From positions 868,001-932,000 of the forward strand of contig AP039689.1 in assembly GCA_051599415.1 (NCBI GenBank): 64,000 nt of DNA, in the 5' to 3' direction. A program made the translations under genes and the position numbers. The notes beneath the pieces were generated by a model. It saw only the letters and a program-made list of their open reading frames with translations, was not told the origin of the DNA and searched no databases. This document shows positions 1-64,000 of the stretch, piece after piece; within the stretch, counting starts at the first letter, position 1; each line of letters opens with the position of its first letter. The stretch is from Savitreella phatthalungensis. Taxonomy: Eukaryota.

Positions 1-2
1 AA

Positions 3-554
3 TACACGGATACGACGCCAGCGCTCGACTCTGTCAGAGACGTGGTTGTTGAGGACGTTACGTTGACGAATTGTACGTACGGAGCACGTCTGAAGTCCTG
101 GACTGGTGATACCACAGGCAAAATGCATGGAGGTCTCACCGGTGGTGGTGGCTCGGCTGAAGTGGTCAATATCGCCTTCAGAAACTTCACTATCGTCAAT
201 GGGCAATCTGCAGCCATCGTCCTCGATACTTGCTATGGCGGTGATGAGACTTCTCCTGATTGCAATGGCCATTCCTCCAAAGTTAGCTTCGAAAATGTCA
301 TGTTCGACGGCTTCCGAGGCGAGACGACCGGCCACAAGGGCAGGTTTGCAGAGCTTGTCTGCTCGGGTGTCTGCAAGAATGTGACCGTGCAAGACTTCAA
401 GTGCTCAGGGAGCGCAGCCAAATGCGATGGTCTCGACAAGAGCCTCCTCACAGGTCTACAGTGCACAAGTCTCACAGACAGCGCGGTACCTAGCAAGATG
501 AAGACTTCCGCCGCGACACAGGTCTCCATGCCCGCGCGAGCAAAAAATGTGTAG
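3..554 (+). CDS. GH28 (exo)polygalacturonase-like protein, C-terminal part (5' truncated by window edge)
   Basis: Frame is open from position 3. It carries the GH28 RIKT-like motif GARLKSW, GGGGS..V.NI.F.N beta-helix repeats, I.LDTCY, and a C-terminal Cys pattern. Confidence 0.85.
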   Translation, partial: YTDTTPALDSVRDVVVEDVTLTNCTYGARLKSWTGDTTGKMHGGLTGGGGSAEVVNIAFRNFTIVNGQSAAIVLDTCYGGDETSPDCNGHSSKVSFENVMFDGFRGETTGHKGRFAELVCSGVCKNVTVQDFKCSGSAAKCDGLDKSLLTGLQCTSLTDSAVPSKMKTSAATQVSMPARAKNV

Positions 555-602
555 CAGACCGGCTTCATATTTCGTAGCACATCTCATCACGATGAGGAAG
601 TC

Positions 603-1043
603 TTATGCCACTTTGCGACTGCGAGCTCTACCCTTTGGAGTCGGTGTGTACTCTGGGCTACTGGTCTCGGGAGAGTCGGTGAGATGGGCCGATGCGCCCC
701 TGCGTGTGTCACTGTTCTTGAGCGGTCGCCAGTCTGCCTCGACTGCAGCTAGATCCTCTTCGGTGACGACAGCCTCCGGTCCTTTATCACGCTGGTCTCC
801 GGCTATCCTGCTGCCTTCTCCACCGAGTCTTTCCCATGGTGGGATCCACTTTTTCTCCTCCTGCTTCCGACGCCGCGTAGCGTCCGGATGAGCAGTTCCT
901 CGAGGCTGCAGGAGAATCAGGATCACAGCCAAGCCTAGCAAAGCTGCAAACCACACTAGCGGCGATGACAGCACCCACCCATACGCTTCTAGCAACTTGT
1001 ATCGCAGTGGAATGATTTTCTCATACCTGTGCCGATCCTCCAT
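603..1043 (-). CDS. Hypothetical 146-aa single-pass membrane protein
   Basis: ATG-initiated ORF with one clear hydrophobic segment (LVWFAALLGLAVILILL) and a charged tail; divergent from dsc3. No family recognised. Confidence 0.55.
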   Translation of the reverse strand: MEDRHRYEKIIPLRYKLLEAYGWVLSSPLVWFAALLGLAVILILLQPRGTAHPDATRRRKQEEKKWIPPWERLGGEGSRIAGDQRDKGPEAVVTEEDLAAVEADWRPLKNSDTRRGASAHLTDSPETSSPEYTPTPKGRARSRKVA

Positions 1044-1383
1044 TGGAATGAACAGAATCTTCCGAGCTAGCGAGAGGCAGGGCCGAGGGGAGCCTTGTCA
1101 CCCTGCTAGTTTCTGTTTGTTGTGTGTGAGGTGGGTGTCCTTTCGAGGTGTGTCGTCATTTATCATATTGGTGTATCCTTGTACATAATTGATCCGACAA
1201 GTCGTACCCGCCCTAATTCAGTTACTTGTGAGTCTGTACAAGAAGAGGAAGCTGCAGCACTACGCGCACGCTCACAATCAGCTGCAATCTTCGACGGGGC
1301 GTTCGCTGGAGCCCAGGTAATTCGGTGCTAGAGCTCGGATGGAGCTAATGTCATGTTAAGAGTGGCTCGCTTGCTCATCGTTG

Positions 1384-2787
1384 ATGGATTTGGAAGATAC
1401 AGCAGGGAAGGCAACCTCTTCTAAGTCTGCTGAAGCCGCGGCCGCGGCTGGTGCTGCAGCTAGCACTGCCACAGCACATGCAGCGCAAGTCGAGGCAGAT
1501 GATGAACCAGTGGTCCTGCGTGTGAGGTTCGCTTCGGCGATCGTATCGGATCTTGTTCACGCGCTCACGCCTGGCCTCACGGCTGGTGATTTGAAGGACG
1601 CCGTGCGTGCTGCAAGACCGGCAGACACGAAAGGGCGTATCCTGCGGCTGATTTACCTTGGCAAGATCCTCGGAGATCCCGTACAGCTGACGGACGTATG
1701 CCGGCCACCTCCGCGAACAGCGCTACGTGCATCCGACGCAGCTCCCGCCACCGGTCCAAGTACGACTGGGAAGGGCAAAGCACGGGTGAAAGCAAGGGAA
1801 GTGGTACTACAGTGCAGCATTGGTGCGCTGATTGCGGATCTGGCAAAGGAGGCACAAGCTAGGCGAGCTACAGAGTCGGCAACGGCATCTGCAGGGAGCA
1901 CGCAAGCGGGCACGCCAGCAGGCCAAGCAACACCGCAACCGGGTTTGGCTAACGGCAATACAACGACCCCGGCTCCTCGTGGCTTCGACAGACTGCGTGC
2001 GGCAGGTCTCGCTGAGGAGGAAATTGCATCACTCAGAGAACAATTTCGCCGCGGCAGCAGTCGACTATTCCCTGGTGGTCTCGCGACGCAGGATGCAGAG
2101 TCGAGTGGCGTGGCATCAGACTCGTCCGCGATGCCGTCAGATGTGGTCTCTGCCATTGAGCAGCACAGCTGGGCAGCCATGTACGGCGTTGAGCTTGCTG
2201 TGAATGCAGGCGACGCTCAAGCGACAAGGGAGAGGCAGCTCCAAGCTGAGGAAGAGTGGATCGATGACGAAGCCGGCCCAGGCGGAGGCCTCCTGCCCGC
2301 ACAGCCACGACCTCGCGAGACGCCAGGCGATGTTGGGCGCCTGCCGACACGCCAGTATGCAGGCAACACGTACGAAGCACTCCTCCAAGAGCCATCGACG
2401 ATGGCGCGAGGCATTCAGACCGCCAGGTCATTCGGCCAGCGGATAGGCCTGCTGTCAGCCGCCGACAGTGAAGGAGCTGCCGCTACCCACGCGGCAGATT
2501 CCTTCTCACAAGCATATTACGCGATTATTGGCGCAACCAGTGCAGGCTTTTTCCTTAATGGTCTAGCCCTGTTCTTCCTGCTTGAGGCTGACACCGCAGC
2601 GAGGGCTGCTGGCGGCGTGTCAAGTTTTCTCGTATCAAACCTCTCGCCAGGAGGCTCGAGCTCTGTGGCATCTGGCGGAGCGGGATACAATGGCTGGCGA
2701 GGCAGTATACTCGTCAGTCGTTCGGTCAAGGTTTGCATCTGGGTAGGCATTCTGCTCAACATTCTCTTTGGCTTTTGCCGGGAGTAA
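1384..2787 (+). CDS. DSC3: DSC E3 ubiquitin ligase complex subunit 3 (ubiquitin-like domain plus C-terminal TM domain)
   Basis: Ubiquitin-like LRLIYLGKIL, C(S)IG, hallmark PRGFDRLRAAGL.EEEI..LR.QF, EEEWID, and C-terminal TM segments (GFFLNG; GILLNILFG). First ATG at 1384. Confidence 0.85.
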   Translation: MDLEDTAGKATSSKSAEAAAAAGAAASTATAHAAQVEADDEPVVLRVRFASAIVSDLVHALTPGLTAGDLKDAVRAARPADTKGRILRLIYLGKILGDPVQLTDVCRPPPRTALRASDAAPATGPSTTGKGKARVKAREVVLQCSIGALIADLAKEAQARRATESATASAGSTQAGTPAGQATPQPGLANGNTTTPAPRGFDRLRAAGLAEEEIASLREQFRRGSSRLFPGGLATQDAESSGVASDSSAMPSDVVSAIEQHSWAAMYGVELAVNAGDAQATRERQLQAEEEWIDDEAGPGGGLLPAQPRPRETPGDVGRLPTRQYAGNTYEALLQEPSTMARGIQTARSFGQRIGLLSAADSEGAAATHAADSFSQAYYAIIGATSAGFFLNGLALFFLLEADTAARAAGGVSSFLVSNLSPGGSSSVASGGAGYNGWRGSILVSRSVKVCIWVGILLNILFGFCRE

Positions 2788-2813
2788 CTCTGGAGTACTG
2801 TCAATCATGAAAT

Positions 2814-4184
2814 CTAGAAGTCATTATACCCACGACGCTCTCTGCGTCTGGCGGCAGCGGATCTCGAAGCCGCTTCGAGCTCGCACATCTTCCGCACACC
2901 TTCCGCTACGGAGTACGGTGGTTGATAGCCGAGGATTTCCTTTGCCCGCCGGACGTCGTACACGCCCGTAGCTTGCCCGTGCGACCATCCCTGAGGCGAG
3001 AGAAACCTTAACGTTCCTAGCTCGAGTTGCTTCCCGGTCAATGCGTGCCACGCGCGCACGCACCATGTCCCAAACAACCCGAGTAGATACAGCAACGCGA
3101 CAGGGTATATCTGGCAGTACCCGAGGTTGACGGTTGGCCAGTAGGACTGCTGGAGCTTGTAGAACTCTCTCCATGTGACGGGCTCATGGTTTGTGACAAG
3201 GAAGCGTCGATCTGCTGGCGGGAGCTGCTCTGCAGAAGAAACGTCCATCAGCCGCTTTTCCATCAGCAGACACGCGTACGCGAGGTTGTCGACGTACACG
3301 AGGTCGACCACCTTATCCATCGCCGGTCTCGGATTCACGTGCACGTTCCCGAACACCGCCCCCTCACGATCACCCCACACGACGCCTGCGCTGTACCCAC
3401 CGGACCCATAGACCGCGTGTGCTGGCCTGAGGGCGCCCGTCCGTAGTCTTGTCTCCGCAAGGACGATACCCTCTGCACGCGCCTTTCCGCGTGAGTAATT
3501 GGACATCTGATCCATGTCAGCCACGGGCTCGCCGTCCTGGATGATTGTTGGCTTGATTGTAGCGAACGGGTTGGCAAAGTCGGAGAATCGTCCGAGGATA
3601 CTGCCGGAGGACGTGTACACCAAAACCTGCGCACCAGCCTTCACACACCCTTCAATCACCCACCGCGTGCCGTCCACAAGCACCTTCTCTGACCTCGCCA
3701 TCTGCCACTCCAACCCTTCCCAGAACCGGATATTCCCAGCAGTGTGGTACACCACATCCACTCCTTCCACCCCATCTCCACTCCACGGTCGCAGGAATGC
3801 AGCGACGACTGCTTCCCTATCAGACACATCGCACTGGACGAACTCGATGGCTTCGAGCTTCGCTAGATCCGGTGGGGGAGGGCGTAAGTCGAGAATCCTG
3901 ATTCGTGTGGCTTTGGGGGCTCGGTGGAGGAGTGCTCTGACGATGGCTGCGCCTGTCATGCCTGATCCGCCTGTGACGATGTACGTGCTCGCGTGAGTGC
4001 AGGTAGCTGCGATGGCCGAGGCGTAACGTGCGTCTCCGGCCGACACGTCGTCCTCCGTAGGTCGATCACGCAAAGGTCGGCACAGCCGACGCAAGTCGAG
4101 CGGCACGTAAAGCAGTCGATGTTCCAGCCAGGCGATGTACGCCACCAGGAGGACGGCTGACGCCGCAATCATAGATACGGACAT
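2814..4184 (-). CDS. 3-beta-hydroxysteroid dehydrogenase/isomerase family extended SDR with N-terminal TM anchor
   Basis: YIVTGGSGMTG Rossmann motif, VYHTA, VYTSSGS, catalytic YxxxK (NYSRGK), LRP...VYG, VYVDNLA. Confidence 0.85.
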   Translation of the reverse strand: MSVSMIAASAVLLVAYIAWLEHRLLYVPLDLRRLCRPLRDRPTEDDVSAGDARYASAIAATCTHASTYIVTGGSGMTGAAIVRALLHRAPKATRIRILDLRPPPPDLAKLEAIEFVQCDVSDREAVVAAFLRPWSGDGVEGVDVVYHTAGNIRFWEGLEWQMARSEKVLVDGTRWVIEGCVKAGAQVLVYTSSGSILGRFSDFANPFATIKPTIIQDGEPVADMDQMSNYSRGKARAEGIVLAETRLRTGALRPAHAVYGSGGYSAGVVWGDREGAVFGNVHVNPRPAMDKVVDLVYVDNLAYACLLMEKRLMDVSSAEQLPPADRRFLVTNHEPVTWREFYKLQQSYWPTVNLGYCQIYPVALLYLLGLFGTWCVRAWHALTGKQLELGTLRFLSPQGWSHGQATGVYDVRRAKEILGYQPPYSVAEGVRKMCELEAASRSAAARRRERRGYNDF

Positions 4185-4515
4185 CTATAGGGTTGGTGAG
4201 GTCGTATATAGGAGCTCGGAGGGTCGACTGACGGGGCTTTTGGGAGCTCGTGATCCCATAAAGGACAAGATCCGTCAGGAGCGATGTTTCATGCTGGACA
4301 CCTCAGACATGATGCGTGTCCTTGCCATGCGTGCATCCAGCATCGTTACCCATATAAAGATGCACGGTGGCAGTGTCAAGAATCAGGGATCGCATGTGTC
4401 TCCGTTGATATAGGCAGATTCTGTGGTAATTACACATACTTAAAGGTCGTTATGTTTATATGGGATCGTCTACAGGGTCATTCGGATTGCGGGTGGAAGG
4501 TATGGGTTAGACGTC

Positions 4516-6267
4516 TCAAGCGCCGTGTTCCCTAGAGCCAGTCGGGTTGGCCGAAGAAGTTTCCTCAGAAGCGCTTTGAGAATCTGAGGTGCCGTCGTCC
4601 GCAGTCTCGATCGGCTGGCTCGGGAAGTAATGTGCTTCTTGACCTTTGGACGGCCTTGGTGTTGTGGTGTCGCTCTCGGGGATGTCCTTGGGTGGACCTG
4701 ACCGAAATTGGCCGTCCCGTCGGCCGTCACAGGTCGCCAGGTCGACTAAGAGCTCGCCAAAGGTGGAATCAATTCCTGCTGATGCCTGGTCCTCGACACC
4801 AAAGCCGATCAGCACGCGATCGTCTAGGTACCCGTGATATGTTTGTCCGCGGGAGGCCCAGTTGAGTGAGGTCGTGAAGATCATCTGACTTTGATCCTTC
4901 GGCTTGTACGTGCCATCGGCCCATCCGTCGTTAGGCGCGCCACGACCCGTGTACCAGAAGGGTACAGTGGTAAAGCCGTACAGTTCGAAAGGTGCTTCCT
5001 GCCGGAACAGCATCAGGTATGGCTCGTATTGGCCGTGGTAGTAGAACGTCTTAGTCTGGATGAGCGTGACAATGACGGTATTGGCGCGTGTCGGCTCACA
5101 TGTCGGATCCGCACGGTCGCACAGTGTTAAAGACAACGAGTTCGTTGCCTGATGCACCCACTCCGGATATGGGAAGGGACGCACTTTTGGCATGTAACGC
5201 AGCATGCACTGCTTATCGTGTTCGGCTGATTGCAGTGCAATATCGTCCGATACGCTGCCATTTGCATATAAGCGAGAATAGACGCGCGTGTTGTCGGCAG
5301 TGACGTCGTAATGAACGTACATGTCACCGTCATGATCCCAGAACAGGAACCAGTTTTTCTCTACGCGGCGATAGGGGGGAGGCCGCTGTATGTTGGTAGG
5401 ATAAAAGAAGACATCCGACGAGACGTTTGTCGTAGGCCTGTAACTCCAATCTGTGATTCGGCGGAAGTCCTGAATCCATTGACCGAGACAATTAAAGTTT
5501 GACTGGGACATGTAGACGATGTACGGCGCGTCCGGACCGTAGAAGACGCGGGCGTCGTGAGGACCGATCTGATCTTTCCAGTCGCTCATGTCTGCAACAC
5601 AGTGATCTGCATTCGTGGCGGCGATAGGCAGCGGTACTGGCGGCTTCAGACATGTCATCGTGTCGTTGATAAACCGTGCCTCACACACGATCTCGGTGTT
5701 CCAGAAGACGTTGTCGTCGTGCTGCTTGTCGCGCTGCGCCACCATCCACCAGACATCGAGGTCGTCCGCATGAGGGATGAAGTTCGGATTGTATCCGTTC
5801 TCGCTCAAGAAGTCCGTCTTGAACATTCGGCCGTCGATCGTCATGCGCGAGTAGATTGGCAGATGAACAATTTCGTTGTCTAGAAGTGCAGCTGCATGCT
5901 GGTCTGGCGTAAGCAGGTCCGATGCGTCGTTCGCCAGGTCTGGGTCATCTTCGGCTTCTACTTCATCGGATTCCTCTGATTTGCTTCCGACGACAGTGAT
6001 GTTGAGTGGATTGGTCGGATCGAAGGGTTTTTCGACTTTTTCGTCTAACGAAGCGTCCGTGGCTGCGTCGGGAAGGACGGGTTGATAGTCACCGTCCACT
6101 TTTGCGGCTGCGGCATCTGCATTGCGCTCCAGGGATCCTTGACCTGGATTTGTGAGCACGCGTGGCTCATACCTGCCGCGTTCGTGGATGTTAACGCCGA
6201 GACCGAGGACGAGGATGAGGAATACTGCAGCGAAGACGATTGCAAGCTTCAGACGCGTGGGCAGCAT
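4516..6267 (-). CDS. Type II membrane protein, putative beta-propeller glycosyltransferase/glycosidase-like
   Basis: Short N-tail, TM, acidic stem, then a luminal domain with GYNP, GPHDARVF, EKNWFLF and several N-glycosylation sequons. The function is inferred. Confidence 0.7.
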   Translation of the reverse strand: MLPTRLKLAIVFAAVFLILVLGLGVNIHERGRYEPRVLTNPGQGSLERNADAAAAKVDGDYQPVLPDAATDASLDEKVEKPFDPTNPLNITVVGSKSEESDEVEAEDDPDLANDASDLLTPDQHAAALLDNEIVHLPIYSRMTIDGRMFKTDFLSENGYNPNFIPHADDLDVWWMVAQRDKQHDDNVFWNTEIVCEARFINDTMTCLKPPVPLPIAATNADHCVADMSDWKDQIGPHDARVFYGPDAPYIVYMSQSNFNCLGQWIQDFRRITDWSYRPTTNVSSDVFFYPTNIQRPPPYRRVEKNWFLFWDHDGDMYVHYDVTADNTRVYSRLYANGSVSDDIALQSAEHDKQCMLRYMPKVRPFPYPEWVHQATNSLSLTLCDRADPTCEPTRANTVIVTLIQTKTFYYHGQYEPYLMLFRQEAPFELYGFTTVPFWYTGRGAPNDGWADGTYKPKDQSQMIFTTSLNWASRGQTYHGYLDDRVLIGFGVEDQASAGIDSTFGELLVDLATCDGRRDGQFRSGPPKDIPESDTTTPRPSKGQEAHYFPSQPIETADDGTSDSQSASEETSSANPTGSREHGA

Positions 6268-8481
6268 GCCTGCCTCATTCGATTGTGTCCTGTGTCTTCT
6301 GAAAGATCAAGATCCTTTTGTATGTCGCGCTAGGATATGCTTTGATGGTCAGACGCGTCGGATCGAAGACACCGCTTGAAGAGATTGAGAAGTGATCGTG
6401 TCGGGAGTTTCACGGGCTGGCGCGTTGACAGGGTTTCGAAGCCCGTGACTAGTGTCCTCTGCAAATCTGGCTGTCACCCGATATCTGAGATGGTGCGTTG
6501 CGATGCAGTAGGGCTTGTGATGAACGGGCCAGCTTTCGTTGAGATGGACTTTCTGGTCCCCGCTTGTAATATTGTTGGATGCCGTGCCTCCTTGTGTTTG
6601 AAGTCCGAAGATTTGATCTGGAATCCAGCTGCAGCGCGAATGTCTTTTTCCTCTTGGTTGCTGGGGATCTGCGGCCGGGAAGGATGAGATCGATGGACTT
6701 GAGCTAGGAGCCGGTGCTGAAAAGAGAGAGAATAGTGATGAGGGTGAGGGTGAGGGTGATGGAGAAGATGTGTGCCATGTGCATGAACAATGGACAGTGA
6801 GCTGCGCCTAGATTCTTTTGAGCGTGATGGATCTGTAGCTGAAGAAGGTTCGGTCTACCGAAGGAGAATGGAAGTCGTAGTAGTGGTGAAGGAGAGAATG
6901 ACAGGTGGCTCTCGATGACATTCAGCATTCTCTTAGAGCAGGAGGAGGTTGTGGATGAGGACCGGTAGCCGGAGCGGTGACCAGTGTGCCAGTTAAGGCT
7001 AGATAGTCGTTGTGCAGGATTCAGATGATCCTTGTTTGCTTTGCTCCTCATTCAGACTGATTCTCGTCCTTCTTCTGTTCTGAAGCTCACTGACTTGTGT
7101 CTGTCCTTGGTCTTCTTCTTCTGGATCTCCTCTTCCTCCTCCTTCTCAACATACCTACCTGATCTTTGTGGCAGTTGATTCCTTCTGAAAAGTACAGTAT
7201 ACCCTTCTTCTGTCGTGGATCTGAGTGGGGTATTTTCTTTTGGCGTATGTGAAAATGGTCTTCGAATTCTGCTTCGCCTCAGCTCCGTTCATATTCGATT
7301 CAGTCTTCGCAGCTTGTTTCGAGATTTTTGGCTTTGGCACACGTGTTTAAGACTTGTGCACGTGCAATTGAGTGTTGAATTCCTCCTCGTTGGCTCTGAA
7401 GCTAGTCGGGTTCAATGACGGAGAACGAAGATGTGTCGCGGCCGTAATGCTGTCGCAAGCCGGATCGCTGTGAGTCGTGAAGATCATTGCGCTGGTTCGA
7501 TGTCACAGAAGTGCTGGATCCTCCTTGTCTTTTGTTGGGCTTGCGAAGACGAATCGATTGCTTGCTGATGTGTTGAAGCTCGGACGTGCGCGTCATGAGC
7601 GACTTCGATCACTCGTTCATCAAGCAAGGGAGCTAGCATTTGCCGCTTCCTTACACACAAGTACGTTTGACAGAAGTCCCTGCAAGGCGCACGATAGAGT
7701 CCCATCGACCATGCGCTATCCACTCGCAGTTGAAGGCAATTATGCTTCCATAATCAGTCGCCTATTAAGCGCTCGTGAGCAGTCTACTGCCGTCTGAATG
7801 TGATGCCATCGATAGATGTCGGTGTCAGTCTGCGAAGTGGGTGAGATAGCGAGGAGAAGCGACTCATGAAGATCTCGCTGAGTATCGATGATCGTTAAGC
7901 AAGACACTTTCTCGCACACTTCAAGTTTGATCGTTTTCTGAATTCTCGCAAGCGAAAGGGTAGCCTTGCTCGACAAACCCTCCGAAACACAGCTTGGCTT
8001 CGTTCTTCGTGTCCGCTCTAACACTCCCGATACGTCAAGGTGCCTGATACATCGTTTGCGAGCTTCAGCTGGAGCCTGTAGAATTCACGTATAGGACGTC
8101 CGGGGTAGATTGCCTTGTCTTGCAAACGAGTAAATAGCTATGCAAGGTTGTTCGGCAGATCATTTAGGCCGAGGTCGCCGAGCCAATCATCTCATTGGCA
8201 GACCAATTGAATATATGAAATCGTCTGACAATACACGCACGTGGGTCGGCGAACGAGATGTAGATTCATACACGTGCTGAACTGATTCAGGCGCTCTTTA
8301 CGGTCACTCCGTCATCTGTCATGTATGATGCGGATGCTTAACGGCAGCTTGATTGGTTTGACTTTGCTTGTGTACAATGAGATAGCTATGTGCTCCTATG
8401 AGCGACAAATCATGCTATGAGAAGGTAGAAGATAGAATGTAAAAGATCGAAGCCCGGACGTGCTGTGTTGGACGCCTTAGC

Positions 8482-9915
8482 TTAGAAGGAGTAACGGAAT
8501 CCAGGCTGTCCCTCGAGCACCTCTCCCTGTGCCTGCCTTGCGTTGCGGCGCTTGAAGACGAAGGTGAGGAAGGCGGATGAGCAGATGAGGAAGGCGTTGC
8601 AGGCCATCGATGCCTCGAGACCAGGGTGGTAGTTTGGTGCCGACTTTGTGTAGAAGACGAGCGAGCCAAAAACACCGCCGACGGCACCGCCCATGATGCT
8701 CATCGCAGACTGGACTGCCTTGCGCGAGTTCTTGGTCGTGTTGTCTGCGCCAAGGGCGAGGACGAGTGGAATGGAGGCGTTGGTGGCACCGGCGAGGAGG
8801 AAGACGCCGAAGTACGACACTGCCGGCTTGATGTGCACGGGATAGATGAGGCCGAGACCAATGAGGGCGAGACTCGAGTTGATGCAGATGAAGAGCATGC
8901 GAGACTTGACCTTGTCAGACAGGTGACCTGTGACAATGGCGAGGATGAGGGCGAAGATGTACGGCGGGGTGACGAGGCACTGAGCCTGGACAAGCGAGAA
9001 CTTGAGCTTCGAGCGGAGCAGGGTCGGCAGGAAGTACGAGAGAGCGTACGAGGTGACGGTGCAGCACATGAACATGAGTGCAAACACGTAGTTCTTCCAC
9101 TCGAGCATGTACTTGCCAACCTTTGCCGGTGTCACAGGGTCAACCTCGATCGATGCACGCTCCTTCTCGAGCGCGTACAAGAGACGGGCGTGGTCGCGCT
9201 CGCTCAAGAAGCGGTTGCGGTTAGCGGTCGGGAAGTCGACGATGAAGAAGTAAAGGATGATGGCGAGGACGACAGTGATGAGACCCTGGAAGAAGAAAAT
9301 TCCGCGCCATGATCCCACACCCGTGCTTTTCGGGATACGAGCGAGACCGTATGCCAAGATAGACGAAACACCAGATGCACCGACACCGAAAGCGTACAGG
9401 ATAGCCATACGACGACCGGTATCCTTGCGAAGTGACCAGGCAGAGACAATGAAGACGCAGCAGGGGAAGTAACCTCCCTCCATTGCGCCGAGAACGAAAC
9501 GGGTAGCTGCGAGTGCGCGCCAGTCCTTGACGAATGCCTGTCCGATCAGGACAGAGCCCCAGAGAACGCCGATGACGCCGATGAAGTTACGCGGGCGAAC
9601 GCGACGGATGAGCAAGGTGCACGGAATCTCGACGGCTGCGTAAGTGATGAAGAAGAGGAGGAGGGCGATGTTGTAACGGTTGCCGATGAGCTTGAGGTCC
9701 TTGGCCATGCCCTCGATGACGGCGTTACCCATGTTGGTACGGTCGATGAGGGAGAAGGCGTACAGAGCGGCGATCGGAGGAAGGAGACGGAAGTCGACCT
9801 TGCGGGCAATCGCACGGTCGCGTGAGTCATCCTCGAGGTCATAGCCGGCAGCCTCGGCCTTTGAGAGGTCCGCGTTCTCGATCCGGACGTCGTGCGCCTT
9901 GTCGATGTCACTCAT
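8482..9915 (-). CDS. MFS transporter, anion:cation symporter (Dal5/Tna1-like) family
   Basis: RK.D.RLLP, IDRTNMGNA, RF.LG..EGGYFP, WRGIFFFQG, about 12 TMs, typical LEGQPGFRY end. ATG at 9915. Confidence 0.92.
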   Translation of the reverse strand: MSDIDKAHDVRIENADLSKAEAAGYDLEDDSRDRAIARKVDFRLLPPIAALYAFSLIDRTNMGNAVIEGMAKDLKLIGNRYNIALLLFFITYAAVEIPCTLLIRRVRPRNFIGVIGVLWGSVLIGQAFVKDWRALAATRFVLGAMEGGYFPCCVFIVSAWSLRKDTGRRMAILYAFGVGASGVSSILAYGLARIPKSTGVGSWRGIFFFQGLITVVLAIILYFFIVDFPTANRNRFLSERDHARLLYALEKERASIEVDPVTPAKVGKYMLEWKNYVFALMFMCCTVTSYALSYFLPTLLRSKLKFSLVQAQCLVTPPYIFALILAIVTGHLSDKVKSRMLFICINSSLALIGLGLIYPVHIKPAVSYFGVFLLAGATNASIPLVLALGADNTTKNSRKAVQSAMSIMGGAVGGVFGSLVFYTKSAPNYHPGLEASMACNAFLICSSAFLTFVFKRRNARQAQGEVLEGQPGFRYSF

Positions 9916-10017
9916 GTTGATCAATGAAATAGATAAGTGAGTGATGGGGGAGTTGCTGGTGGGCGGCAATGAGCGCGCGCGTTCAGGAAGCAAAAGATAA
10001 GTGGGCGATACCCTGGC

Positions 10018-10023
10018 TTTATA
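10018..10023 (-). promoter_or_regulatory. Putative TATA box of the MFS transporter gene
   Basis: TATAAA on the minus strand about 100 nt upstream of the ATG at 9915. Confidence 0.5.
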
Positions 10024-13000
10024 GACGTCTCAATCGCAGAGAAAGGATGCCGCGAGTCACCCCAGGCCTGTTCTAAGTCTGGGGTAAGGTGCGCAGCCTG
10101 AAGGCTTTGACTTGGGGGCAGCCAGTCGGGATATGCTACGTGGATGAACCGGGTGTGGAGTATGGAAGGAAGATGGTGGGCTATGTTTACGACGCGAAGG
10201 CCGCTTGCCAGTGTGCTGAGCTATGTCATGTTTGACTGGTGCTGGCGTACTTGCTTTCCTCTCTGCAGTCCATACGCAGCAGCTCTGCTCCGGAGGCTTG
10301 TGCCCTTCTTAGACAAGCCATGGAAATGCAGCAAGTAGGATAACTCGGCGAGATGGTCCACAAACCCGGGGATGTCTTAAGACCGCGAATTTCTTCTGGC
10401 GTATTCGTGGCCGGCGGAAACACACATACGTTCATCTATGAAGTTTGGAATCTCCCACATTCTCGGTTGGGCGAATAGATTGGTATGGTGTATGGGGAAG
10501 TAAGTTAACTCATCATGCACTCAAGACTGAGGGCGTTTAGGTTGTGGGGCCGTGCAGAGGCGAACGCCCACCGCGAAGTGGAGGGCTGTGCAAGAACGAT
10601 CGAAATCTTGATGTCAATGTAGAGGCAACCAGGAGCTGTAGCCAAACTCGCCAATGCTCGCAAGTGAGTCTTTGTCCTGCGTCAATTGACCTGTCGCAGA
10701 GCCTGATTTTTGAGAAGGGTCTCGTTCCGAAGCCTTCTTGAAACCAGGCCTGAGGACATATTACTTACTATATGATCAGAGAACATTCATTTCGCTCACA
10801 ATCGGGGTTAATGAAGCTGTCGTAGAGCTAGGATTATTCTATGATCAAGAGAGAAGAGCTGAGAAAAGGGATTGTTAAGGCGCCTCTTCCGCGGAACGGC
10901 ACAAACGCGAAAAAGCGGATTTATATAAGTAGCTTTCGTAGCTACAAGTAGTCAAATTAAAGGATCACTCTGGTAGGCCCAGAGGACTTGGAGTGTACTT
11001 AGATAGAATGTCCTCGATCCCGGATGAAAAAGCCAAATAAGAATGAAGCCGGAACTAGATTCAGCTGAACTTAGGGTCGCTCAAGTTTCGAAGAGAAACA
11101 GAGTTTGTCAGTAATGGTTTTGCACAGACGCTCATTAGATATAGACGCTATATAGAACAAGTGTAATCTCGTAGACCCCACATCTCCTGCCATCTGCCAA
11201 ACTCTAACCTAAATGAGGCTTAGCCAGTAACATCCCATCCTCACAACTGTCCATCCCGCCGGTTCATCAGCCTTTCATATGTGCAATCTACACAGTTTCC
11301 AGCTATCTCTGAACGATTACCATACATATGGCACGGCAACATACACTGAATACAAAGCATATTGGTGAAAATGTTCGAAATCCAATTCAAAGAGCGGTAA
11401 TTTTGACCTGGTTCAGCTTCGCTCGTATCTTTGTTGGGTGTGACTTTATTGGGGAGGATGAGGTCGGTTCGATCTGGAGTCCCATACACTTGATACGAAG
11501 CTAGAGGATGGCAGACAATCGAGCAGAGACTCATTGCAAGGAGTCATTAGCCTCTGAGTGGAATCTTATTCGTTCTCTGCTTCCAGTCTGTTATGCTTTA
11601 GAGTGTCTGACCGAGTACCTGCACTCGCTTCGCGTCTCGCACACATGGAATGAGGTCGTATTCCGCGCCGTCTTTGGCAAGTCGATGACCGAGCTCATCA
11701 TATCAACGTGTCATGTAGAATCAATTTGTATCTATGCAACGCCCTCTGGAGTCTAGATTGCTTAGCAAAATTAGTGCTTATAGATTCGTGATGCTTTTGC
11801 GCATGTCGAGATGAGTCATGACATTCGAAAGAGTACCGACATTGGAGCTGGGCAATCATGCATCTTGAATATCAGACAGACGCTGCGCTGCGCGTCAATG
11901 GCGAAACTCCTTTCCGTCCTGATCTGTGGAGATGAATTCCGACTGGATATCGATCCCGATGGTCTCCGCAAGAAATGACCTAAGTAGCAGTTTTGGTCGC
12001 GGAAACAGTTTGCGAGATGCCAACGCCGATGTTTCCGTCGTAGGTGCAAGTCTCCGATTGGACTCTGTTGGTTGGTAGTCTTTCCAAAGAGCCTCCTACC
12101 AGGGTCCTGCCCGCACCGCCAAATGAACGCCCTGCATGCATTCTATCTCCACACGGACACCTCTAAGCCAAATCCATCTTACTATCTGATTCAAGTCAAT
12201 CAAAATCACCAATGAAAGGCTTCGCCAATTCGAACTGCTCCTTAGCTAACCAAGATCTATGCACCCTCCTTACCTTCCTTGCCCCAGATTCTCGCTATTG
12301 CTCTGTCCTTCTTGGCTCTCGCGTCTCGCGTCTAGGGCACCTTCTGTAGCCTTCTGGATACTCTGTGAACACTTGCTCGCCTACCCGATTGCGGGGACGG
12401 TGGTGACTTTTGTATGGGGATGCACTCGGAAAGGTAAACCACCTTGTGGTTACTTAGTATCCTGATGGCATGATGACGCGCGCTAGCGCAGCAGTCCCTT
12501 GACTGCGCCATGCCCTACCATCGAAGCGACTGTCTTCACAAACGGCACACGCCGACGTCCTCGGCCCGACACAGCTTCTCCTAGTGACATGACGTCCTTG
12601 TGCTTTTTCACCACACCGAGGAAGATGTGCCATGGTGCCGGAAAGGTAGTCACCGAAGCGGTGCACCGCTGATCTGCTGGAGTCCTGGCTTGGCTGCGCT
12701 GCGGCTGAGTCGCTGATCCTTGCCCTCGATCCTGTATGACGTCTGAGCACATGGGTGGAAGAGGGACGAGTGGGGGTGTTTGGCGGTGCGAAGATCTGCG
12801 GCATGATGCCCGGAAATCGTAGTCTACCCGCACAAGAGCATCCACCACGACGTGCGGGATGAATCGTCTCGAGATTTCGAAACACCGCTCAAGTGTGGGG
12901 TAAGTCTGACTTTCCCATCATACAGTGGTTCGATTGACCTGCCTGGTGTAGATCTATTAAGTAGCTATCCTGTTCTCTCTATAGGTGGGTTGGTGTGTTC

Positions 13001-13031
13001 CTGAATGACTTGAGGTCGATTCATCGATAGC

Positions 13032-14009
13032 TCACAACTTGTAACCTCTGTCGGCGAGGATCTTCTCGGACAGATCCCAGAGCTGATCTGCAACCTTTTC
13101 GTCCCTGGTGAACGGTGTCGAAAGGGTCTGCTTTGCGATCGGCTCGAAGTACTGGGCGCGGATACCTGCGCCTGAGGTGACCTGGGGTGCGGTTGCGAGG
13201 TAGAGCTGGGTAAGTGCACCCTCTGCAGGAGTCAGGAGAATACCTGTCTTGGCAAGGACGGAGACGCCATGGACGAGCAGGCTGCCGACGAAGTTGCCAT
13301 ATGATTGTTGCGTGTTCTTGTACAACTCGCTCGCAATGACGCCCGGGTGCAGACTGTTGGCGTAAAGCTTGGGGTAGCGCTTGCTCAATCCCTGGGTGAA
13401 GAGCACGTTCGCCGCTTTGCTCTGGCCGTAACGGACTCCAGTACCACCAAGCTCTGAGTTTGCACGCTCCTCCGAGGAGAAGCAGTCTGCCGGCGGCGGG
13501 AAGTTCTTGTGGGCGAGACTGCTGACGTTGACGACACGCGGTGCATCGGCCGCTTCCAGTCGTGGTATCAGGAGGCGCGTGAGGAGGAAGTGAGCGACGT
13601 GGTTTGTCTGGAACTGTTCTTCGAGGTTGTCGCCGGTCTTCTTGTAGCTCGTCGCCATGATACCGGCATTGTTGACAAGCACGTCGAGACGCTGCTCCTT
13701 CGCCGCGAACGTCTCTGCGGCCTGCTTTGTTGATGCCAAGCTGCAAAGGTCCAGCGGGAGCCATTCGACAGTGCCTTTGTCTGCGACACCCTCGAGCTCC
13801 TTCTGAAGCTTTGAGATGGCGGCATTGGCACGCTGCTCATTGCGCGCGGCCAAGTAGACCTTAGCTCCATTGCGGACTAGCTCCTTCACAGTCTCGTACC
13901 CAATGCCCGTGTTCCCACCAGTCACAAGAGCGACCTTACCCTTCTGCGAAGGGATCTGCGCTGCCGAGTACTTGCGCCCGTAAATGATACCGTACAAAGG
14001 ACCTGCCAT
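13032..14009 (-). CDS. Short-chain dehydrogenase/reductase, retinol dehydrogenase/WWOX-like
   Basis: VTGGNTGIG, LVNNAGIM, TNH..HFLLT, VSSLAH, YGQSK catalytic motif, LHPGVI. Confidence 0.92.
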   Translation of the reverse strand: MAGPLYGIIYGRKYSAAQIPSQKGKVALVTGGNTGIGYETVKELVRNGAKVYLAARNEQRANAAISKLQKELEGVADKGTVEWLPLDLCSLASTKQAAETFAAKEQRLDVLVNNAGIMATSYKKTGDNLEEQFQTNHVAHFLLTRLLIPRLEAADAPRVVNVSSLAHKNFPPPADCFSSEERANSELGGTGVRYGQSKAANVLFTQGLSKRYPKLYANSLHPGVIASELYKNTQQSYGNFVGSLLVHGVSVLAKTGILLTPAEGALTQLYLATAPQVTSGAGIRAQYFEPIAKQTLSTPFTRDEKVADQLWDLSEKILADRGYKL

Positions 14010-14399
14010 GATGTTCGTTACTGCGTCACGGTAACACTGGACTCAAATCAATGTCTGAAACTCGACTTTCCGTGTTGAATCCTCTTGGATCGTATCTGCA
14101 TGCGTACGTACACACGCATAATGGAATTCAGGGCCAGTCACTCGGAGGTCGGTGAAATTCACGCCCCGCACGTACAGTTTTAAATTTTAATTACCAAGCA
14201 AGCGGAGACGCTTGACATGTGATCATCGACATTACTCGCTCCAGATATCTGCAGTCAATCCTCGATCCTGTACCAGAGACACGTGCATAACTCTGCCTGA
14301 CTGCCCCAACAACGCGAACCAGAGTTCAAACCAGCCTAGCCAAGGAATGCTGTATAGTAACATGTACAAAGAAAGTATGGGGATACAAGAGAGACATAC

Positions 14400-15849
14400 T
14401 CATCGAGTGACTCGGCGGATGGAGTTGACAAGTCCGAGTCCTCGAATCGGTTGAGAGACCACGCGCTTCCATGATGAAACGCCTGCGATGCCGGCTGATA
14501 CACGCCTGGTGGATCCGGCGCGCTTACCATTTTTGTTCAGTAGACCGGAGAGGACCCTGCCTAGGGCAGTGCGTTTTTGTGGGACACCTGTTGGTGGAGA
14601 TAGCGGCGGCGTAGGAGCATCCGACTGGATGTCTTCCATGCTCTCGAACTCGACGCTGCACGTTGGTGCTGTCCTCGAAATTCGGAGGGGTGAGGTTGTC
14701 GGCGAGCGGTAGGCTTCTTTTCGTCTGCGATCAAGTCGGCGTGCATTTGATCTGGGTGATGGGACTGTCAGCACCACGGGACCGTCCTTGTGCTCCCTGG
14801 CGTCATACCTGCCATGTCTCCGGTTGAATACACGCCGACATCGCAACTCGAGTCGCTTCTTGAGAGGCGAGTACTTCGGAGTCTGAGCGATCGCGTCGCG
14901 GTGAGCGAGCAGAGTTGTGAGTACCGGACTGTCACGGGATAGAGTTCTGTACTTCCACGGCGTCACAACCGCGTCGACACTCGACAAATCGTCTTCGCGC
15001 AGTGGCGTGTACGCAGCGAATGACTCAGTGTCCCAAACGGTCAGTCGGCCACTGCTGGTGTCACATCTCGTTCGCGAGGGCGAGCACGCCATTGCTCGAG
15101 CCACATCATCCGATGAGCAGGTGAACGGCAATGCTGTCATTTCTAGCCCAGGGGGTGATCGGCGGCTTTCCAGACCAGGAGGCAGTCGTGGAGGTGTCGA
15201 TGGTGGGTAATTTGCGGCAAAAGTCGGTGTCAGATTCTCCTTCTTGCTCCACGTGGCATCCAAGCTGGCGGGAACAGGCGTCGTGCATGGAGAGTCGCCC
15301 ACGAGATGTCGAGGTGTATCAGGAAGTGCTTGGGGAGAGCATTGCATTTGTGGCGATATAGCCGTGAACTGAATTGAGCTTGTCAGAAGTTTGTGTTCCG
15401 CGTGAATATGGGGGCATGGACTCACCTGATAACGAGCAGGCGGGGTGCGCGCTTGGGATTTGATCTGCTTTATGTGGTCTCGCCAACCTGTAGCGTCCGC
15501 TATAGACCCGTTGTCAGAGGTGTCAGCCCAAGAATCTGCCTGGGCTGGCCAAGCGGAGTCAATCGACTCAACAGGAAAGGGCGCATCTTCGTCCACCGGG
15601 GATAATGAGCGTTTGAAAGAGAAGAATTCCGCTTGAGCAAGCTCGAGTTGCTGAGTGACTGTCAGCTATAGTGGTCACATGCTCTCAGATCTGGCTTACG
15701 CGCTGGAGGTGTGCGACACGTGTGTCACGCCGGTGAAGCTCTGCGAGGTTGCTGACGTTATGGTGTTCCGGTGGAATTCCTGCCAGCAGATGTCTTTGCC
15801 TGGAACATGTCATCTCGTCGCTTCTGCAGCTCAAGGATAGTTGTGACAT
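14400..15849 (-). CDS. Hypothetical Ser/Pro/Arg-rich protein, 3 exons (15849-15700, 15650-15426, 15368-14400)
   Basis: Two canonical phase-0 introns read by hand: 15699-15651 (GTAAGC..CTGAC..CAG) and 15425-15369 (GTGAGT..CTGAC..CAG). They join an ATG at 15849 to the long ORF. Confidence 0.7.
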
Positions 15850-16586
15850 TGCGTAGAGAACTTGTTCGAGTGTGCGGTAGATGTTGTGATGCTATGATGC
15901 TCTTTCAATGTCAAGTGATGGTGCAGTGTAGTCTGCAGTTGTCAGTGCTTTGATTCAAGTTGATGAGTTCGACATAATCACTTCATAAATTATGTGAATC
16001 AGGGTCTACGCGGCGAGATGAACGGGCATGCACATGAAAACCCACATTTCTGAGCGATCAGTCATTCACTCTCGACAGACCACGATTAAGCTACGGGTAG
16101 AGCATGTTCTGCTCGCTTGCACGCGTGAGCATGATCCCAGCAACGAAGCAATGGAAAACGAAATCATCATCATGGTCTTTCAAGTTCCGTTGGTCATTCG
16201 TTGAATGATGCGAGTGTGTGTAGATTCCTTAATTTCCTTTACTACGCGTCTGTAGTGTAGCGAAGGAGGAAGACGAGGCAGATTTTGCTACACGAGGCAT
16301 GATGATCCATTCCACAGCAATCTAGCTGCAAAAAGGTCTGCGACGACACGAGGCAAACAACAACCGGGTTCGTGTCTGTAAGCATGCGAAAAAGTGAACA
16401 ATCGCTTATGAGGGGAACAATCCTCGGCTAGCGTCTGGTCTGGTCTGGACCGATCCAGTTCAATCCCATCCAACCCAGTCCGAACTATTCTGCGACGTCG
16501 CTTGCGGCGGGCAACCAAGTTCACCTCAAAAATGAGATCGACACAATCTTGAAATCATCTCAAGACACCAGTCATCTTCTTTCTTC

Positions 16587-17963
16587 ATGATGGAGTCGGA
16601 CAGACCGGTGCCGAATTTCTCCCGGGCAATGTCGATGCGTGAGCTGCGTCGTCATCTCCGCCGACAGACTGCCATGGACGGTGTTGACCAAAGTCGCGAG
16701 GATGTGTTTGACTTGCTGAGCAAGCGTCCCGTCGACAAGACTCATCTTCAGACTCTGCGTCAGTCAAATGAAGAAGATCAGATCGTATCGTTGCAGCGTC
16801 AGAAACAGTTCCCGTCGTTCGACGAGCGATATGAGGCGGCGTATGAGCTCTGCGAAGCCCCCAGAAACTCTGCGAGATCTTCAGCGAGCAGTGAGCTCTC
16901 GAAAGTGCCTACACTGATGGACGACGGAGAGTTCGAGGTGTATGTGCCTGGAATGCGGGACTCTAGTACTTCGATCGAGACACCGTCAACCGTCTTCAGC
17001 AGAACTGGATCGCAAGTTTTATCTGGCTCTCTTCGGACGTTCACAGGTGAGTCAGTCTCTGGGTCATCCGAGCTTCGCAAGGTGAGCTTGGGATGTGCTC
17101 CTGTAGAGACAATCGGCAAAGCGAGCACACCGCTGCAGACGTACTCCTTGCTACCGCCGGTGCCTGCAAAGGAGGGAGAGGCTCCAAAAGAACGACCTAC
17201 GAGCATGCTGCCGCCGCTGGAGTTGCCTCGGCAGGACGTCCGTGTGAGTGTGGTCAGACGGGATGTTTGGCCAAGTGAGAAATCGACAGAGCCACTCGCG
17301 CCACGGACGCTTCGCAGAGAGAATCCCCAACCGATCTCGGAACAGCCACAGAGAGAGGCAATGACGACGACGACGGCTGTCAACTCAACGGAACTCGACA
17401 ATCTGACAAATCAAATAATGGGCATGGCTATGTCGCAAGCGTCGTGGCAACATGATCTCGGCGAAAACGCAGCTCTGCTCGATGATACGACGAGTTTCAG
17501 TGCACCGAGACCGGCGCCTCGCCCTCGCGGTTATCAAAATAAGAAGCTGCCAGAGCCGCGCACAGGTGAGAGTGAGATGGAGAAAAAAACATCTGGTGGC
17601 GTGGACGATGTAACGTTCATGATGGTGCAGAGCAGGATTGAGAAGCTTGCGTCGAGTGCTGTTGGTGTGCCGCTGGCATCGGGTAGCGGTAGATCGGCTT
17701 CGCCCTGCTACGGATTCAGACAGCGGAATGGCCAAGGAGGCGTACTGCACGAGGAGCATGGGAAACACATTGGCGGTGGTCAGAAGAAAGTGAAGATCGA
17801 CAAAAGGAGCATCGGCGGGCCGACGCTACTAGCAAGCACCAGCAAGCATGTCACCATCTCCCTCGAACAAGCAGCAAACGAGCAACGTCTCCGCCAACTC
17901 GCAGCCTCACGCAGGGTAGCTCAAAATGGCAATGGCACTGGCAATAAGAAACGGCGTGGCTAA
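16587..17963 (+). CDS. Hypothetical, largely disordered 458-aa protein
   Basis: Long ATG-initiated ORF; the C-terminal KIDKRSIGGPTL resembles a partial CRIB-like IxxP motif (weak). Confidence 0.65.
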   Translation: MMESDRPVPNFSRAMSMRELRRHLRRQTAMDGVDQSREDVFDLLSKRPVDKTHLQTLRQSNEEDQIVSLQRQKQFPSFDERYEAAYELCEAPRNSARSSASSELSKVPTLMDDGEFEVYVPGMRDSSTSIETPSTVFSRTGSQVLSGSLRTFTGESVSGSSELRKVSLGCAPVETIGKASTPLQTYSLLPPVPAKEGEAPKERPTSMLPPLELPRQDVRVSVVRRDVWPSEKSTEPLAPRTLRRENPQPISEQPQREAMTTTTAVNSTELDNLTNQIMGMAMSQASWQHDLGENAALLDDTTSFSAPRPAPRPRGYQNKKLPEPRTGESEMEKKTSGGVDDVTFMMVQSRIEKLASSAVGVPLASGSGRSASPCYGFRQRNGQGGVLHEEHGKHIGGGQKKVKIDKRSIGGPTLLASTSKHVTISLEQAANEQRLRQLAASRRVAQNGNGTGNKKRRG

Positions 17964-19168
17964 GGGGAAGTATGGGTGACTCACAAGACGTAATTGCATT
18001 TGATCAGCGATTCAGAAGTAGGAATGTGGCGCGAGACGTGATGATGATCAAAGGTGGGATCGAATGTGCTAGCTAGACCTGTGGAAGAATGACAGGACAG
18101 ATGCATAACTGATGACGCGCCTGTGGACCAATATTTATTCTATGCAACTATTGCCGAGGTGAGCAGGTGGTAAGTTCCGTGGAGTTCAATGACCGAGTTC
18201 ACTGAGCGTGATTACATTACAATCCATCGGATGCAGAGTATGGGGAGTTGATTTCTAGTGGGTTTGCGGGATTTACAGCTGTGGTAGAACTCGGGTAGAA
18301 TAGCCCTTTTGGGTCGGTCGATCAGTTTCTCTTTGTCGAGGACAAATTCACGTGAATCTATCCCGTTTCTGTGCTTCTGCGTGGACGATTCATGACTCAG
18401 AGACCACTGTCAATGCAAGTGCTTGTCTTTTGGACGACAGATCGAATGATAGACGCGCTTCTGCATATCAGACCTTGCAGCTTGTGGTTTCAGTCTAGGT
18501 GGATATGCTGAAGTGAGCGGAAAGTCTGTGCGGGAGAGTGTTGAGGCGAACGGCTGTTACCGAGCCAATCATCAATCAGAACACATAGATTATTTCATCC
18601 GGGACACTTTTATTCTGCATCCAAATTTCTCTTCATACTCGGACTTCACCCTTGATAGATACTAAAAGGTCGAGAGGCTAGAAACAGAATACTGATACCG
18701 GTGTGATGGACTATAGCTCCAATTGAATTTCTATTCAGAAGATAGTTGATCAGTTTCCCCGGAATCACTCGGATATACCTTCTCGCCTTCCGCTGAAATA
18801 AGAAAGGGAAATCCACTCAGACATCTACAACTAAATTGATTCAAGCGCGAGCAGATTCAAGTCGAGTTTCAAAAAAGAAACGCCGGAACAAATATCTGAT
18901 TGATTGGTGCATGCAAGTGCATATTCACCACAGCGTAGAACCCTCAAGTGAACAAACTACATAGTCAAAAAGTCAAATATATACAGCACATCACCTGTCA
19001 CACTCCTCTACACACTACTTCACCTTCATCTACACCGTCATATCATATAACAGGTGAACATCTCCTTATCTACTCTACGCTAGCACTCTACTCTCACAGT
19101 CGCTGCATCTCTCCTCCTCCCGTCTCTCACTATTCCTCCCAGTCGATTTCCCTACTACATCGAACAAA

Positions 19169-20413
19169 ATGCTTTCGACGAGAACAACGGCAAAGGCGCT
19201 ACTCTCGAAGCGCACACCGTGCCTTCTCCAAAACAGATCATTTGCAAAGTTCTCCTACCAGGACCCACTCAACCTTCAGTCACTCCTAACAGAAGACGAA
19301 ATCGCCATTTCAGAAACCGCACGAGACTACTGCCAAGAGAAGCTACAGCCCCGCGTTCTCGAAGCATACCGGAATGAGACCTTTGACAAGAACATCTTCA
19401 AGGAGATGGGCGAACTCGGTCTTCTTGGCGCAACGATCGACGGGTACGGCTGCGCAGGTGTCTCCTCTGTCGCATACGGTCTGATCGCTCGCGAGGTCGA
19501 GCGCGTCGACTCGGGTTACCGGAGCGCCATGAGTGTGCAATCCTCGCTCGTCATGCATCCAATCAACGCCTTTGGCACAGATGCACAGAAGGAGAAATAT
19601 CTACCGAAATTGGCAAAGGGAGAACTTGCCGGCGCCTTCGGTCTCACAGAGCCAAACCACGGCTCAGATCCTGCATCCATGGAGACAACAGCAAAGGAAG
19701 ATGGTGGCAAGTACATCCTGAGCGGCAGCAAGACCTGGATCTCAAACTCTCCCTTCGCAGATGTCTTCATCGTCTGGGCAAAGTGTGCATGGGACGGCAA
19801 AATCCGTGGATTTATCCTCGAGCGCGGTATGAAGGGCCTAGAGACTCCAAAGATCAACGGCAAGCTCTCCCTGCGCGCATCAACCACCGGCATGATCAAC
19901 ATGGACGAAGTTGAGGTACCAAAGGAGAACCTCCTCCCGAAAGTTGAGGGTCTCAAGGGTCCCTTCTCCTGCCTGAACAATGCACGATTCGGTATCGCAT
20001 GGGGTGTTATTGGCGCGCTCGAGCAGTGCGTCGAGCTCGCTCGCCAGTACGCGCTCGACCGCAAGCAGTTCGAGCAGCCACTTGCCAAGTTCCAGCTTGT
20101 GCAGCAGAAGCTCGCAAATGCGACGACTGACATCGGATACGGACTTCTCGCTGCACTCCAGGTCGGCCGCCTCAAAGATGACGGCAATCTCGCGGTCGAG
20201 ATGATCTCGATGATCAAGCGACAGAACTGTGAGCGTGCACTCCAAGGCTCTCGCTCGCTCCAGGAGATCCTAGGCGGCAACGCAGTCGCAGACGAGTACC
20301 ACATCGGTCGTATCTCTCACAACCTTCACGTCGTCGCCACCTACGAAGGCACCTCCGACATCCACTCCCTGATCCTCGGCAGAGCCATCACTGGCATTCA
20401 GGGCTTCTACTAG
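19169..20413 (+). CDS. GCDH: Glutaryl-CoA dehydrogenase, mitochondrial
   Basis: Basic presequence, [41 protein letters not shown], catalytic [18 protein letters not shown]. Confidence 0.95.
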
Positions 20414-20467
20414 ACTAGACTTCAAAACCATCACGCCATGCATACAAATATATCCATACATACTGTA

Positions 20468-22519
20468 TTATACTTTCGTCAGAACGCTTCCGGGCGGATG
20501 CAGTGTCATCCCAGCTTCCTTTGCTAGCGCTCTCGCTAATTCCACAGCCTCCGTCACACCTGCAGGCTCCTTTACAAGTTTTCCTTCCTCATCAATCACG
20601 TCATCTACACCACCTCTGGGACCTTGCAGTCGCGCTGTGCATTCGCCATCATTGTCATCATCGATGGCGTGCGGTGTAGCGAGTGCGTGGGTGTGTGGTG
20701 TGGTGAACAGGAGTTTCGTATCTAGGACGGTGTTCGTGAGGGTGTGAGCGTGTGTACGAGCGCGCTGGCGGAGTGTGTCAGGGATTTGGGGGCACTGGGC
20801 TAGTGCTCTGAGGACACCGACCGCCCAGCCTGCGCGTTCACCTACCGCTCCAGCGACTCCGTACGTCTCATCAAACCCAGCCTGCGTACCACCACGACGG
20901 CCAGAATCAGCACCATCACGCCATCCAGCAATCGCGAGCGACCCAGCCACACGCTCAGACGATCGCACAGCAGCCAGGAGATCACCATCGGTGTGCAGGT
21001 CCCCGTCAGAATCCCAAACGTCGTCATCGGGCGTTATAACAGCAGCAGGAGTGTCGACCGCAGGTGTGATGTCTCTAGATGCGGGGACGCCTTCGGCTTT
21101 GGTTGTTGTGTGCTCGGGTGTGCGAGCCATGCGGTCGGCGCGTTTTTGTAGGAGTGCTTGGCGACGTGCGGCTTTTGCCGCGGCTTGTTGAGGGGTGGCT
21201 GTAAGGGATGGGGGTGCGTGGTTGGGTGTCCAGTTTCCGAGCGATTCTGCGGCGTAGAAATCCATCGGGTAGTTGTCCTGCCAGTCGACGCCTCCCAGGG
21301 CAACCGCAGCCTCGTACGGCGACAGCAGCGGCGCATCGAATGCGTATCCCCAGTCAATCGACAATCGCGGACAAGCGATCTGGATCCAAGCACCGATCCC
21401 GTCCTCTCCGTCGGACATCTGGGCGAGTTTGGATGGGAAGATCTCGGAGAGGAGAACGACGGTGAAGGTCTTGCCAGCTCGCTGCAGCTGCGCTTCCAGG
21501 GACGACAGTACTTTCGGCGACCCTTGGCGACCGAGCGTGCCTAGGATGAGACCGAAGCGTGAGGCCGTTCGGGCTGTGGCGATGGCGTCTCTGCGGAGAG
21601 CCTGCATCTCCGCGTGGCCGTAGTGCTCGCGCGTGAAGGCCCGCGCGTACGGGTCGTACCTGAACGCCGGTACCCCGGCATTCGCAATCATGATGGACTC
21701 CAGGTGGAAGCGGCCGTCCCCCACATAAACGATCGCGTCCACGTCACCGTTCAGCTTCGGCGCCGTGCAACCGAGGATCTCGCCGGGCGACAGTGGCTTT
21801 GCCTGCGGAATCGTGATGTGAAATCCACCGAATGCATCGCCTTCGTCGGCGTGCTCGAGCTGGGATTTGACCGCCTGAATGGAACCGACAAACTGGATCG
21901 TGCCGACCATGGCCAGGTGGGAGCCCTTGTCGAGGTTGCGGCGGAGTGTCTTGACGAGGTGGTCTGCATCGATTGCGATGTCGACGAAAACGTAAAGGGT
22001 CTTGATCCCGGTCACGTCGACTGGCACAAGGCACGAGTGACCGTAGTGCACAAGGAAGTCACAGCCGAGCGCGCGCGCAGTGAAATCGTCCACGCAGCAT
22101 GCACCGTACGTCACATCACCCATCACCAGCGTCGTCACGCCGCAGAATCGCTCGAGAATGTCAGAGATTGTGCATGCAAACATGAGTAAGCCTTCAGGCA
22201 TCTGCAGTGCAACGTGGCTCGCGCCATGCTTCCGGATGTGCCAGATTGTTTTGTGGATCTCGAAGTTGTAGTTTGTAGATATCTGAGCAATTGCAGCATT
22301 CAAAACTTTGTCGTGAAGAATATCGTCTGGGATCGTGTTGACAAAGCGACCGGCAGACGGGCCAGTACGGGGTATCCGCGCAAGAGCACCTGCGTCTTCG
22401 ATGGAGCCCCCACTGGTTGCCGGATCGACATCACCGTCTGGTCGCCGGCGACCGACAAAGCGCCGACGGGGAGCACGCGTCGTCGGTTGTCCGTTCGCCG
22501 ATTCGAGCACCTCCGCCAT
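20468..22519 (-). CDS. DPH1: Diphthamide biosynthesis protein Dph1 fused in frame to a C-terminal Yae1-like deca-GX3 domain
   Basis: Dph1 motifs [65 protein letters not shown]. The ORF continues without a stop into DDDVWDSD and [21 protein letters not shown]...G...G. Likely ATG at 22519. Confidence 0.9.
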
Positions 22520-23255
22520 GCTCGAACCAGTAATCGGTCTGTTGAATAGTGTTTCTGTGCCTAAGATTCTTGAGTGTCCTGATGTACCTCTTGATTGATG
22601 ATCACATATGTTCGAATTACCTGATTGAGCCAAAGGCTTGCTGCTGCACTGTAACGATGAGTTCCTGATCTCAATTGATGCAGAATTCGAACAGTATCAC
22701 ATATGCATTTACGGGAGTAGCACGAGCTTGAAGAATATTTCTCTCGAGCGGCTGGCTCGCGACAATTCGCCACTCTACGATATAGCGATCGTGAAGGTAC
22801 ACAGAGAGTCAGAATAGATACAACATGCCGCTCTGAATAGCACAATGGGTTGCTCCGCTTGCTTAGCACAGGGCAGTAATCGACATTGATGATCATGTGT
22901 GACACTAGTAATCAACTGGACACTGTACACGTGTCAGCTTCGCCCTAGGCTGGTATCATGAAATGTTGTTTGCGTCAGGTCACGTTGCATCGTTCGTACA
23001 AACATGTCATGACACGTGAAGAGGATGCGACGCTCTTTGGAAGTGTTCAACCATTGTTCTCGACCCTGATAGATCCCTATTTCTATATCGCACATCTATG
23101 AAAACGAGGTCTGTGCGAGCTCACGCATTCCTGCAACCATGCGTCACGTAAACAGGCACAATTGAGACCGAGTCTGTGTCATACCCGTCGGGATTCTAGC
23201 TTCGAGGATTTCAATACGAGATACAGCGCTCGTCATCGTCTCTTTCGTGCGCGCC

Positions 23256-23957
23256 ATGGCGTCGCTCAAAACAAAAACACATTGTCGATCATTGTCGCGT
23301 CTGCCAGTTGTCCAGCCTCATGATTCCATCGTCACTACAACAAGCGGAGCTGAAAGCGCGGGGAGGAAGAGTTTGCTGCGTGCACCGTTAAACACGCCGA
23401 TAGTGACACCGACAGCATCGGTTGCGCATGATAAACGCAACAGTATTGGCGCATGTATTAGAGCCTCCGAGCATTCGGAAAGCCATGCATTGAAGAGTCC
23501 TACAATTTCAAGACCAATCAAATCTTTCCTGCCAACCCCATCTACACAAGTGAAGAAGCAGCCACATAAGACGGTGCTGAGAAAGGATACAGGCCTCGAC
23601 ACTGGGCCGAAATTGAATCGTCGCTCGACGCGAGCGGACTCTGGCAGCGATACGAGGAATGGGATCTACTCGTCTGACGACACGCTTGTTGACGATGACA
23701 TCCTCGCGAGCGCTGGCAGCTACGGTGGCGATGCAGACGAACACCCAGAAAAGGGCGAGAAATCAGGAGATCCGGTGCTCACGCGAGACATGCTCCTGCA
23801 GCGAGACTTTGCAGATCTGAGAGAGTGTCTGGCGGGGATCTCATACGAGGTCGTTCAACAGGGTCGCAGGATACATGAGCTCGAAGTAGAGCTAGCGGAA
23901 TATCGGCGGCATGGCTCAGAACAGAGAGGAAATGCAGGTAACGACCTTGATCAATGA
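23256..23957 (+). CDS. Hypothetical protein with C-terminal coiled coil
   Basis: ORF of about 233 aa from ATG 23256; the C-terminus is heptad-like (LRECLAG..VVQQGRRIHELEVELAEY). 5' exons cannot be excluded. Confidence 0.5.
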   Translation: MASLKTKTHCRSLSRLPVVQPHDSIVTTTSGAESAGRKSLLRAPLNTPIVTPTASVAHDKRNSIGACIRASEHSESHALKSPTISRPIKSFLPTPSTQVKKQPHKTVLRKDTGLDTGPKLNRRSTRADSGSDTRNGIYSSDDTLVDDDILASAGSYGGDADEHPEKGEKSGDPVLTRDMLLQRDFADLRECLAGISYEVVQQGRRIHELEVELAEYRRHGSEQRGNAGNDLDQ

Positions 23958-25248
23958 CGAATGAGGAGCATGCTGGGAACGTATGGATGCAAGACGAAAA
24001 ATGCCATCTGTGAAACACGCGTGATCAACTCTCCCTGCTTTTGTTTCGTCTCTGAAACACAGGAAAGGAATTCTCAGAGATCCTCGTACGGAGTCTGAGG
24101 ATTGCTTGACCATCAACGGGGCAACGCGTCTGCCATTGCTGGTCTGCATATGAAGAAAGGTACGGCAGAGCGCTCGAAATAGAAAATCAGTGGTACACAT
24201 GAGCAACTCCTCTGGCACTGGACAAAGCTTCAAGGGTTTGGGGGCTGTGCGGGAAATTCAATCGGTGGTTCAATGCTTTCTAACCTGGTTAGATGCGTAC
24301 AGTATTAGGAAACGCTCGGGAATGGAGGCGCAGCGAGTTCTACAGTAAGGACGCTCGAAATAGAAACAGCAAACGAACGCCAATCTACTAGGGATGAAGT
24401 TGAGTAAATAGTTACCCGAGAAAACGATAAACATCGGTGGCAGTGCACATTGCTCTGACCTCCTCCTGACTCGAAATTTGAAATTTGCCGGGACGACGAG
24501 CATTTTTCAATCTATGGCCGAATAACGGAGGAAATAGCGGCAGATCGATTGAACAGAACTATTCGGAGCTATACCTTTGAGATCTGCACGATGACGCTGA
24601 GCCTCATCGCGTTCACTCCTCACTCTTCACTCCTCACTCCTCTTCTATCTACCCTCTAGAATACTCTCAACAGTGCCCTGTTCTCCTTTTCTGAAACAAG
24701 CTGACTGCCACGGGAGCATGCGTGACTGAGCAGAAATACTTTGACCATTCAATTCCACACGCGTTTAGTAAGCTTACCACGACGGTGCTGTGAGGAACAG
24801 AGCGCAGCATTAGGCAACCAGGAATGCTGGCGAGAATAAGATGAGATTAGATGACATGAGACAAAGCACCACCTCAGGACTCACACTGCACTGCCAGTTG
24901 TCCAAGCTGGCCTCTGAAGCTCCTTTGTGCCTTGAACGACGTGCACTTGCTCAGCCATAAGCTTGTAAGCAGGCAGGAATAACAAACAAGACAGGTAGTC
25001 ATACACAACCAGGGCAGGCCACAATGCTCGACTGATCTAGCTCATTCTATTCTCATTGTACAAGTTTGCTATTTACTCATCCTCAACCGAGTCATCTGCC
25101 AGTCACTGGCTCTTTACCTTGGACCTATACCGGGATCAGCATCAACATCAGCCTCATCTTTAGATCACACGCGTCTCCTTGACTGAGCCTGACCCATCTT
25201 CTCACACGCTCCTCTCACACTCACATCATACACTCGATTCGGACTTGG

Positions 25249-25254
25249 TATAAA
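25249..25254 (+). promoter_or_regulatory. Putative TATA box of the GH72 gene
   Basis: TATAAA followed by a long pyrimidine/CA-rich leader before ATG 25526. Confidence 0.45.
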
Positions 25255-25525
25255 GACCTGGTCTCATTCCTCCGAATACTATAACGTCTCATCCTCACTC
25301 TCCTTCACAAACCCCTTAGAGACTACCCTGTCAGCTGATCACAATTCATCTCTGCACCTGACGCAGTCGCATTTCATCTTTGCACCTGACACAGGAAGCA
25401 TCCAACAGCACTCGCCTCTTCTCCTTCTGCCTTTGACCATCATCCTGCACTACACGCGCATATTTCATCACGCACAGCATCCTTGCAAGACCTCTATTCA
25501 CACACTCAGATACACTCCCATAATC

Positions 25526-26989
25526 ATGCTTTCTCTGGTATTCACAACGTTACTTGGAGCAGCTGACGCGCTGAACCCAGTCGTCGTCCGGAACAACGTT
25601 TTCTACACCACTGGCACAGGAGAACGCTTTTTCCCGATCGGTGTCGATTACCAGCCAGGAGGTGCTTCCGGAGTGACAAAGGGATCAGACCCGCTCTCCG
25701 ACATTGACATTTGCCGCCGCGATGTATTCCTCTTCCAAAAGCTAGGAGCCAACACGGTGCGAATCTACTCGGTCGACAATGCGGTGAATCACGACGAATG
25801 CATGTCCCTGTACAACGCCGCAGGCATCTACCTCATGCTCGACGTCAACTCACCGCTAGAAGGTCAGCATTTGAATCGCGATGAGCCTTGGACAACTTAC
25901 AACCACATCTATGCTGAGCACGTGTTCCGTACGATCGAGGCCTTTGGTCCATACCCGAACCTGCTTGGCTTCTTCAGTGGCAACGAGCTCATCAACTCTG
26001 ACAAGTCGGCCATCACCTCCCCACCTTACATCAAGGCGATCACTCGCGACATGAAGGACTACATTCGCAAGTACATGGACCGCCCAATCCCAGTCGGCTA
26101 CTCTGCAGCAGACGACCTCAACTACCGCATGGAAACTGCACAGTACATGTCGTGTGGTGATGACTCTGTCGGCTTGAACGACTTCTACGCCATCAACTCG
26201 TACCAGTGGTGCGGACAGCAGACGCTCCAGTCGTCTGGGTATGACACGCTTCTCCAGAGCTTCTCAAACTTCTCACTTCCTCTGTTCTTCTCCGAGTACG
26301 GCTGCAATGAGGTTCGGCCACGTGGATTTTCCGAAGTGCCCGCCATCTACTCGTCCCCGATGACGGATGTCTTCTCTGGTGGTCTTGTGTACGAATACAC
26401 TCAGGAGCCCAACAACTACGGCCTCGTCGAGGTTGACGACGACGAGACAGCCAAGATGCGCGCAGACTACGTCTCCCTCGCTTCTCGTTTCAAGAACGTC
26501 ACCGCTGCCAGCCTGCCAAGAGCGATACCATCAGCTCAGGCGAAAGCGCCGACATGCCCACCAGAGTCCTCATACCAGCACCTGAACGGCTCGCGCACGG
26601 TCCCACGTCTTGCTGAGATCCAGAAGCTGATTGACTCCCGAATCACCTCGAACGTGGTAAAGGGCAGTCTGCAGACCTCTGTGTCGCTCGATCAGACCAA
26701 GTACAACATCAAGGACCAGAACGGCAACAGCATCAGCAACAAGCAGATCACAAGAGCTACGTCGTCCGGCACAGTCGGCGACCTCAAGACCCTCTTCTCC
26801 AACAACCCGAACTCCGCCACTGGAACAGCGACTGCACGTGCCGGCAACACCTCTGGTGCAGCGTCAACGGCAGCTCGCGCGCAGGCACAAGCCAGCTCGG
26901 CTGCATCGTCACTGGTTTTGAGAACTGCAGGTGGCAAGGCTCTGGCGGTTGCTGCCCTCTGCGCCTTTGTCGGCTTCACAGTTCTCTGA
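25526..26989 (+). CDS. GH72 1,3-beta-glucanosyltransferase (Gas/Gel family, no X8 domain), GPI-anchored
   Basis: Signal peptide, GVDYQPGG, NTVRIYSVD, catalytic GNE and FFSEYGCN, GGLVYEY, Ser/Thr/Ala stalk, hydrophobic GPI signal. Confidence 0.95.
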   Translation: MLSLVFTTLLGAADALNPVVVRNNVFYTTGTGERFFPIGVDYQPGGASGVTKGSDPLSDIDICRRDVFLFQKLGANTVRIYSVDNAVNHDECMSLYNAAGIYLMLDVNSPLEGQHLNRDEPWTTYNHIYAEHVFRTIEAFGPYPNLLGFFSGNELINSDKSAITSPPYIKAITRDMKDYIRKYMDRPIPVGYSAADDLNYRMETAQYMSCGDDSVGLNDFYAINSYQWCGQQTLQSSGYDTLLQSFSNFSLPLFFSEYGCNEVRPRGFSEVPAIYSSPMTDVFSGGLVYEYTQEPNNYGLVEVDDDETAKMRADYVSLASRFKNVTAASLPRAIPSAQAKAPTCPPESSYQHLNGSRTVPRLAEIQKLIDSRITSNVVKGSLQTSVSLDQTKYNIKDQNGNSISNKQITRATSSGTVGDLKTLFSNNPNSATGTATARAGNTSGAASTAARAQAQASSAASSLVLRTAGGKALAVAALCAFVGFTVL

Positions 26990-27301
26990 AGAGTGTTAGA
27001 ACGTCCCCGGCCCTGCCACTTACCAGCCAACCACACTAGGCTCCACTCAGAGTAATGCAATGTCACGACTACCCATTTTGCCGCCGCGTCCAATGTGTGT
27101 GTTTATCTGTGATCTGTGACCCGGCATTTGCGTATTATCGAAATGCTGTTTCTCCCCATGAATTTGTCTCGGCGTGTAAATAAGGATATCATATCTACGA
27201 GCTCGAATCGGACGTCATAGAAAGTAGCAGTGTATTTGCATGGACAAGCCACGAGACCACACGGTCTGAGAATCCTTAAGGTTTCATCATTGTCAGCTTC
27301 A

Positions 27302-28924
27302 ATGGCTCCCGATAGAGGACATCTTGTACAAACCCTGTACAGCAATGGCAGTGACGAGGAAGACATCGAGGAGATCGAGATGGACGCACGTCAGATGCTC
27401 CTTCCCGCCGCCACAAACCAATCCCACGCATCAAAGTCGCTTGACGGCACACTTTCCACAGCACATGCCGTCCTAGAGCGGTCATTGGCGAACTTCGGCT
27501 TTGGCCGGTACCAACGGTATGTGTTTGCGGTGTGTGGACTGGGGTACATGCTTGATCTGCTGTGGGCGAGCAGTCTGGGATTATCACTACCAGTACTAAC
27601 GCGTGAGATCTCTGTACGTGACTCCCGGTCTGGGGACATCTCATCCTCGTTCTCCGTCGGGCTCACTTTCGGAGCGATCTCGTGGGGGATCCTGATCGAT
27701 CTTGTCGGCCGACCTCGAGCGTTCAACGCCACTGTCGCCATCGCCACCGCCGCCGGCATCCTCCTTCCGCTCCTCGCCCACTCCCTGCCAACACTCTGCG
27801 CACTCGCATTCCTCCTCGGCATCGGCATCGGCGGCAACATCCCAGTCGATTCCACCGTCGCCGCAGAAAACCTACCACGACACACCACCATCAGACGGCT
27901 CCCCATCGCCCTCGTCACACTCCTATCGATCTTCCAGCCTGCAGGCACACTCCTCTGCACCGTCATCGCCAGAGCTGTTGTTCCGGGTAACTCATGCAAG
28001 GATGGCCTGCCTCCATGCGGGGTGGATGTCGTGGATGATGTGGCGTGCTGCGCGAGTGGTGATAATTGGGGTTGGCGGTGGCTGATGGTGGTGCTGGCGG
28101 TGATTTCAGGAGTGGCGGTGGTCGTAAGATCCGTCTGCTTCGATCTCAAGGAATCGCCGAGGTATCTGCTCGCAAAAGGGCGCAACCAGGAAGCGCTCCA
28201 GGTCATAAGGCACATCGCGCGCTTCAATGGCGTTCACCTCGACCTGTCGCCCGAAGAGGAACGCCTATTTGAGCACGACGGCGAACCTCTGGGGACGAAT
28301 ACGCAGGCGGGACTGGAGGCATGGCAGCACGACGTCACGATGCTGTTCCGGGATGGGAAGTTGCGTAAGAGGACGCTGACGACTTGGGTGGTGTACGGTG
28401 GTGATTTTCTGGGATTCTCCCTCGCGGGATTTCTACCGTACTTGTTAGCACGTCGTGGTCTGGAGCGACATGACTCGCTCGCTAACATCTACACGCGTTA
28501 CATGCCGATCTATGCGGCTGGGGTTCCGGCGGCCGTGGCGGTCTGCCTTGTCGCAGAATCGCGACAGGTCGGTGGACGGCGTGGCGCTCTCGTGATTACA
28601 GGCATTCTGTATGCCGTGCCGCTGATGCTGTTCGGCGTCGCAGCTAACTCTGACATCGCAGTGACGGCGCTGAGCGCAAGCGAGTACGCTGCGCAGACCA
28701 TGTTCAACGCCATCCTCTACGCCGCCACACCCGATCTCTTTCCCCCTCAAGTCAGGGGTACAGCCGGAGGACTTGCAAGCACGATCGGTCGACTTGTCAC
28801 GATTGTCGCGCCGTTGATCGGTGGGCTTGCTCTCGAGATCGGTGGAGATACGCTGCCTCTGTACATGGCAGGTACAGGCGTGCTGATTGCGACGACGGCT
28901 TGTTTGTGGTTGCCGGGTGAGTGA
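27302..28924 (+). CDS. MFS transporter (SV2/sugar-porter-like)
   Basis: GFGRYQ...CGLGY..D, WG.L.DLVGR..AFN, GIGGNIPVD, WGWRW, ESPRYLL, P.LFP..VRGTA.G. Confidence 0.9.
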   Translation: MAPDRGHLVQTLYSNGSDEEDIEEIEMDARQMLLPAATNQSHASKSLDGTLSTAHAVLERSLANFGFGRYQRYVFAVCGLGYMLDLLWASSLGLSLPVLTREISVRDSRSGDISSSFSVGLTFGAISWGILIDLVGRPRAFNATVAIATAAGILLPLLAHSLPTLCALAFLLGIGIGGNIPVDSTVAAENLPRHTTIRRLPIALVTLLSIFQPAGTLLCTVIARAVVPGNSCKDGLPPCGVDVVDDVACCASGDNWGWRWLMVVLAVISGVAVVVRSVCFDLKESPRYLLAKGRNQEALQVIRHIARFNGVHLDLSPEEERLFEHDGEPLGTNTQAGLEAWQHDVTMLFRDGKLRKRTLTTWVVYGGDFLGFSLAGFLPYLLARRGLERHDSLANIYTRYMPIYAAGVPAAVAVCLVAESRQVGGRRGALVITGILYAVPLMLFGVAANSDIAVTALSASEYAAQTMFNAILYAATPDLFPPQVRGTAGGLASTIGRLVTIVAPLIGGLALEIGGDTLPLYMAGTGVLIATTACLWLPGE

Positions 28925-28945
28925 TCACACCGTTAATGCCATGAC

Positions 28946-30079
28946 TCAAGTCACGATGGCAGGTAGCAAAGCGCTTGCAGTACTCTCTGTTTCGCGCTTG
29001 CGCTCTAAGCTGCGCAGGAATCCCATGGGCAATGGCACCTTCCTATCGACCTGATCGATCTGGCCGAAGCCAGGCTGTCCTGGTCTGCGGAGGATGAAGT
29101 GGTCGTCCAGCCAGTCTAGCATGGCCGGGAGTGTCTTCCTATCGAAGAATCTGCCGCGCTCTTTGCGAGTCCAGGCTTCGGCATTGTCGAGCATGTCTCC
29201 GAGATGGTGCTGGAGCAGGATTGGGTGCAGTCCTCCAGACACACCGTAGAAGACCAGTCGCTCAATCGCAGACCAAGGACACCGCGCATATCCGCCAAAC
29301 ATGGCAGGATTCGCCATGAGCGCTCGCGCCGCCATCACACCCTCCACATTCGTCTCGTCCCTGATCCATTGTGCGACGGCGACGCTGGTGACATCGCCGT
29401 TCGCGACCACAGGACACTTGACCTCCTGACGGACCCGCTTGATGGCAGAGAAGTCACAAGGGTGTGAGGAGCGTGTTGTGGGAGTGCGGCCGTGGCAAAC
29501 AAGGTAATCGATGCCTGCCATCTCGAGTGTTCTCGCCCATCGAAGAGTCTGATCGAGGTCCTTATGGATCCTGATCTTGGTCTCCAAGCAGAAACCTGGG
29601 CGCGAGCCTACAGGTGAAGACCGCGCACGTAGCACCATATCCCTGACCCTGGCTGGATCTGACATCAAGTGAGCGCCGATCCCTTCACCGATCGCCCACT
29701 TCTGTGGGCATCCGCAGTTAATACCAACGCCGTCGGCATAAGGCGCTACAGCCTCGCACGCGCGTGAGAAGACGACATCGTCATTTGCAGCGAACTGGAC
29801 GACGAGCGGTGAATCAGTGGAGAAGGTTGTGAAATCAGCGTCACGAGCGTTCGCATGGGAGATAAACTCCTTTGCGAGGATCATCGGCGTGTACACAATG
29901 TCGGTGCCGAACTCGAGGCAGACACGGCGGAATGCAGCCTTCGAGTACCGGACCATTGGCGCAGCCACATAGATAGGCCGTTTCTCTCGACCTACCAGCC
30001 GAGACTGCAGCAACTCGAGCACAGGCGACTTTTGCGATCCATCTCGAATGAGCAGATCGCCGTCCGCCGCTGTTTCCAT
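28946..30079 (-). CDS. DUS4: tRNA-dihydrouridine(20a/20b) synthase Dus4-like
   Basis: APMVRYSK..FR (Dus4-type), YTPMILAKEF, PLVVQF, INCGCPQ, KIRIH, HGRT, VVANGD. ATG at 30079. Confidence 0.88.
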   Translation of the reverse strand: METAADGDLLIRDGSQKSPVLELLQSRLVGREKRPIYVAAPMVRYSKAAFRRVCLEFGTDIVYTPMILAKEFISHANARDADFTTFSTDSPLVVQFAANDDVVFSRACEAVAPYADGVGINCGCPQKWAIGEGIGAHLMSDPARVRDMVLRARSSPVGSRPGFCLETKIRIHKDLDQTLRWARTLEMAGIDYLVCHGRTPTTRSSHPCDFSAIKRVRQEVKCPVVANGDVTSVAVAQWIRDETNVEGVMAARALMANPAMFGGYARCPWSAIERLVFYGVSGGLHPILLQHHLGDMLDNAEAWTRKERGRFFDRKTLPAMLDWLDDHFILRRPGQPGFGQIDQVDRKVPLPMGFLRSLERKRETESTASALLPAIVT

Positions 30080-30213
30080 CGTGTTGGACAGAGTCAAGGA
30101 GTGAATGATGCTTGTCTTTGTGCCTTTGGACCAGCTCACAGATCACATGGGTGTACTCCACACCGGAAATGACAATTCTATGGTCATGTATCTTGCAAGG
30201 ACTTGTCAAGTAC

Positions 30214-30321
30214 GGTTCCATGGCGCAATCGGTAGCGCGTTCGATTCCAAATCTATTGACTCTCATTCGATTTCTTCAGGTTTCTATCGAAAGGTTATCG
30301 GTTCAAGTCCGGTTGGGGCCA
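30214..30321 (+). tRNA. tRNA-Trp(CCA) with 35-nt intron (30251-30285)
   Basis: Hand-folded cloverleaf: acceptor GGTTCCA/TGGGGCC, D-stem GCGC/GCGC, anticodon stem TTCGA/TCGAA with CCA at 30247-30249, intron at the canonical 37/38 position, T-arm ATCGG-TTCAAGT-CCGGT, TTTT terminator at 30324. Confidence 0.93.
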
Positions 30322-30354
30322 GCTTTTCCAAAATCATTATTTTTGTTCCTCCTC

Positions 30355-30405
30355 CTCAGGAATATCTCAGGAATATGCACCAGGAACATCTCAGGAATAT
30401 GCAGG
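30355..30405 (+). repeat. Short imperfect tandem repeat (CTCAGGAATAT-like, about 4 copies)
   Basis: ctcaggaatat ctcaggaatat gcaccaggaacat ctcaggaatat gcagg read directly. Confidence 0.75.
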
Positions 30406-31102
30406 GGCTTGTGACATTTGTGTTGTGTTGTGTTTAAATCGAATTGGCTGCTTCTACGAGAATTTGGAATTTCAAAATTCCAGTTCTTACTGAGGTAGCA
30501 TTCTGGTAGGTCTGCGGGTCTGAATTACCTTGCTCCCTGGAGAATTGGAATTTCTAATTTGAGGTTCTTGATGGGAGTCAAATCCTGTCCTTCAGATGAA
30601 TTCCAAATTCTATGAATATAGAATATTTCTCCTGGAGTTATCAGTGGTAATTAAGTCTGATAAGTCAGGCCTTGTAAATGGAATTTGAAAGATAATTTCT
30701 ACCTACCAGCAATTCGAAGATAGATTAGAAGTCCACTTAGTCGATCTACCTGTACTCTCTCGTAAGCATTACTAAAGAAAGTCTTGTCTGTTTGAAACTT
30801 TCTTCTAAACTCACTCCTGGCTTTAAGATTCTGGTTGAGTCGCTTTCTCTTGAAAAGAGTGGAAGCTGATTCCTAGAGTTTGAAGTAAAATGGAGTTGAT
30901 GTGATAAAAGGGAAAATTAGGACACTTTCAATCGGTGGCTTGCACGTTCTAATGAAAGTTGGAATAAAAGAGAGTATACGATTGACGATCCCGCTATATT
31001 CCAAAGCGTCCTCGTCGTCCGGCATTGCTCCGACTTGACCTTGCGCAAAACCATAGCGGGAACAATCCTCCCTACCTTGACCTTTTACTTTGTTTTCCAA
31101 CC

Positions 31103-31167
31103 TGGAGTGGAGTGGAGTCATCAGATGGAGTGAGGTCAAGTCAAATGGAGTCAAGTCAAGTGGAGTC
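31103..31167 (+). repeat. Degenerate pentanucleotide repeat (TGGAG/TCAAG)
   Basis: tggagtggagtggagtca...tcaagtcaaatggagtcaagtcaagtggagtc. Confidence 0.65.
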
Positions 31168-31341
31168 TGTCTCTGGGCACAAGCTTCTCTCTCATTCGAA
31201 TGACAAATCCTCAAGTCCATGCATCGTTCATAGAATCAGTCCTAGTGCCTAAAGGTCTGCTACATCTAGCCTTTTTTCCTTGCACCGGTACTGACATTGT
31301 CCACACTTTTGAATCCTCTTCTCCTCATCTCCTCACGCGAG

Positions 31342-31977
31342 CTACACCAACTTCTGCTTGGTGAAGAATCCTCTGAGGTGGGTGAGTTGCCAGGCGCACA
31401 TGGCCAGAATCACAAAGAGCTGGACCAGCGTCCACCAGGCTACTTTCGCATTCGTCCTCTCAGACTGATCTCTGAACTCCATCTCACGCGTGCGCTGGTA
31501 GCTCTGCTCCCGCAACACATCCTTCAGCCTGTGATTCAACTCCTCGACCTGCCTTCCCAGATCGTGCACCTTCTCGTCACCTTTACCTTTGAATTCCTCG
31601 CTGAAGCCAGAAACAATATCGAGGTGGAGTCTGATGCGCGAGCTCGTGAACCAGCCGTTCGATGCGGCTGCCTGGAAGCAGAGTTCGTGGAGACCTGTGT
31701 CCTGGGTGGTGTAGGTGAATTTGCCTTCGGCCTTTCCTCGCGAGTTGACGACGCGGTGGTAGTTGTCAAAGACCTCGTCGATTGTCGCCGTCACGCCCAT
31801 GTCGTGGTTGACGACGTAGCTGTTGTGCTGTGGCTGAAACTCCTCGACCTTGTACTTCACAACCAGCATCACATCCTTTGATAGATCCTCCATCACACAT
31901 TGCCGAGAACCACCTTCCAAGTAGAAGTACAGCGCAGAGGCCTGCGCTGCAAGCGACAGCAATCCCAACAGCTGCAT
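31342..31977 (-). CDS. p24/emp24 GOLD-domain cargo receptor (p24-alpha, Erp1/TMED9-like)
   Basis: Signal peptide, GOLD Cys pair, coiled coil with QRTRE.EFRDQSE.TN.KV.WW, TM, and FF plus KxKxx tail (FFTKQKLV). Confidence 0.93.
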   Translation of the reverse strand: MQLLGLLSLAAQASALYFYLEGGSRQCVMEDLSKDVMLVVKYKVEEFQPQHNSYVVNHDMGVTATIDEVFDNYHRVVNSRGKAEGKFTYTTQDTGLHELCFQAAASNGWFTSSRIRLHLDIVSGFSEEFKGKGDEKVHDLGRQVEELNHRLKDVLREQSYQRTREMEFRDQSERTNAKVAWWTLVQLFVILAMCAWQLTHLRGFFTKQKLV

Positions 31978-32315
31978 CTTCCTCTAGTCCCGTCACCACT
32001 AGAAGGCTATTCGAAAGCCTGAAAGGAACTCGACAGAAGATATAGAATCTGTGTCGTGCGAGCGCGTCGTTTGGGGTCTGAGCGCGTTATTCGGACACGG
32101 TCATTGTCATGGCTTTCCAGAATCACGGGTCTGGTTGGGTTACGCTTCAACTCTTCTGCAGCCACATCGACGCCACGAAAAACAAAGATACTTAGACGAA
32201 TGCACAGAATCGTCTCATGATTTACTTGTTCTAACCGACTTTACTGTACAGTACATGGAGTAGGGGGAAGGTTTTAGGTCAAGCGCAGCGGGTGAGATTC
32301 CATCAGGCTGGTCGA

Positions 32316-35300
32316 TTACCTGCGGGAGAAGATACGTTCCTCGTCAGTCGGTCTGCCGCGAGCCCTGTACGGAGAAGCCTGGTGGTAACGGTTGTTGTGT
32401 GAAGCGCCGTTTGCGTGATGGTTGTGTGGTGCTGATGCTCGATCGTAGCTGCTCGATCTCGAGGTTGCGCGGGATCCTGCTGGCGAATGGGTTCTGGAAG
32501 GACCAGCGGAACGACGGAATGATGTGGGCAGGGTCATTTCGACCTTCTTGTGTGCGGCCTCTAGCGCGTGGACGACGCCCGGTACAAGCACGTCCCGCAA
32601 GGCGGCCTGCTGGGCTGCATCCTCAGCAGCTGCATCACGATCTTCGCTGCCCAGGAGATGACGGCGTGAAGTGGTTCCGATCGATGCGAATCTCGCAGAC
32701 AGGAAAACGTCGAGAACCCGGTGGAGGTCGAGTGTCGATGACATCTGCGGGCCACGAGCGTAGAAAGGAATCCACCCGTCGATCCGTAGGACAGCACCTT
32801 CGCGCTCAGTACTACCACCGAACAAGACGACGGAGAGCGGAGTCGTCTGCGTGAGCCCCCGGAGGAAGACTTGCGACTGATCAGCCTGCGTCTTCTGCGC
32901 ATATGTCAACAAGGATCCGTACGGATAGGCGTCCTGCGACCTGATAGGCCCATATCTAGCACCTGTGGCGGTCTTCGGAGCAGCGAGCGATGTTGGGTGG
33001 ATCTGAGCACCATTTTCGTGGGCAGTTCTCAACAGTCGCGGCGAAGATGTTTGCACAGCGACGTTCGGGTAAAAGCCCGCTGTAGCAAGCGCAGCAACAA
33101 GTGGCAGACTTCCAGAGTGCACATTGTCCTCCGGCGCACCGTATATCGAAGCACGCTTGCCGGTGCGTCCCTGGCTAGCGACAATACCAGTCTTGTGCAT
33201 GAGCTCTAGCACTTGTTCGGCCGTCTGCGCAATCGACTGCATTGTGTTGTAGTGGAGGAAGTTGGCCATAGCGAAGCCGCGATCATCGCCACCACGAGCG
33301 CGCACTGCACGCCATTCCTGGAAAGCGTACAGCACAGCCATCAGGTCGCTGCCAGTGTCGCGCGCCCACGACCGTCGGACATTTTCAGCCTCTGCGCGCT
33401 TTAGCAACGGTGCTACGAACGGATCGCGAGCAGTTGATGCAGCGGCTAGGATAAGCACGGGGTCCAAGCACTTGAACAAAGCGCCGAGTAGAGCCATTTT
33501 GCCGAGCGAAGGCTGGACTGGGAATGTAGACAGCACGCGACCGAGTGGCAGCAGCCTGCCTTCCCCGTCAAGCGCGTTTAGGGCCTGAAGATGGTCCATC
33601 GAGTTCTCAATCGCTGCTGGGGATGGCGGCTCGATCGCCTGCGCGAGGAAACCCTGGACGTCCTCGATGCCCATACCCTTGATCTGCAGGCACAGCTCCT
33701 GCAAATCGATTCGAAGGATCTCCGGCTGTGACTGGATGTCAAGCGAGTCAAATCGGGCGCGTGAAAGCAGCGTGTAATAGTGACCGTGTTGCACACGACC
33801 TGCACGGCCTGCACGCTGACGGGAGTTCGACTTTGAGATCCAGGTTGAGACGAGACTGGAGATGCGCTTCGCCTGGTCGAATTGGTTCTCTCTATGCTTT
33901 CCAGAGTCAACGACGTAGACGACATCAGGAATCGTGATGGACGTCTCGGCAATGTTGGTCGACAAGATGACCTTGCGGGTTGCTGTCTTCTCAAACACCT
34001 CCTGCTGCATGGCTGGCACAGCAGAGTGGAGCGTGTAGGTCTTGTATGCTGACATGTCAACACCCAGGACTCCCTGCTTCAAGAGCTTCTCGGTGGCTGT
34101 GATTTCTGCGAGACCGGGCAAGAAGGCGAGAATCGAGCCTTCAGTCGTGTACTTGAGTAAGTGTGCGATCGTGATGGCCACGAGACCTACAGGAGTCATT
34201 GTATCCTCTTTGTCGGTGGACACGTCGAGGGAGCCATCCTCAGCGATAACACCCTTGGACTTCCAATTGATTACAGCCTTGTCCTCGCTGATGTCGCCAT
34301 CAACGACGCTGTTAGCCTGGCTGGCATTGGCAGAGGCGGGTGCTGATGGTGCCACAGAAACAGGGCCCGCGCGCAGCTCGCGCTCGACATAGGCTATAGT
34401 GTCCTTCGACACAAGTTCTCGAGCAGACGCTCCACTGTACAGCTGTTTGAGTTCCGGGTGGAAGTCATCGAGGAAGTGCTGGGTGACAGGGAACGCGCGT
34501 CCTGGCACCTCGATATGCGGACACCGTTTCTCGGCAAAGCCATCGCCAAAGTATTTACAGAATAATGTGGTGTCAATGGTCGCGCTCATAAGCACGAGCT
34601 TGATCTCCTTGAGGCCCTGCTCGCGTCGACGCTTGCTGATCTGCTTGAGCAGAACGAGGAGGAAGTCAATCTGGATGTCACGCTCGTGAACTTCGTCCAC
34701 AAGAATGTGACTGATGCCTTCTAGCGCGGCGTCAGAAGCATCTTGGATCTGACGCAACAAGATACCTGTGGTGCAGTAGGTGATTGATCCGCCTGATTGA
34801 GGCAGCTTTGCATCGAACCTAACCTGGTAGCCTACGCTCTGCTGCAGCTTCTCGTTGCGCTCAACCGCAACACGTTGAGCCACGGACATGGCTGCGATCC
34901 GTCGCGGCTGTGTGCAAATGATGTTGCACAAAGCGCCTTCTCCGGCACGGCTAGCCTGCTCGAGGATGAGCTGGGGAAGCTGTGTCGTCTTACCTGAACC
35001 TGTCGCTGCGCCGACCACACAAACCGAGTTCGAGTTCACCATATCAAGCACTGACTGAGCATTCTGGACCATTGGAAGCTGATGGCGCTTCTGCCGCAAA
35101 TCCGCAAGGCTGTCGTCGGACTCGTATTTGACGAGGGAGTCCCTCAACCGGTCGTTCTTGCGTTGAAGCTGATCTGGTGTGAGAATGCGCCGGATCGCAT
35201 CGCGTCGAGCTGCTTGTGCGGCGACTTCGGCCTCTTGCTGTGTCTTGACCCTCGGCAGAAGAAAATTGGACTCTCTGACGGTCGCACGCATCATCTCAAT

Positions 35301-36686
35301 CACGTCGTAGTCGATATGAATATCGATAGGTCGTAGCGGCTTAAGCACCTCGCCATTGCCTCGCTTCATCTCGCGGACGAAGTCTTTCCACAGCTGCGGC
35401 AGAAGCTTCTTGATTTCCAACGCCGCTGCCAGGTACGCTGTATCTTCTGCATCTTTCTTGTTGCCCATCTGGATACCTTGGAAACTCTTCTTCACGTATG
35501 TCCCTGTAGGTGTACCATCCGTATCTGACGCCTCCATAGTCTCATCGTCAGCAGCGATAGCAGCAGCTCTGCTTTCGGCTTTCGACTCTTGCACATCTAA
35601 AGACACACTGACGACCCAATCGGTGCGGTATCTTGAGCCGCCACCGAGTTGCTTCTCGTCTAGTTCAGCCCAGCGCCGATGAATCATGCCGTAGTAGTCG
35701 ATGAATTGCCGAGCACTCGCGAGTGTCAGCTTTGTGTAGTCCTTTATAAGCAGGAGACCGTCGCCTTCGCGCTCGTGGAAAACCTCAGCAGCTCGCTTGA
35801 GCGATACACATGCCTGTTGCTCTGCAATCTGTTGTGACTTGGCTCGTCCAAAGCCACGTAGACCGAGCGCTGGGATCTCGACGATGGCGGCAGTGAGCGT
35901 CTTCTTGATCCTCGACCGACCGGCTGATGCCTTGAACACTGGCAAACAGTCGTGACGAGCTGCAAAGTTGATGATGTCGCGCTTCGCCTCTGTCTCATTG
36001 ATGAGCAGGGCTTGAGGCACAGAAGCATACTTGCCACCAGGCAGAATCTCTTTCAGCAGCCCTTGCTCGTGAAGTAGACATAGCAAGTGAAGATCAGCAT
36101 TGCGCTCTGCCTCGGCCTTATCTCTGCCATGGCCCTGAGCTGTGATTAGGATCCCCTCGTCGAGCTCTGCCATGGTTGTGCACTTGTCGCGGAAGTCCGT
36201 GTAACCTGCGCGTTCTAGGTGGAATTGCCGTTGCAGAAGGACTGCACTGTCGGAGATGATCTTGCTTGCTTGGTCAACGGGCTCGAAAGACAAGCCATAT
36301 TCGCTGCCTTGTGGGACTGCAAAGTTGTTGTAGATGTGCTCCTCATTGTGAATGTTCAAGGAGGCAGCGAAGGAAGGTCCACGTGAGCCGCGACCACCAG
36401 ATCCTTCCCCAAAGCCGCTCTTTCTGCCGAAGCCTCCTCGACCTGCCTGCTTACTCTGGCCGAACTTGCCACCCATTCGTCCGGCTTTGGCGGCAGGGAA
36501 AGACTTCCCAGACGGTCTTCCGCGGCCGGCTGCAGCCCGAGCACCGGCTTTTGCAGCATTCCCTGCAGCTCTCAGCATGTCGCCTGATTCGCCCTGTTGG
36601 CTATGGTGCCTCTTACTTGAGCCGTCTGTATGATGGCCTTCGTCTCCTCCTTCTCGCTTGCGCTTGTTGGATTTCTTGTATGGCAT
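32316..36686 (-). CDS. DEAH-box RNA helicase with N-terminal RGG region and dsRBD-like domains (DHX30/DHX36-like)
   Basis: ATGSGKTTQ, TQPRRIAA, DEVHER, MSAT, STNIAETSITI, QRAGRAGR, HA2 and OB-like regions; G.G..K..AE dsRBD-like motifs. Confidence 0.93.
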   Translation of the reverse strand: MPYKKSNKRKREGGDEGHHTDGSSKRHHSQQGESGDMLRAAGNAAKAGARAAAGRGRPSGKSFPAAKAGRMGGKFGQSKQAGRGGFGRKSGFGEGSGGRGSRGPSFAASLNIHNEEHIYNNFAVPQGSEYGLSFEPVDQASKIISDSAVLLQRQFHLERAGYTDFRDKCTTMAELDEGILITAQGHGRDKAEAERNADLHLLCLLHEQGLLKEILPGGKYASVPQALLINETEAKRDIINFAARHDCLPVFKASAGRSRIKKTLTAAIVEIPALGLRGFGRAKSQQIAEQQACVSLKRAAEVFHEREGDGLLLIKDYTKLTLASARQFIDYYGMIHRRWAELDEKQLGGGSRYRTDWVVSVSLDVQESKAESRAAAIAADDETMEASDTDGTPTGTYVKKSFQGIQMGNKKDAEDTAYLAAALEIKKLLPQLWKDFVREMKRGNGEVLKPLRPIDIHIDYDVIEMMRATVRESNFLLPRVKTQQEAEVAAQAARRDAIRRILTPDQLQRKNDRLRDSLVKYESDDSLADLRQKRHQLPMVQNAQSVLDMVNSNSVCVVGAATGSGKTTQLPQLILEQASRAGEGALCNIICTQPRRIAAMSVAQRVAVERNEKLQQSVGYQVRFDAKLPQSGGSITYCTTGILLRQIQDASDAALEGISHILVDEVHERDIQIDFLLVLLKQISKRRREQGLKEIKLVLMSATIDTTLFCKYFGDGFAEKRCPHIEVPGRAFPVTQHFLDDFHPELKQLYSGASARELVSKDTIAYVERELRAGPVSVAPSAPASANASQANSVVDGDISEDKAVINWKSKGVIAEDGSLDVSTDKEDTMTPVGLVAITIAHLLKYTTEGSILAFLPGLAEITATEKLLKQGVLGVDMSAYKTYTLHSAVPAMQQEVFEKTATRKVILSTNIAETSITIPDVVYVVDSGKHRENQFDQAKRISSLVSTWISKSNSRQRAGRAGRVQHGHYYTLLSRARFDSLDIQSQPEILRIDLQELCLQIKGMGIEDVQGFLAQAIEPPSPAAIENSMDHLQALNALDGEGRLLPLGRVLSTFPVQPSLGKMALLGALFKCLDPVLILAAASTARDPFVAPLLKRAEAENVRRSWARDTGSDLMAVLYAFQEWRAVRARGGDDRGFAMANFLHYNTMQSIAQTAEQVLELMHKTGIVASQGRTGKRASIYGAPEDNVHSGSLPLVAALATAGFYPNVAVQTSSPRLLRTAHENGAQIHPTSLAAPKTATGARYGPIRSQDAYPYGSLLTYAQKTQADQSQVFLRGLTQTTPLSVVLFGGSTEREGAVLRIDGWIPFYARGPQMSSTLDLHRVLDVFLSARFASIGTTSRRHLLGSEDRDAAAEDAAQQAALRDVLVPGVVHALEAAHKKVEMTLPTSFRRSAGPSRTHSPAGSRATSRSSSYDRASAPHNHHANGASHNNRYHQASPYRARGRPTDEERIFSRR

Positions 36687-37028
36687 AGCGTCGAGGATGG
36701 ACTCAAAGGAGAGACATCCAAGATCACTGCTGTTAGAGGATCAAGTACACGTCTGGCTTCTTCCGTAGATTGCGCAGCAGATCGACTAGTCGTATAGCCT
36801 GGTGTGTGAATATGTATGCCTATGATGTATTGTATGTGGTTTTTGTGCCTGGATCAATCTCTGTTTAGGGTTGAAAGATTCAAGGGCTCCACGTTGCGTC
36901 ACATTTCGATGCACAACACACCACAAAGAAGCTTAAGCCTCTGCCAAGCGAGGGGATAGGGAATGAAGATACTCGAACGGTGCTGAGGAGCTGGGAGGGT
37001 GGGCGGAGTGTTTTGCTGAACTTCTGTC

Positions 37029-38213
37029 ATGACGACGCTGTCCAACTCAGAGAGAAAGCGATTGTTACGGGCAAAAGCTGCCGTCACAGCCGCTAATGCA
37101 GACCGTCAGACGGCATTCCGCCGCGCCGAGAAGCGCTTCATGTCGCGGGTTCCAGAGCCGGACTACTCTGACGTGCTTGATCTGAGACAAGATGATCTGC
37201 AGCATGATTACCCTCATGTGAGTGTGTGTCAGCTCCTCACAGACCTCTACGATCTGCCCCTGTTCGGAGAGTCCAGAAACGCTGATTGCACGTGCGCACG
37301 GGCGTACCGGCTACACAAACACTCAGGAGCTATTATCATCCCCGACGCGTTGTCGCCTGCAGCTCAGCGGCGCGTGATCAGGCACTGCCTGCGTGACTAT
37401 GCGAAATCGCCCAATGACACTAATCTCGATGCCCATTACCTTCTGCCAGAAGACGGGCTGTGGCACGCACACGAGCGAGGCTCAAAGGAGCTCATACCCG
37501 TCAGGCACTGCGGAAACGACGAAAATTCCACAGGCGCGATGACACACACTCGTTCGTTGGTTAATAACGAGCCGGCTTCGGAAACTAGTCTCATGACAGA
37601 ACGTCCGCCGCCTGCAGCTTCGTCGACCGTGGTGGCTGAATGCGCGTCATCCTTGTTATACAAACTACGATGGTCGAATATCGGACTCTTGTATCACTGG
37701 TCGACAAAGTCGTACCACTTTGAGCGGCTGAAGGCTGGTGATGTGATTCCCGTGCCGGACGATTTTGCTGCAATATCGATGGCGGTCTTGGCTGCCCTTC
37801 CCACTTCTGTCCTAATAAAACCCGACTTCAGACCTGAAGCTGGTATCATCAATTACTACCAAATGCGTTCGACCTTGATGGGACACATAGACCACTCCGA
37901 GCTGGTCGATGATGCTCCGCTGGTGTCAGTGTCGCTTGGTCATGCAGCTGTTTTCCTCCTCGGCGGCGCTTCTCGGGATGAGGAACCTCTGCCCATCATG
38001 CTGCGGTCGGGAGATGTGCTGATCATGAGCGGAGCATGCCGGCGCGCCTACCACGGCGTTCCGCGCATCGTTGAAGGATCATTGCCTCAGTATTTAGAAC
38101 GGGATCCAGAAGATGAAGACTGGGATCAGTTCGCTGCATATATGGCTACATCACGCATCAACATCAATGTTCGTCAGGTGTTCCCAGAAGGGTTTCAAGC
38201 GTCAACTGTATAG
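37029..38213 (+). CDS. ALKBH1: AlkB-family 2OG-Fe(II) dioxygenase, ALKBH1/Abh1-like
   Basis: KLRW..IG..Y.W, PEAGIINYY, HxD (GHIDHSE), PLVS.SLG, LRSGD...M.G..R.AYHGVPRI, RININVRQV. Confidence 0.92.
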   Translation: MTTLSNSERKRLLRAKAAVTAANADRQTAFRRAEKRFMSRVPEPDYSDVLDLRQDDLQHDYPHVSVCQLLTDLYDLPLFGESRNADCTCARAYRLHKHSGAIIIPDALSPAAQRRVIRHCLRDYAKSPNDTNLDAHYLLPEDGLWHAHERGSKELIPVRHCGNDENSTGAMTHTRSLVNNEPASETSLMTERPPPAASSTVVAECASSLLYKLRWSNIGLLYHWSTKSYHFERLKAGDVIPVPDDFAAISMAVLAALPTSVLIKPDFRPEAGIINYYQMRSTLMGHIDHSELVDDAPLVSVSLGHAAVFLLGGASRDEEPLPIMLRSGDVLIMSGACRRAYHGVPRIVEGSLPQYLERDPEDEDWDQFAAYMATSRININVRQVFPEGFQASTV

Positions 38214-38501
38214 CATGAGATTATCGATTGTCGAGGAAGCCTGCTGAAAGTGTATTTGCCACAGCTCCTAATGGCCGCCTGACTTCATCAGTTGTGCATC
38301 TGAAGGCATATTTACTCCGAGTGTGAATGCATGGAATTCCGCCAATTCCGCAACTTGAATCATTACCCCGGATTTCCAGTCAGGGTACGTCAAGCAAACT
38401 CTCATTCGTCTAGTCATCAACAATCTCAGTGTTTGACAAAGCCATCACATCATACTTGACGTAACTCAGGAGCTTTTCGATATCCTTCCTGTGCTTGGAA
38501 G

Positions 38502-39135
38502 ATGATCTCAAAGCCGGTGTTGTTCATCTGCGACATGCAGACTGCTTTTGCCAAGGCGATTCATTCTTGGGACCACGTTCTGTCCACGTCTGTAAAACTC
38601 GTGGAGGCTGCTAAGATCTTGTCGATCCCTGTAGTACTGACGACGCAGTCGCGGGCGAAGCTTGGTGAGACTGTTGCGGAACTACAGGTTGCGAATCCAC
38701 TTGCGGATGTGGACAAGACGCTGTTCTCGATGTGTCTGCCGGAAGTGCTAGAGAAGCTGCCTGCTGGATCGAGCGTCGCCATTGTCGGAATCGAGTCACA
38801 TATCTGCGTCACCCAGACAACCCTCGACTTGATCGCTCACGGACACAGTGTTTATGTCATCGCCGACGGCGTGTCATCGTGCAATCCAGAAGAAGTCCCG
38901 ATCGCTCTACGGAGACTCGCTGCAGCTGGCGCACGCATCACGACGAGCGAGAGCTTTGTAAGAAGACCTGACACCCAGATCGAATACACGACGGAGTGAC
39001 TGACCTGATTGACAGATGTACGAAACAATGCGAGATGCCAAGATTGACGGCTTCAAATCCGTCGCAGCACTCGTCAAACAGAGCAAATCTTCGACATCAG
39101 CAGCCTTAGCAAACCTCGCAGGATGTAAGATTTAA
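38502..39135 (+). CDS. Isochorismatase-like hydrolase (ISOC1/2-like), 2 exons (38502-38957, 39016-39135)
   Basis: FICDMQ, KT.FSM, GIESHICV.QT.LDL, DGVSS. The phase-0 intron 38958-39015 (GTAAGA..CTGAC..CAG) restores TSESF-MYETMRDA..F. Confidence 0.9.
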
Positions 39136-39373
39136 AACAAGGATTGGCTACGAGGGACAGTCAGGCAGTGCTTCACTGCAGAGGTAGTCTGTTTGCCTCG
39201 TAGATGACCTGGTTCGTGCATTCCGTCCTTCTCTCACTTTTTTCCATTCCAAATTTGGCGTCATGAGGATTTGTGTACGTGGTGGGATGATCTGCCATTG
39301 AAGAAAAACAATAAGGTCTCAAATCACTCCTCCTGAAGGATTCGCTTCTCAGTGTCCTTGCAGGGCGATTGGA

Positions 39374-40510
39374 ATGCCGTGTTCACTCAGTCGTCCTGGA
39401 CTATGGGTAGCTCACACATTTCGGATACAACGGATAGTGCAGTGTCGCTGGAGATCGCGCTTGCTGCATGTGACTCGGGGTGTGCGTGATCCGCTGGCGT
39501 CTGGGGAGTCGTTGCCATCGGATCAGGAGATGACTAGGAGTTCGGTCTCTCGGACACTGTCTGCACACATGGAGCGTCTGCAGACGCGGCTCCTCACTGC
39601 CGGCGCTCGGCTGAACGACATTACAGGGTACACTGGGATCGAGCGGCTGAAGCGAGACATCGACGATGCAGAAGCGTCGTGCACGATGCTCATGACGGAG
39701 GTGTCGCGTGCGAAAGAGGCATACGAGCGAGCTATCAGTGCGAGGTCCGATGCGCAGAGGGAGGTCAACGATCTGTTACAGCGGCGGGCATCGTGGCGCG
39801 ATAACGACGCAGATCGATTCACCTCTCTCTTCAGGCAGTCACACACGCTCGAGTCTGCGGAGGAAGCAGCCAAGGAAGCATTGGCATCCACAGAACGTAC
39901 ACTTGACGATGCAAGGACCCGTCTGTCTAACCTGATCTTGGTTAGATACCACGAGGAGCAGGTCTGGTCAGACAAGATCCGGCGAGCGTCGACGTATGGC
40001 ACGTGGGCACTGATGAGTCTCAATATTGTGCTCTTCTTGGTCGTCCAGCTGGGACTGGAGCCGTGGAAGCGGCGCAGACTTGTTGGATCATTCGAGGAGA
40101 AGGTACGCTCTGTGGTCGAGGGATCGCGTACGGCCCCAGGAGAAATTATCAGTATGTCAGCTCATGACGTCGAGACCGCCGTACCAGATGGTCCACAGAA
40201 TACAGCGGGCGAAGAGACTCAGGTTCATGAGACATGGCAAGAAGCACCGCCCGAAGTCATATCGTGGCGAGACCTGCCCCGAGCTGGGACAAGTGCAGCG
40301 CTTAGCTCGATTCAGCAGCAATTGGTATACTACTCTCGCAAAGCGCTCTGGCTTTTGCATATCCACGGCACGATTGCTGTGCGTCAGGCTCAGAACACTG
40401 TGCGTTGGTTGTTGAGCGACGTCGATTCGCGAATGCGGATGGAAGATGTGACGACGACGGCGGTGGCGAGCTCGCTGGTAGGATTAGTAGTGGGACTCTA
40501 CTTCGCATAG
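39374..40510 (+). CDS. SHE9: Mitochondrial inner-membrane protein She9/Mdm33
   Basis: LND.TGY..IE.LK, RS..QREVN.LLQR..SW...D..RFT.L, RYHEEQVWSDKIRRASTYGTW.LM..N...F......EPWKR.RLV. Confidence 0.95.
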   Translation: MPCSLSRPGLWVAHTFRIQRIVQCRWRSRLLHVTRGVRDPLASGESLPSDQEMTRSSVSRTLSAHMERLQTRLLTAGARLNDITGYTGIERLKRDIDDAEASCTMLMTEVSRAKEAYERAISARSDAQREVNDLLQRRASWRDNDADRFTSLFRQSHTLESAEEAAKEALASTERTLDDARTRLSNLILVRYHEEQVWSDKIRRASTYGTWALMSLNIVLFLVVQLGLEPWKRRRLVGSFEEKVRSVVEGSRTAPGEIISMSAHDVETAVPDGPQNTAGEETQVHETWQEAPPEVISWRDLPRAGTSAALSSIQQQLVYYSRKALWLLHIHGTIAVRQAQNTVRWLLSDVDSRMRMEDVTTTAVASSLVGLVVGLYFA

Positions 40511-40633
40511 ATGGTGTGGACGGATCGCGAGGCAGTCAATCGGGTGATCGGTCTATAAGTCTCTCTCTCTATTGTATCATACAGGTTTGGCTAGGAGTGC
40601 AGCTTTGTAGAACTACTCCGACAACCAGGTTCT

Positions 40634-41191
40634 CTATTTGGTCTCTTCCTCCTGGCTTTTGAGCAAGGTGAAGACGGGAGCGTCAAGCTGGTCGCGACCT
40701 TTGAGGAAGTCGAGTTCGAGCATGAAGACGTATTCGAGCGTTTTGCCGCCTAGAAGCTTGACGAGACGTCCTGCAGCGCCCGCTGAGCCACCAGTGGCGA
40801 TGATGTCGTCAACAATAACGACCTTCTGTCCCTGTGTGATGGCACCTTCCTGCATAGCGAAGACGTCCTTACCGTACTCCTTGACGTACTCTGCCGTGAC
40901 ACACTTACCAGGCAGCTTGCCGACCTTGCGCACTGGCACAAAGGCAGCACCGAGGCGAAGGGCAAGGGTCGGTCCAAAGAGGAATCCGCGAGCATCCAAG
41001 CCGACGATCACATCAACAGCGCCGTGCTGTGACTTGATGTGCTCTTCAAGAAGGTCGATCAGTAGGCCGAATGACTTTGGGTCTGAGAAGATTGGGAGGA
41101 TGTCTTCGAAGAGAATACCGACTTCAGGGAAGTCCGGGTACTGCTTTAGCTTTCCCTGCAGTGCCTTTACTTTTGTCGCGTGGTCTGACAT
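40634..41191 (-). CDS. APT1: Adenine phosphoribosyltransferase
   Basis: [38 protein letters not shown] motif [16 protein letters not shown] at 41191. Confidence 0.95.
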
Positions 41192-41960
41192 GATTGAAGA
41201 CTGGAGTCGGTCGAATAGAGGATCGATAGTCAAGATCGAGAAAGTAGGTATCGATTGAGCTTCTAGACAGTGATGACTACTGAGTGCCAAGGCGTGGTTT
41301 GTTGAATGTGATGGTGTACCTCAGGAGAGATACGCGGTGGAGTGCTTACACGTGAGTAACGTAGAATTGCTGTATGGCGCTATAGCTGGGTGCAGACGTC
41401 TAGGATCAAATATCTGATGATTGATGTATAAATGATACAGTGATATATCGACAGTGTGGATTTGACCGAGATGCACAATCATTCCATCTACAGTAAGAAC
41501 ACCCTGCATTCAGTAGACAGTGCACCTATTCAGTGTGTGCCTTCAATTGTTGAACAATGGCGTTGACGCTCAATGAAAATCAGATTGTGCAATCGATCAA
41601 TCACAGATCCTTTAGATTATTTGATCGATCGCACTATGAATGATACCAATGATCCACTGCAACAAAATTAAATTTAAGTCAGAAACCATGAACATGTGGG
41701 CTTGCATTTGGATGATCAATCATCGATCGATCGATTGAGGGATATCGCAGGATGAGTATGCATTCAATTGGATGTAATCAGTCAAGTTATTCAGAGTCAA
41801 AGATGCAGGATCAACTGTACGTGACGCAGGTACATGCACTGCACTGGATCAGCCTGGATCAGTCTACAATCTGGACAATGCAGCACAATACTATACAATC
41901 TACAGTATACAGTACAATGCAATACAATATTCTGTACAGAACAATACAATGCAATACAAC

Positions 41961-42010
41961 ACAGTACAGTACAGTACAGTACAGTACAGTACAGTACAGT
42001 ACAGTACAGT
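41961..42010 (+). repeat. Microsatellite (ACAGT)10 within a degenerate ACAAT/GCAAT pentamer tract (about 41865-42030)
   Basis: Ten perfect ACAGT units read directly, with in-register degenerate flanks. Confidence 0.95.
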
Positions 42011-42273
42011 ACAATGCAGTACAATGCACAGATATGAACGATGAATGTGATATCCGGAGACTTTTACACCATTGTGACGAGGCATTGTATGCGCACAGAC
42101 CTCTTCCTCCTTCCAAGGTCAATCCTTCCATTCTATCTAGCATTCAGAAGTCACAGTAGTGCTCTCCAATCGTCCGCTTCGAAAGGATCTCCCACCTTCT
42201 GAGCATCATCATTATCGTCTTCCTGTAGTTCCCTATAAAGGTTCTTACCTTTCCGCCTCTTCAACCACCATCG

Positions 42274-42297
42274 TCATCATCATCATCATCATCATCA
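42274..42297 (+). repeat. Microsatellite (TCA)8
   Basis: Read directly in the leader upstream of the F-box gene. Confidence 0.85.
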
Positions 42298-42482
42298 AAC
42301 ATCTGGCCGAGAAGGAGCAAGAATATTGTCTCAGGATATATACGAGAGCACGTGCGCTCTCAAAATACCACGCGCTTTTCTCTCGCTTGTGACACTCTGC
42401 TGACTACCACAAACATCTACAAAGCCCCCTCTTTTCCCCGTCCATAAGGATCATCAAACACTGGTGTACACTCCACAGCACC

Positions 42483-44420
42483 ATGGCGCGAAACTTCCCT
42501 GCAGCGGCGGAAGCCATGGAAATTGACAGTGTTCCTACACCGTTGCCTTCTATCATTCCCTCTGCCACAGGGTCAAGCACATCGTCCGTGCATACCGTCA
42601 ACTCTGGCGCAGTAACGCCCCCTGCTATACGCAGTCTCCGTGATGGCAAATCCGCCGCTACGTCCCTAGGGGGCGAAGAAGTTCCCACGCCCGCACCATC
42701 GCCAACACCGACCGACGCATCAGCCAAACCCTCATGGAGCAACATGAGCCCGACAGAAGACCAGCATCTACGTGATGCTCGAATTCACTTCAGTCGGCTT
42801 GACATAGATGGCCGCCAGCGCTTTCTCACGGAGATCCTCAACATGTGCACTCCGTATGAGCTCATGGCAATCTCTGCCTATGTTTCTCCACGGCTCAAGA
42901 AGGACTTTCTCAAATGCCTGCCTACAGAGCTCGCTCTACGCACTTTATCATACATCCACGAACCAAAAACGCTGGCGCGCGCTGCTCAGGTCTCAAAGCA
43001 CTGGCATGCCTTGCTGAACGACGACCTGACCTGGAAGCGTCTGTGCGCCGTACACAGATACCGCCGGTTGTCGAGCGTGGAGGGTGACGAGGACAACGCT
43101 GAGGATGAGCGGCCGGTATTCCGAGAAGCTGGATCTGTACGGCGAGATGCGATGCACGCAACAGAGGACTCACCATATTTCAGTGCACCGGCAGGCATCG
43201 ATGTCATGTCTGACCAGTCTAACGAGGCTATCGAAAGACAAGCATCCGTCCGGCGCGCTGCTGCAGGCAGTCGACGACCGATACCGCAGTCGTACAAGAC
43301 GCACTTCAAGCAGCGCTACCTGATCGATGCCAATTGGCGGACGGGAGGCACTATCCTAGCTCGCCATGTGACAGACGACGTCGCCACGGTCACCTGGTCC
43401 TGTCTCACATCAGACTACATCATCGTGGCCCTAGACAACTCCCGGATTTACGTCTTCAGCCGAGATGGTCGCTTTTTGAAGACCTTGGATGGCCATGCAT
43501 CGGGCGTGTGGAATCTCGACATTGAGGGCAACACGATGTGTAGTGGCGGATGTGACAAGATTGTCCGAGTGTGGGATCTGAGAACAGGCAAGACGGTGCA
43601 TCAGCTATTTGGTCACACGTCGACGGTTCGATGCCTGGAGATTGCCAGATTACCGGATCAGCACATCGTCGTCACCGGCTCACGCGACAACAATCTGAGA
43701 ACGTGGGATTACGAGCAAGGTATGTGTCGGCACGTCCTCGTTGGCCACACGGGTGCCGTCAGATGTATCAAGGTCCACGGAGAGCAAGTCGTCAGTGGCT
43801 CGTACGACATGACCTGCAAGCTTTGGTCCCTGACTGAGGGCACGTGTCTGCGGACGTTTGGTGGTCACTCTGCGCAGATCTACTCGATCGCGTTCAACGG
43901 TGATGTCGTTGCCTCAGGCTCACTCGACTCGACAGTACGCGTGTGGGAAGCGCAGACGGGAGTGTCTCGAGGCAAGCTCACAGGTCACACCTCGCTTGTC
44001 GGTCAACTGCAGATGAGATATCCGCTCGCCGTCTCCGGTGGACCGGACGGCACAGTCCGCGTGTGGGACCTCGAGCAAATGCGGTGTGTGCACTACCTAT
44101 ACGGCCACGAAAATTCCGTAACAACGCTCCAGTTTGACGACACCAGGATCGTCTCTGGCTCATCAGACGGCCTGACGAAAGTATGGGATCTCCAATCAGG
44201 CCAACTCGTCAGAAAGCTTTCAGAGCCAGCTGAACAAGTTTGGCGTGTCGATTTCGATGACGACACAGCCATCATCATGTCAAAGCGAGATCTGAAGACC
44301 TGTCTCGAGGTCATCTCGTTTTTCCCCACAGAAGAGGAAATGCGGGGCGACAAAAGCGATCCGCAACCAGTACCATTCACCCCACTAGATCTCAATCTGC
44401 CACGCCTATCCACACGGTGA
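42483..44420 (+). CDS. F-box/WD40 protein, Cdc4/Fbw7-like SCF substrate receptor
   Basis: D-domain-like helix, F-box (DFLKCLPTELALRTLSY...VSK.W), and about 7 GH...WD repeats. Confidence 0.92.
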   Translation: MARNFPAAAEAMEIDSVPTPLPSIIPSATGSSTSSVHTVNSGAVTPPAIRSLRDGKSAATSLGGEEVPTPAPSPTPTDASAKPSWSNMSPTEDQHLRDARIHFSRLDIDGRQRFLTEILNMCTPYELMAISAYVSPRLKKDFLKCLPTELALRTLSYIHEPKTLARAAQVSKHWHALLNDDLTWKRLCAVHRYRRLSSVEGDEDNAEDERPVFREAGSVRRDAMHATEDSPYFSAPAGIDVMSDQSNEAIERQASVRRAAAGSRRPIPQSYKTHFKQRYLIDANWRTGGTILARHVTDDVATVTWSCLTSDYIIVALDNSRIYVFSRDGRFLKTLDGHASGVWNLDIEGNTMCSGGCDKIVRVWDLRTGKTVHQLFGHTSTVRCLEIARLPDQHIVVTGSRDNNLRTWDYEQGMCRHVLVGHTGAVRCIKVHGEQVVSGSYDMTCKLWSLTEGTCLRTFGGHSAQIYSIAFNGDVVASGSLDSTVRVWEAQTGVSRGKLTGHTSLVGQLQMRYPLAVSGGPDGTVRVWDLEQMRCVHYLYGHENSVTTLQFDDTRIVSGSSDGLTKVWDLQSGQLVRKLSEPAEQVWRVDFDDDTAIIMSKRDLKTCLEVISFFPTEEEMRGDKSDPQPVPFTPLDLNLPRLSTR

Positions 44421-44472
44421 TCAGGCAGACAGTCGCACCATGTAACGCTATGAAGGATATCATGACAATGCC

Positions 44473-45165
44473 TTACGACATAGTATTCCGTGTAGTTCCG
44501 CTTGCGTGTGATGTCGGTGCCCCAGCCCGAATAGGTGTTGTTGCGACCCAGTGATTATAGTGACCTGGAGCTCTAGCGATGCAAAGTGGGCAATCGCGAC
44601 GATATCCCATCACCAATCTCCCTCTTGCGACTCTACCTGCTCCACCATCGCCATCTTCTGCACACGTCGTCCCATCATCACCATCCACCATCATGCCTCC
44701 ATCAACTCCTACATCGCCTCTGTCGTGGCCGTATCCGTAGCCGATCGGCAATTTGAGCGATGTATGTGCTCCTGGCGGATGTAGTGGCGGCGACGAGGCT
44801 TTTGTCAGAAGCTCATCTCGATCGATCAACATCCCATCCACTCCGTGTGAGTCCCCAATCAACCCGAACGAGGAACTACTTGACCGAGCCACGTCCACAC
44901 TGCCGTCATCGAGGGCGGGGGTCTGATACGGGGGATCGCTAGAGCGCGGAGTGATGTGAAGACGAGAGACTTCTAGCATCGGCTCGTCCGCTTGAGATGT
45001 CCCAATCGCTGTGGAGCGAGTGGTTGTAGTAGAAGAAGGGAGAGCAGAAGCAGAAGACTCACGACGTAACCCTGAGCGACGGCGATCACGATCTCCATGG
45101 CCAGCATCGTCAGATGAACATCGCCGTCGCTTGTTGGACGACTGTCTGACTACTGCAGCATACAT
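44473..45165 (-). CDS. Hypothetical protein with C-terminal MGYRxDCxxC..PGHYxH motif
   Basis: ATG ORF of 230 aa, low complexity except for a CxxC/H/H motif I recall from uncharacterised fungal proteins. Confidence 0.7.
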   Translation of the reverse strand: MYAAVVRQSSNKRRRCSSDDAGHGDRDRRRSGLRRESSASALPSSTTTTRSTAIGTSQADEPMLEVSRLHITPRSSDPPYQTPALDDGSVDVARSSSSSFGLIGDSHGVDGMLIDRDELLTKASSPPLHPPGAHTSLKLPIGYGYGHDRGDVGVDGGMMVDGDDGTTCAEDGDGGAGRVARGRLVMGYRRDCPLCIARAPGHYNHWVATTPIRAGAPTSHASGTTRNTMS

Positions 45166-45506
45166 CTGAGGAAGTAATTGAAGAGTCTTAGCTGGAATGC
45201 ATCCTGTTGTAGACTGTCAAAACACCCTTCTGGTGGAGACAGTTGTGGTCGTTCAGTGATGGTGACGTGCATCGATGAGAAGAATGTTTTCGTACTTTGA
45301 ATATCTCCATTGAATGATCAATTCGATTCTTATCCTACGGCTTGGACGATACGCCACCTCGATCTTATCTCCTTCCGAAAGCCAGCGTCATCCGTGATAG
45401 CCGGCCAAAAGACCAAGCATACCCCGGGAGAAATTGTACTTCTGTAGACTAAGACACCTCTTCACCATTATCGATATCAGTCCAAGTCACTCTTTGAAAC
45501 TTCAGC

Positions 45507-46036
45507 ATGATCGCGGATAAGCAAGTTCTCTCAAAGATCCGTAAGTACACCTGCCCATCGTAACCACATATACGGTAATTGACAGTCCATCAGCCGATGC
45601 GTGCACCCTGCTGTTCGAGGCTAAGCAAGCAAAGAAGCTCAGTTTCGAGCAAATTGCAGCTGAGCTTGACCGGAGTGAGGTCTGGGTTGCTGCCTTATTC
45701 TATGGCCAGGCGAAGCCTGAAGGTCGTGACATCGAGCGTCTGCACGCTACACTGGGAGTGCCAAAGGATGCGCTGGAGGCTTCACTGGGTGACGGATTCT
45801 TCCCAGACAAGTGCGGTCTGACGGACATGCCACCGAGAGATCCTGTCCTCTACAGGCTGTACGAGATCGTAGCCAACTTCGGGTACGCCTACAAGGCTAT
45901 CATCCACGAGAAATTCGGAGACGGAATCATGTCGGCAATCGCTTTCGACGTACAGATCGAGAAAGAACAAGTCGACGGCGCAGACTGGGTCAAGATCATC
46001 CAGCGTGGAAAGTTCTTACCATACAAGCGCTTCTGA
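45507..46036 (+). CDS. CYN1: Cyanate hydratase (cyanase), 2 exons (45507-45540, 45594-46036)
   Basis: Intron 45541-45593 (GTAAGT..TTGAC..CAG) gives LFEAK..KKLSFEQIA..L.RSEVWVAALFYGQA, then PP.DP..YRLYE, EKFGDGIMSAI.F, GKFLPY. Confidence 0.93.
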
Positions 46037-46160
46037 TGAAGTTGACGCCTAATCGCAAAATTAGCTGTCTTCAACGAAAGAGGACTTCAGGTCAACGCAA
46101 ATTAGTATCACATATTCATACGAACAAAGATTCGTCGTAACTCTTCGTCGTTCGGGCCTT

Positions 46161-46898
46161 TCAGTCGTCGTAGTCTGCGCGAATGTCTGTCCAGTTCACG
46201 AATTTGCCTGAAAGATCCTTCTTAGCCTTGAGAGACAAGTTGGCGATGACGTTGCCAACCTCCTCAGGCTTGACCATCTGCTTGTCCCTGTGCATGCCGA
46301 CGAATTTAGCGTGCTGCTCAGGCAGCATCTTGTGAGCATGATCATCTCTAATGGCGCGCTGCATATCCGTGTCCACAACGCCTGGCCTGAGCGCTACCGT
46401 GACAAAGTCAGGCTCCTCGTGGCCGAGCTGAGCAGCGAGAAAGTTGGCAGCAGCTTTGGACGCCCCGTACGGTCCCCAAGTCTGAGGCGCAGACACCGCC
46501 GCCCCGCTGGAAATGATAATCACGCGGCCGTGAGATTTCCGCAACTCATTCGCACACGCACCAATACCTGTGAAGAGCGAGAAGAAGTTGATGTCAAATA
46601 GTGTCTTCACCTCGTCGATATTGGCGTCGCATATCTTCGATACAGGGTCTAGCACGCCTGCATTCAGGATCAACCCATCGATCGACCCGTATTTGTCAAG
46701 TGTCTGCTTTGCAACTTGTGGGAAAAGCGATGTGTCTGTGACGTCGCCAGCAATCACATGCAGGGAATCCGACTTGAGAGCCTCCAGTGGCTTAACATTC
46801 CGAGAGATAGCTACGACATTGATTCCCTTGTCAAGCAGAATCTTGGTGATGGCAAAGCCCAAGCCTCGTGCAGCGCCGGTCACTATAACCGCAGGCAT
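46161..46898 (-). CDS. Short-chain dehydrogenase/reductase (sepiapterin/benzil reductase-like)
   Basis: IVTGAARGLG, LILNAGVLDP, ISSGAA, WGPYGASKAA, LRPGVVDTDMQ. Confidence 0.92.
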   Translation of the reverse strand: MPAVIVTGAARGLGFAITKILLDKGINVVAISRNVKPLEALKSDSLHVIAGDVTDTSLFPQVAKQTLDKYGSIDGLILNAGVLDPVSKICDANIDEVKTLFDINFFSLFTGIGACANELRKSHGRVIIISSGAAVSAPQTWGPYGASKAAANFLAAQLGHEEPDFVTVALRPGVVDTDMQRAIRDDHAHKMLPEQHAKFVGMHRDKQMVKPEEVGNVIANLSLKAKKDLSGKFVNWTDIRADYDD

Positions 46899-47172
46899 TG
46901 TTGACGAGGAATAGCAGTGATGAGGACCCTGAATAAAGGGTCTTTAACCTTCACGGACGAAGAACACGCTGCGGTCAATGGACTTCGGAACTGTAAAGTG
47001 TCCGCTCTGGTAGGTGTATATACACGTGTACGAACATGACGTCGAACATTAATTTCACGTGACAGTTGAAATAGACTGCAGCATCGAAGCTCAGTCAGGA
47101 TCGATCAAATTCAATTTATGATCAATCGATCGTTGAAAAATTGCATTTCCCTTCAAACGTTCTCATCTAAAG

Positions 47173-47189
47173 ACGCGTCGTATTCGCGT
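47173..47189 (+). promoter_or_regulatory. MCB (ACGCGT) element plus adjacent CGCG core upstream of SMC3
   Basis: ACGCGT at 47173-47178 and TCGCGT at 47184-47189, about 190 nt upstream of the ATG. Cohesin genes are known MBF targets in yeasts. Confidence 0.6.
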
Positions 47190-47369
47190 ACCGCCCTCAT
47201 CAACCAACACCTATCTTCACATTCCCAACCACCTAGTCAACGCAGACCGTGTTGTATATACACATCATAAGGCTCATCCCGAGCTCCGTCACGTCTCTCG
47301 ATCTACCCCAGGTCAAGGTTCAATCTTTGCAGGGCTGAACTGTGCAACAACTCCCAAACTCCACCCAGG

Positions 47370-50300
47370 ATGGTCTTCATCAAGCAGATCACCATCCAGG
47401 GCTTCAAGTCATACAAAGATCAAGTCACAATCTCAGACTTCTCACCAAAGCAGAATGTGGTCGTCGGCAGAAATGGATCAGGCAAGTCCAACTTCTTCGC
47501 AGCCATTCGCTTCGTCCTCTCAGATGACTACAATCGCCTAGACCGTGAGGAACGCCAGGCACTGCTCCATGAAGGATCTGGAACAGCTGTCATGAGCGCA
47601 TATGTCGAGATCAAATTCGACAATACAGACAATAGATTCCCGACTGGCAATCCAGAAGTCATCCTACGCCGTACAATCGGTCTGAAGAAGGACGAATACT
47701 CGCTCGATCGAAAGGCAGCCAACAAATCTGATGTCGCAAATCTACTCGAAGCCGCAGGCTTCTCTCGCGCAAACCCATATTATATCGTCCCTCAAGGACG
47801 CATAACACATCTGACAAACGCGAAAGATAGCGAGCGTCTCAATCTTTTGAAGGAAGTGGCTGGCACGCAGACTTACGAACAAAAGCGGTCCGAGTCGCTC
47901 AAGATCATGGACGATGTCAATGCGCGAAAGAGCAAGATTGACGAGTCCCTTCGCTACATCGAGGAACGACTGTCGGAGCTCGAAGCTGAGAAGAACGAGC
48001 TGAAAGAGTTTCAGGAATCCGACAGACAGCGTCGTGCACTCGAGTACACAATTTACTCGCGCGAGCAGGAAGAGATCAATGCTCGACTAGCCGAAATCGA
48101 TGGAGCCCGTGCAGACGACCTGAATGACAGTGCTGACAAGCGCGAGACTTTTATCAACCGCGAGCAGGTCATCCAAGAACGCGATGCAGAGATTGCCAAC
48201 ATCAAGAAGCAATTGAGCGAGCTCAACCTTGAGAAGGAGCAGCTTCTCCAAGAGCGGCGTGACCAGAATAAGCTCATGGCAATGGCAGAGCTTCAAATCT
48301 CCCGCCTGTCCGACGTAGAAGATTCGACGGGAGAGCGTGCAACTGCCCGTCAACAAGAGCTCATCCGTGTCGAACAAGAGCTTCAAGAGAAGCAGGGCGA
48401 GCTGATTGCTCTTCAACCTCAACATGACGAGCTCGTGGAGCGTGAAAATACTGCAGCCATCGAGCTTGAGCGCACAGAAGCTCAAGCACGTCAACTGTAC
48501 AGCAAGCAAGCCCGCCAGCAGCGCTTTGCTAACCGCTCACAACGTGATCGCGCACTTAATGAGGAGATTGCCGAGGCACAGGGGGCAATCAAGGAGCGCA
48601 ATGCACTTCAAACTCAATTTGCGCAGGACGTCGAGGCGACTAGAAACGCACTCACTCAAACCGAGGCAGAGATATCAGAAAACCGAGCTGAGATCGAGAG
48701 CGCCCGGACATCATTGGCAGAAATTGGTCACGAAGGTTCCGAAGCCAAGCGCGAGCGTGACGAGTTGATCGACCGTCGCAAGGAATTGTGGCGAGAGGAA
48801 GCACGGACGCAGACTGCAGTTGATGTCGCCAGAGAAGAATTACAAAAAGCTGAGCGCTCTCTCCAATCCACAACAGATCGTAGCACGGCTCGTGGTCTCG
48901 AGGCTGCACGTCGTCTTGCCCAGGACAAAAAGCTGACTGGCTACTACGGCCCGTTATACGAGCTGTTCGAGGTCGATGATCGATACAGGACTGCCGTTGA
49001 AACAGCTGCCGGAGCATCTCTATTCCACGTTGTTGTCGACACAGATGCTACTGCCGCTACTTTGCTGGAAGCCATCCAACGTGAGAACGCTGGCCGCGTA
49101 ACTTTTGTGCCACTGAACCGCATCACACCCCGGCCGGCAACGTACCCCGGCGTCACTGATGCCCTGCCTCTAATCGAAAAGCTCTCGTACGACAGTCGAT
49201 TTGCAAAGGCCATGGAGCAGGTCTTCAATCGCACGATCATTTGCCCAAACATTGAGCTTGCCAGCCGCTTCGCACGTTCCCATCAACTCAATGCAATCAC
49301 TCTATCAGGCGACTCTTCTGACCGACGGGGTGCGCTCACCGGTGGTTTCCACGACATCAAGACTTCTCGTCTCCAGGCCGGACGTTCGGTCGTGAAGTGG
49401 CGGAAAACACTCGAGCAGGAGCAAGCGAAAGCAAATGAGGTTCGTCGATCGCTACTGACCATCGACCAGGAGATCACACGATCCATGTCTGTGCTACAAC
49501 GCGCCGATCACCGCCGCAAGCAGATTGCAGACAATGCGGAGCCACTTCAGCGTGCCCTATTGCAAAAGACGCAGGTTGCACAAAGTTTGCGCGAATCTCT
49601 GGCGCGCAAAGAAGAGACAGTCCGTGAGGCACATGCAGGCCTTCAGCATCTTGAAGCCAAAGTCGAAGCCCTGATGCAAGAGCGGGATTCGCCATTCTCT
49701 CGTAGCATCCCCGAAGCTGATCAGGTGCGTTTGCAGCAGCTCAACGATTCGCTCGAGAGACTGCGTAAGGAGCATTCCGAGATAAGCTCTGCGCGACTTG
49801 AGCTCGAGGGCCGTCTTACTGTGCTGCAGTCGACCGTCCGGGAACGGCTGATGCTTGAACGTGACCGTCTGCTTGCGCAACAGCGTGACAGTGGCACTGG
49901 AATTGAAGGTACGCGTGAACAGCACGAAGAGGCTCGCGAGAGCGCTTTGTCGATGATTCAACGCATCTCCTCCAAGCTTGAGCGACTACAACGCGACATC
50001 AGCAAGGCCGACACCGATCTGCAGTCGACTGAGAGCAGTCGCCGCGACCTCGAGAAGCACAATCGCGAGCTCGCACGGGCAATCGAGCGTCAGCACAAGG
50101 AGACGGAGCGTGCGATGCAGAAGAAGTCCCTGCTCACCGCTCGCAAGGACGAGTGTAGTCGCAACATCCGCGAGCTCGGTATCTTGCCTGAAGACGCCTT
50201 CCGAAAGTACACCAATACCGCATCCGACACTCTTGTCAAACGACTGCATAAGGTAAATGAAACACTCAAGAAGTTCTCACACATCAACAAGAAGGCATTC

Positions 50301-50993
50301 GATCAGTACAACCAGTCAACGAAGGAGCGAGACAGATTGTTACAGCGAAACGAGGAGATCGAGCAAGCTCGTGCATCGATCGCAGATCTGATTGACACGC
50401 TCGACCACCGCAAGGACGAAGCAATCGAGCGGACTTTCAAGCAGGTGAGCAAGGCCTTCGCGGAGATCTTTCAGAAGCTCGTGCCACAAGGTCGTGGTCG
50501 TCTCATCATCCAGCGCCGCCATGACCAGCCACAACGCCAGCAAGACCCAGATGATCCCGACGACGACATGCCCGATGCAGATGCACAAGACGCGGCCAAA
50601 TCCGTCGAGAATTACGTTGGCGTAGCGATCTCCGTCTCATTCGACTACCAAGGTCCCGATACCCCTCAGCAGCGAATCCAACAGCTATCTGGAGGTCAGA
50701 AGTCGTTGTGTGCGCTGGCACTGATCTTTGCCATCCAGCGATGTGATCCGGCACCGTTCTACCTGATGGACGAGGTAGACGCTGCGCTCGACGCTCAGTA
50801 CAGAACCGCCGTCGCAGCCGTCCTACGCGACATGTCCACCACCGCCCAATTCATCTGCACAACATTCCGACCAGAGATGATCCACACGGCAGACAAATTC
50901 TACGGCGTCTTCTTCAGGTCAAAGTTATCCTCTGTCGAACCAGTCGAACAAGACCTCGCACTCACATTCGTCGAAGGCACCGAGGCGAGATAG
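47370..50993 (+). CDS. SMC3: Cohesin subunit Smc3 (Psm3)
   Basis: IQGFKSYKDQ, Walker A GRNGSGKSN, RRTIGLKKDEY (acetylated KK), hinge, LSGGQKSLCALALIFAIQ.CDPAPFYL.DE.DAALD. Confidence 0.98.
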   Translation: MVFIKQITIQGFKSYKDQVTISDFSPKQNVVVGRNGSGKSNFFAAIRFVLSDDYNRLDREERQALLHEGSGTAVMSAYVEIKFDNTDNRFPTGNPEVILRRTIGLKKDEYSLDRKAANKSDVANLLEAAGFSRANPYYIVPQGRITHLTNAKDSERLNLLKEVAGTQTYEQKRSESLKIMDDVNARKSKIDESLRYIEERLSELEAEKNELKEFQESDRQRRALEYTIYSREQEEINARLAEIDGARADDLNDSADKRETFINREQVIQERDAEIANIKKQLSELNLEKEQLLQERRDQNKLMAMAELQISRLSDVEDSTGERATARQQELIRVEQELQEKQGELIALQPQHDELVERENTAAIELERTEAQARQLYSKQARQQRFANRSQRDRALNEEIAEAQGAIKERNALQTQFAQDVEATRNALTQTEAEISENRAEIESARTSLAEIGHEGSEAKRERDELIDRRKELWREEARTQTAVDVAREELQKAERSLQSTTDRSTARGLEAARRLAQDKKLTGYYGPLYELFEVDDRYRTAVETAAGASLFHVVVDTDATAATLLEAIQRENAGRVTFVPLNRITPRPATYPGVTDALPLIEKLSYDSRFAKAMEQVFNRTIICPNIELASRFARSHQLNAITLSGDSSDRRGALTGGFHDIKTSRLQAGRSVVKWRKTLEQEQAKANEVRRSLLTIDQEITRSMSVLQRADHRRKQIADNAEPLQRALLQKTQVAQSLRESLARKEETVREAHAGLQHLEAKVEALMQERDSPFSRSIPEADQVRLQQLNDSLERLRKEHSEISSARLELEGRLTVLQSTVRERLMLERDRLLAQQRDSGTGIEGTREQHEEARESALSMIQRISSKLERLQRDISKADTDLQSTESSRRDLEKHNRELARAIERQHKETERAMQKKSLLTARKDECSRNIRELGILPEDAFRKYTNTASDTLVKRLHKVNETLKKFSHINKKAFDQYNQSTKERDRLLQRNEEIEQARASIADLIDTLDHRKDEAIERTFKQVSKAFAEIFQKLVPQGRGRLIIQRRHDQPQRQQDPDDPDDDMPDADAQDAAKSVENYVGVAISVSFDYQGPDTPQQRIQQLSGGQKSLCALALIFAIQRCDPAPFYLMDEVDAALDAQYRTAVAAVLRDMSTTAQFICTTFRPEMIHTADKFYGVFFRSKLSSVEPVEQDLALTFVEGTEAR

Positions 50994-51277
50994 ATCCACG
51001 AGACCCATATCCTAATGATTCGATTATGTGCATCCTTTACGACTACCTTTCGCGCCTGTGTAACGAATGATGCCAAGTTGATTGTTTACGTGCATCTGAT
51101 CTCAATTACACGGCAACGAAAAATCTGATGTCATCCTTTGAGATTAATGTGGCGGCATCGAGGAGAGATTGGTCGATAGAGTGCGAGACCTCTACACCAC
51201 CCATCCTTATCATTACACGCGTCAACACCTCTCCACTACTTGAGTCTGACAACATATTCTAATACATACCATACATA

Positions 51278-51492
51278 ATGTCAGGCAAAGGAAGAGAAGG
51301 ACAGAGCCCACCGCCCGAGGACCAGCACCCATCTCAGGGCACGGCTGCGCCTAGCGTAAGAATACTATACCCTTTCTAACGAACACCCTACTGACCGAGC
51401 GACAGTCAGGCAAGTCACATACTGCGGCCAAGGATATCGACACAAAGCAGCAATCGGAATCTGACAAGGCATCGTTACCGAGCAACCCGTAA
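51278..51492 (+). CDS. Small 54-aa hydrophilic protein, 2 exons (51278-51355, 51406-51492); absent from the ORF track
   Basis: ATG in ataATG context, phase-0 intron GTAAGA..CTGAC..CAG, product MSGKGREGQSPPPEDQHPSQGTAAPS/SGKSHTAAKDIDTKQQSESDKASLPSNP. Confidence 0.75.
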
Positions 51493-51507
51493 ATGTTCTG
51501 GAGAATG

Positions 51508-53235
51508 CTATGATCGAGCACCCGTGGTCATGAGAGCGCGTTTGCGTAAGCGTCGTAGACCGTCACGACGTTTGCGCTTCCACTCGCGCGTGGAGGTGTG
51601 ACGGCGGAGTTGCCATCTCGCTCGCTGAGCGTCCGAGTTTGGTGTCGTGAGATCGGTCGAGCCTGTGACGAAGAGAGTGTCGTGATCCGCGTTGATGTCG
51701 TCGCCGTCACCAGCGGCCGGTGTGGTAGGAGGCCTGACACGCAACCCGTGAGAGCCGGAAGCTAGCGCTGATAGTGCATCGGCAAAGTATCCAGTCTCGT
51801 GAGGGAAAATGACTGGCAAAGCAGGTGCCGTTGAGGTCGTGCTGGAGAGGATGGGCTGAGCAGGTTTAGTCGTTGAGATTGCGGCGTTGAGGTGTTTGTT
51901 TGTGTCTGAGTCCAGGTCGTCGTCAGCCGAGGGGCCAAAGAACGTAAACGTCTGCTTTATGCCGCTGCCATCACCACTCAGGTCAGGCCTGAAGATGGCC
52001 GTCAGGTCTTGTCTCGGCCCGCCATCTGTCTGAGCACGCAAGAACGATGGCGTGTGATCCTCCTCATCTTCGACCTCCTCGTCTTGAGCTTCTTCGTCCT
52101 CCATGTTCGTGTCTCTAACATCGGTCGTAGGGTCATAATGGCTCATCAAGGTGAAGCCAGGCTTACGCGCATCTGCACCAGCCTCCCTGGCGAGTGGCTT
52201 TGCGATTGACTCGGTTGCAGCCTGCGGTGCAGGCTGTTCGTCTTCCGATTCTTCGTCTCCAAACATAGCGTCCAGCAGACTCAGACCTGTCTTCTTCTCA
52301 TTGGCAAGCTGCTCATCGACCTGCTCAGCAGTGATATTTTCCACTTTTTGGTCACCCATCCGACCGAGGTAATTCTCCCCACCTGCCGCACCGTCCTCGT
52401 CATCGGCCCAGACTTCAACGCGTTCGCCATCGATCTCAACAACGCGACTACCACTTGACGCTGTGGTATATGAGGACTTTGCAGGCAGCTCAGGCTCTTC
52501 GATTATCCGACCCCTGCGGTCGAGCCACTCGCCTTCTTCATCGTCGTAACGCGCAGTCAGCCTGTCTGGCTGGGGATGAGCAACGCCCCAGAGCTTCTGC
52601 AGGCTATCTGATGGAGGTTTGATGCGGTTACCATGCCCATCGTTCATGACGGCGATCGCTCGGCCGTACTTCGACTTGATCCAACCACGACGTCGGTCCT
52701 TCGCCCTGATGTCTCCGTCTTTGAATAGCTGGTCGCGATTAGCCCTTCGTGAGTGCACAGCTCCGATAACACCATGACCCAGCATCTCGTCCTTCTTCCG
52801 TTTCCGGCGAAGCCCGACACCAGGGATACCCGTCGATGGTGCCTTCTCGGGCCTCGTGCGATCTCTTGCCAGCCGGATAGTGTAGTCAGGCTGGGCTTCT
52901 TCGATTCTGAGCTTGCCACCTTTGAACACTGTGCCTGAAAGGCGTCTAAGCTTATCCCAGCCTGCTGAATCGATGTCGATTGAGCAGTGGCCGAACTGAG
53001 TTCCGTTCACAGGCACTGTCTTTGCGTTCAGGATGAGTTCCGAAGTGAGCTTTCCGTAATGTCCTATCCGTGCCGACAGCTCAGCAGCTGTCACACTCTC
53101 GCCGATACCTGAGATGTAGAGCCTGGAAGGCAGGCGCTTCGGCGGATGGGATCGCCGTGCCTGACGTGGTGGTTCCTCAACTCCATTCTCCGTCTGCGAA
53201 GCCGCATGGGCTCTTTCCTTCGAAACAGAAGGCAT
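51508..53235 (-). CDS. N-terminal RRM protein, Nop8/NOL8-like nucleolar protein
   Basis: RLYISGIG (RNP2), FGH (RNP1-like), L.GTVFKGGKLRIEEAQPDY..RL, EKK..LSLL..MFG, acidic tracts, basic C-terminus. Likely ATG at 53235. Confidence 0.75.
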   Translation of the reverse strand: MPSVSKERAHAASQTENGVEEPPRQARRSHPPKRLPSRLYISGIGESVTAAELSARIGHYGKLTSELILNAKTVPVNGTQFGHCSIDIDSAGWDKLRRLSGTVFKGGKLRIEEAQPDYTIRLARDRTRPEKAPSTGIPGVGLRRKRKKDEMLGHGVIGAVHSRRANRDQLFKDGDIRAKDRRRGWIKSKYGRAIAVMNDGHGNRIKPPSDSLQKLWGVAHPQPDRLTARYDDEEGEWLDRRGRIIEEPELPAKSSYTTASSGSRVVEIDGERVEVWADDEDGAAGGENYLGRMGDQKVENITAEQVDEQLANEKKTGLSLLDAMFGDEESEDEQPAPQAATESIAKPLAREAGADARKPGFTLMSHYDPTTDVRDTNMEDEEAQDEEVEDEEDHTPSFLRAQTDGGPRQDLTAIFRPDLSGDGSGIKQTFTFFGPSADDDLDSDTNKHLNAAISTTKPAQPILSSTTSTAPALPVIFPHETGYFADALSALASGSHGLRVRPPTTPAAGDGDDINADHDTLFVTGSTDLTTPNSDAQRARWQLRRHTSTREWKRKRRDGLRRLRKRALMTTGARS

Positions 53236-53619
53236 ACTGAAGGGCTGAGAAGCTACTATATCGTGCTCATTTCTGTTAGACAGTGTCTGACTGCTGCCTT
53301 GACAGCGTGTAGGAGGCAACTAATATGCCAATGTCTTTGAGGAGCCTGTGTAACCTGTTCACTTTCTCAGCACACAACGGACCGTGCATGTGATTCATTG
53401 AGATTTTCGTAATTTCTGGATGCACACTCTCAAACAGCAACAAACGCCAACACAGGCAACCAACAAACTTTCAACCCACCGACACTCTCACCTCGCGCCC
53501 TCAGATCACCATCGACAGACCCTTCCCGTCTCTGTTATCCTGTAGAAAGATACAAGGTAGTTCATTTCAGAGCTCAGAGTTGTTCAGCTCGTTCTGATCT
53601 TCACAAGTCTGCCTACACA

Positions 53620-55161
53620 ATGGCAGCGCGACCAGGGAAGCGTAAGGCAGTATCGCCGGTGAACTCGCCACAGGCTGCCAAGCGTGAGCGAAAGTCGATT
53701 GGAGGCGTCGTGAAGGATCTGGAGCGCGTGAAGAACACGAACGGCTCTTCTGGCGGGAGATCGAGCACTGCAAGCAATGCGTCCGTGACAAGAGTTGTCC
53801 GAGCTCCAGTTTCGCGTATCTCGAAGCCCGAGCTTGCACCTTTCCCAGCATCTCCATCGACGCGACCAGTACTAGACACCTTTGTCTTCGGCACAGGCTC
53901 AATGGCCGAGCTCGGACTAGGCCCGGAATCGAAAAACAAAACAGTGAAACGGCCGAGACTAAATCCACACCTAGCTACACTCGACGTCGTCGACGTGTCC
54001 GTGGGTGGAATGCACTCCGTTGCCCTCCTCAGAGACGGCAGACTGGTCACCTGGGGCGTGAACGATCACGGCGCCTTAGGTCGCGACACGACGTGGGACG
54101 GCGGTGTGGTGGACGCAGACGCTGCAGAGGATTCTGACTCTGACAACGAGGGACTGAACCCGAAGGAGTCGACGCCTGCGGCCGTTGAGACGGATGTGAA
54201 GTTTGTCAAGGCTGCAGCGAGTGACTCGTTGAGCGTGGCGATCGATGTCGACGGCGGCCTGTGGGCGTGGGGCACGTTCAGGTGCAGTGACGGCATCCTC
54301 GGATTCAGCGCCACGGACAGAGTCGCTAATCGGCCAACGCGGATCCAGCTCAAGGACAAATTCGCAGACCTCGCACGCGGATCAGACCACGTCCTCGCTC
54401 TCACAACCACTGGCAAGGTGTACGCCTGGGGCAACGGTCAGCAGTTCCAGCTCGGCCGTCGGGTTGTCGAACGAACACGTCTGAACGGACTGGTGCCTCG
54501 TGAATTTGGTCTGAAGAACGTGGTTGGGATCGGCGCAGGGTCATTCCACTCGTTCGCAAGGACGGCTGATGGAAAGGTGTATGCCTGGGGACTCTCGCAA
54601 TTCGGTCAATGCGGTGTACCCATCCACGAGCTTGGTGAAGATGGCGCAGTCGTTGCTGTTCCCACGGAAATCACGGGGCTGACGGGCAAGGAGGTGGTTC
54701 AGGTCACCGGTGGCGAGCATCACTCTATCGCAATCACAAAGAACGGAGACGTCTATGTGTGGGGGCGAATGGATGCATTCGAGCTCGGTCTTGGAAAGGA
54801 GGCGATTGAGGGGGCAAAGGTGGTCAAGGATGCGCAAGGCAAACCACGATTTGTGGCTGAGCCAACCCTTTTGAAGGTCCGTGAAGGAGAAGACCACGAT
54901 GGAGAGCAGGTCAAGGCAAGAGTTGTCTCCTGTGGCTCCCACCACAATATCCTCGTGGACACGAACGGCCATGCGTGGTCCTGGGGATTCGGAGAATCGT
55001 ACCAGGTGGGTCAAGGACCTCAGGATGATGATATCGAACAGCCGACGAGAATCATCAACACCGCCACCAACGGGAAGCAGATGGTGGCGTGTGGGGCTGG
55101 AGGACAATTCTCTGTTCTCTGTGCTCTCAGGGAGGAAAAGCAGGAGGAAAACAAAGTATAG
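53620..55161 (+). CDS. RCC1: Regulator of chromosome condensation RCC1 (Pim1/Prp20), Ran GEF
   Basis: N-terminal NLS, FVFGTGSMAELGLG, GGMH, TWGVND.GALGRDT, WGNGQQFQLGR, GAGGQFS; multiple RCC1 repeats. Confidence 0.95.
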   Translation: MAARPGKRKAVSPVNSPQAAKRERKSIGGVVKDLERVKNTNGSSGGRSSTASNASVTRVVRAPVSRISKPELAPFPASPSTRPVLDTFVFGTGSMAELGLGPESKNKTVKRPRLNPHLATLDVVDVSVGGMHSVALLRDGRLVTWGVNDHGALGRDTTWDGGVVDADAAEDSDSDNEGLNPKESTPAAVETDVKFVKAAASDSLSVAIDVDGGLWAWGTFRCSDGILGFSATDRVANRPTRIQLKDKFADLARGSDHVLALTTTGKVYAWGNGQQFQLGRRVVERTRLNGLVPREFGLKNVVGIGAGSFHSFARTADGKVYAWGLSQFGQCGVPIHELGEDGAVVAVPTEITGLTGKEVVQVTGGEHHSIAITKNGDVYVWGRMDAFELGLGKEAIEGAKVVKDAQGKPRFVAEPTLLKVREGEDHDGEQVKARVVSCGSHHNILVDTNGHAWSWGFGESYQVGQGPQDDDIEQPTRIINTATNGKQMVACGAGGQFSVLCALREEKQEENKV

Positions 55162-55885
55162 ATAGGACGAAAGGAAACTTTGTAGACAAGAAGGAAGACA
55201 AGATCATTCGACCTATTAGCGTGATGAACGGATCGATCGTGAGAGCGGACAAGCCACATCAATGATGATATGATATGAGATTGACTTGAACTGTAGCATG
55301 AGCATACTACGAGACAAACCCAAGGGAGTTTTCTTTTCTGTGCATCTTCGGAACTCTTTTGAATTAACTGCATCTTCGTGCATTCGAAGCAGATCAAGAT
55401 CAGATTTGATCAGATGAGTGAATTCATTCAATCTTGCAATATTGTGCTGTGCATTGATTGGGACATCGTGAAGTATTTACAATAAGTAGTAGGTCAAGGA
55501 CTGTAGTAGCTGACATTTGCTTAAACTTGACACTGAAACTATCAATCGATCAGCCATCTCAACGGTTCACCTTGCACACCTCACCATCACCACCCCTTTC
55601 AATCATCCGACTGCCAATCAACCCTATTTCTCCATCATCGGCACCAACATTATCAGCATCATCGTCATCAATCACGAGTCACCCCTCGCACATTCATTGT
55701 CGTCTTTTCTGTGCTCTTTCCTCTACTCCCTATAGATTTTCATCTGCAGTACTGAAAGGCAAAGAGTCGACAACCGGATCGAGGCTACAAGTTTCCAAAA
55801 TACACGTTCTCTAAGCTTCCCAATATCCCTTCACCCAATCCTTAGCCTTTCTCTCAGCAGGTTGGCCAGGTCATTAATTCCGACC

Positions 55886-57262
55886 ATGCAAATCAACGGC
55901 ACCCGTACTCCTCACGTCAACGGCGTAGCAGCAGCAGCAGCAACAGCAGCCCCACCACTACCGCAGCAGACATCACAACCTGCCCGTCCAAAGCATGACG
56001 ACATCGCATCGTAAGTTCCACTTTATGAGTTTCTCACGTTTATGGTTAATACTCCAGAGTACATTGTACCTGTGGAGTACCTGTGGAGTCTCTTGTCTAT
56101 TGAGCTCTTTGGGCAACACAGGCTAACACTATCCAGTTTCATCTTCAATGCAGGCTTTATTAATGCATCTTTTGCAGATACCCACCTCACACTACGCACC
56201 ACTTCTGCTCAATCTCCACCTCAATCAGAAACTCAGGGTGACACTATGCAGCGTGCTAAATTCCCGTCCTACTCTCTCCATGCCCTGTTCGCTGCAAGAT
56301 CACCAATCATGTACGACCACCTGACCCGCCAGCAGCAGCAACAAGGTGGACCACCTTACGCAGTCGAGCTAGATGCATTCGACAGCGAGATCACCGTTGA
56401 CGGGCTCAATGTCGCTCTAGGCTCCCTATACACGGGTAGAAGCGTCGTCCCTGACGTCGCACTCGCACGTGGCGTTCTCGCTGCCTCTATACTCTTCGGT
56501 CTGGACGTGTTGCGGGATGCTGCCTGGCAGATGTGCACCGATAGCTGGACTTCAAGCGACGAAGGTCTCCGCGAGGGACTCGCATTTTGTCTTGCCCATA
56601 CAGGCAATCATGCTAACGCATCACACGCTGAGTCATCCCAGGTTCCACCAGTCACTTCATCCTCTGGGCTTCCTGGCACGGGCACGCATGCAGGATCTGC
56701 GTCGAACGGCATCCTCTTCGGCGGTCATGCTCAACAACAGCCTCAGCCACATCCACACTCATCACCCGATGCTCACCACCCTGCCTTCTCGCATCTCCAT
56801 AAACAGCCGCCTGGTCTAGAGAGTTCGTCTTCTCGCACAGTCTCGCCGGCGCCACCACTCTCAGCGGGCCTCGGAGCTCCCTTGTCCTCCACTTCCACCT
56901 TCTCACCTCCACCACACGGGGTCACATATGCAAATCTGGCATCTGCACTACTGCCAAAGCTAGTAGAGAAGCTGACAAGAGCGCTACCTGCGGCAGATAA
57001 GGAAGATCTTTTGGTTGGTCTGCCTTTCCAGCTGGTGAAGCAGGTACTCGAGTCGACAGAGCTCGCAAAGCGGCTGCCTTCGATGATGGAGCGCAACGAC
57101 TTTGCTCGCAGGATCCTCGCTGCCAGGAAACCATCACTCGTTCAGGGAGTGGAGGAGACAGTCGTCATGGCATTCACAGGGTCTTCAGGTCTCGAAATCA
57201 TTCGCAGAGAGCGTGGTTCACGGAAGAAGACGTTGTGGAAGGCAACTGCAGGCAGGTCCTGA
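55886..57262 (+). CDS. BTB/POZ-like domain protein, 2 exons (55886-56010, 56137-57262)
   Basis: Intron 56011-56136 (GTAAGT..GCTAAC..CAG, phase 2) yields IASFIFNAGF...SFADTHL; Y.LH....ARSP, IT..GL..ALGSLY and VLAASILFGL are BTB-like. Confidence 0.75.
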
Positions 57263-57683
57263 GCCTCTCAATCAGACATCCTTGCTGCCATTGAGAGGAC
57301 TGCTTCTTCTTCAACGAATTCACACGGTACTTCTAGAACCGTACTATCTATAATTCTAAGCTTCTTATCCTCCAGACATCGTACAATGTCCCAATGGTCC
57401 CCCATGCGCTTGTACGTGGCCTAGGACTGCGTACGAGACCCTGCACCTACAGTTGAAATCAAATATCTTAATCATTGATCGATCACATGTTCGATCAAAT
57501 GTATCATCTCGATATCTCTCAATCTCACTTCTCCCCCACGCACTCCCGCACTCCACATGAGCTTATACTATATTGAGTATTGCGGCAATGCCGATTGAAG
57601 CACACACGCATTCCATCACACATCCTGACGACAGCTCTATCTCTCATCAAATCATCTGCTTCGCTGTACCATCACTGAACATC

Positions 57684-59394
57684 ATGTCGGAGACGTATCT
57701 GACACTCCGGCAACCTGCACTTGATCGACTCGCTGCGTCTATCCCACAGGATCTTCGGCTTTCTCCGGAACAGCGGCAGATACCAACTGGCGTCTACGAC
57801 GTACGCCAGCTTGTTCTGGACACGGGACTTCTCTCTGATGAAGAGGTCGATCTTACATCATCCTACTCCGCCACTGAACTATGTCGGAAACTCGCATCGA
57901 GAGAGATCACGAGCGAGCGTCTCACCAAAGCGTTCCTTCGCCGTGCAGCACTCACCACACAATTCGTCAACTGCTGCTCGTCATTGTGCGGTGAGACTGC
58001 ACTTGCACGTGCACGTGAACTCGACCAGATTCTAGCAGAGACAGGCAAGACCGTAGGTCCGTTGCATGGACTGCCAATCTCCTTCAAGGAATCCATCATC
58101 ATCGAAGGCGAGGTCTCACATGCGAGTTACGTTGCCTTTGTAAACGATGCGCCTGCGAAAGCAGACGGGCTTCTTGCAAGTGCCGTCAGAGCCGCAGGAG
58201 GAATCTGCTTTGCGAGGACAACGCAGCCACAGAGTATCATGTCGCTCGAGTGCCGCAACAACGTGTACGGTGAGACCTTGTTTGGGTGGGATGTGAGACG
58301 GACGCCTGGTGGGTCTTCTGGCGGCGAATCATCTCTCATCTCCATGGACGCCAGTGCTCTTGGAATTGGCACGGACATTGGTGGCAGTGTACGTAACCCG
58401 TCCTCACTCACTGCCGGCTACGCCTTCAGACCGACCACTTTCAGACTCCCAGCGGGCACACGCGGACTTCACAAGGGAAGAGAGACTGTCAATTCATCCG
58501 CAGGACCCATGACTCGCTATCCAGAAGACCTCCAACTCTTTACCGAAGCTCTCATCGCACAAAGGCTTTGGCAGGTAGAGCCATCCTTGCTTCCGTTCGA
58601 CTGGCGAAAGCAAGATGCCTGCCAAGCACTTCCAGACCTGTCACATCTGACAGTCGGCGTCTTCTTCGAGGACGGTCTGGTGAGACCTCTTCCAGCAGTC
58701 TACCGAGCCATCAAAGTCGTCGTCGAAGCGCTGAAAACGGCCGGTGCAGAAGTGATCGATTGGGATTGTGGTGATTTCCATGGCGATCGACACTGGTCGA
58801 TTCTGTCAAGGCTGTACTACCCCAATGGTGCAGAGGACGAGCGGCGAACCTTTGCAGCCGGTGGCGAATCAGCCTGCAAGCTGACACTGGGTCATGACGC
58901 AGCCGGGCGTCAAGGATCATACGCACGATGAGCTAGATAGCCTCCTGCTCGAGCGCAATGCTTTCCGTACCGCGTTCCAGCAGCACTGGCACCACCAAGC
59001 ACAGACGAAAACCAAGCGTAAGAAGATCGACGTCATCTTATGCCCAGCTTCCCCCGGTCCAGCACCGCTAAGAGAAACCACCAAGTACTGGCACTACACG
59101 TCGATCTGGAACCTGGTGGATTTCCCAGGCGTTGCTTTCCCTGCGCCTAAAGCCGCCTGGTGCGATGGTAAACAGGACGCAGCGGACGCAGAAGCGATGC
59201 TAGCTCAACGGCCACTCGCTCCAGGCTCCAAGGAGGAATACGTCTGGACCCAATCATACGGATCGTATGCCGACATGCATGGACTACCGATCGGTCTCCA
59301 GCTCGTCGCCCAAAGGTATCAAGACGAGAAGCTCCTCCGCGCTCTCGAGCTCATAGAATCAGAAGCTTTAGGCAGGTCATCTTCGAGGCCATAG
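57684..59394 (+). CDS. Amidase-signature (acetamidase-like) enzyme with a +1 frameshift near 58887; possible pseudogene or assembly error
   Basis: GPLHGLPISFKE, GGSSGGE and GTDIGGSVRNP (Ser-cisSer-Lys triad) lie in ORF 1; DVILCP, YTSIWNLVDFP and GLPIGLQLV..RYQDE lie in a second frame. Confidence 0.85.
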
Positions 59395-59411
59395 ATATTT
59401 CCAGCAGAATC

Positions 59412-59849
59412 TCAACGAACGTTGACATTAGCGTACCCGTTGGCGCCCCCTGTCGTAGCATCCATTTGACGGCGCTGCCTCTTGACCAGAAATGGTTTTA
59501 GAACAGTGCTGTATAGTAGCAAGCCTCCAGTGACCAAGAGGAACATGATAATGATCACCTCGTCCTTGCGCGATTCTCTCTGGAAGCATTCTGTTACGAC
59601 CGCGTAATCCTTGTCGTCCTTGAACTCATTTTTGCAAGTATCCTCCCCAGCTTGCGCAAAGCAGAACGCCCGCGAGCAGTCACCACAAGGCCGCCCAGGG
59701 TTTGTCGGCGACAGTAGCGGAATAATCGCGTAAGCACCCTTCGTCCCACACGTACACTTGCAGTAGTGCAGCGGCGTCGAAGCTCCCACCACTGCCGCCA
59801 TCGCAAGCATCAGTACAGCAGCAATCACTGCTCGCATTCTCGCAACCAT
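59412..59849 (-). CDS. Small Cys-rich type I membrane protein of unknown function
   Basis: Signal peptide, YCKCTC..C..C...FC...C...CFQRESRKDE followed by a TM segment. Confidence 0.75.
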   Translation of the reverse strand: MVARMRAVIAAVLMLAMAAVVGASTPLHYCKCTCGTKGAYAIIPLLSPTNPGRPCGDCSRAFCFAQAGEDTCKNEFKDDKDYAVVTECFQRESRKDEVIIIMFLLVTGGLLLYSTVLKPFLVKRQRRQMDATTGGANGYANVNVR

Positions 59850-60025
59850 CCTAGATCTTCCCTCTGTGGTATTTGGATCTCTTCATCTTGTGGATGCCTA
59901 CGTGAACGGACTAGAATTATCATCGGCTCCACTCGTTCTCACTAGCATACCACTCTCCCACACACATTACCCAACCACATCAAAGATTTGACTACGCCGG
60001 CATCTGCAAGGATCGCACATCTACC

Positions 60026-60889
60026 ATGTCGTCAGAGTCGCGGCAGCTGCCTGTACCGCATACGCTGACGGCTGATGGGATCAATCGTTCGATCGAGATC
60101 GGTGGCTGGAAGGTAGAGACGCGGAAGGGGCCGATCTCGAGCAGCAAGGCGATCGATGATGCTGAGCGGATGCTCGGGATCCCTGTGCCCGAGATGATCT
60201 TTGGTGACAACTGCGTGCGCGTAACGAGCAAGGTCTCCGGTGCATCCTTCTCCTTCGAGACCCTCCCGGCGCTCGACTCAGTCAGCAAGACAGGTACCTC
60301 ACTCCGCGTCGCACACGCGGACCACTGGTCAAATGCCCGCCAGGACGCAACCTACAACGGTGAGGACATCAAGCAGGTTACGAGAGACTTTGACTGGACG
60401 TATACGGCTGAGTACGCAGGGACGACCTCCGGTGGAAGGGCAGGCAAGTGGGTAGAGACAGAGGAGTTGCTACCGGTGGCGGAGCTAAAGAAGCAGGATG
60501 ACCCGATCCTGTTCTACGACGAGGTCATCCTGTACGAATCTGAGCTTGACGACAACGGCATCTCTGTGTACAATGTGCGCGTGCGAGTGATGGGTCAGCG
60601 AATGCTCGTGCTCGCGCGCTACTTTCTCAGACTTGACAACGTCGTTCTCCGGATCAGGGACACGCGGCTGTACGTCGGATTTGATGACAACAAAGTCCTC
60701 AGGGAGACCCTCTACAGGGAAGCCACCTTTGCAGATGTCAAGTCTAAAATTCCACCACACAGGCACGACGATGCAGCCACACTCCTAGCCGACCCAAACT
60801 GGATCTCAGAAAGGTGTCCCATCGTCGATGGCAAGATGGAAGTATGGCAAGAATCAACACAACCCGCAGCAACAGCAAGAACAATATGA
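60026..60889 (+). CDS. TIP41: PP2A regulator Tip41
   Basis: GIP.PEMIFGDN, FDWTYT..Y.GT, ILFYDEV.LYE.EL.DNGIS...VR.RVM, RLDNV..R.RDTR.Y. Confidence 0.95.
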   Translation: MSSESRQLPVPHTLTADGINRSIEIGGWKVETRKGPISSSKAIDDAERMLGIPVPEMIFGDNCVRVTSKVSGASFSFETLPALDSVSKTGTSLRVAHADHWSNARQDATYNGEDIKQVTRDFDWTYTAEYAGTTSGGRAGKWVETEELLPVAELKKQDDPILFYDEVILYESELDDNGISVYNVRVRVMGQRMLVLARYFLRLDNVVLRIRDTRLYVGFDDNKVLRETLYREATFADVKSKIPPHRHDDAATLLADPNWISERCPIVDGKMEVWQESTQPAATARTI

Positions 60890-60920
60890 TGAACGATTCT
60901 CTCTTCCCTGGTCTACGAAC

Positions 60921-62078
60921 CTAGGCGGCAACCACACGATCCTCGTCCACGTCTTCGTCGACGGTGGCGAGACGGGTGTTGAGGGCGCCTGCGCGCAAGG
61001 GAGGGTACTCCTGGTACTCGCGCGATGCCCGGTGCATCATCGCCTCCTGGTCCCTGTTGAATGCGTCCTTCTCCTGGACCATGAGCATGTGGCCTGCGTC
61101 CGGATAAATACGGCCGTGTGCGTTCAACCCCTTCATCAAATCCGTTGCGCACTCTCCGTGCAGCACCACATCCCGAGCGCCAGCACTCACAAACACGTAC
61201 CTGACCTTCGCAGCCGCCTCCCACAAATTTGCAGGCGTCAGGCTGTGCCTAGCAGCGGCAAACACCTGCGTGTAGTAGTTCCAGTGGTTCTGGCGTGCGG
61301 CGAGAAGCTTCGGCACGGCGTCCTTCGCCAGCAGGCGGTCCCGGGTGTTCTTCCACTCTGGGAAGTCAGGGTCGTGCGCGTACAGGTAGTCCGGTGGGAA
61401 CATGAGGTCGAGCACGCGGCCTGCCTTGTCGGCGTCCTGATTATTCTTGACGAGCCGTGCGCCATTGGCAACATTGGCAGCGGCGAGCGTCGGCGGTCTG
61501 AACTTGGCACATCCGCTCACGATGTGCAAACTCGCAACAAAATCAGGTGCGACCCTCGCAAGCTGCAACCCGACCAGCGCACCAAAGCTAAACCCAACCA
61601 CGTGGACCGTCTTCAACGCATCCGTCCACCCGACACCCTCGATCGCCTCGGCCACCTCGCGCGCATACTGCTTCGTCGATGGCAGCTGGAGTGGAACGTG
61701 TGGCTTGAAGGCCTCTGGACCCCGCAAGTCCAACGTCATCACGCTGTACTCGGTCGCTCTCCTTGCAAAATACTCGATCTGCCAATCCCAAATGCCGGCA
61801 CTCAGAGCGAGCCCGCCCAGGAGCAAGATCCGCGTAGGTCCTTCACCGTAAATCGCGTACGGCAAAGGCACACTCGTCACCAACCCGGACCGCGTAGCCT
61901 TCAGCGGCTCAAGCCGAATACGCGGTACATGAGGCTGACCATTCACCTGCTGAGAGTAGTACCGCGGTACCCTGCCATCAGCAGGCGCAGCAGCACCATA
62001 CTCAGGACGACCGGCGCCGCTGACGTCTCCCTCGACCTGCTGCGCAGGTATTTTGTCGGCAGCTCGGAGGATCGGCAT
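60921..62078 (-). CDS. Alpha/beta hydrolase
   Basis: W..QIEYF, DLRG, nucleophile elbow HVVGFSFGA, G..D.V acid, AGHML histidine. ATG at 62078. Confidence 0.85.
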   Translation of the reverse strand: MPILRAADKIPAQQVEGDVSGAGRPEYGAAAPADGRVPRYYSQQVNGQPHVPRIRLEPLKATRSGLVTSVPLPYAIYGEGPTRILLLGGLALSAGIWDWQIEYFARRATEYSVMTLDLRGPEAFKPHVPLQLPSTKQYAREVAEAIEGVGWTDALKTVHVVGFSFGALVGLQLARVAPDFVASLHIVSGCAKFRPPTLAAANVANGARLVKNNQDADKAGRVLDLMFPPDYLYAHDPDFPEWKNTRDRLLAKDAVPKLLAARQNHWNYYTQVFAAARHSLTPANLWEAAAKVRYVFVSAGARDVVLHGECATDLMKGLNAHGRIYPDAGHMLMVQEKDAFNRDQEAMMHRASREYQEYPPLRAGALNTRLATVDEDVDEDRVVAA

Positions 62079-62516
62079 TGGTGTTTGTGAGGAGGTTGGG
62101 GGAGGGGGCAAAAGAGGTGACTTTTATGGCCGGCGATTTTTGGTCGTCGAGGTTTGCCGGCCGGCTCTTCTGACACGCACGTTTTGTCACAGGTGTAATA
62201 CCCGCTTGTGAGATTGGCAGCTCACACGCAAACAGTGTCATCCACTCACACAGGTGACGAGGCAAAGACGAGCGAAGCGTATCGTCTCAGCTCGACCGCG
62301 CAGTCACTGACAAGTCACAACCTATTCTCACTCGTCTCGCTTCTTCCGCGTGCCAACATGGCAAAATGACGAGATCACCACTCAACCACGCGACGTGGCG
62401 ACCGGCAGTGTTTCACGGAACAACCACAACGAGCGGAGTTATGTCAATGTGATGCAATGCGATCGTATATACTGTACTTGGGAAAGGCTATGATGTGATG
62501 GGGATATGGGAGGAAA

Positions 62517-64000
62517 CTAGTCGGTGTAGCAGCCAAGGGAAGCAGGCTTGACGTTCTTTGCAAACTTGTAGAGGGTACCGCGGTCGTACTTGAGGGGCGG
62601 AGCGACGAATGACTCACGACGCTTCGCCAGCACATCTTCCTCGACGTGTAGATCGATGACGCGCTCATTTGCATCAATCGTGATGGTGTCACCGTCCTCG
62701 ACGAGCGCGATCGGACCTCCTTCCTGAGCCTCTGGGCAGATGTGGCCGATGAGGAAGCCGTGTGAGCCACCTGAGAATCGACCGTCCGTGAGGAGGGCGA
62801 CGTCTTTGCCAAGACCCATACCCATGATCGCTGACGACGGCTTCAGCATCTCAGGCATACCGGGACCGCCCTTTGGACCTTCGTACCGGATCACCACCAC
62901 AGTCTTCTCACCGTGCTTGATCTCACCGGCCTCGAGCGCAGTGATGAAGTGGTCCTCGTCGTTGTAGACCTTTGCCTTGCCTGTGAACGTCAAGCCTTCC
63001 TTGCCTGTGATCTTGGCGACAGAGCCTTCAGGCGCCAGGTTACCGCGCAGGATCTGGATGTGACCGGTCTCCTTGATCGGGTTCGAGAGCGGGCGAATGA
63101 TGTCCTGACCTTCCGGCAGTGCCTTGAACTCGTCCAGGTTCTCTGCCAGGGTCTTACCGGTGATGGTGAGGATAGAGCCATCGAGCAGACCTTCCTTCAG
63201 CAGGTACTTCATCACGGCAGGGATACCACCGACACGGTGGAGGTCGTCCATGACGTACTTGCCGGATGGCTTCATGTCGGCAATGAATGGTACGCGGTCG
63301 GATACCTTCTGGAAGTCCTCGATCGTCAGATCAACACCGGCAGCGCGAGCGATAGCGAGCAGGTGGAGGACGGCGTTGGTGGAGCCACCGATGGCCATGG
63401 TCAAAACCATCGCATTCTCGAAAGCAGCCCTGGTCATGATATCACGTGGCTTGATGTCCTTCTCTAGTAGCACACGAATGGCGCGTCCTGCACGACGGCA
63501 CTCGTCCTGCTTCTCCGGCGAGACGGCAGGGTAGGAAGAAGAGCCGGGCAGAGACATACCCATGACTTCTGCTGCAGATGCCATCGTGTTGGCTGTGTAG
63601 ATACCACCGCAGGCACCTGCACCTGGGCAAGCGTTGCGGATCACATCGTGGCGCTTCTCCTCGTCAATTGTGCCGTTGATGTACTCACCGTACGCCTGGA
63701 AGGCGGAGATGATGTCGATGTCCATGTTGTTCTGGAGCTTCGCGCAGCCGGCCTTGATTGTACCACCGTACACCATGATCGACGGTCTATTGAATCGAGC
63801 CATGGCGATCAGAACTCCCGGCATGTTCTTGTCACAACCAGGAATGGAGATGTTGGCATCATACCACTGTCCACCCATGACGGTCTCGACAGAGTCTGCG
63901 ATGATCTCACGAGACTGAAGGGAGTAGCGCATACCCTTGGTGCCCATTGAGATACCGTCAGACACACCGATCGTGTTGAAACGGTAGCCAATGAGACCTG
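62517..64000 (-). CDS. ILV3: Dihydroxy-acid dehydratase (5' truncated by window edge)
   Basis: [66 protein letters not shown]. Confidence 0.97.

Follow-up and report, generated by a model that had tools for sequence, protein, structure and literature searches.

The minus strand of the window, the whole 64-kb stretch of Savitreella phatthalungensis DNA analyzed here, carries an open reading frame (ORF) whose product joins a complete Dph1 to a Yae1-type deca-GX3 domain (Table 1). The frame is present as described in an earlier note made from the DNA letters, and other landmarks given there were also recovered: the Dph1 part ends on WTPNH at 21218, the frame then stays open for about 250 codons (a 249-residue extension, ending in ...LTKV) with no intron needed, and the DDDVWDSD motif and GX3 block lie where the note had placed them, at about 20801-20929 in the latter case. 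When the 249-codon extension was shuffled 20,000 times by mononucleotides, it came out free of stops just 7 times. Stops are present in both alternative sense frames: 1 and 9 in the 76-codon Yae1 core, 9 and 7 in the remaining 110 codons of the tail, and 1 each in the 63-codon linker. Because the linker on its own was open by chance in 5,050 of 20,000 shuffles, its translation is not provable from the window alone; across species, it is stop-free and in frame, which argues that it is translated. A GTAGGT ... CTGAC ... CAG pattern in the tail could be read as an in-frame intron, but this reading was rejected because the sequence codes for AGW.VGVL, with which the conserved GX3 block closes, and aligns with all relatives. 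Third-position GC is 0.71 in the Dph1 part versus 0.47 to 0.52 in the extension, a drop that could reflect weaker selection or a different history.

Table 1. Features of the DPH1-YAE1 locus (window coordinates; aa, residues of the window protein)
Feature	Position	Strand	Details
DPH1-YAE1 fusion ORF	20468..22519	-	683 codons + stop TAA at 20468-20470; no intron needed
Diphthamide_syn (PF01866) domain, aa 107-418	21266..22201	-	374.9 bits, E 4e-112, profile 1-302 of 302
C141, first Cys of tandem CC motif	22097..22099	-	putative [4Fe-4S] ligand, yeast C133 equivalent
C251 (ILGCTAP)	21767..21769	-	putative second cluster ligand, yeast C239 equivalent
C383 (ACPRL)	21371..21373	-	putative third cluster ligand, yeast C368 equivalent
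Post-Dph1 tail + linker, aa 435-497	21029..21217	-	predicted helix 443-465, then disorder
In-frame ATG (M464)	21128..21130	-	33 codons before DDDVWDSD; position not conserved among relatives
Stretch matched by HMM of 14 stand-alone Yae1, aa 478-593	20741..21088	-	63.8 bits, E 1.2e-19, HMM positions 29-131 of 207
Acidic-aromatic motif DDDVWDSD, aa 498-505	21005..21028	-	typical of Yae1 N-terminal region
Deca-GX3 block, aa 531-573	20801..20929	-	Pfam Yae1_N match aa 532-568
His/Thr/Asp-rich insert, aa 611-640	20600..20689	-	window only, absent from 8 fused relatives
C-terminal helix, aa 653-668	20516..20563	-	aligned to stand-alone Yae1 C-terminal helix region; pLDDT about 95

Diphthamide synthesis on eEF2 begins with Dph1, the radical-SAM [4Fe-4S] subunit, acting together with Dph2. 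A Pfam profile search of the ORF matched the Diphthamide_syn domain over its full length, far above the 33.2-bit cutoff, which bears out the claim of a complete Dph1, and AF2 pLDDT values are mostly 80 to 97 across aa 60-434. Among the best 120 matches, those named by their source are almost all Dph1 or histidine synthase subunit 1, at 55 to 71% identity; these names and identities point to Dph1 itself, not its paralogue Dph2. C141/C142, C251, and C383 are invariant across 48 sequences. The functional cysteines of yeast Dph1 are given as C133, C239, and C368 (PMC11048331), spaced by 106 and 129 residues, compared with 110 and 132 here; by this spacing, which is not an alignment to the yeast protein, C141, C251, and C383 would correspond to the yeast cluster ligands. 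Three motifs (GACCVDD, GHSCL, and ACPRL) had earlier been read as cluster binding. On this mapping, the first and last stand, but C163 of GHSCL, although conserved, is probably not a ligand, and C251 would take its place.

Past WTPNH, AF2 places a helix at aa 443-465, and pLDDT falls below 50 over aa 467-517. The linker is 46 to 110 aa long in the eight proteins measured, in frame in every case, with a mean identity of 40% among eight fused relatives and 20% between these and the window protein. The fused relatives share no internal Met in the interval from the Dph1 end to GX3: P0009 has just one there, downstream of the acidic-W motif, and the only one in P0006 sits 3 residues past WTPNH.

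For the Yae1 part, an HMM built only from the 14 stand-alone Yae1 proteins matched all nine fused proteins (64 to 90 bits) and none of 114 other Dph1-family proteins (best E value, 3.5). Alignment of eight tails with the 14 stand-alone proteins by hhalign gave a probability of 99.8% (E value, 8.9e-28) over 149 columns that cover the acidic-W motif, the GX3 block, and the C-terminal helices and extend to tail residue 244. A phmmer search of the tail against 1.84 billion representatives returned 15 matches, namely, one fused relative (E value, 1.7e-10) and 14 stand-alone proteins (best E value, 2.2e-5), and all 14 of the latter exceed the Yae1_N gathering score; in an Atlas search, the named feature matches were Yae1_N clusters in 30 of 30. 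The Pfam Yae1_N model (PF09811), which is 39 residues long, aligned over positions 1 to 37 but scored only 18.7 bits on the whole window protein and 20.3 bits on its tail, versus a gathering cutoff of 27.5, and the eight relatives scanned were likewise all below the cutoff (14.5 to 23.9 bits). The earlier note had held that a missing Yae1_N hit would count against its assignment. The Pfam score does fall short, but the longer profiles establish the homology, and the description of the extension as a Yae1-type deca-GX3 domain is upheld.

The GX3 register consists of ten positions at 4-residue spacing, eight of them occupied by Gly (G532, G536, G540, G544, G548, G560, G564, and G568) and the others by T552 and A556. 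Across 22 sequences, G532, G536, Q546, G548, F549, D550, and G564 are invariant; four of the Gly positions are invariant in this set, and two are nearly so. The region is predicted as a long helix (pLDDT, 89 to 98) in a Yae1 module whose modeled fold is helical. Upstream, [DE][VI][WF] is present in 12 of the 14 stand-alone Yae1 proteins and in six of the nine fused ones, the remaining three fused proteins having N-V-W, N-I-W, and D-A-W. The window tail is the most divergent of the fused set: its GX3 block is 47% identical to those of the relatives, compared with 67% among the eight relatives and 22 to 40% in flanking segments, and a mean of 1 of 30 columns of its private insert (pLDDT below 50) aligns to them.

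The module is a Yae1 and not a Lto1, as had been favored from the missing C-terminal Trp. Lto1 carries a conserved C-terminal Trp (Phe in some proteins) and has its GX3 near the N-terminus, at G17-G53 (PMC4523923). None of the nine fused proteins terminates in W or F, and their GX3 begins well inside the module, with the acidic-aromatic motif upstream, an arrangement that the stand-alone Yae1 proteins share. In a word-indexed protein search, the tail recovered only the query itself among proteins of 375 to 1196 aa and nothing among those of 136 to 436 aa; it was a search with the whole protein and the exhaustive HMMER search that yielded the relatives. A PDB sequence search yielded no Yae1 or Lto1 chain at E values up to 1; its matches were two chance ones and archaeal Dph2-type chains, the latter because full-length fused rows carried Dph1 columns into the profile. 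A complex prediction for the Dph1 domain (aa 60-434) and the Yae1 module (aa 489-683), run without controls, scored 0.01 against a mark of 0.34 and speaks neither for nor against binding.

The same fusion occurs in at least eight other predicted proteins of 611 to 672 aa, which are co-linear with the window protein over its full length, N-terminus included. They comprise, among others, Taphrina deformans CCG80788.1, long public and named only as a diphthamide biosynthesis protein, and a 627-aa member of a Protomyces cluster. What had been presented as a feature of this genome is shared. Mean identity among the eight relatives is 84% in the Dph1 core, against the 40% of the linker. Taphrina, Protomyces, and Saitoella are relatives of this deep-branching organism, and this distribution points to an old and conserved fusion, present here and throughout the Taphrina/Protomyces clade sampled. 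Saitoella Dph1 is unfused, with two models that end alike about 15 to 25 residues past WTPNH; a 628-aa Saitoella complicata model (P0144) was rejected as a tenth fusion, given that it shows no Yae1 signal and diverges just before WTPNH. A 426-aa "partial" Protomyces model was rejected as an unfused form because it clusters at 90% with the fused 627-aa protein. The position of the window protein relative to Saitoella was unstable between two quick trees, and therefore one origin followed by loss and two origins are both possible.

The reading that we favor, with a probability of about 0.78, is that the ORF is one genuine intronless gene whose product has two modules, with Dph1 joined by a disordered linker to a complete Yae1 orthologue and each module doing its usual job. 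The conserved open frames, taken by themselves, suggest one polypeptide in vivo, and it would have both Dph1 and Yae1 activities. The first module would be a catalytically complete Dph1 that pairs with Dph2 for diphthamide synthesis on eEF2, and a mostly disordered linker of about 60 to 80 residues would join it to Yae1. The Yae1 module, with its acidic-aromatic motif, deca-GX3 helix, and C-terminal helices, would use the GX3 helix to pair with Lto1 made from a gene of its own; the C-terminal Trp of Lto1 would dock on the cytosolic Fe-S assembly (CIA) targeting complex, such that Rli1/ABCE1 is recruited for cluster insertion. Yae1 is reported to bind Lto1 through GX3 and to recruit Rli1 (PMC4523923), and the fused copy may be expected to have the same partner. 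The fused module is probably the main or only Yae1 of the organism, which would then have no second YAE1; among 1,330 six-frame pieces of the window, only the fusion ORF fell below an E value of 0.1 as a Yae1.

The earlier note had gone further and made the fusion a Rosetta stone. On that account, the Dph1 domain and, along with it, Dph2 would be carried to the CIA targeting complex by the Yae1 module of the same protein, via the C-terminal Trp of Lto1, so that Dph1-Dph2 would be a second client or eEF2 modification would be coupled to ABCE1 maturation. There is something to recommend it: Dph1 is a cytosolic [4Fe-4S] protein, all nine fused proteins lack a C-terminal W/F signal, and the fusion has been kept through a divergence deep enough to reduce the linker, but not the Dph1 core, to low identity. 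How clients with neither signal nor adaptor get to the targeting complex, and how Fe-S proteins lacking the C-terminal targeting tripeptide are recognized, is stated as an open question in the available text of PMC10623007, a paper in which "dph" occurs nowhere. Paul et al. report, in the part of their paper available, that no tested target other than Rli1 depends on Yae1-Lto1 (PMC4523923), which counts against a second client; "diphthamide" is absent from that Yae1-Lto1 paper, and the Rli1-only claim was therefore untried there on Dph1-Dph2. Most fungal Dph1 proteins among the matches listed are about 410 to 500 aa long, the Yae1 module is found in none of the 114 others, and Saitoella manages without the fusion. 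A further objection comes from four Schizosaccharomyces species, in which Yae1 forms the C-terminal part of Tpt1, a tRNA-splicing enzyme (Sarkar, Schwer, and Shuman, RNA 2026; PMC12810181). Tpt1 is an RNA 2'-phosphotransferase that is not described as an Fe-S protein in the available text of that study, where the Tpt1 and Yae1 domains are both essential but can be separated, with no observed benefit of linkage. Yae1 fusions therefore need not report a client. By this analogy, the inference that Yae1-Lto1 serves Dph1 is weakened and is not supported as stated, and the bond between the two modules is most probably tolerated without being needed. We consider the built-in adaptor unlikely and hold as rather doubtful the specific proposal that Dph1-Dph2 is a second client welded to its adaptor in the Taphrina/Protomyces lineage and this organism, brought to CIA by the Lto1 Trp, with Yae1 a general adaptor for the Fe-S proteins of translation (ABCE1 and diphthamide synthase).

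Two further accounts question the fusion as a working unit. The locus might yield mainly separate Dph1 and Yae1 products if transcripts start or are polyadenylated internally or if the linker, which is predicted to be disordered, is cleaved; M464 leaves a lead before the acidic-W motif close in length to the one with which stand-alone Yae1 proteins begin and is a possible internal start or relic of an ancestral YAE1 start, and the fused Schizosaccharomyces pombe Aco2 gene is reported also to give a truncated mRNA by internal polyadenylation (bioRxiv 10.1101/2019.12.16.879015). Separate genes, however, would not keep an unconserved linker of such variable length open and in frame across all the lineages seen, and with no conserved internal Met, and in P0009 none at all upstream of the acidic-W motif, we regard two products as improbable. 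That the tail is a decaying Yae1 copy without adaptor function, with an essential stand-alone YAE1 elsewhere, would fit the subthreshold Pfam scores of all nine fused proteins, the lower third-position GC of the extension, and the disordered insert private to the window. Decay is nevertheless hard to reconcile with a GX3 block better conserved than its flanks, six Gly positions invariant or nearly so, and retention of both the N-terminal motif and the C-terminal helix, and the exhaustive search found no stand-alone homologue closer than the fused relative; such a relic is very improbable.

Yae1-Lto1 is the textbook client-specific adaptor in cytosolic Fe-S assembly, and Rli1/ABCE1 is, to our knowledge, its sole known client. 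The natural, conserved joining of Yae1 to a further [4Fe-4S] enzyme of the translation machinery yields a concrete and cheaply testable hypothesis: were Dph1-Dph2 a second client, Yae1 would be a general delivery adaptor and not a single-client factor. Should the link be neutral, there remain an annotation correction and a second case of an odd-partner fusion in compact, early-diverging ascomycete genomes. The correction matters because the fused proteins are labeled only as Dph1, so that an essential CIA factor looks missing. In the literature library searched, no paper joins Yae1 with Dph1 or diphthamide, or diphthamide with Yae1_N, in agreement with the earlier note, which knew of no description; the fusion is a real, conserved domain architecture for which we found no prior description. 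Tpt1-Yae1 and this fusion make at least two occasions on which Taphrinomycotina have captured Yae1 as a C-terminal module, and the finding bears on how much weight Rosetta-stone logic can carry.

Compared with canonical eukaryotic Dph1 (yeast Dph1 and human DPH1), the window protein has the same full Diphthamide_syn domain, tandem-Cys motif, and two further conserved Cys residues, and the identity range noted above holds for fungal and animal Dph1; it differs in its roughly 250 extra C-terminal residues, whereas most canonical proteins among the matches listed end 10 to 30 residues past WTPNH. With stand-alone Yae1 (Saccharomyces cerevisiae Yae1 and human YAE1D1; PMC4523923), the module shares the deca-GX3, the upstream acidic-aromatic motif, the C-terminal helix region, and the lack of a C-terminal Trp. 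Unlike those proteins, its N-terminus is tethered to Dph1 and it misses the Pfam Yae1_N cutoff, and in the window copy Thr and Ala take two of the ten GX3 positions and the 30-residue insert is added. Lto1 (ORAOV1) is set apart by the C-terminal Trp/Phe that defines it.

The closest parallel is Tpt1-Yae1, whose C-terminal Yae1 architecture is found at the ORF level in all nine proteins. In both systems, as far as the available text of PMC12810181 describes the Schizosaccharomyces one, Yae1 lies C-terminal to an enzyme whose target belongs to the translation machinery, the joining linker varies in length and sequence, the fusion is conserved across a Taphrinomycotina lineage, and tandem GX3 motifs form a predicted helical coil for pairing with Lto1; the helical module predicted for the window tail resembles the Yae1 of that study. 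The two differ in partner, which here is Dph1, a [4Fe-4S] protein, and not an RNA 2'-phosphotransferase, and in lineage, which here is Taphrina/Protomyces and this organism, where the fusion is known from sequence alone. The Dph1 of Schizosaccharomyces, in turn, is unfused, at 434 to 437 aa.

The fusion gene is a single minus-strand frame of 683 codons running from ATG to TAA, with 249 codons beyond the WTPNH motif at which Dph1 ends. When this extension was shuffled 20,000 times, it stayed open in just 7 cases, and its two other sense frames contain stops; by itself, the 63-codon linker between the end of Dph1 and the acidic-aromatic motif was open in 5,050 of 20,000 shuffles, roughly one in four. 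The start and full length are co-linear with relatives, so the gene needs no intron, confirming an earlier note that described a frame without stop or intron past Dph1; its positions for WTPNH, DDDVWDSD, and the deca-GX3 block typical of Yae1/Lto1 proteins were also exact. GC3 within the ORF (20471-22519) is 0.71 in the Dph1 part and 0.47-0.52 in the linker, Yae1 core, and tail, compared with 0.67 for the acyl-CoA dehydrogenase gene and 0.51 for the upstream ORF. The contrast between the ORF halves could reflect a different expression history or selection on two former genes. The adjoining acyl-CoA dehydrogenase gene, with three Acyl-CoA_dh domains, is convergent, and only 54 bp (35% GC) separate the two stops; thus, the 3' UTRs of both genes must overlap or be very short. 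The divergent upstream ORF (233 aa) has no Pfam match at E ≤0.001.

Features of the fusion gene and its surroundings, in window positions
Feature	Positions	Strand	Residues
Acyl-CoA dehydrogenase gene	19169-20413	+	
Stop-to-stop gap	20414-20467		
Fusion gene	20468-22519	-	1-683
His/Thr/Asp-rich insert	20600-20689	-	611-640
GX3 block	20801-20929	-	
DDDVWDSD acidic-aromatic motif	21005-21028	-	
Predicted Ala/Arg/Gln-rich helix	21125-21193	-	443-465
WTPNH, Dph1 end	ends 21218	-	
Upstream ORF	23256-23957	+	

As claimed, Dph1 is complete: the Pfam Diphthamide_syn profile is matched end to end (positions 1-302 of 302) at residues 107-418, with 374.9 bits, and residues 60-434 adopt a high-confidence fold in AlphaFold2. 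Across 48 aligned Dph1 proteins, there is no variation at any of the candidate ligand cysteines C141, C142, C163, C251, and C383. Mapped by spacing, the functional cysteines reported for yeast Dph1, C133, C239, and C368 (PMC11048331), would correspond to C141, C251, and C383. GHSCL (C163), one of three cluster-binding motifs proposed earlier, is therefore conserved but probably not the second ligand, for which the spacing points to ILGCTAP (C251). A 23-residue helix is predicted by AlphaFold2 right behind the Dph1 domain (pLDDT, ~91 when the tail is modeled alone and 64-79 when the full-length protein is); M464, an in-frame ATG, lies at its end.

The Yae1_N match by itself is weak. Against the 39-position Pfam model, positions 1-37 of which were covered, the whole protein scored 18.7 bits and the tail 20.3, both below the 27.5-bit cutoff; the proposed Yae1 homology stood on further tests. 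When 1.84 billion representatives were searched exhaustively with the tail by phmmer, the 15 hits comprised a single fused relative (E = 1.7e-10) plus 14 stand-alone proteins (95-262 aa; E = 2e-5 to 1e-3), every one of which exceeds the Yae1_N gathering score (28-55 bits) and two of which are named Yae1 in their sources. Eight tails aligned by hhalign with the 14 stand-alone proteins gave a 149-column match that begins at the acidic-aromatic motif, takes in GX3, and extends to the C-terminal helices (probability, 99.8%; E = 8.9e-28). Furthermore, an HMM trained on the stand-alone proteins alone, and thus independent of every fused sequence, matched residues 478-593 of the window protein (63.8 bits, E = 1.2e-19) and all nine fused proteins (64-90 bits), with no match among 114 other collected Dph1-family proteins (best E = 3.5). 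G532, G536, Q546, G548, F549, D550, and G564 are invariant across 22 aligned sequences. Together, these four tests settle, at the level of sequence, that the tail is Yae1. A language-model look-up, taken as a lead, gave Yae1_N clusters for 30 of 30 named matches. The tail is predicted to be a helical module (GX3 helix pLDDT, 89-98), in agreement with the "alpha-helical coil" reported for Yae1 (PMC12810181).

The preference for Yae1 over Lto1 was borne out. Whereas Lto1 has a conserved C-terminal Trp and GX3 at G17-G53 (PMC4523923), all nine fused proteins end in a residue other than W or F, and GX3 lies well inside the module, downstream of an acidic-aromatic motif also present in 12 of the 14 stand-alone proteins; Lto1 identity was thus ruled out. 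Three stand-alone Yae1-type proteins (P0127, P0130, and P0135) end in L-S-W, L-D-W, or L-E-W, which fits [LIM]-[DES]-[WF], a targeting tripeptide usually ascribed to Lto1; in some fungi, Yae1 may itself bind to the CIA targeting complex.

The same fusion was found in eight other proteins. Among the best 120 of 4,397 whole-protein matches, the top seven (611-672 aa; query coverage, 82-99%) all align across the tail, and at the corresponding site each gives a weak Yae1_N match of its own (14.5-23.9 bits). They include Taphrina deformans CCG80788.1, named just "Diphthamide biosynthesis protein" at NCBI; the other six are nameless, although one already has precomputed PF09811 and PF01866. The eighth is a 627-aa member of a Protomyces 90% cluster that also holds a shorter, 426-aa "partial" NCBI model (P0011). 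Public DPH1 models conflict in Protomyces and in Saitoella, where P0143 (345 aa) lacks the N-terminus. Saitoella complicata GAO46571.1 (P0144, 628 aa) was rejected as another fusion: it departs from Dph1 just short of WTPNH and continues as an unrelated tail without Yae1 signal, which looks like a gene-model error. Two other Saitoella models share an end shortly past WTPNH, so Saitoella appears truly unfused. In quick Dph1-domain trees, 29 rows paired the window protein with Saitoella (SH-aLRT, 86), whereas 20 rows placed it sister to the fused Taphrina/Protomyces clade (SH-aLRT, 80), making all fused forms one clade. Given this disagreement, a single origin is compatible with the data and no more than that; loss in Saitoella and two origins are the alternatives.

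The fused proteins' linkers bear most directly on whether one protein is made. Their length is not conserved (46-110 residues), yet all eight measured are in frame, which separate genes would not maintain in every lineage; chiefly for this reason, we infer a single fusion protein. Two products from one locus seem improbable: no internal Met is conserved in the proteins measured, and one relative lacks any Met upstream of the acidic-aromatic motif. The eight relatives are on average 84% identical to one another across the Dph1 core, compared with 67% for GX3, 40% for the linker, and 22-30% for the part beyond GX3 (window protein versus relatives: 74%, 47%, 20%, and 16-31%), and a relic tail appears very improbable. 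Linkers of seven fused relatives (P0003-P0009, Taphrina/Protomyces clade) share T-[LM]-P-D-G-[ST] soon after Dph1 and D-T-P-P-[ST]-S-[VI]-S directly ahead of the acidic-aromatic motif (alignment columns ~490-560), with merely faint counterparts in the window protein. Private to the latter, and absent from all eight relatives, is an insert of ~30 residues between the Yae1 helices, predicted to be disordered.

We favor, with a probability of about 0.78, a true bifunctional fusion in which Dph1 and Yae1 would each do their usual job and the covalent link would be tolerated rather than required. The earlier note had instead proposed a built-in adaptor, with Yae1-Lto1 serving Dph1. Dph1 binds a [4Fe-4S] cluster, no C-terminal targeting tripeptide is present in the fused proteins, and recognition of clients without it is an acknowledged gap (PMC10623007); however, the Tpt1-Yae1 precedent (PMC12810181) and the unfused Dph1 of most eukaryotes make this reading unlikely. 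In the chain shown by Paul et al. (2015), Lto1 docks on the CIA targeting complex through its C-terminal Trp and is joined through GX3 motifs to Yae1, which in turn binds Rli1; no tested Fe-S target besides Rli1 depended on Yae1-Lto1, Dph1-Dph2 is not among the targets mentioned, and "diphthamide" does not occur (PMC4523923).

That the fusion was undescribed held in the literature searched, which omits most subscription journals: no paper there treats Yae1 with Dph1 or diphthamide, or diphthamide with Yae1_N. Matches listed for a Yae1 gene fusion in Taphrina included nothing relevant. The fused proteins are already public but annotated as Dph1 alone; new here are a second partner for C-terminal Yae1 fusion and a new Dph1 architecture. 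Interest is moderate, as the fusion lends itself to an inexpensive, incisive experiment on how Fe-S clients are recognized and mends how an essential CIA factor is annotated in the genomes that carry it.

The closest precedent, recently published, comes from fission yeasts, which belong to Taphrinomycotina. In Schizosaccharomyces pombe, the RNA 2'-phosphotransferase Tpt1 carries a Yae1 domain at its C-terminus, an architecture kept, with linkers that vary, across four Schizosaccharomyces species; neither domain is dispensable, each works when expressed apart, and the authors saw no advantage to the link (Sarkar, Schwer, and Shuman; PMC12810181). The Dph1 fusion resembles it in placing Yae1 C-terminal to an enzyme behind a variable linker and differs in its N-terminal partner, Dph1, which is unfused in Schizosaccharomyces (434-437 aa, among the best 120 of 4,397 matches). 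Taken together, the two architectures show that Yae1 has been captured behind two different enzymes in Taphrinomycotina.
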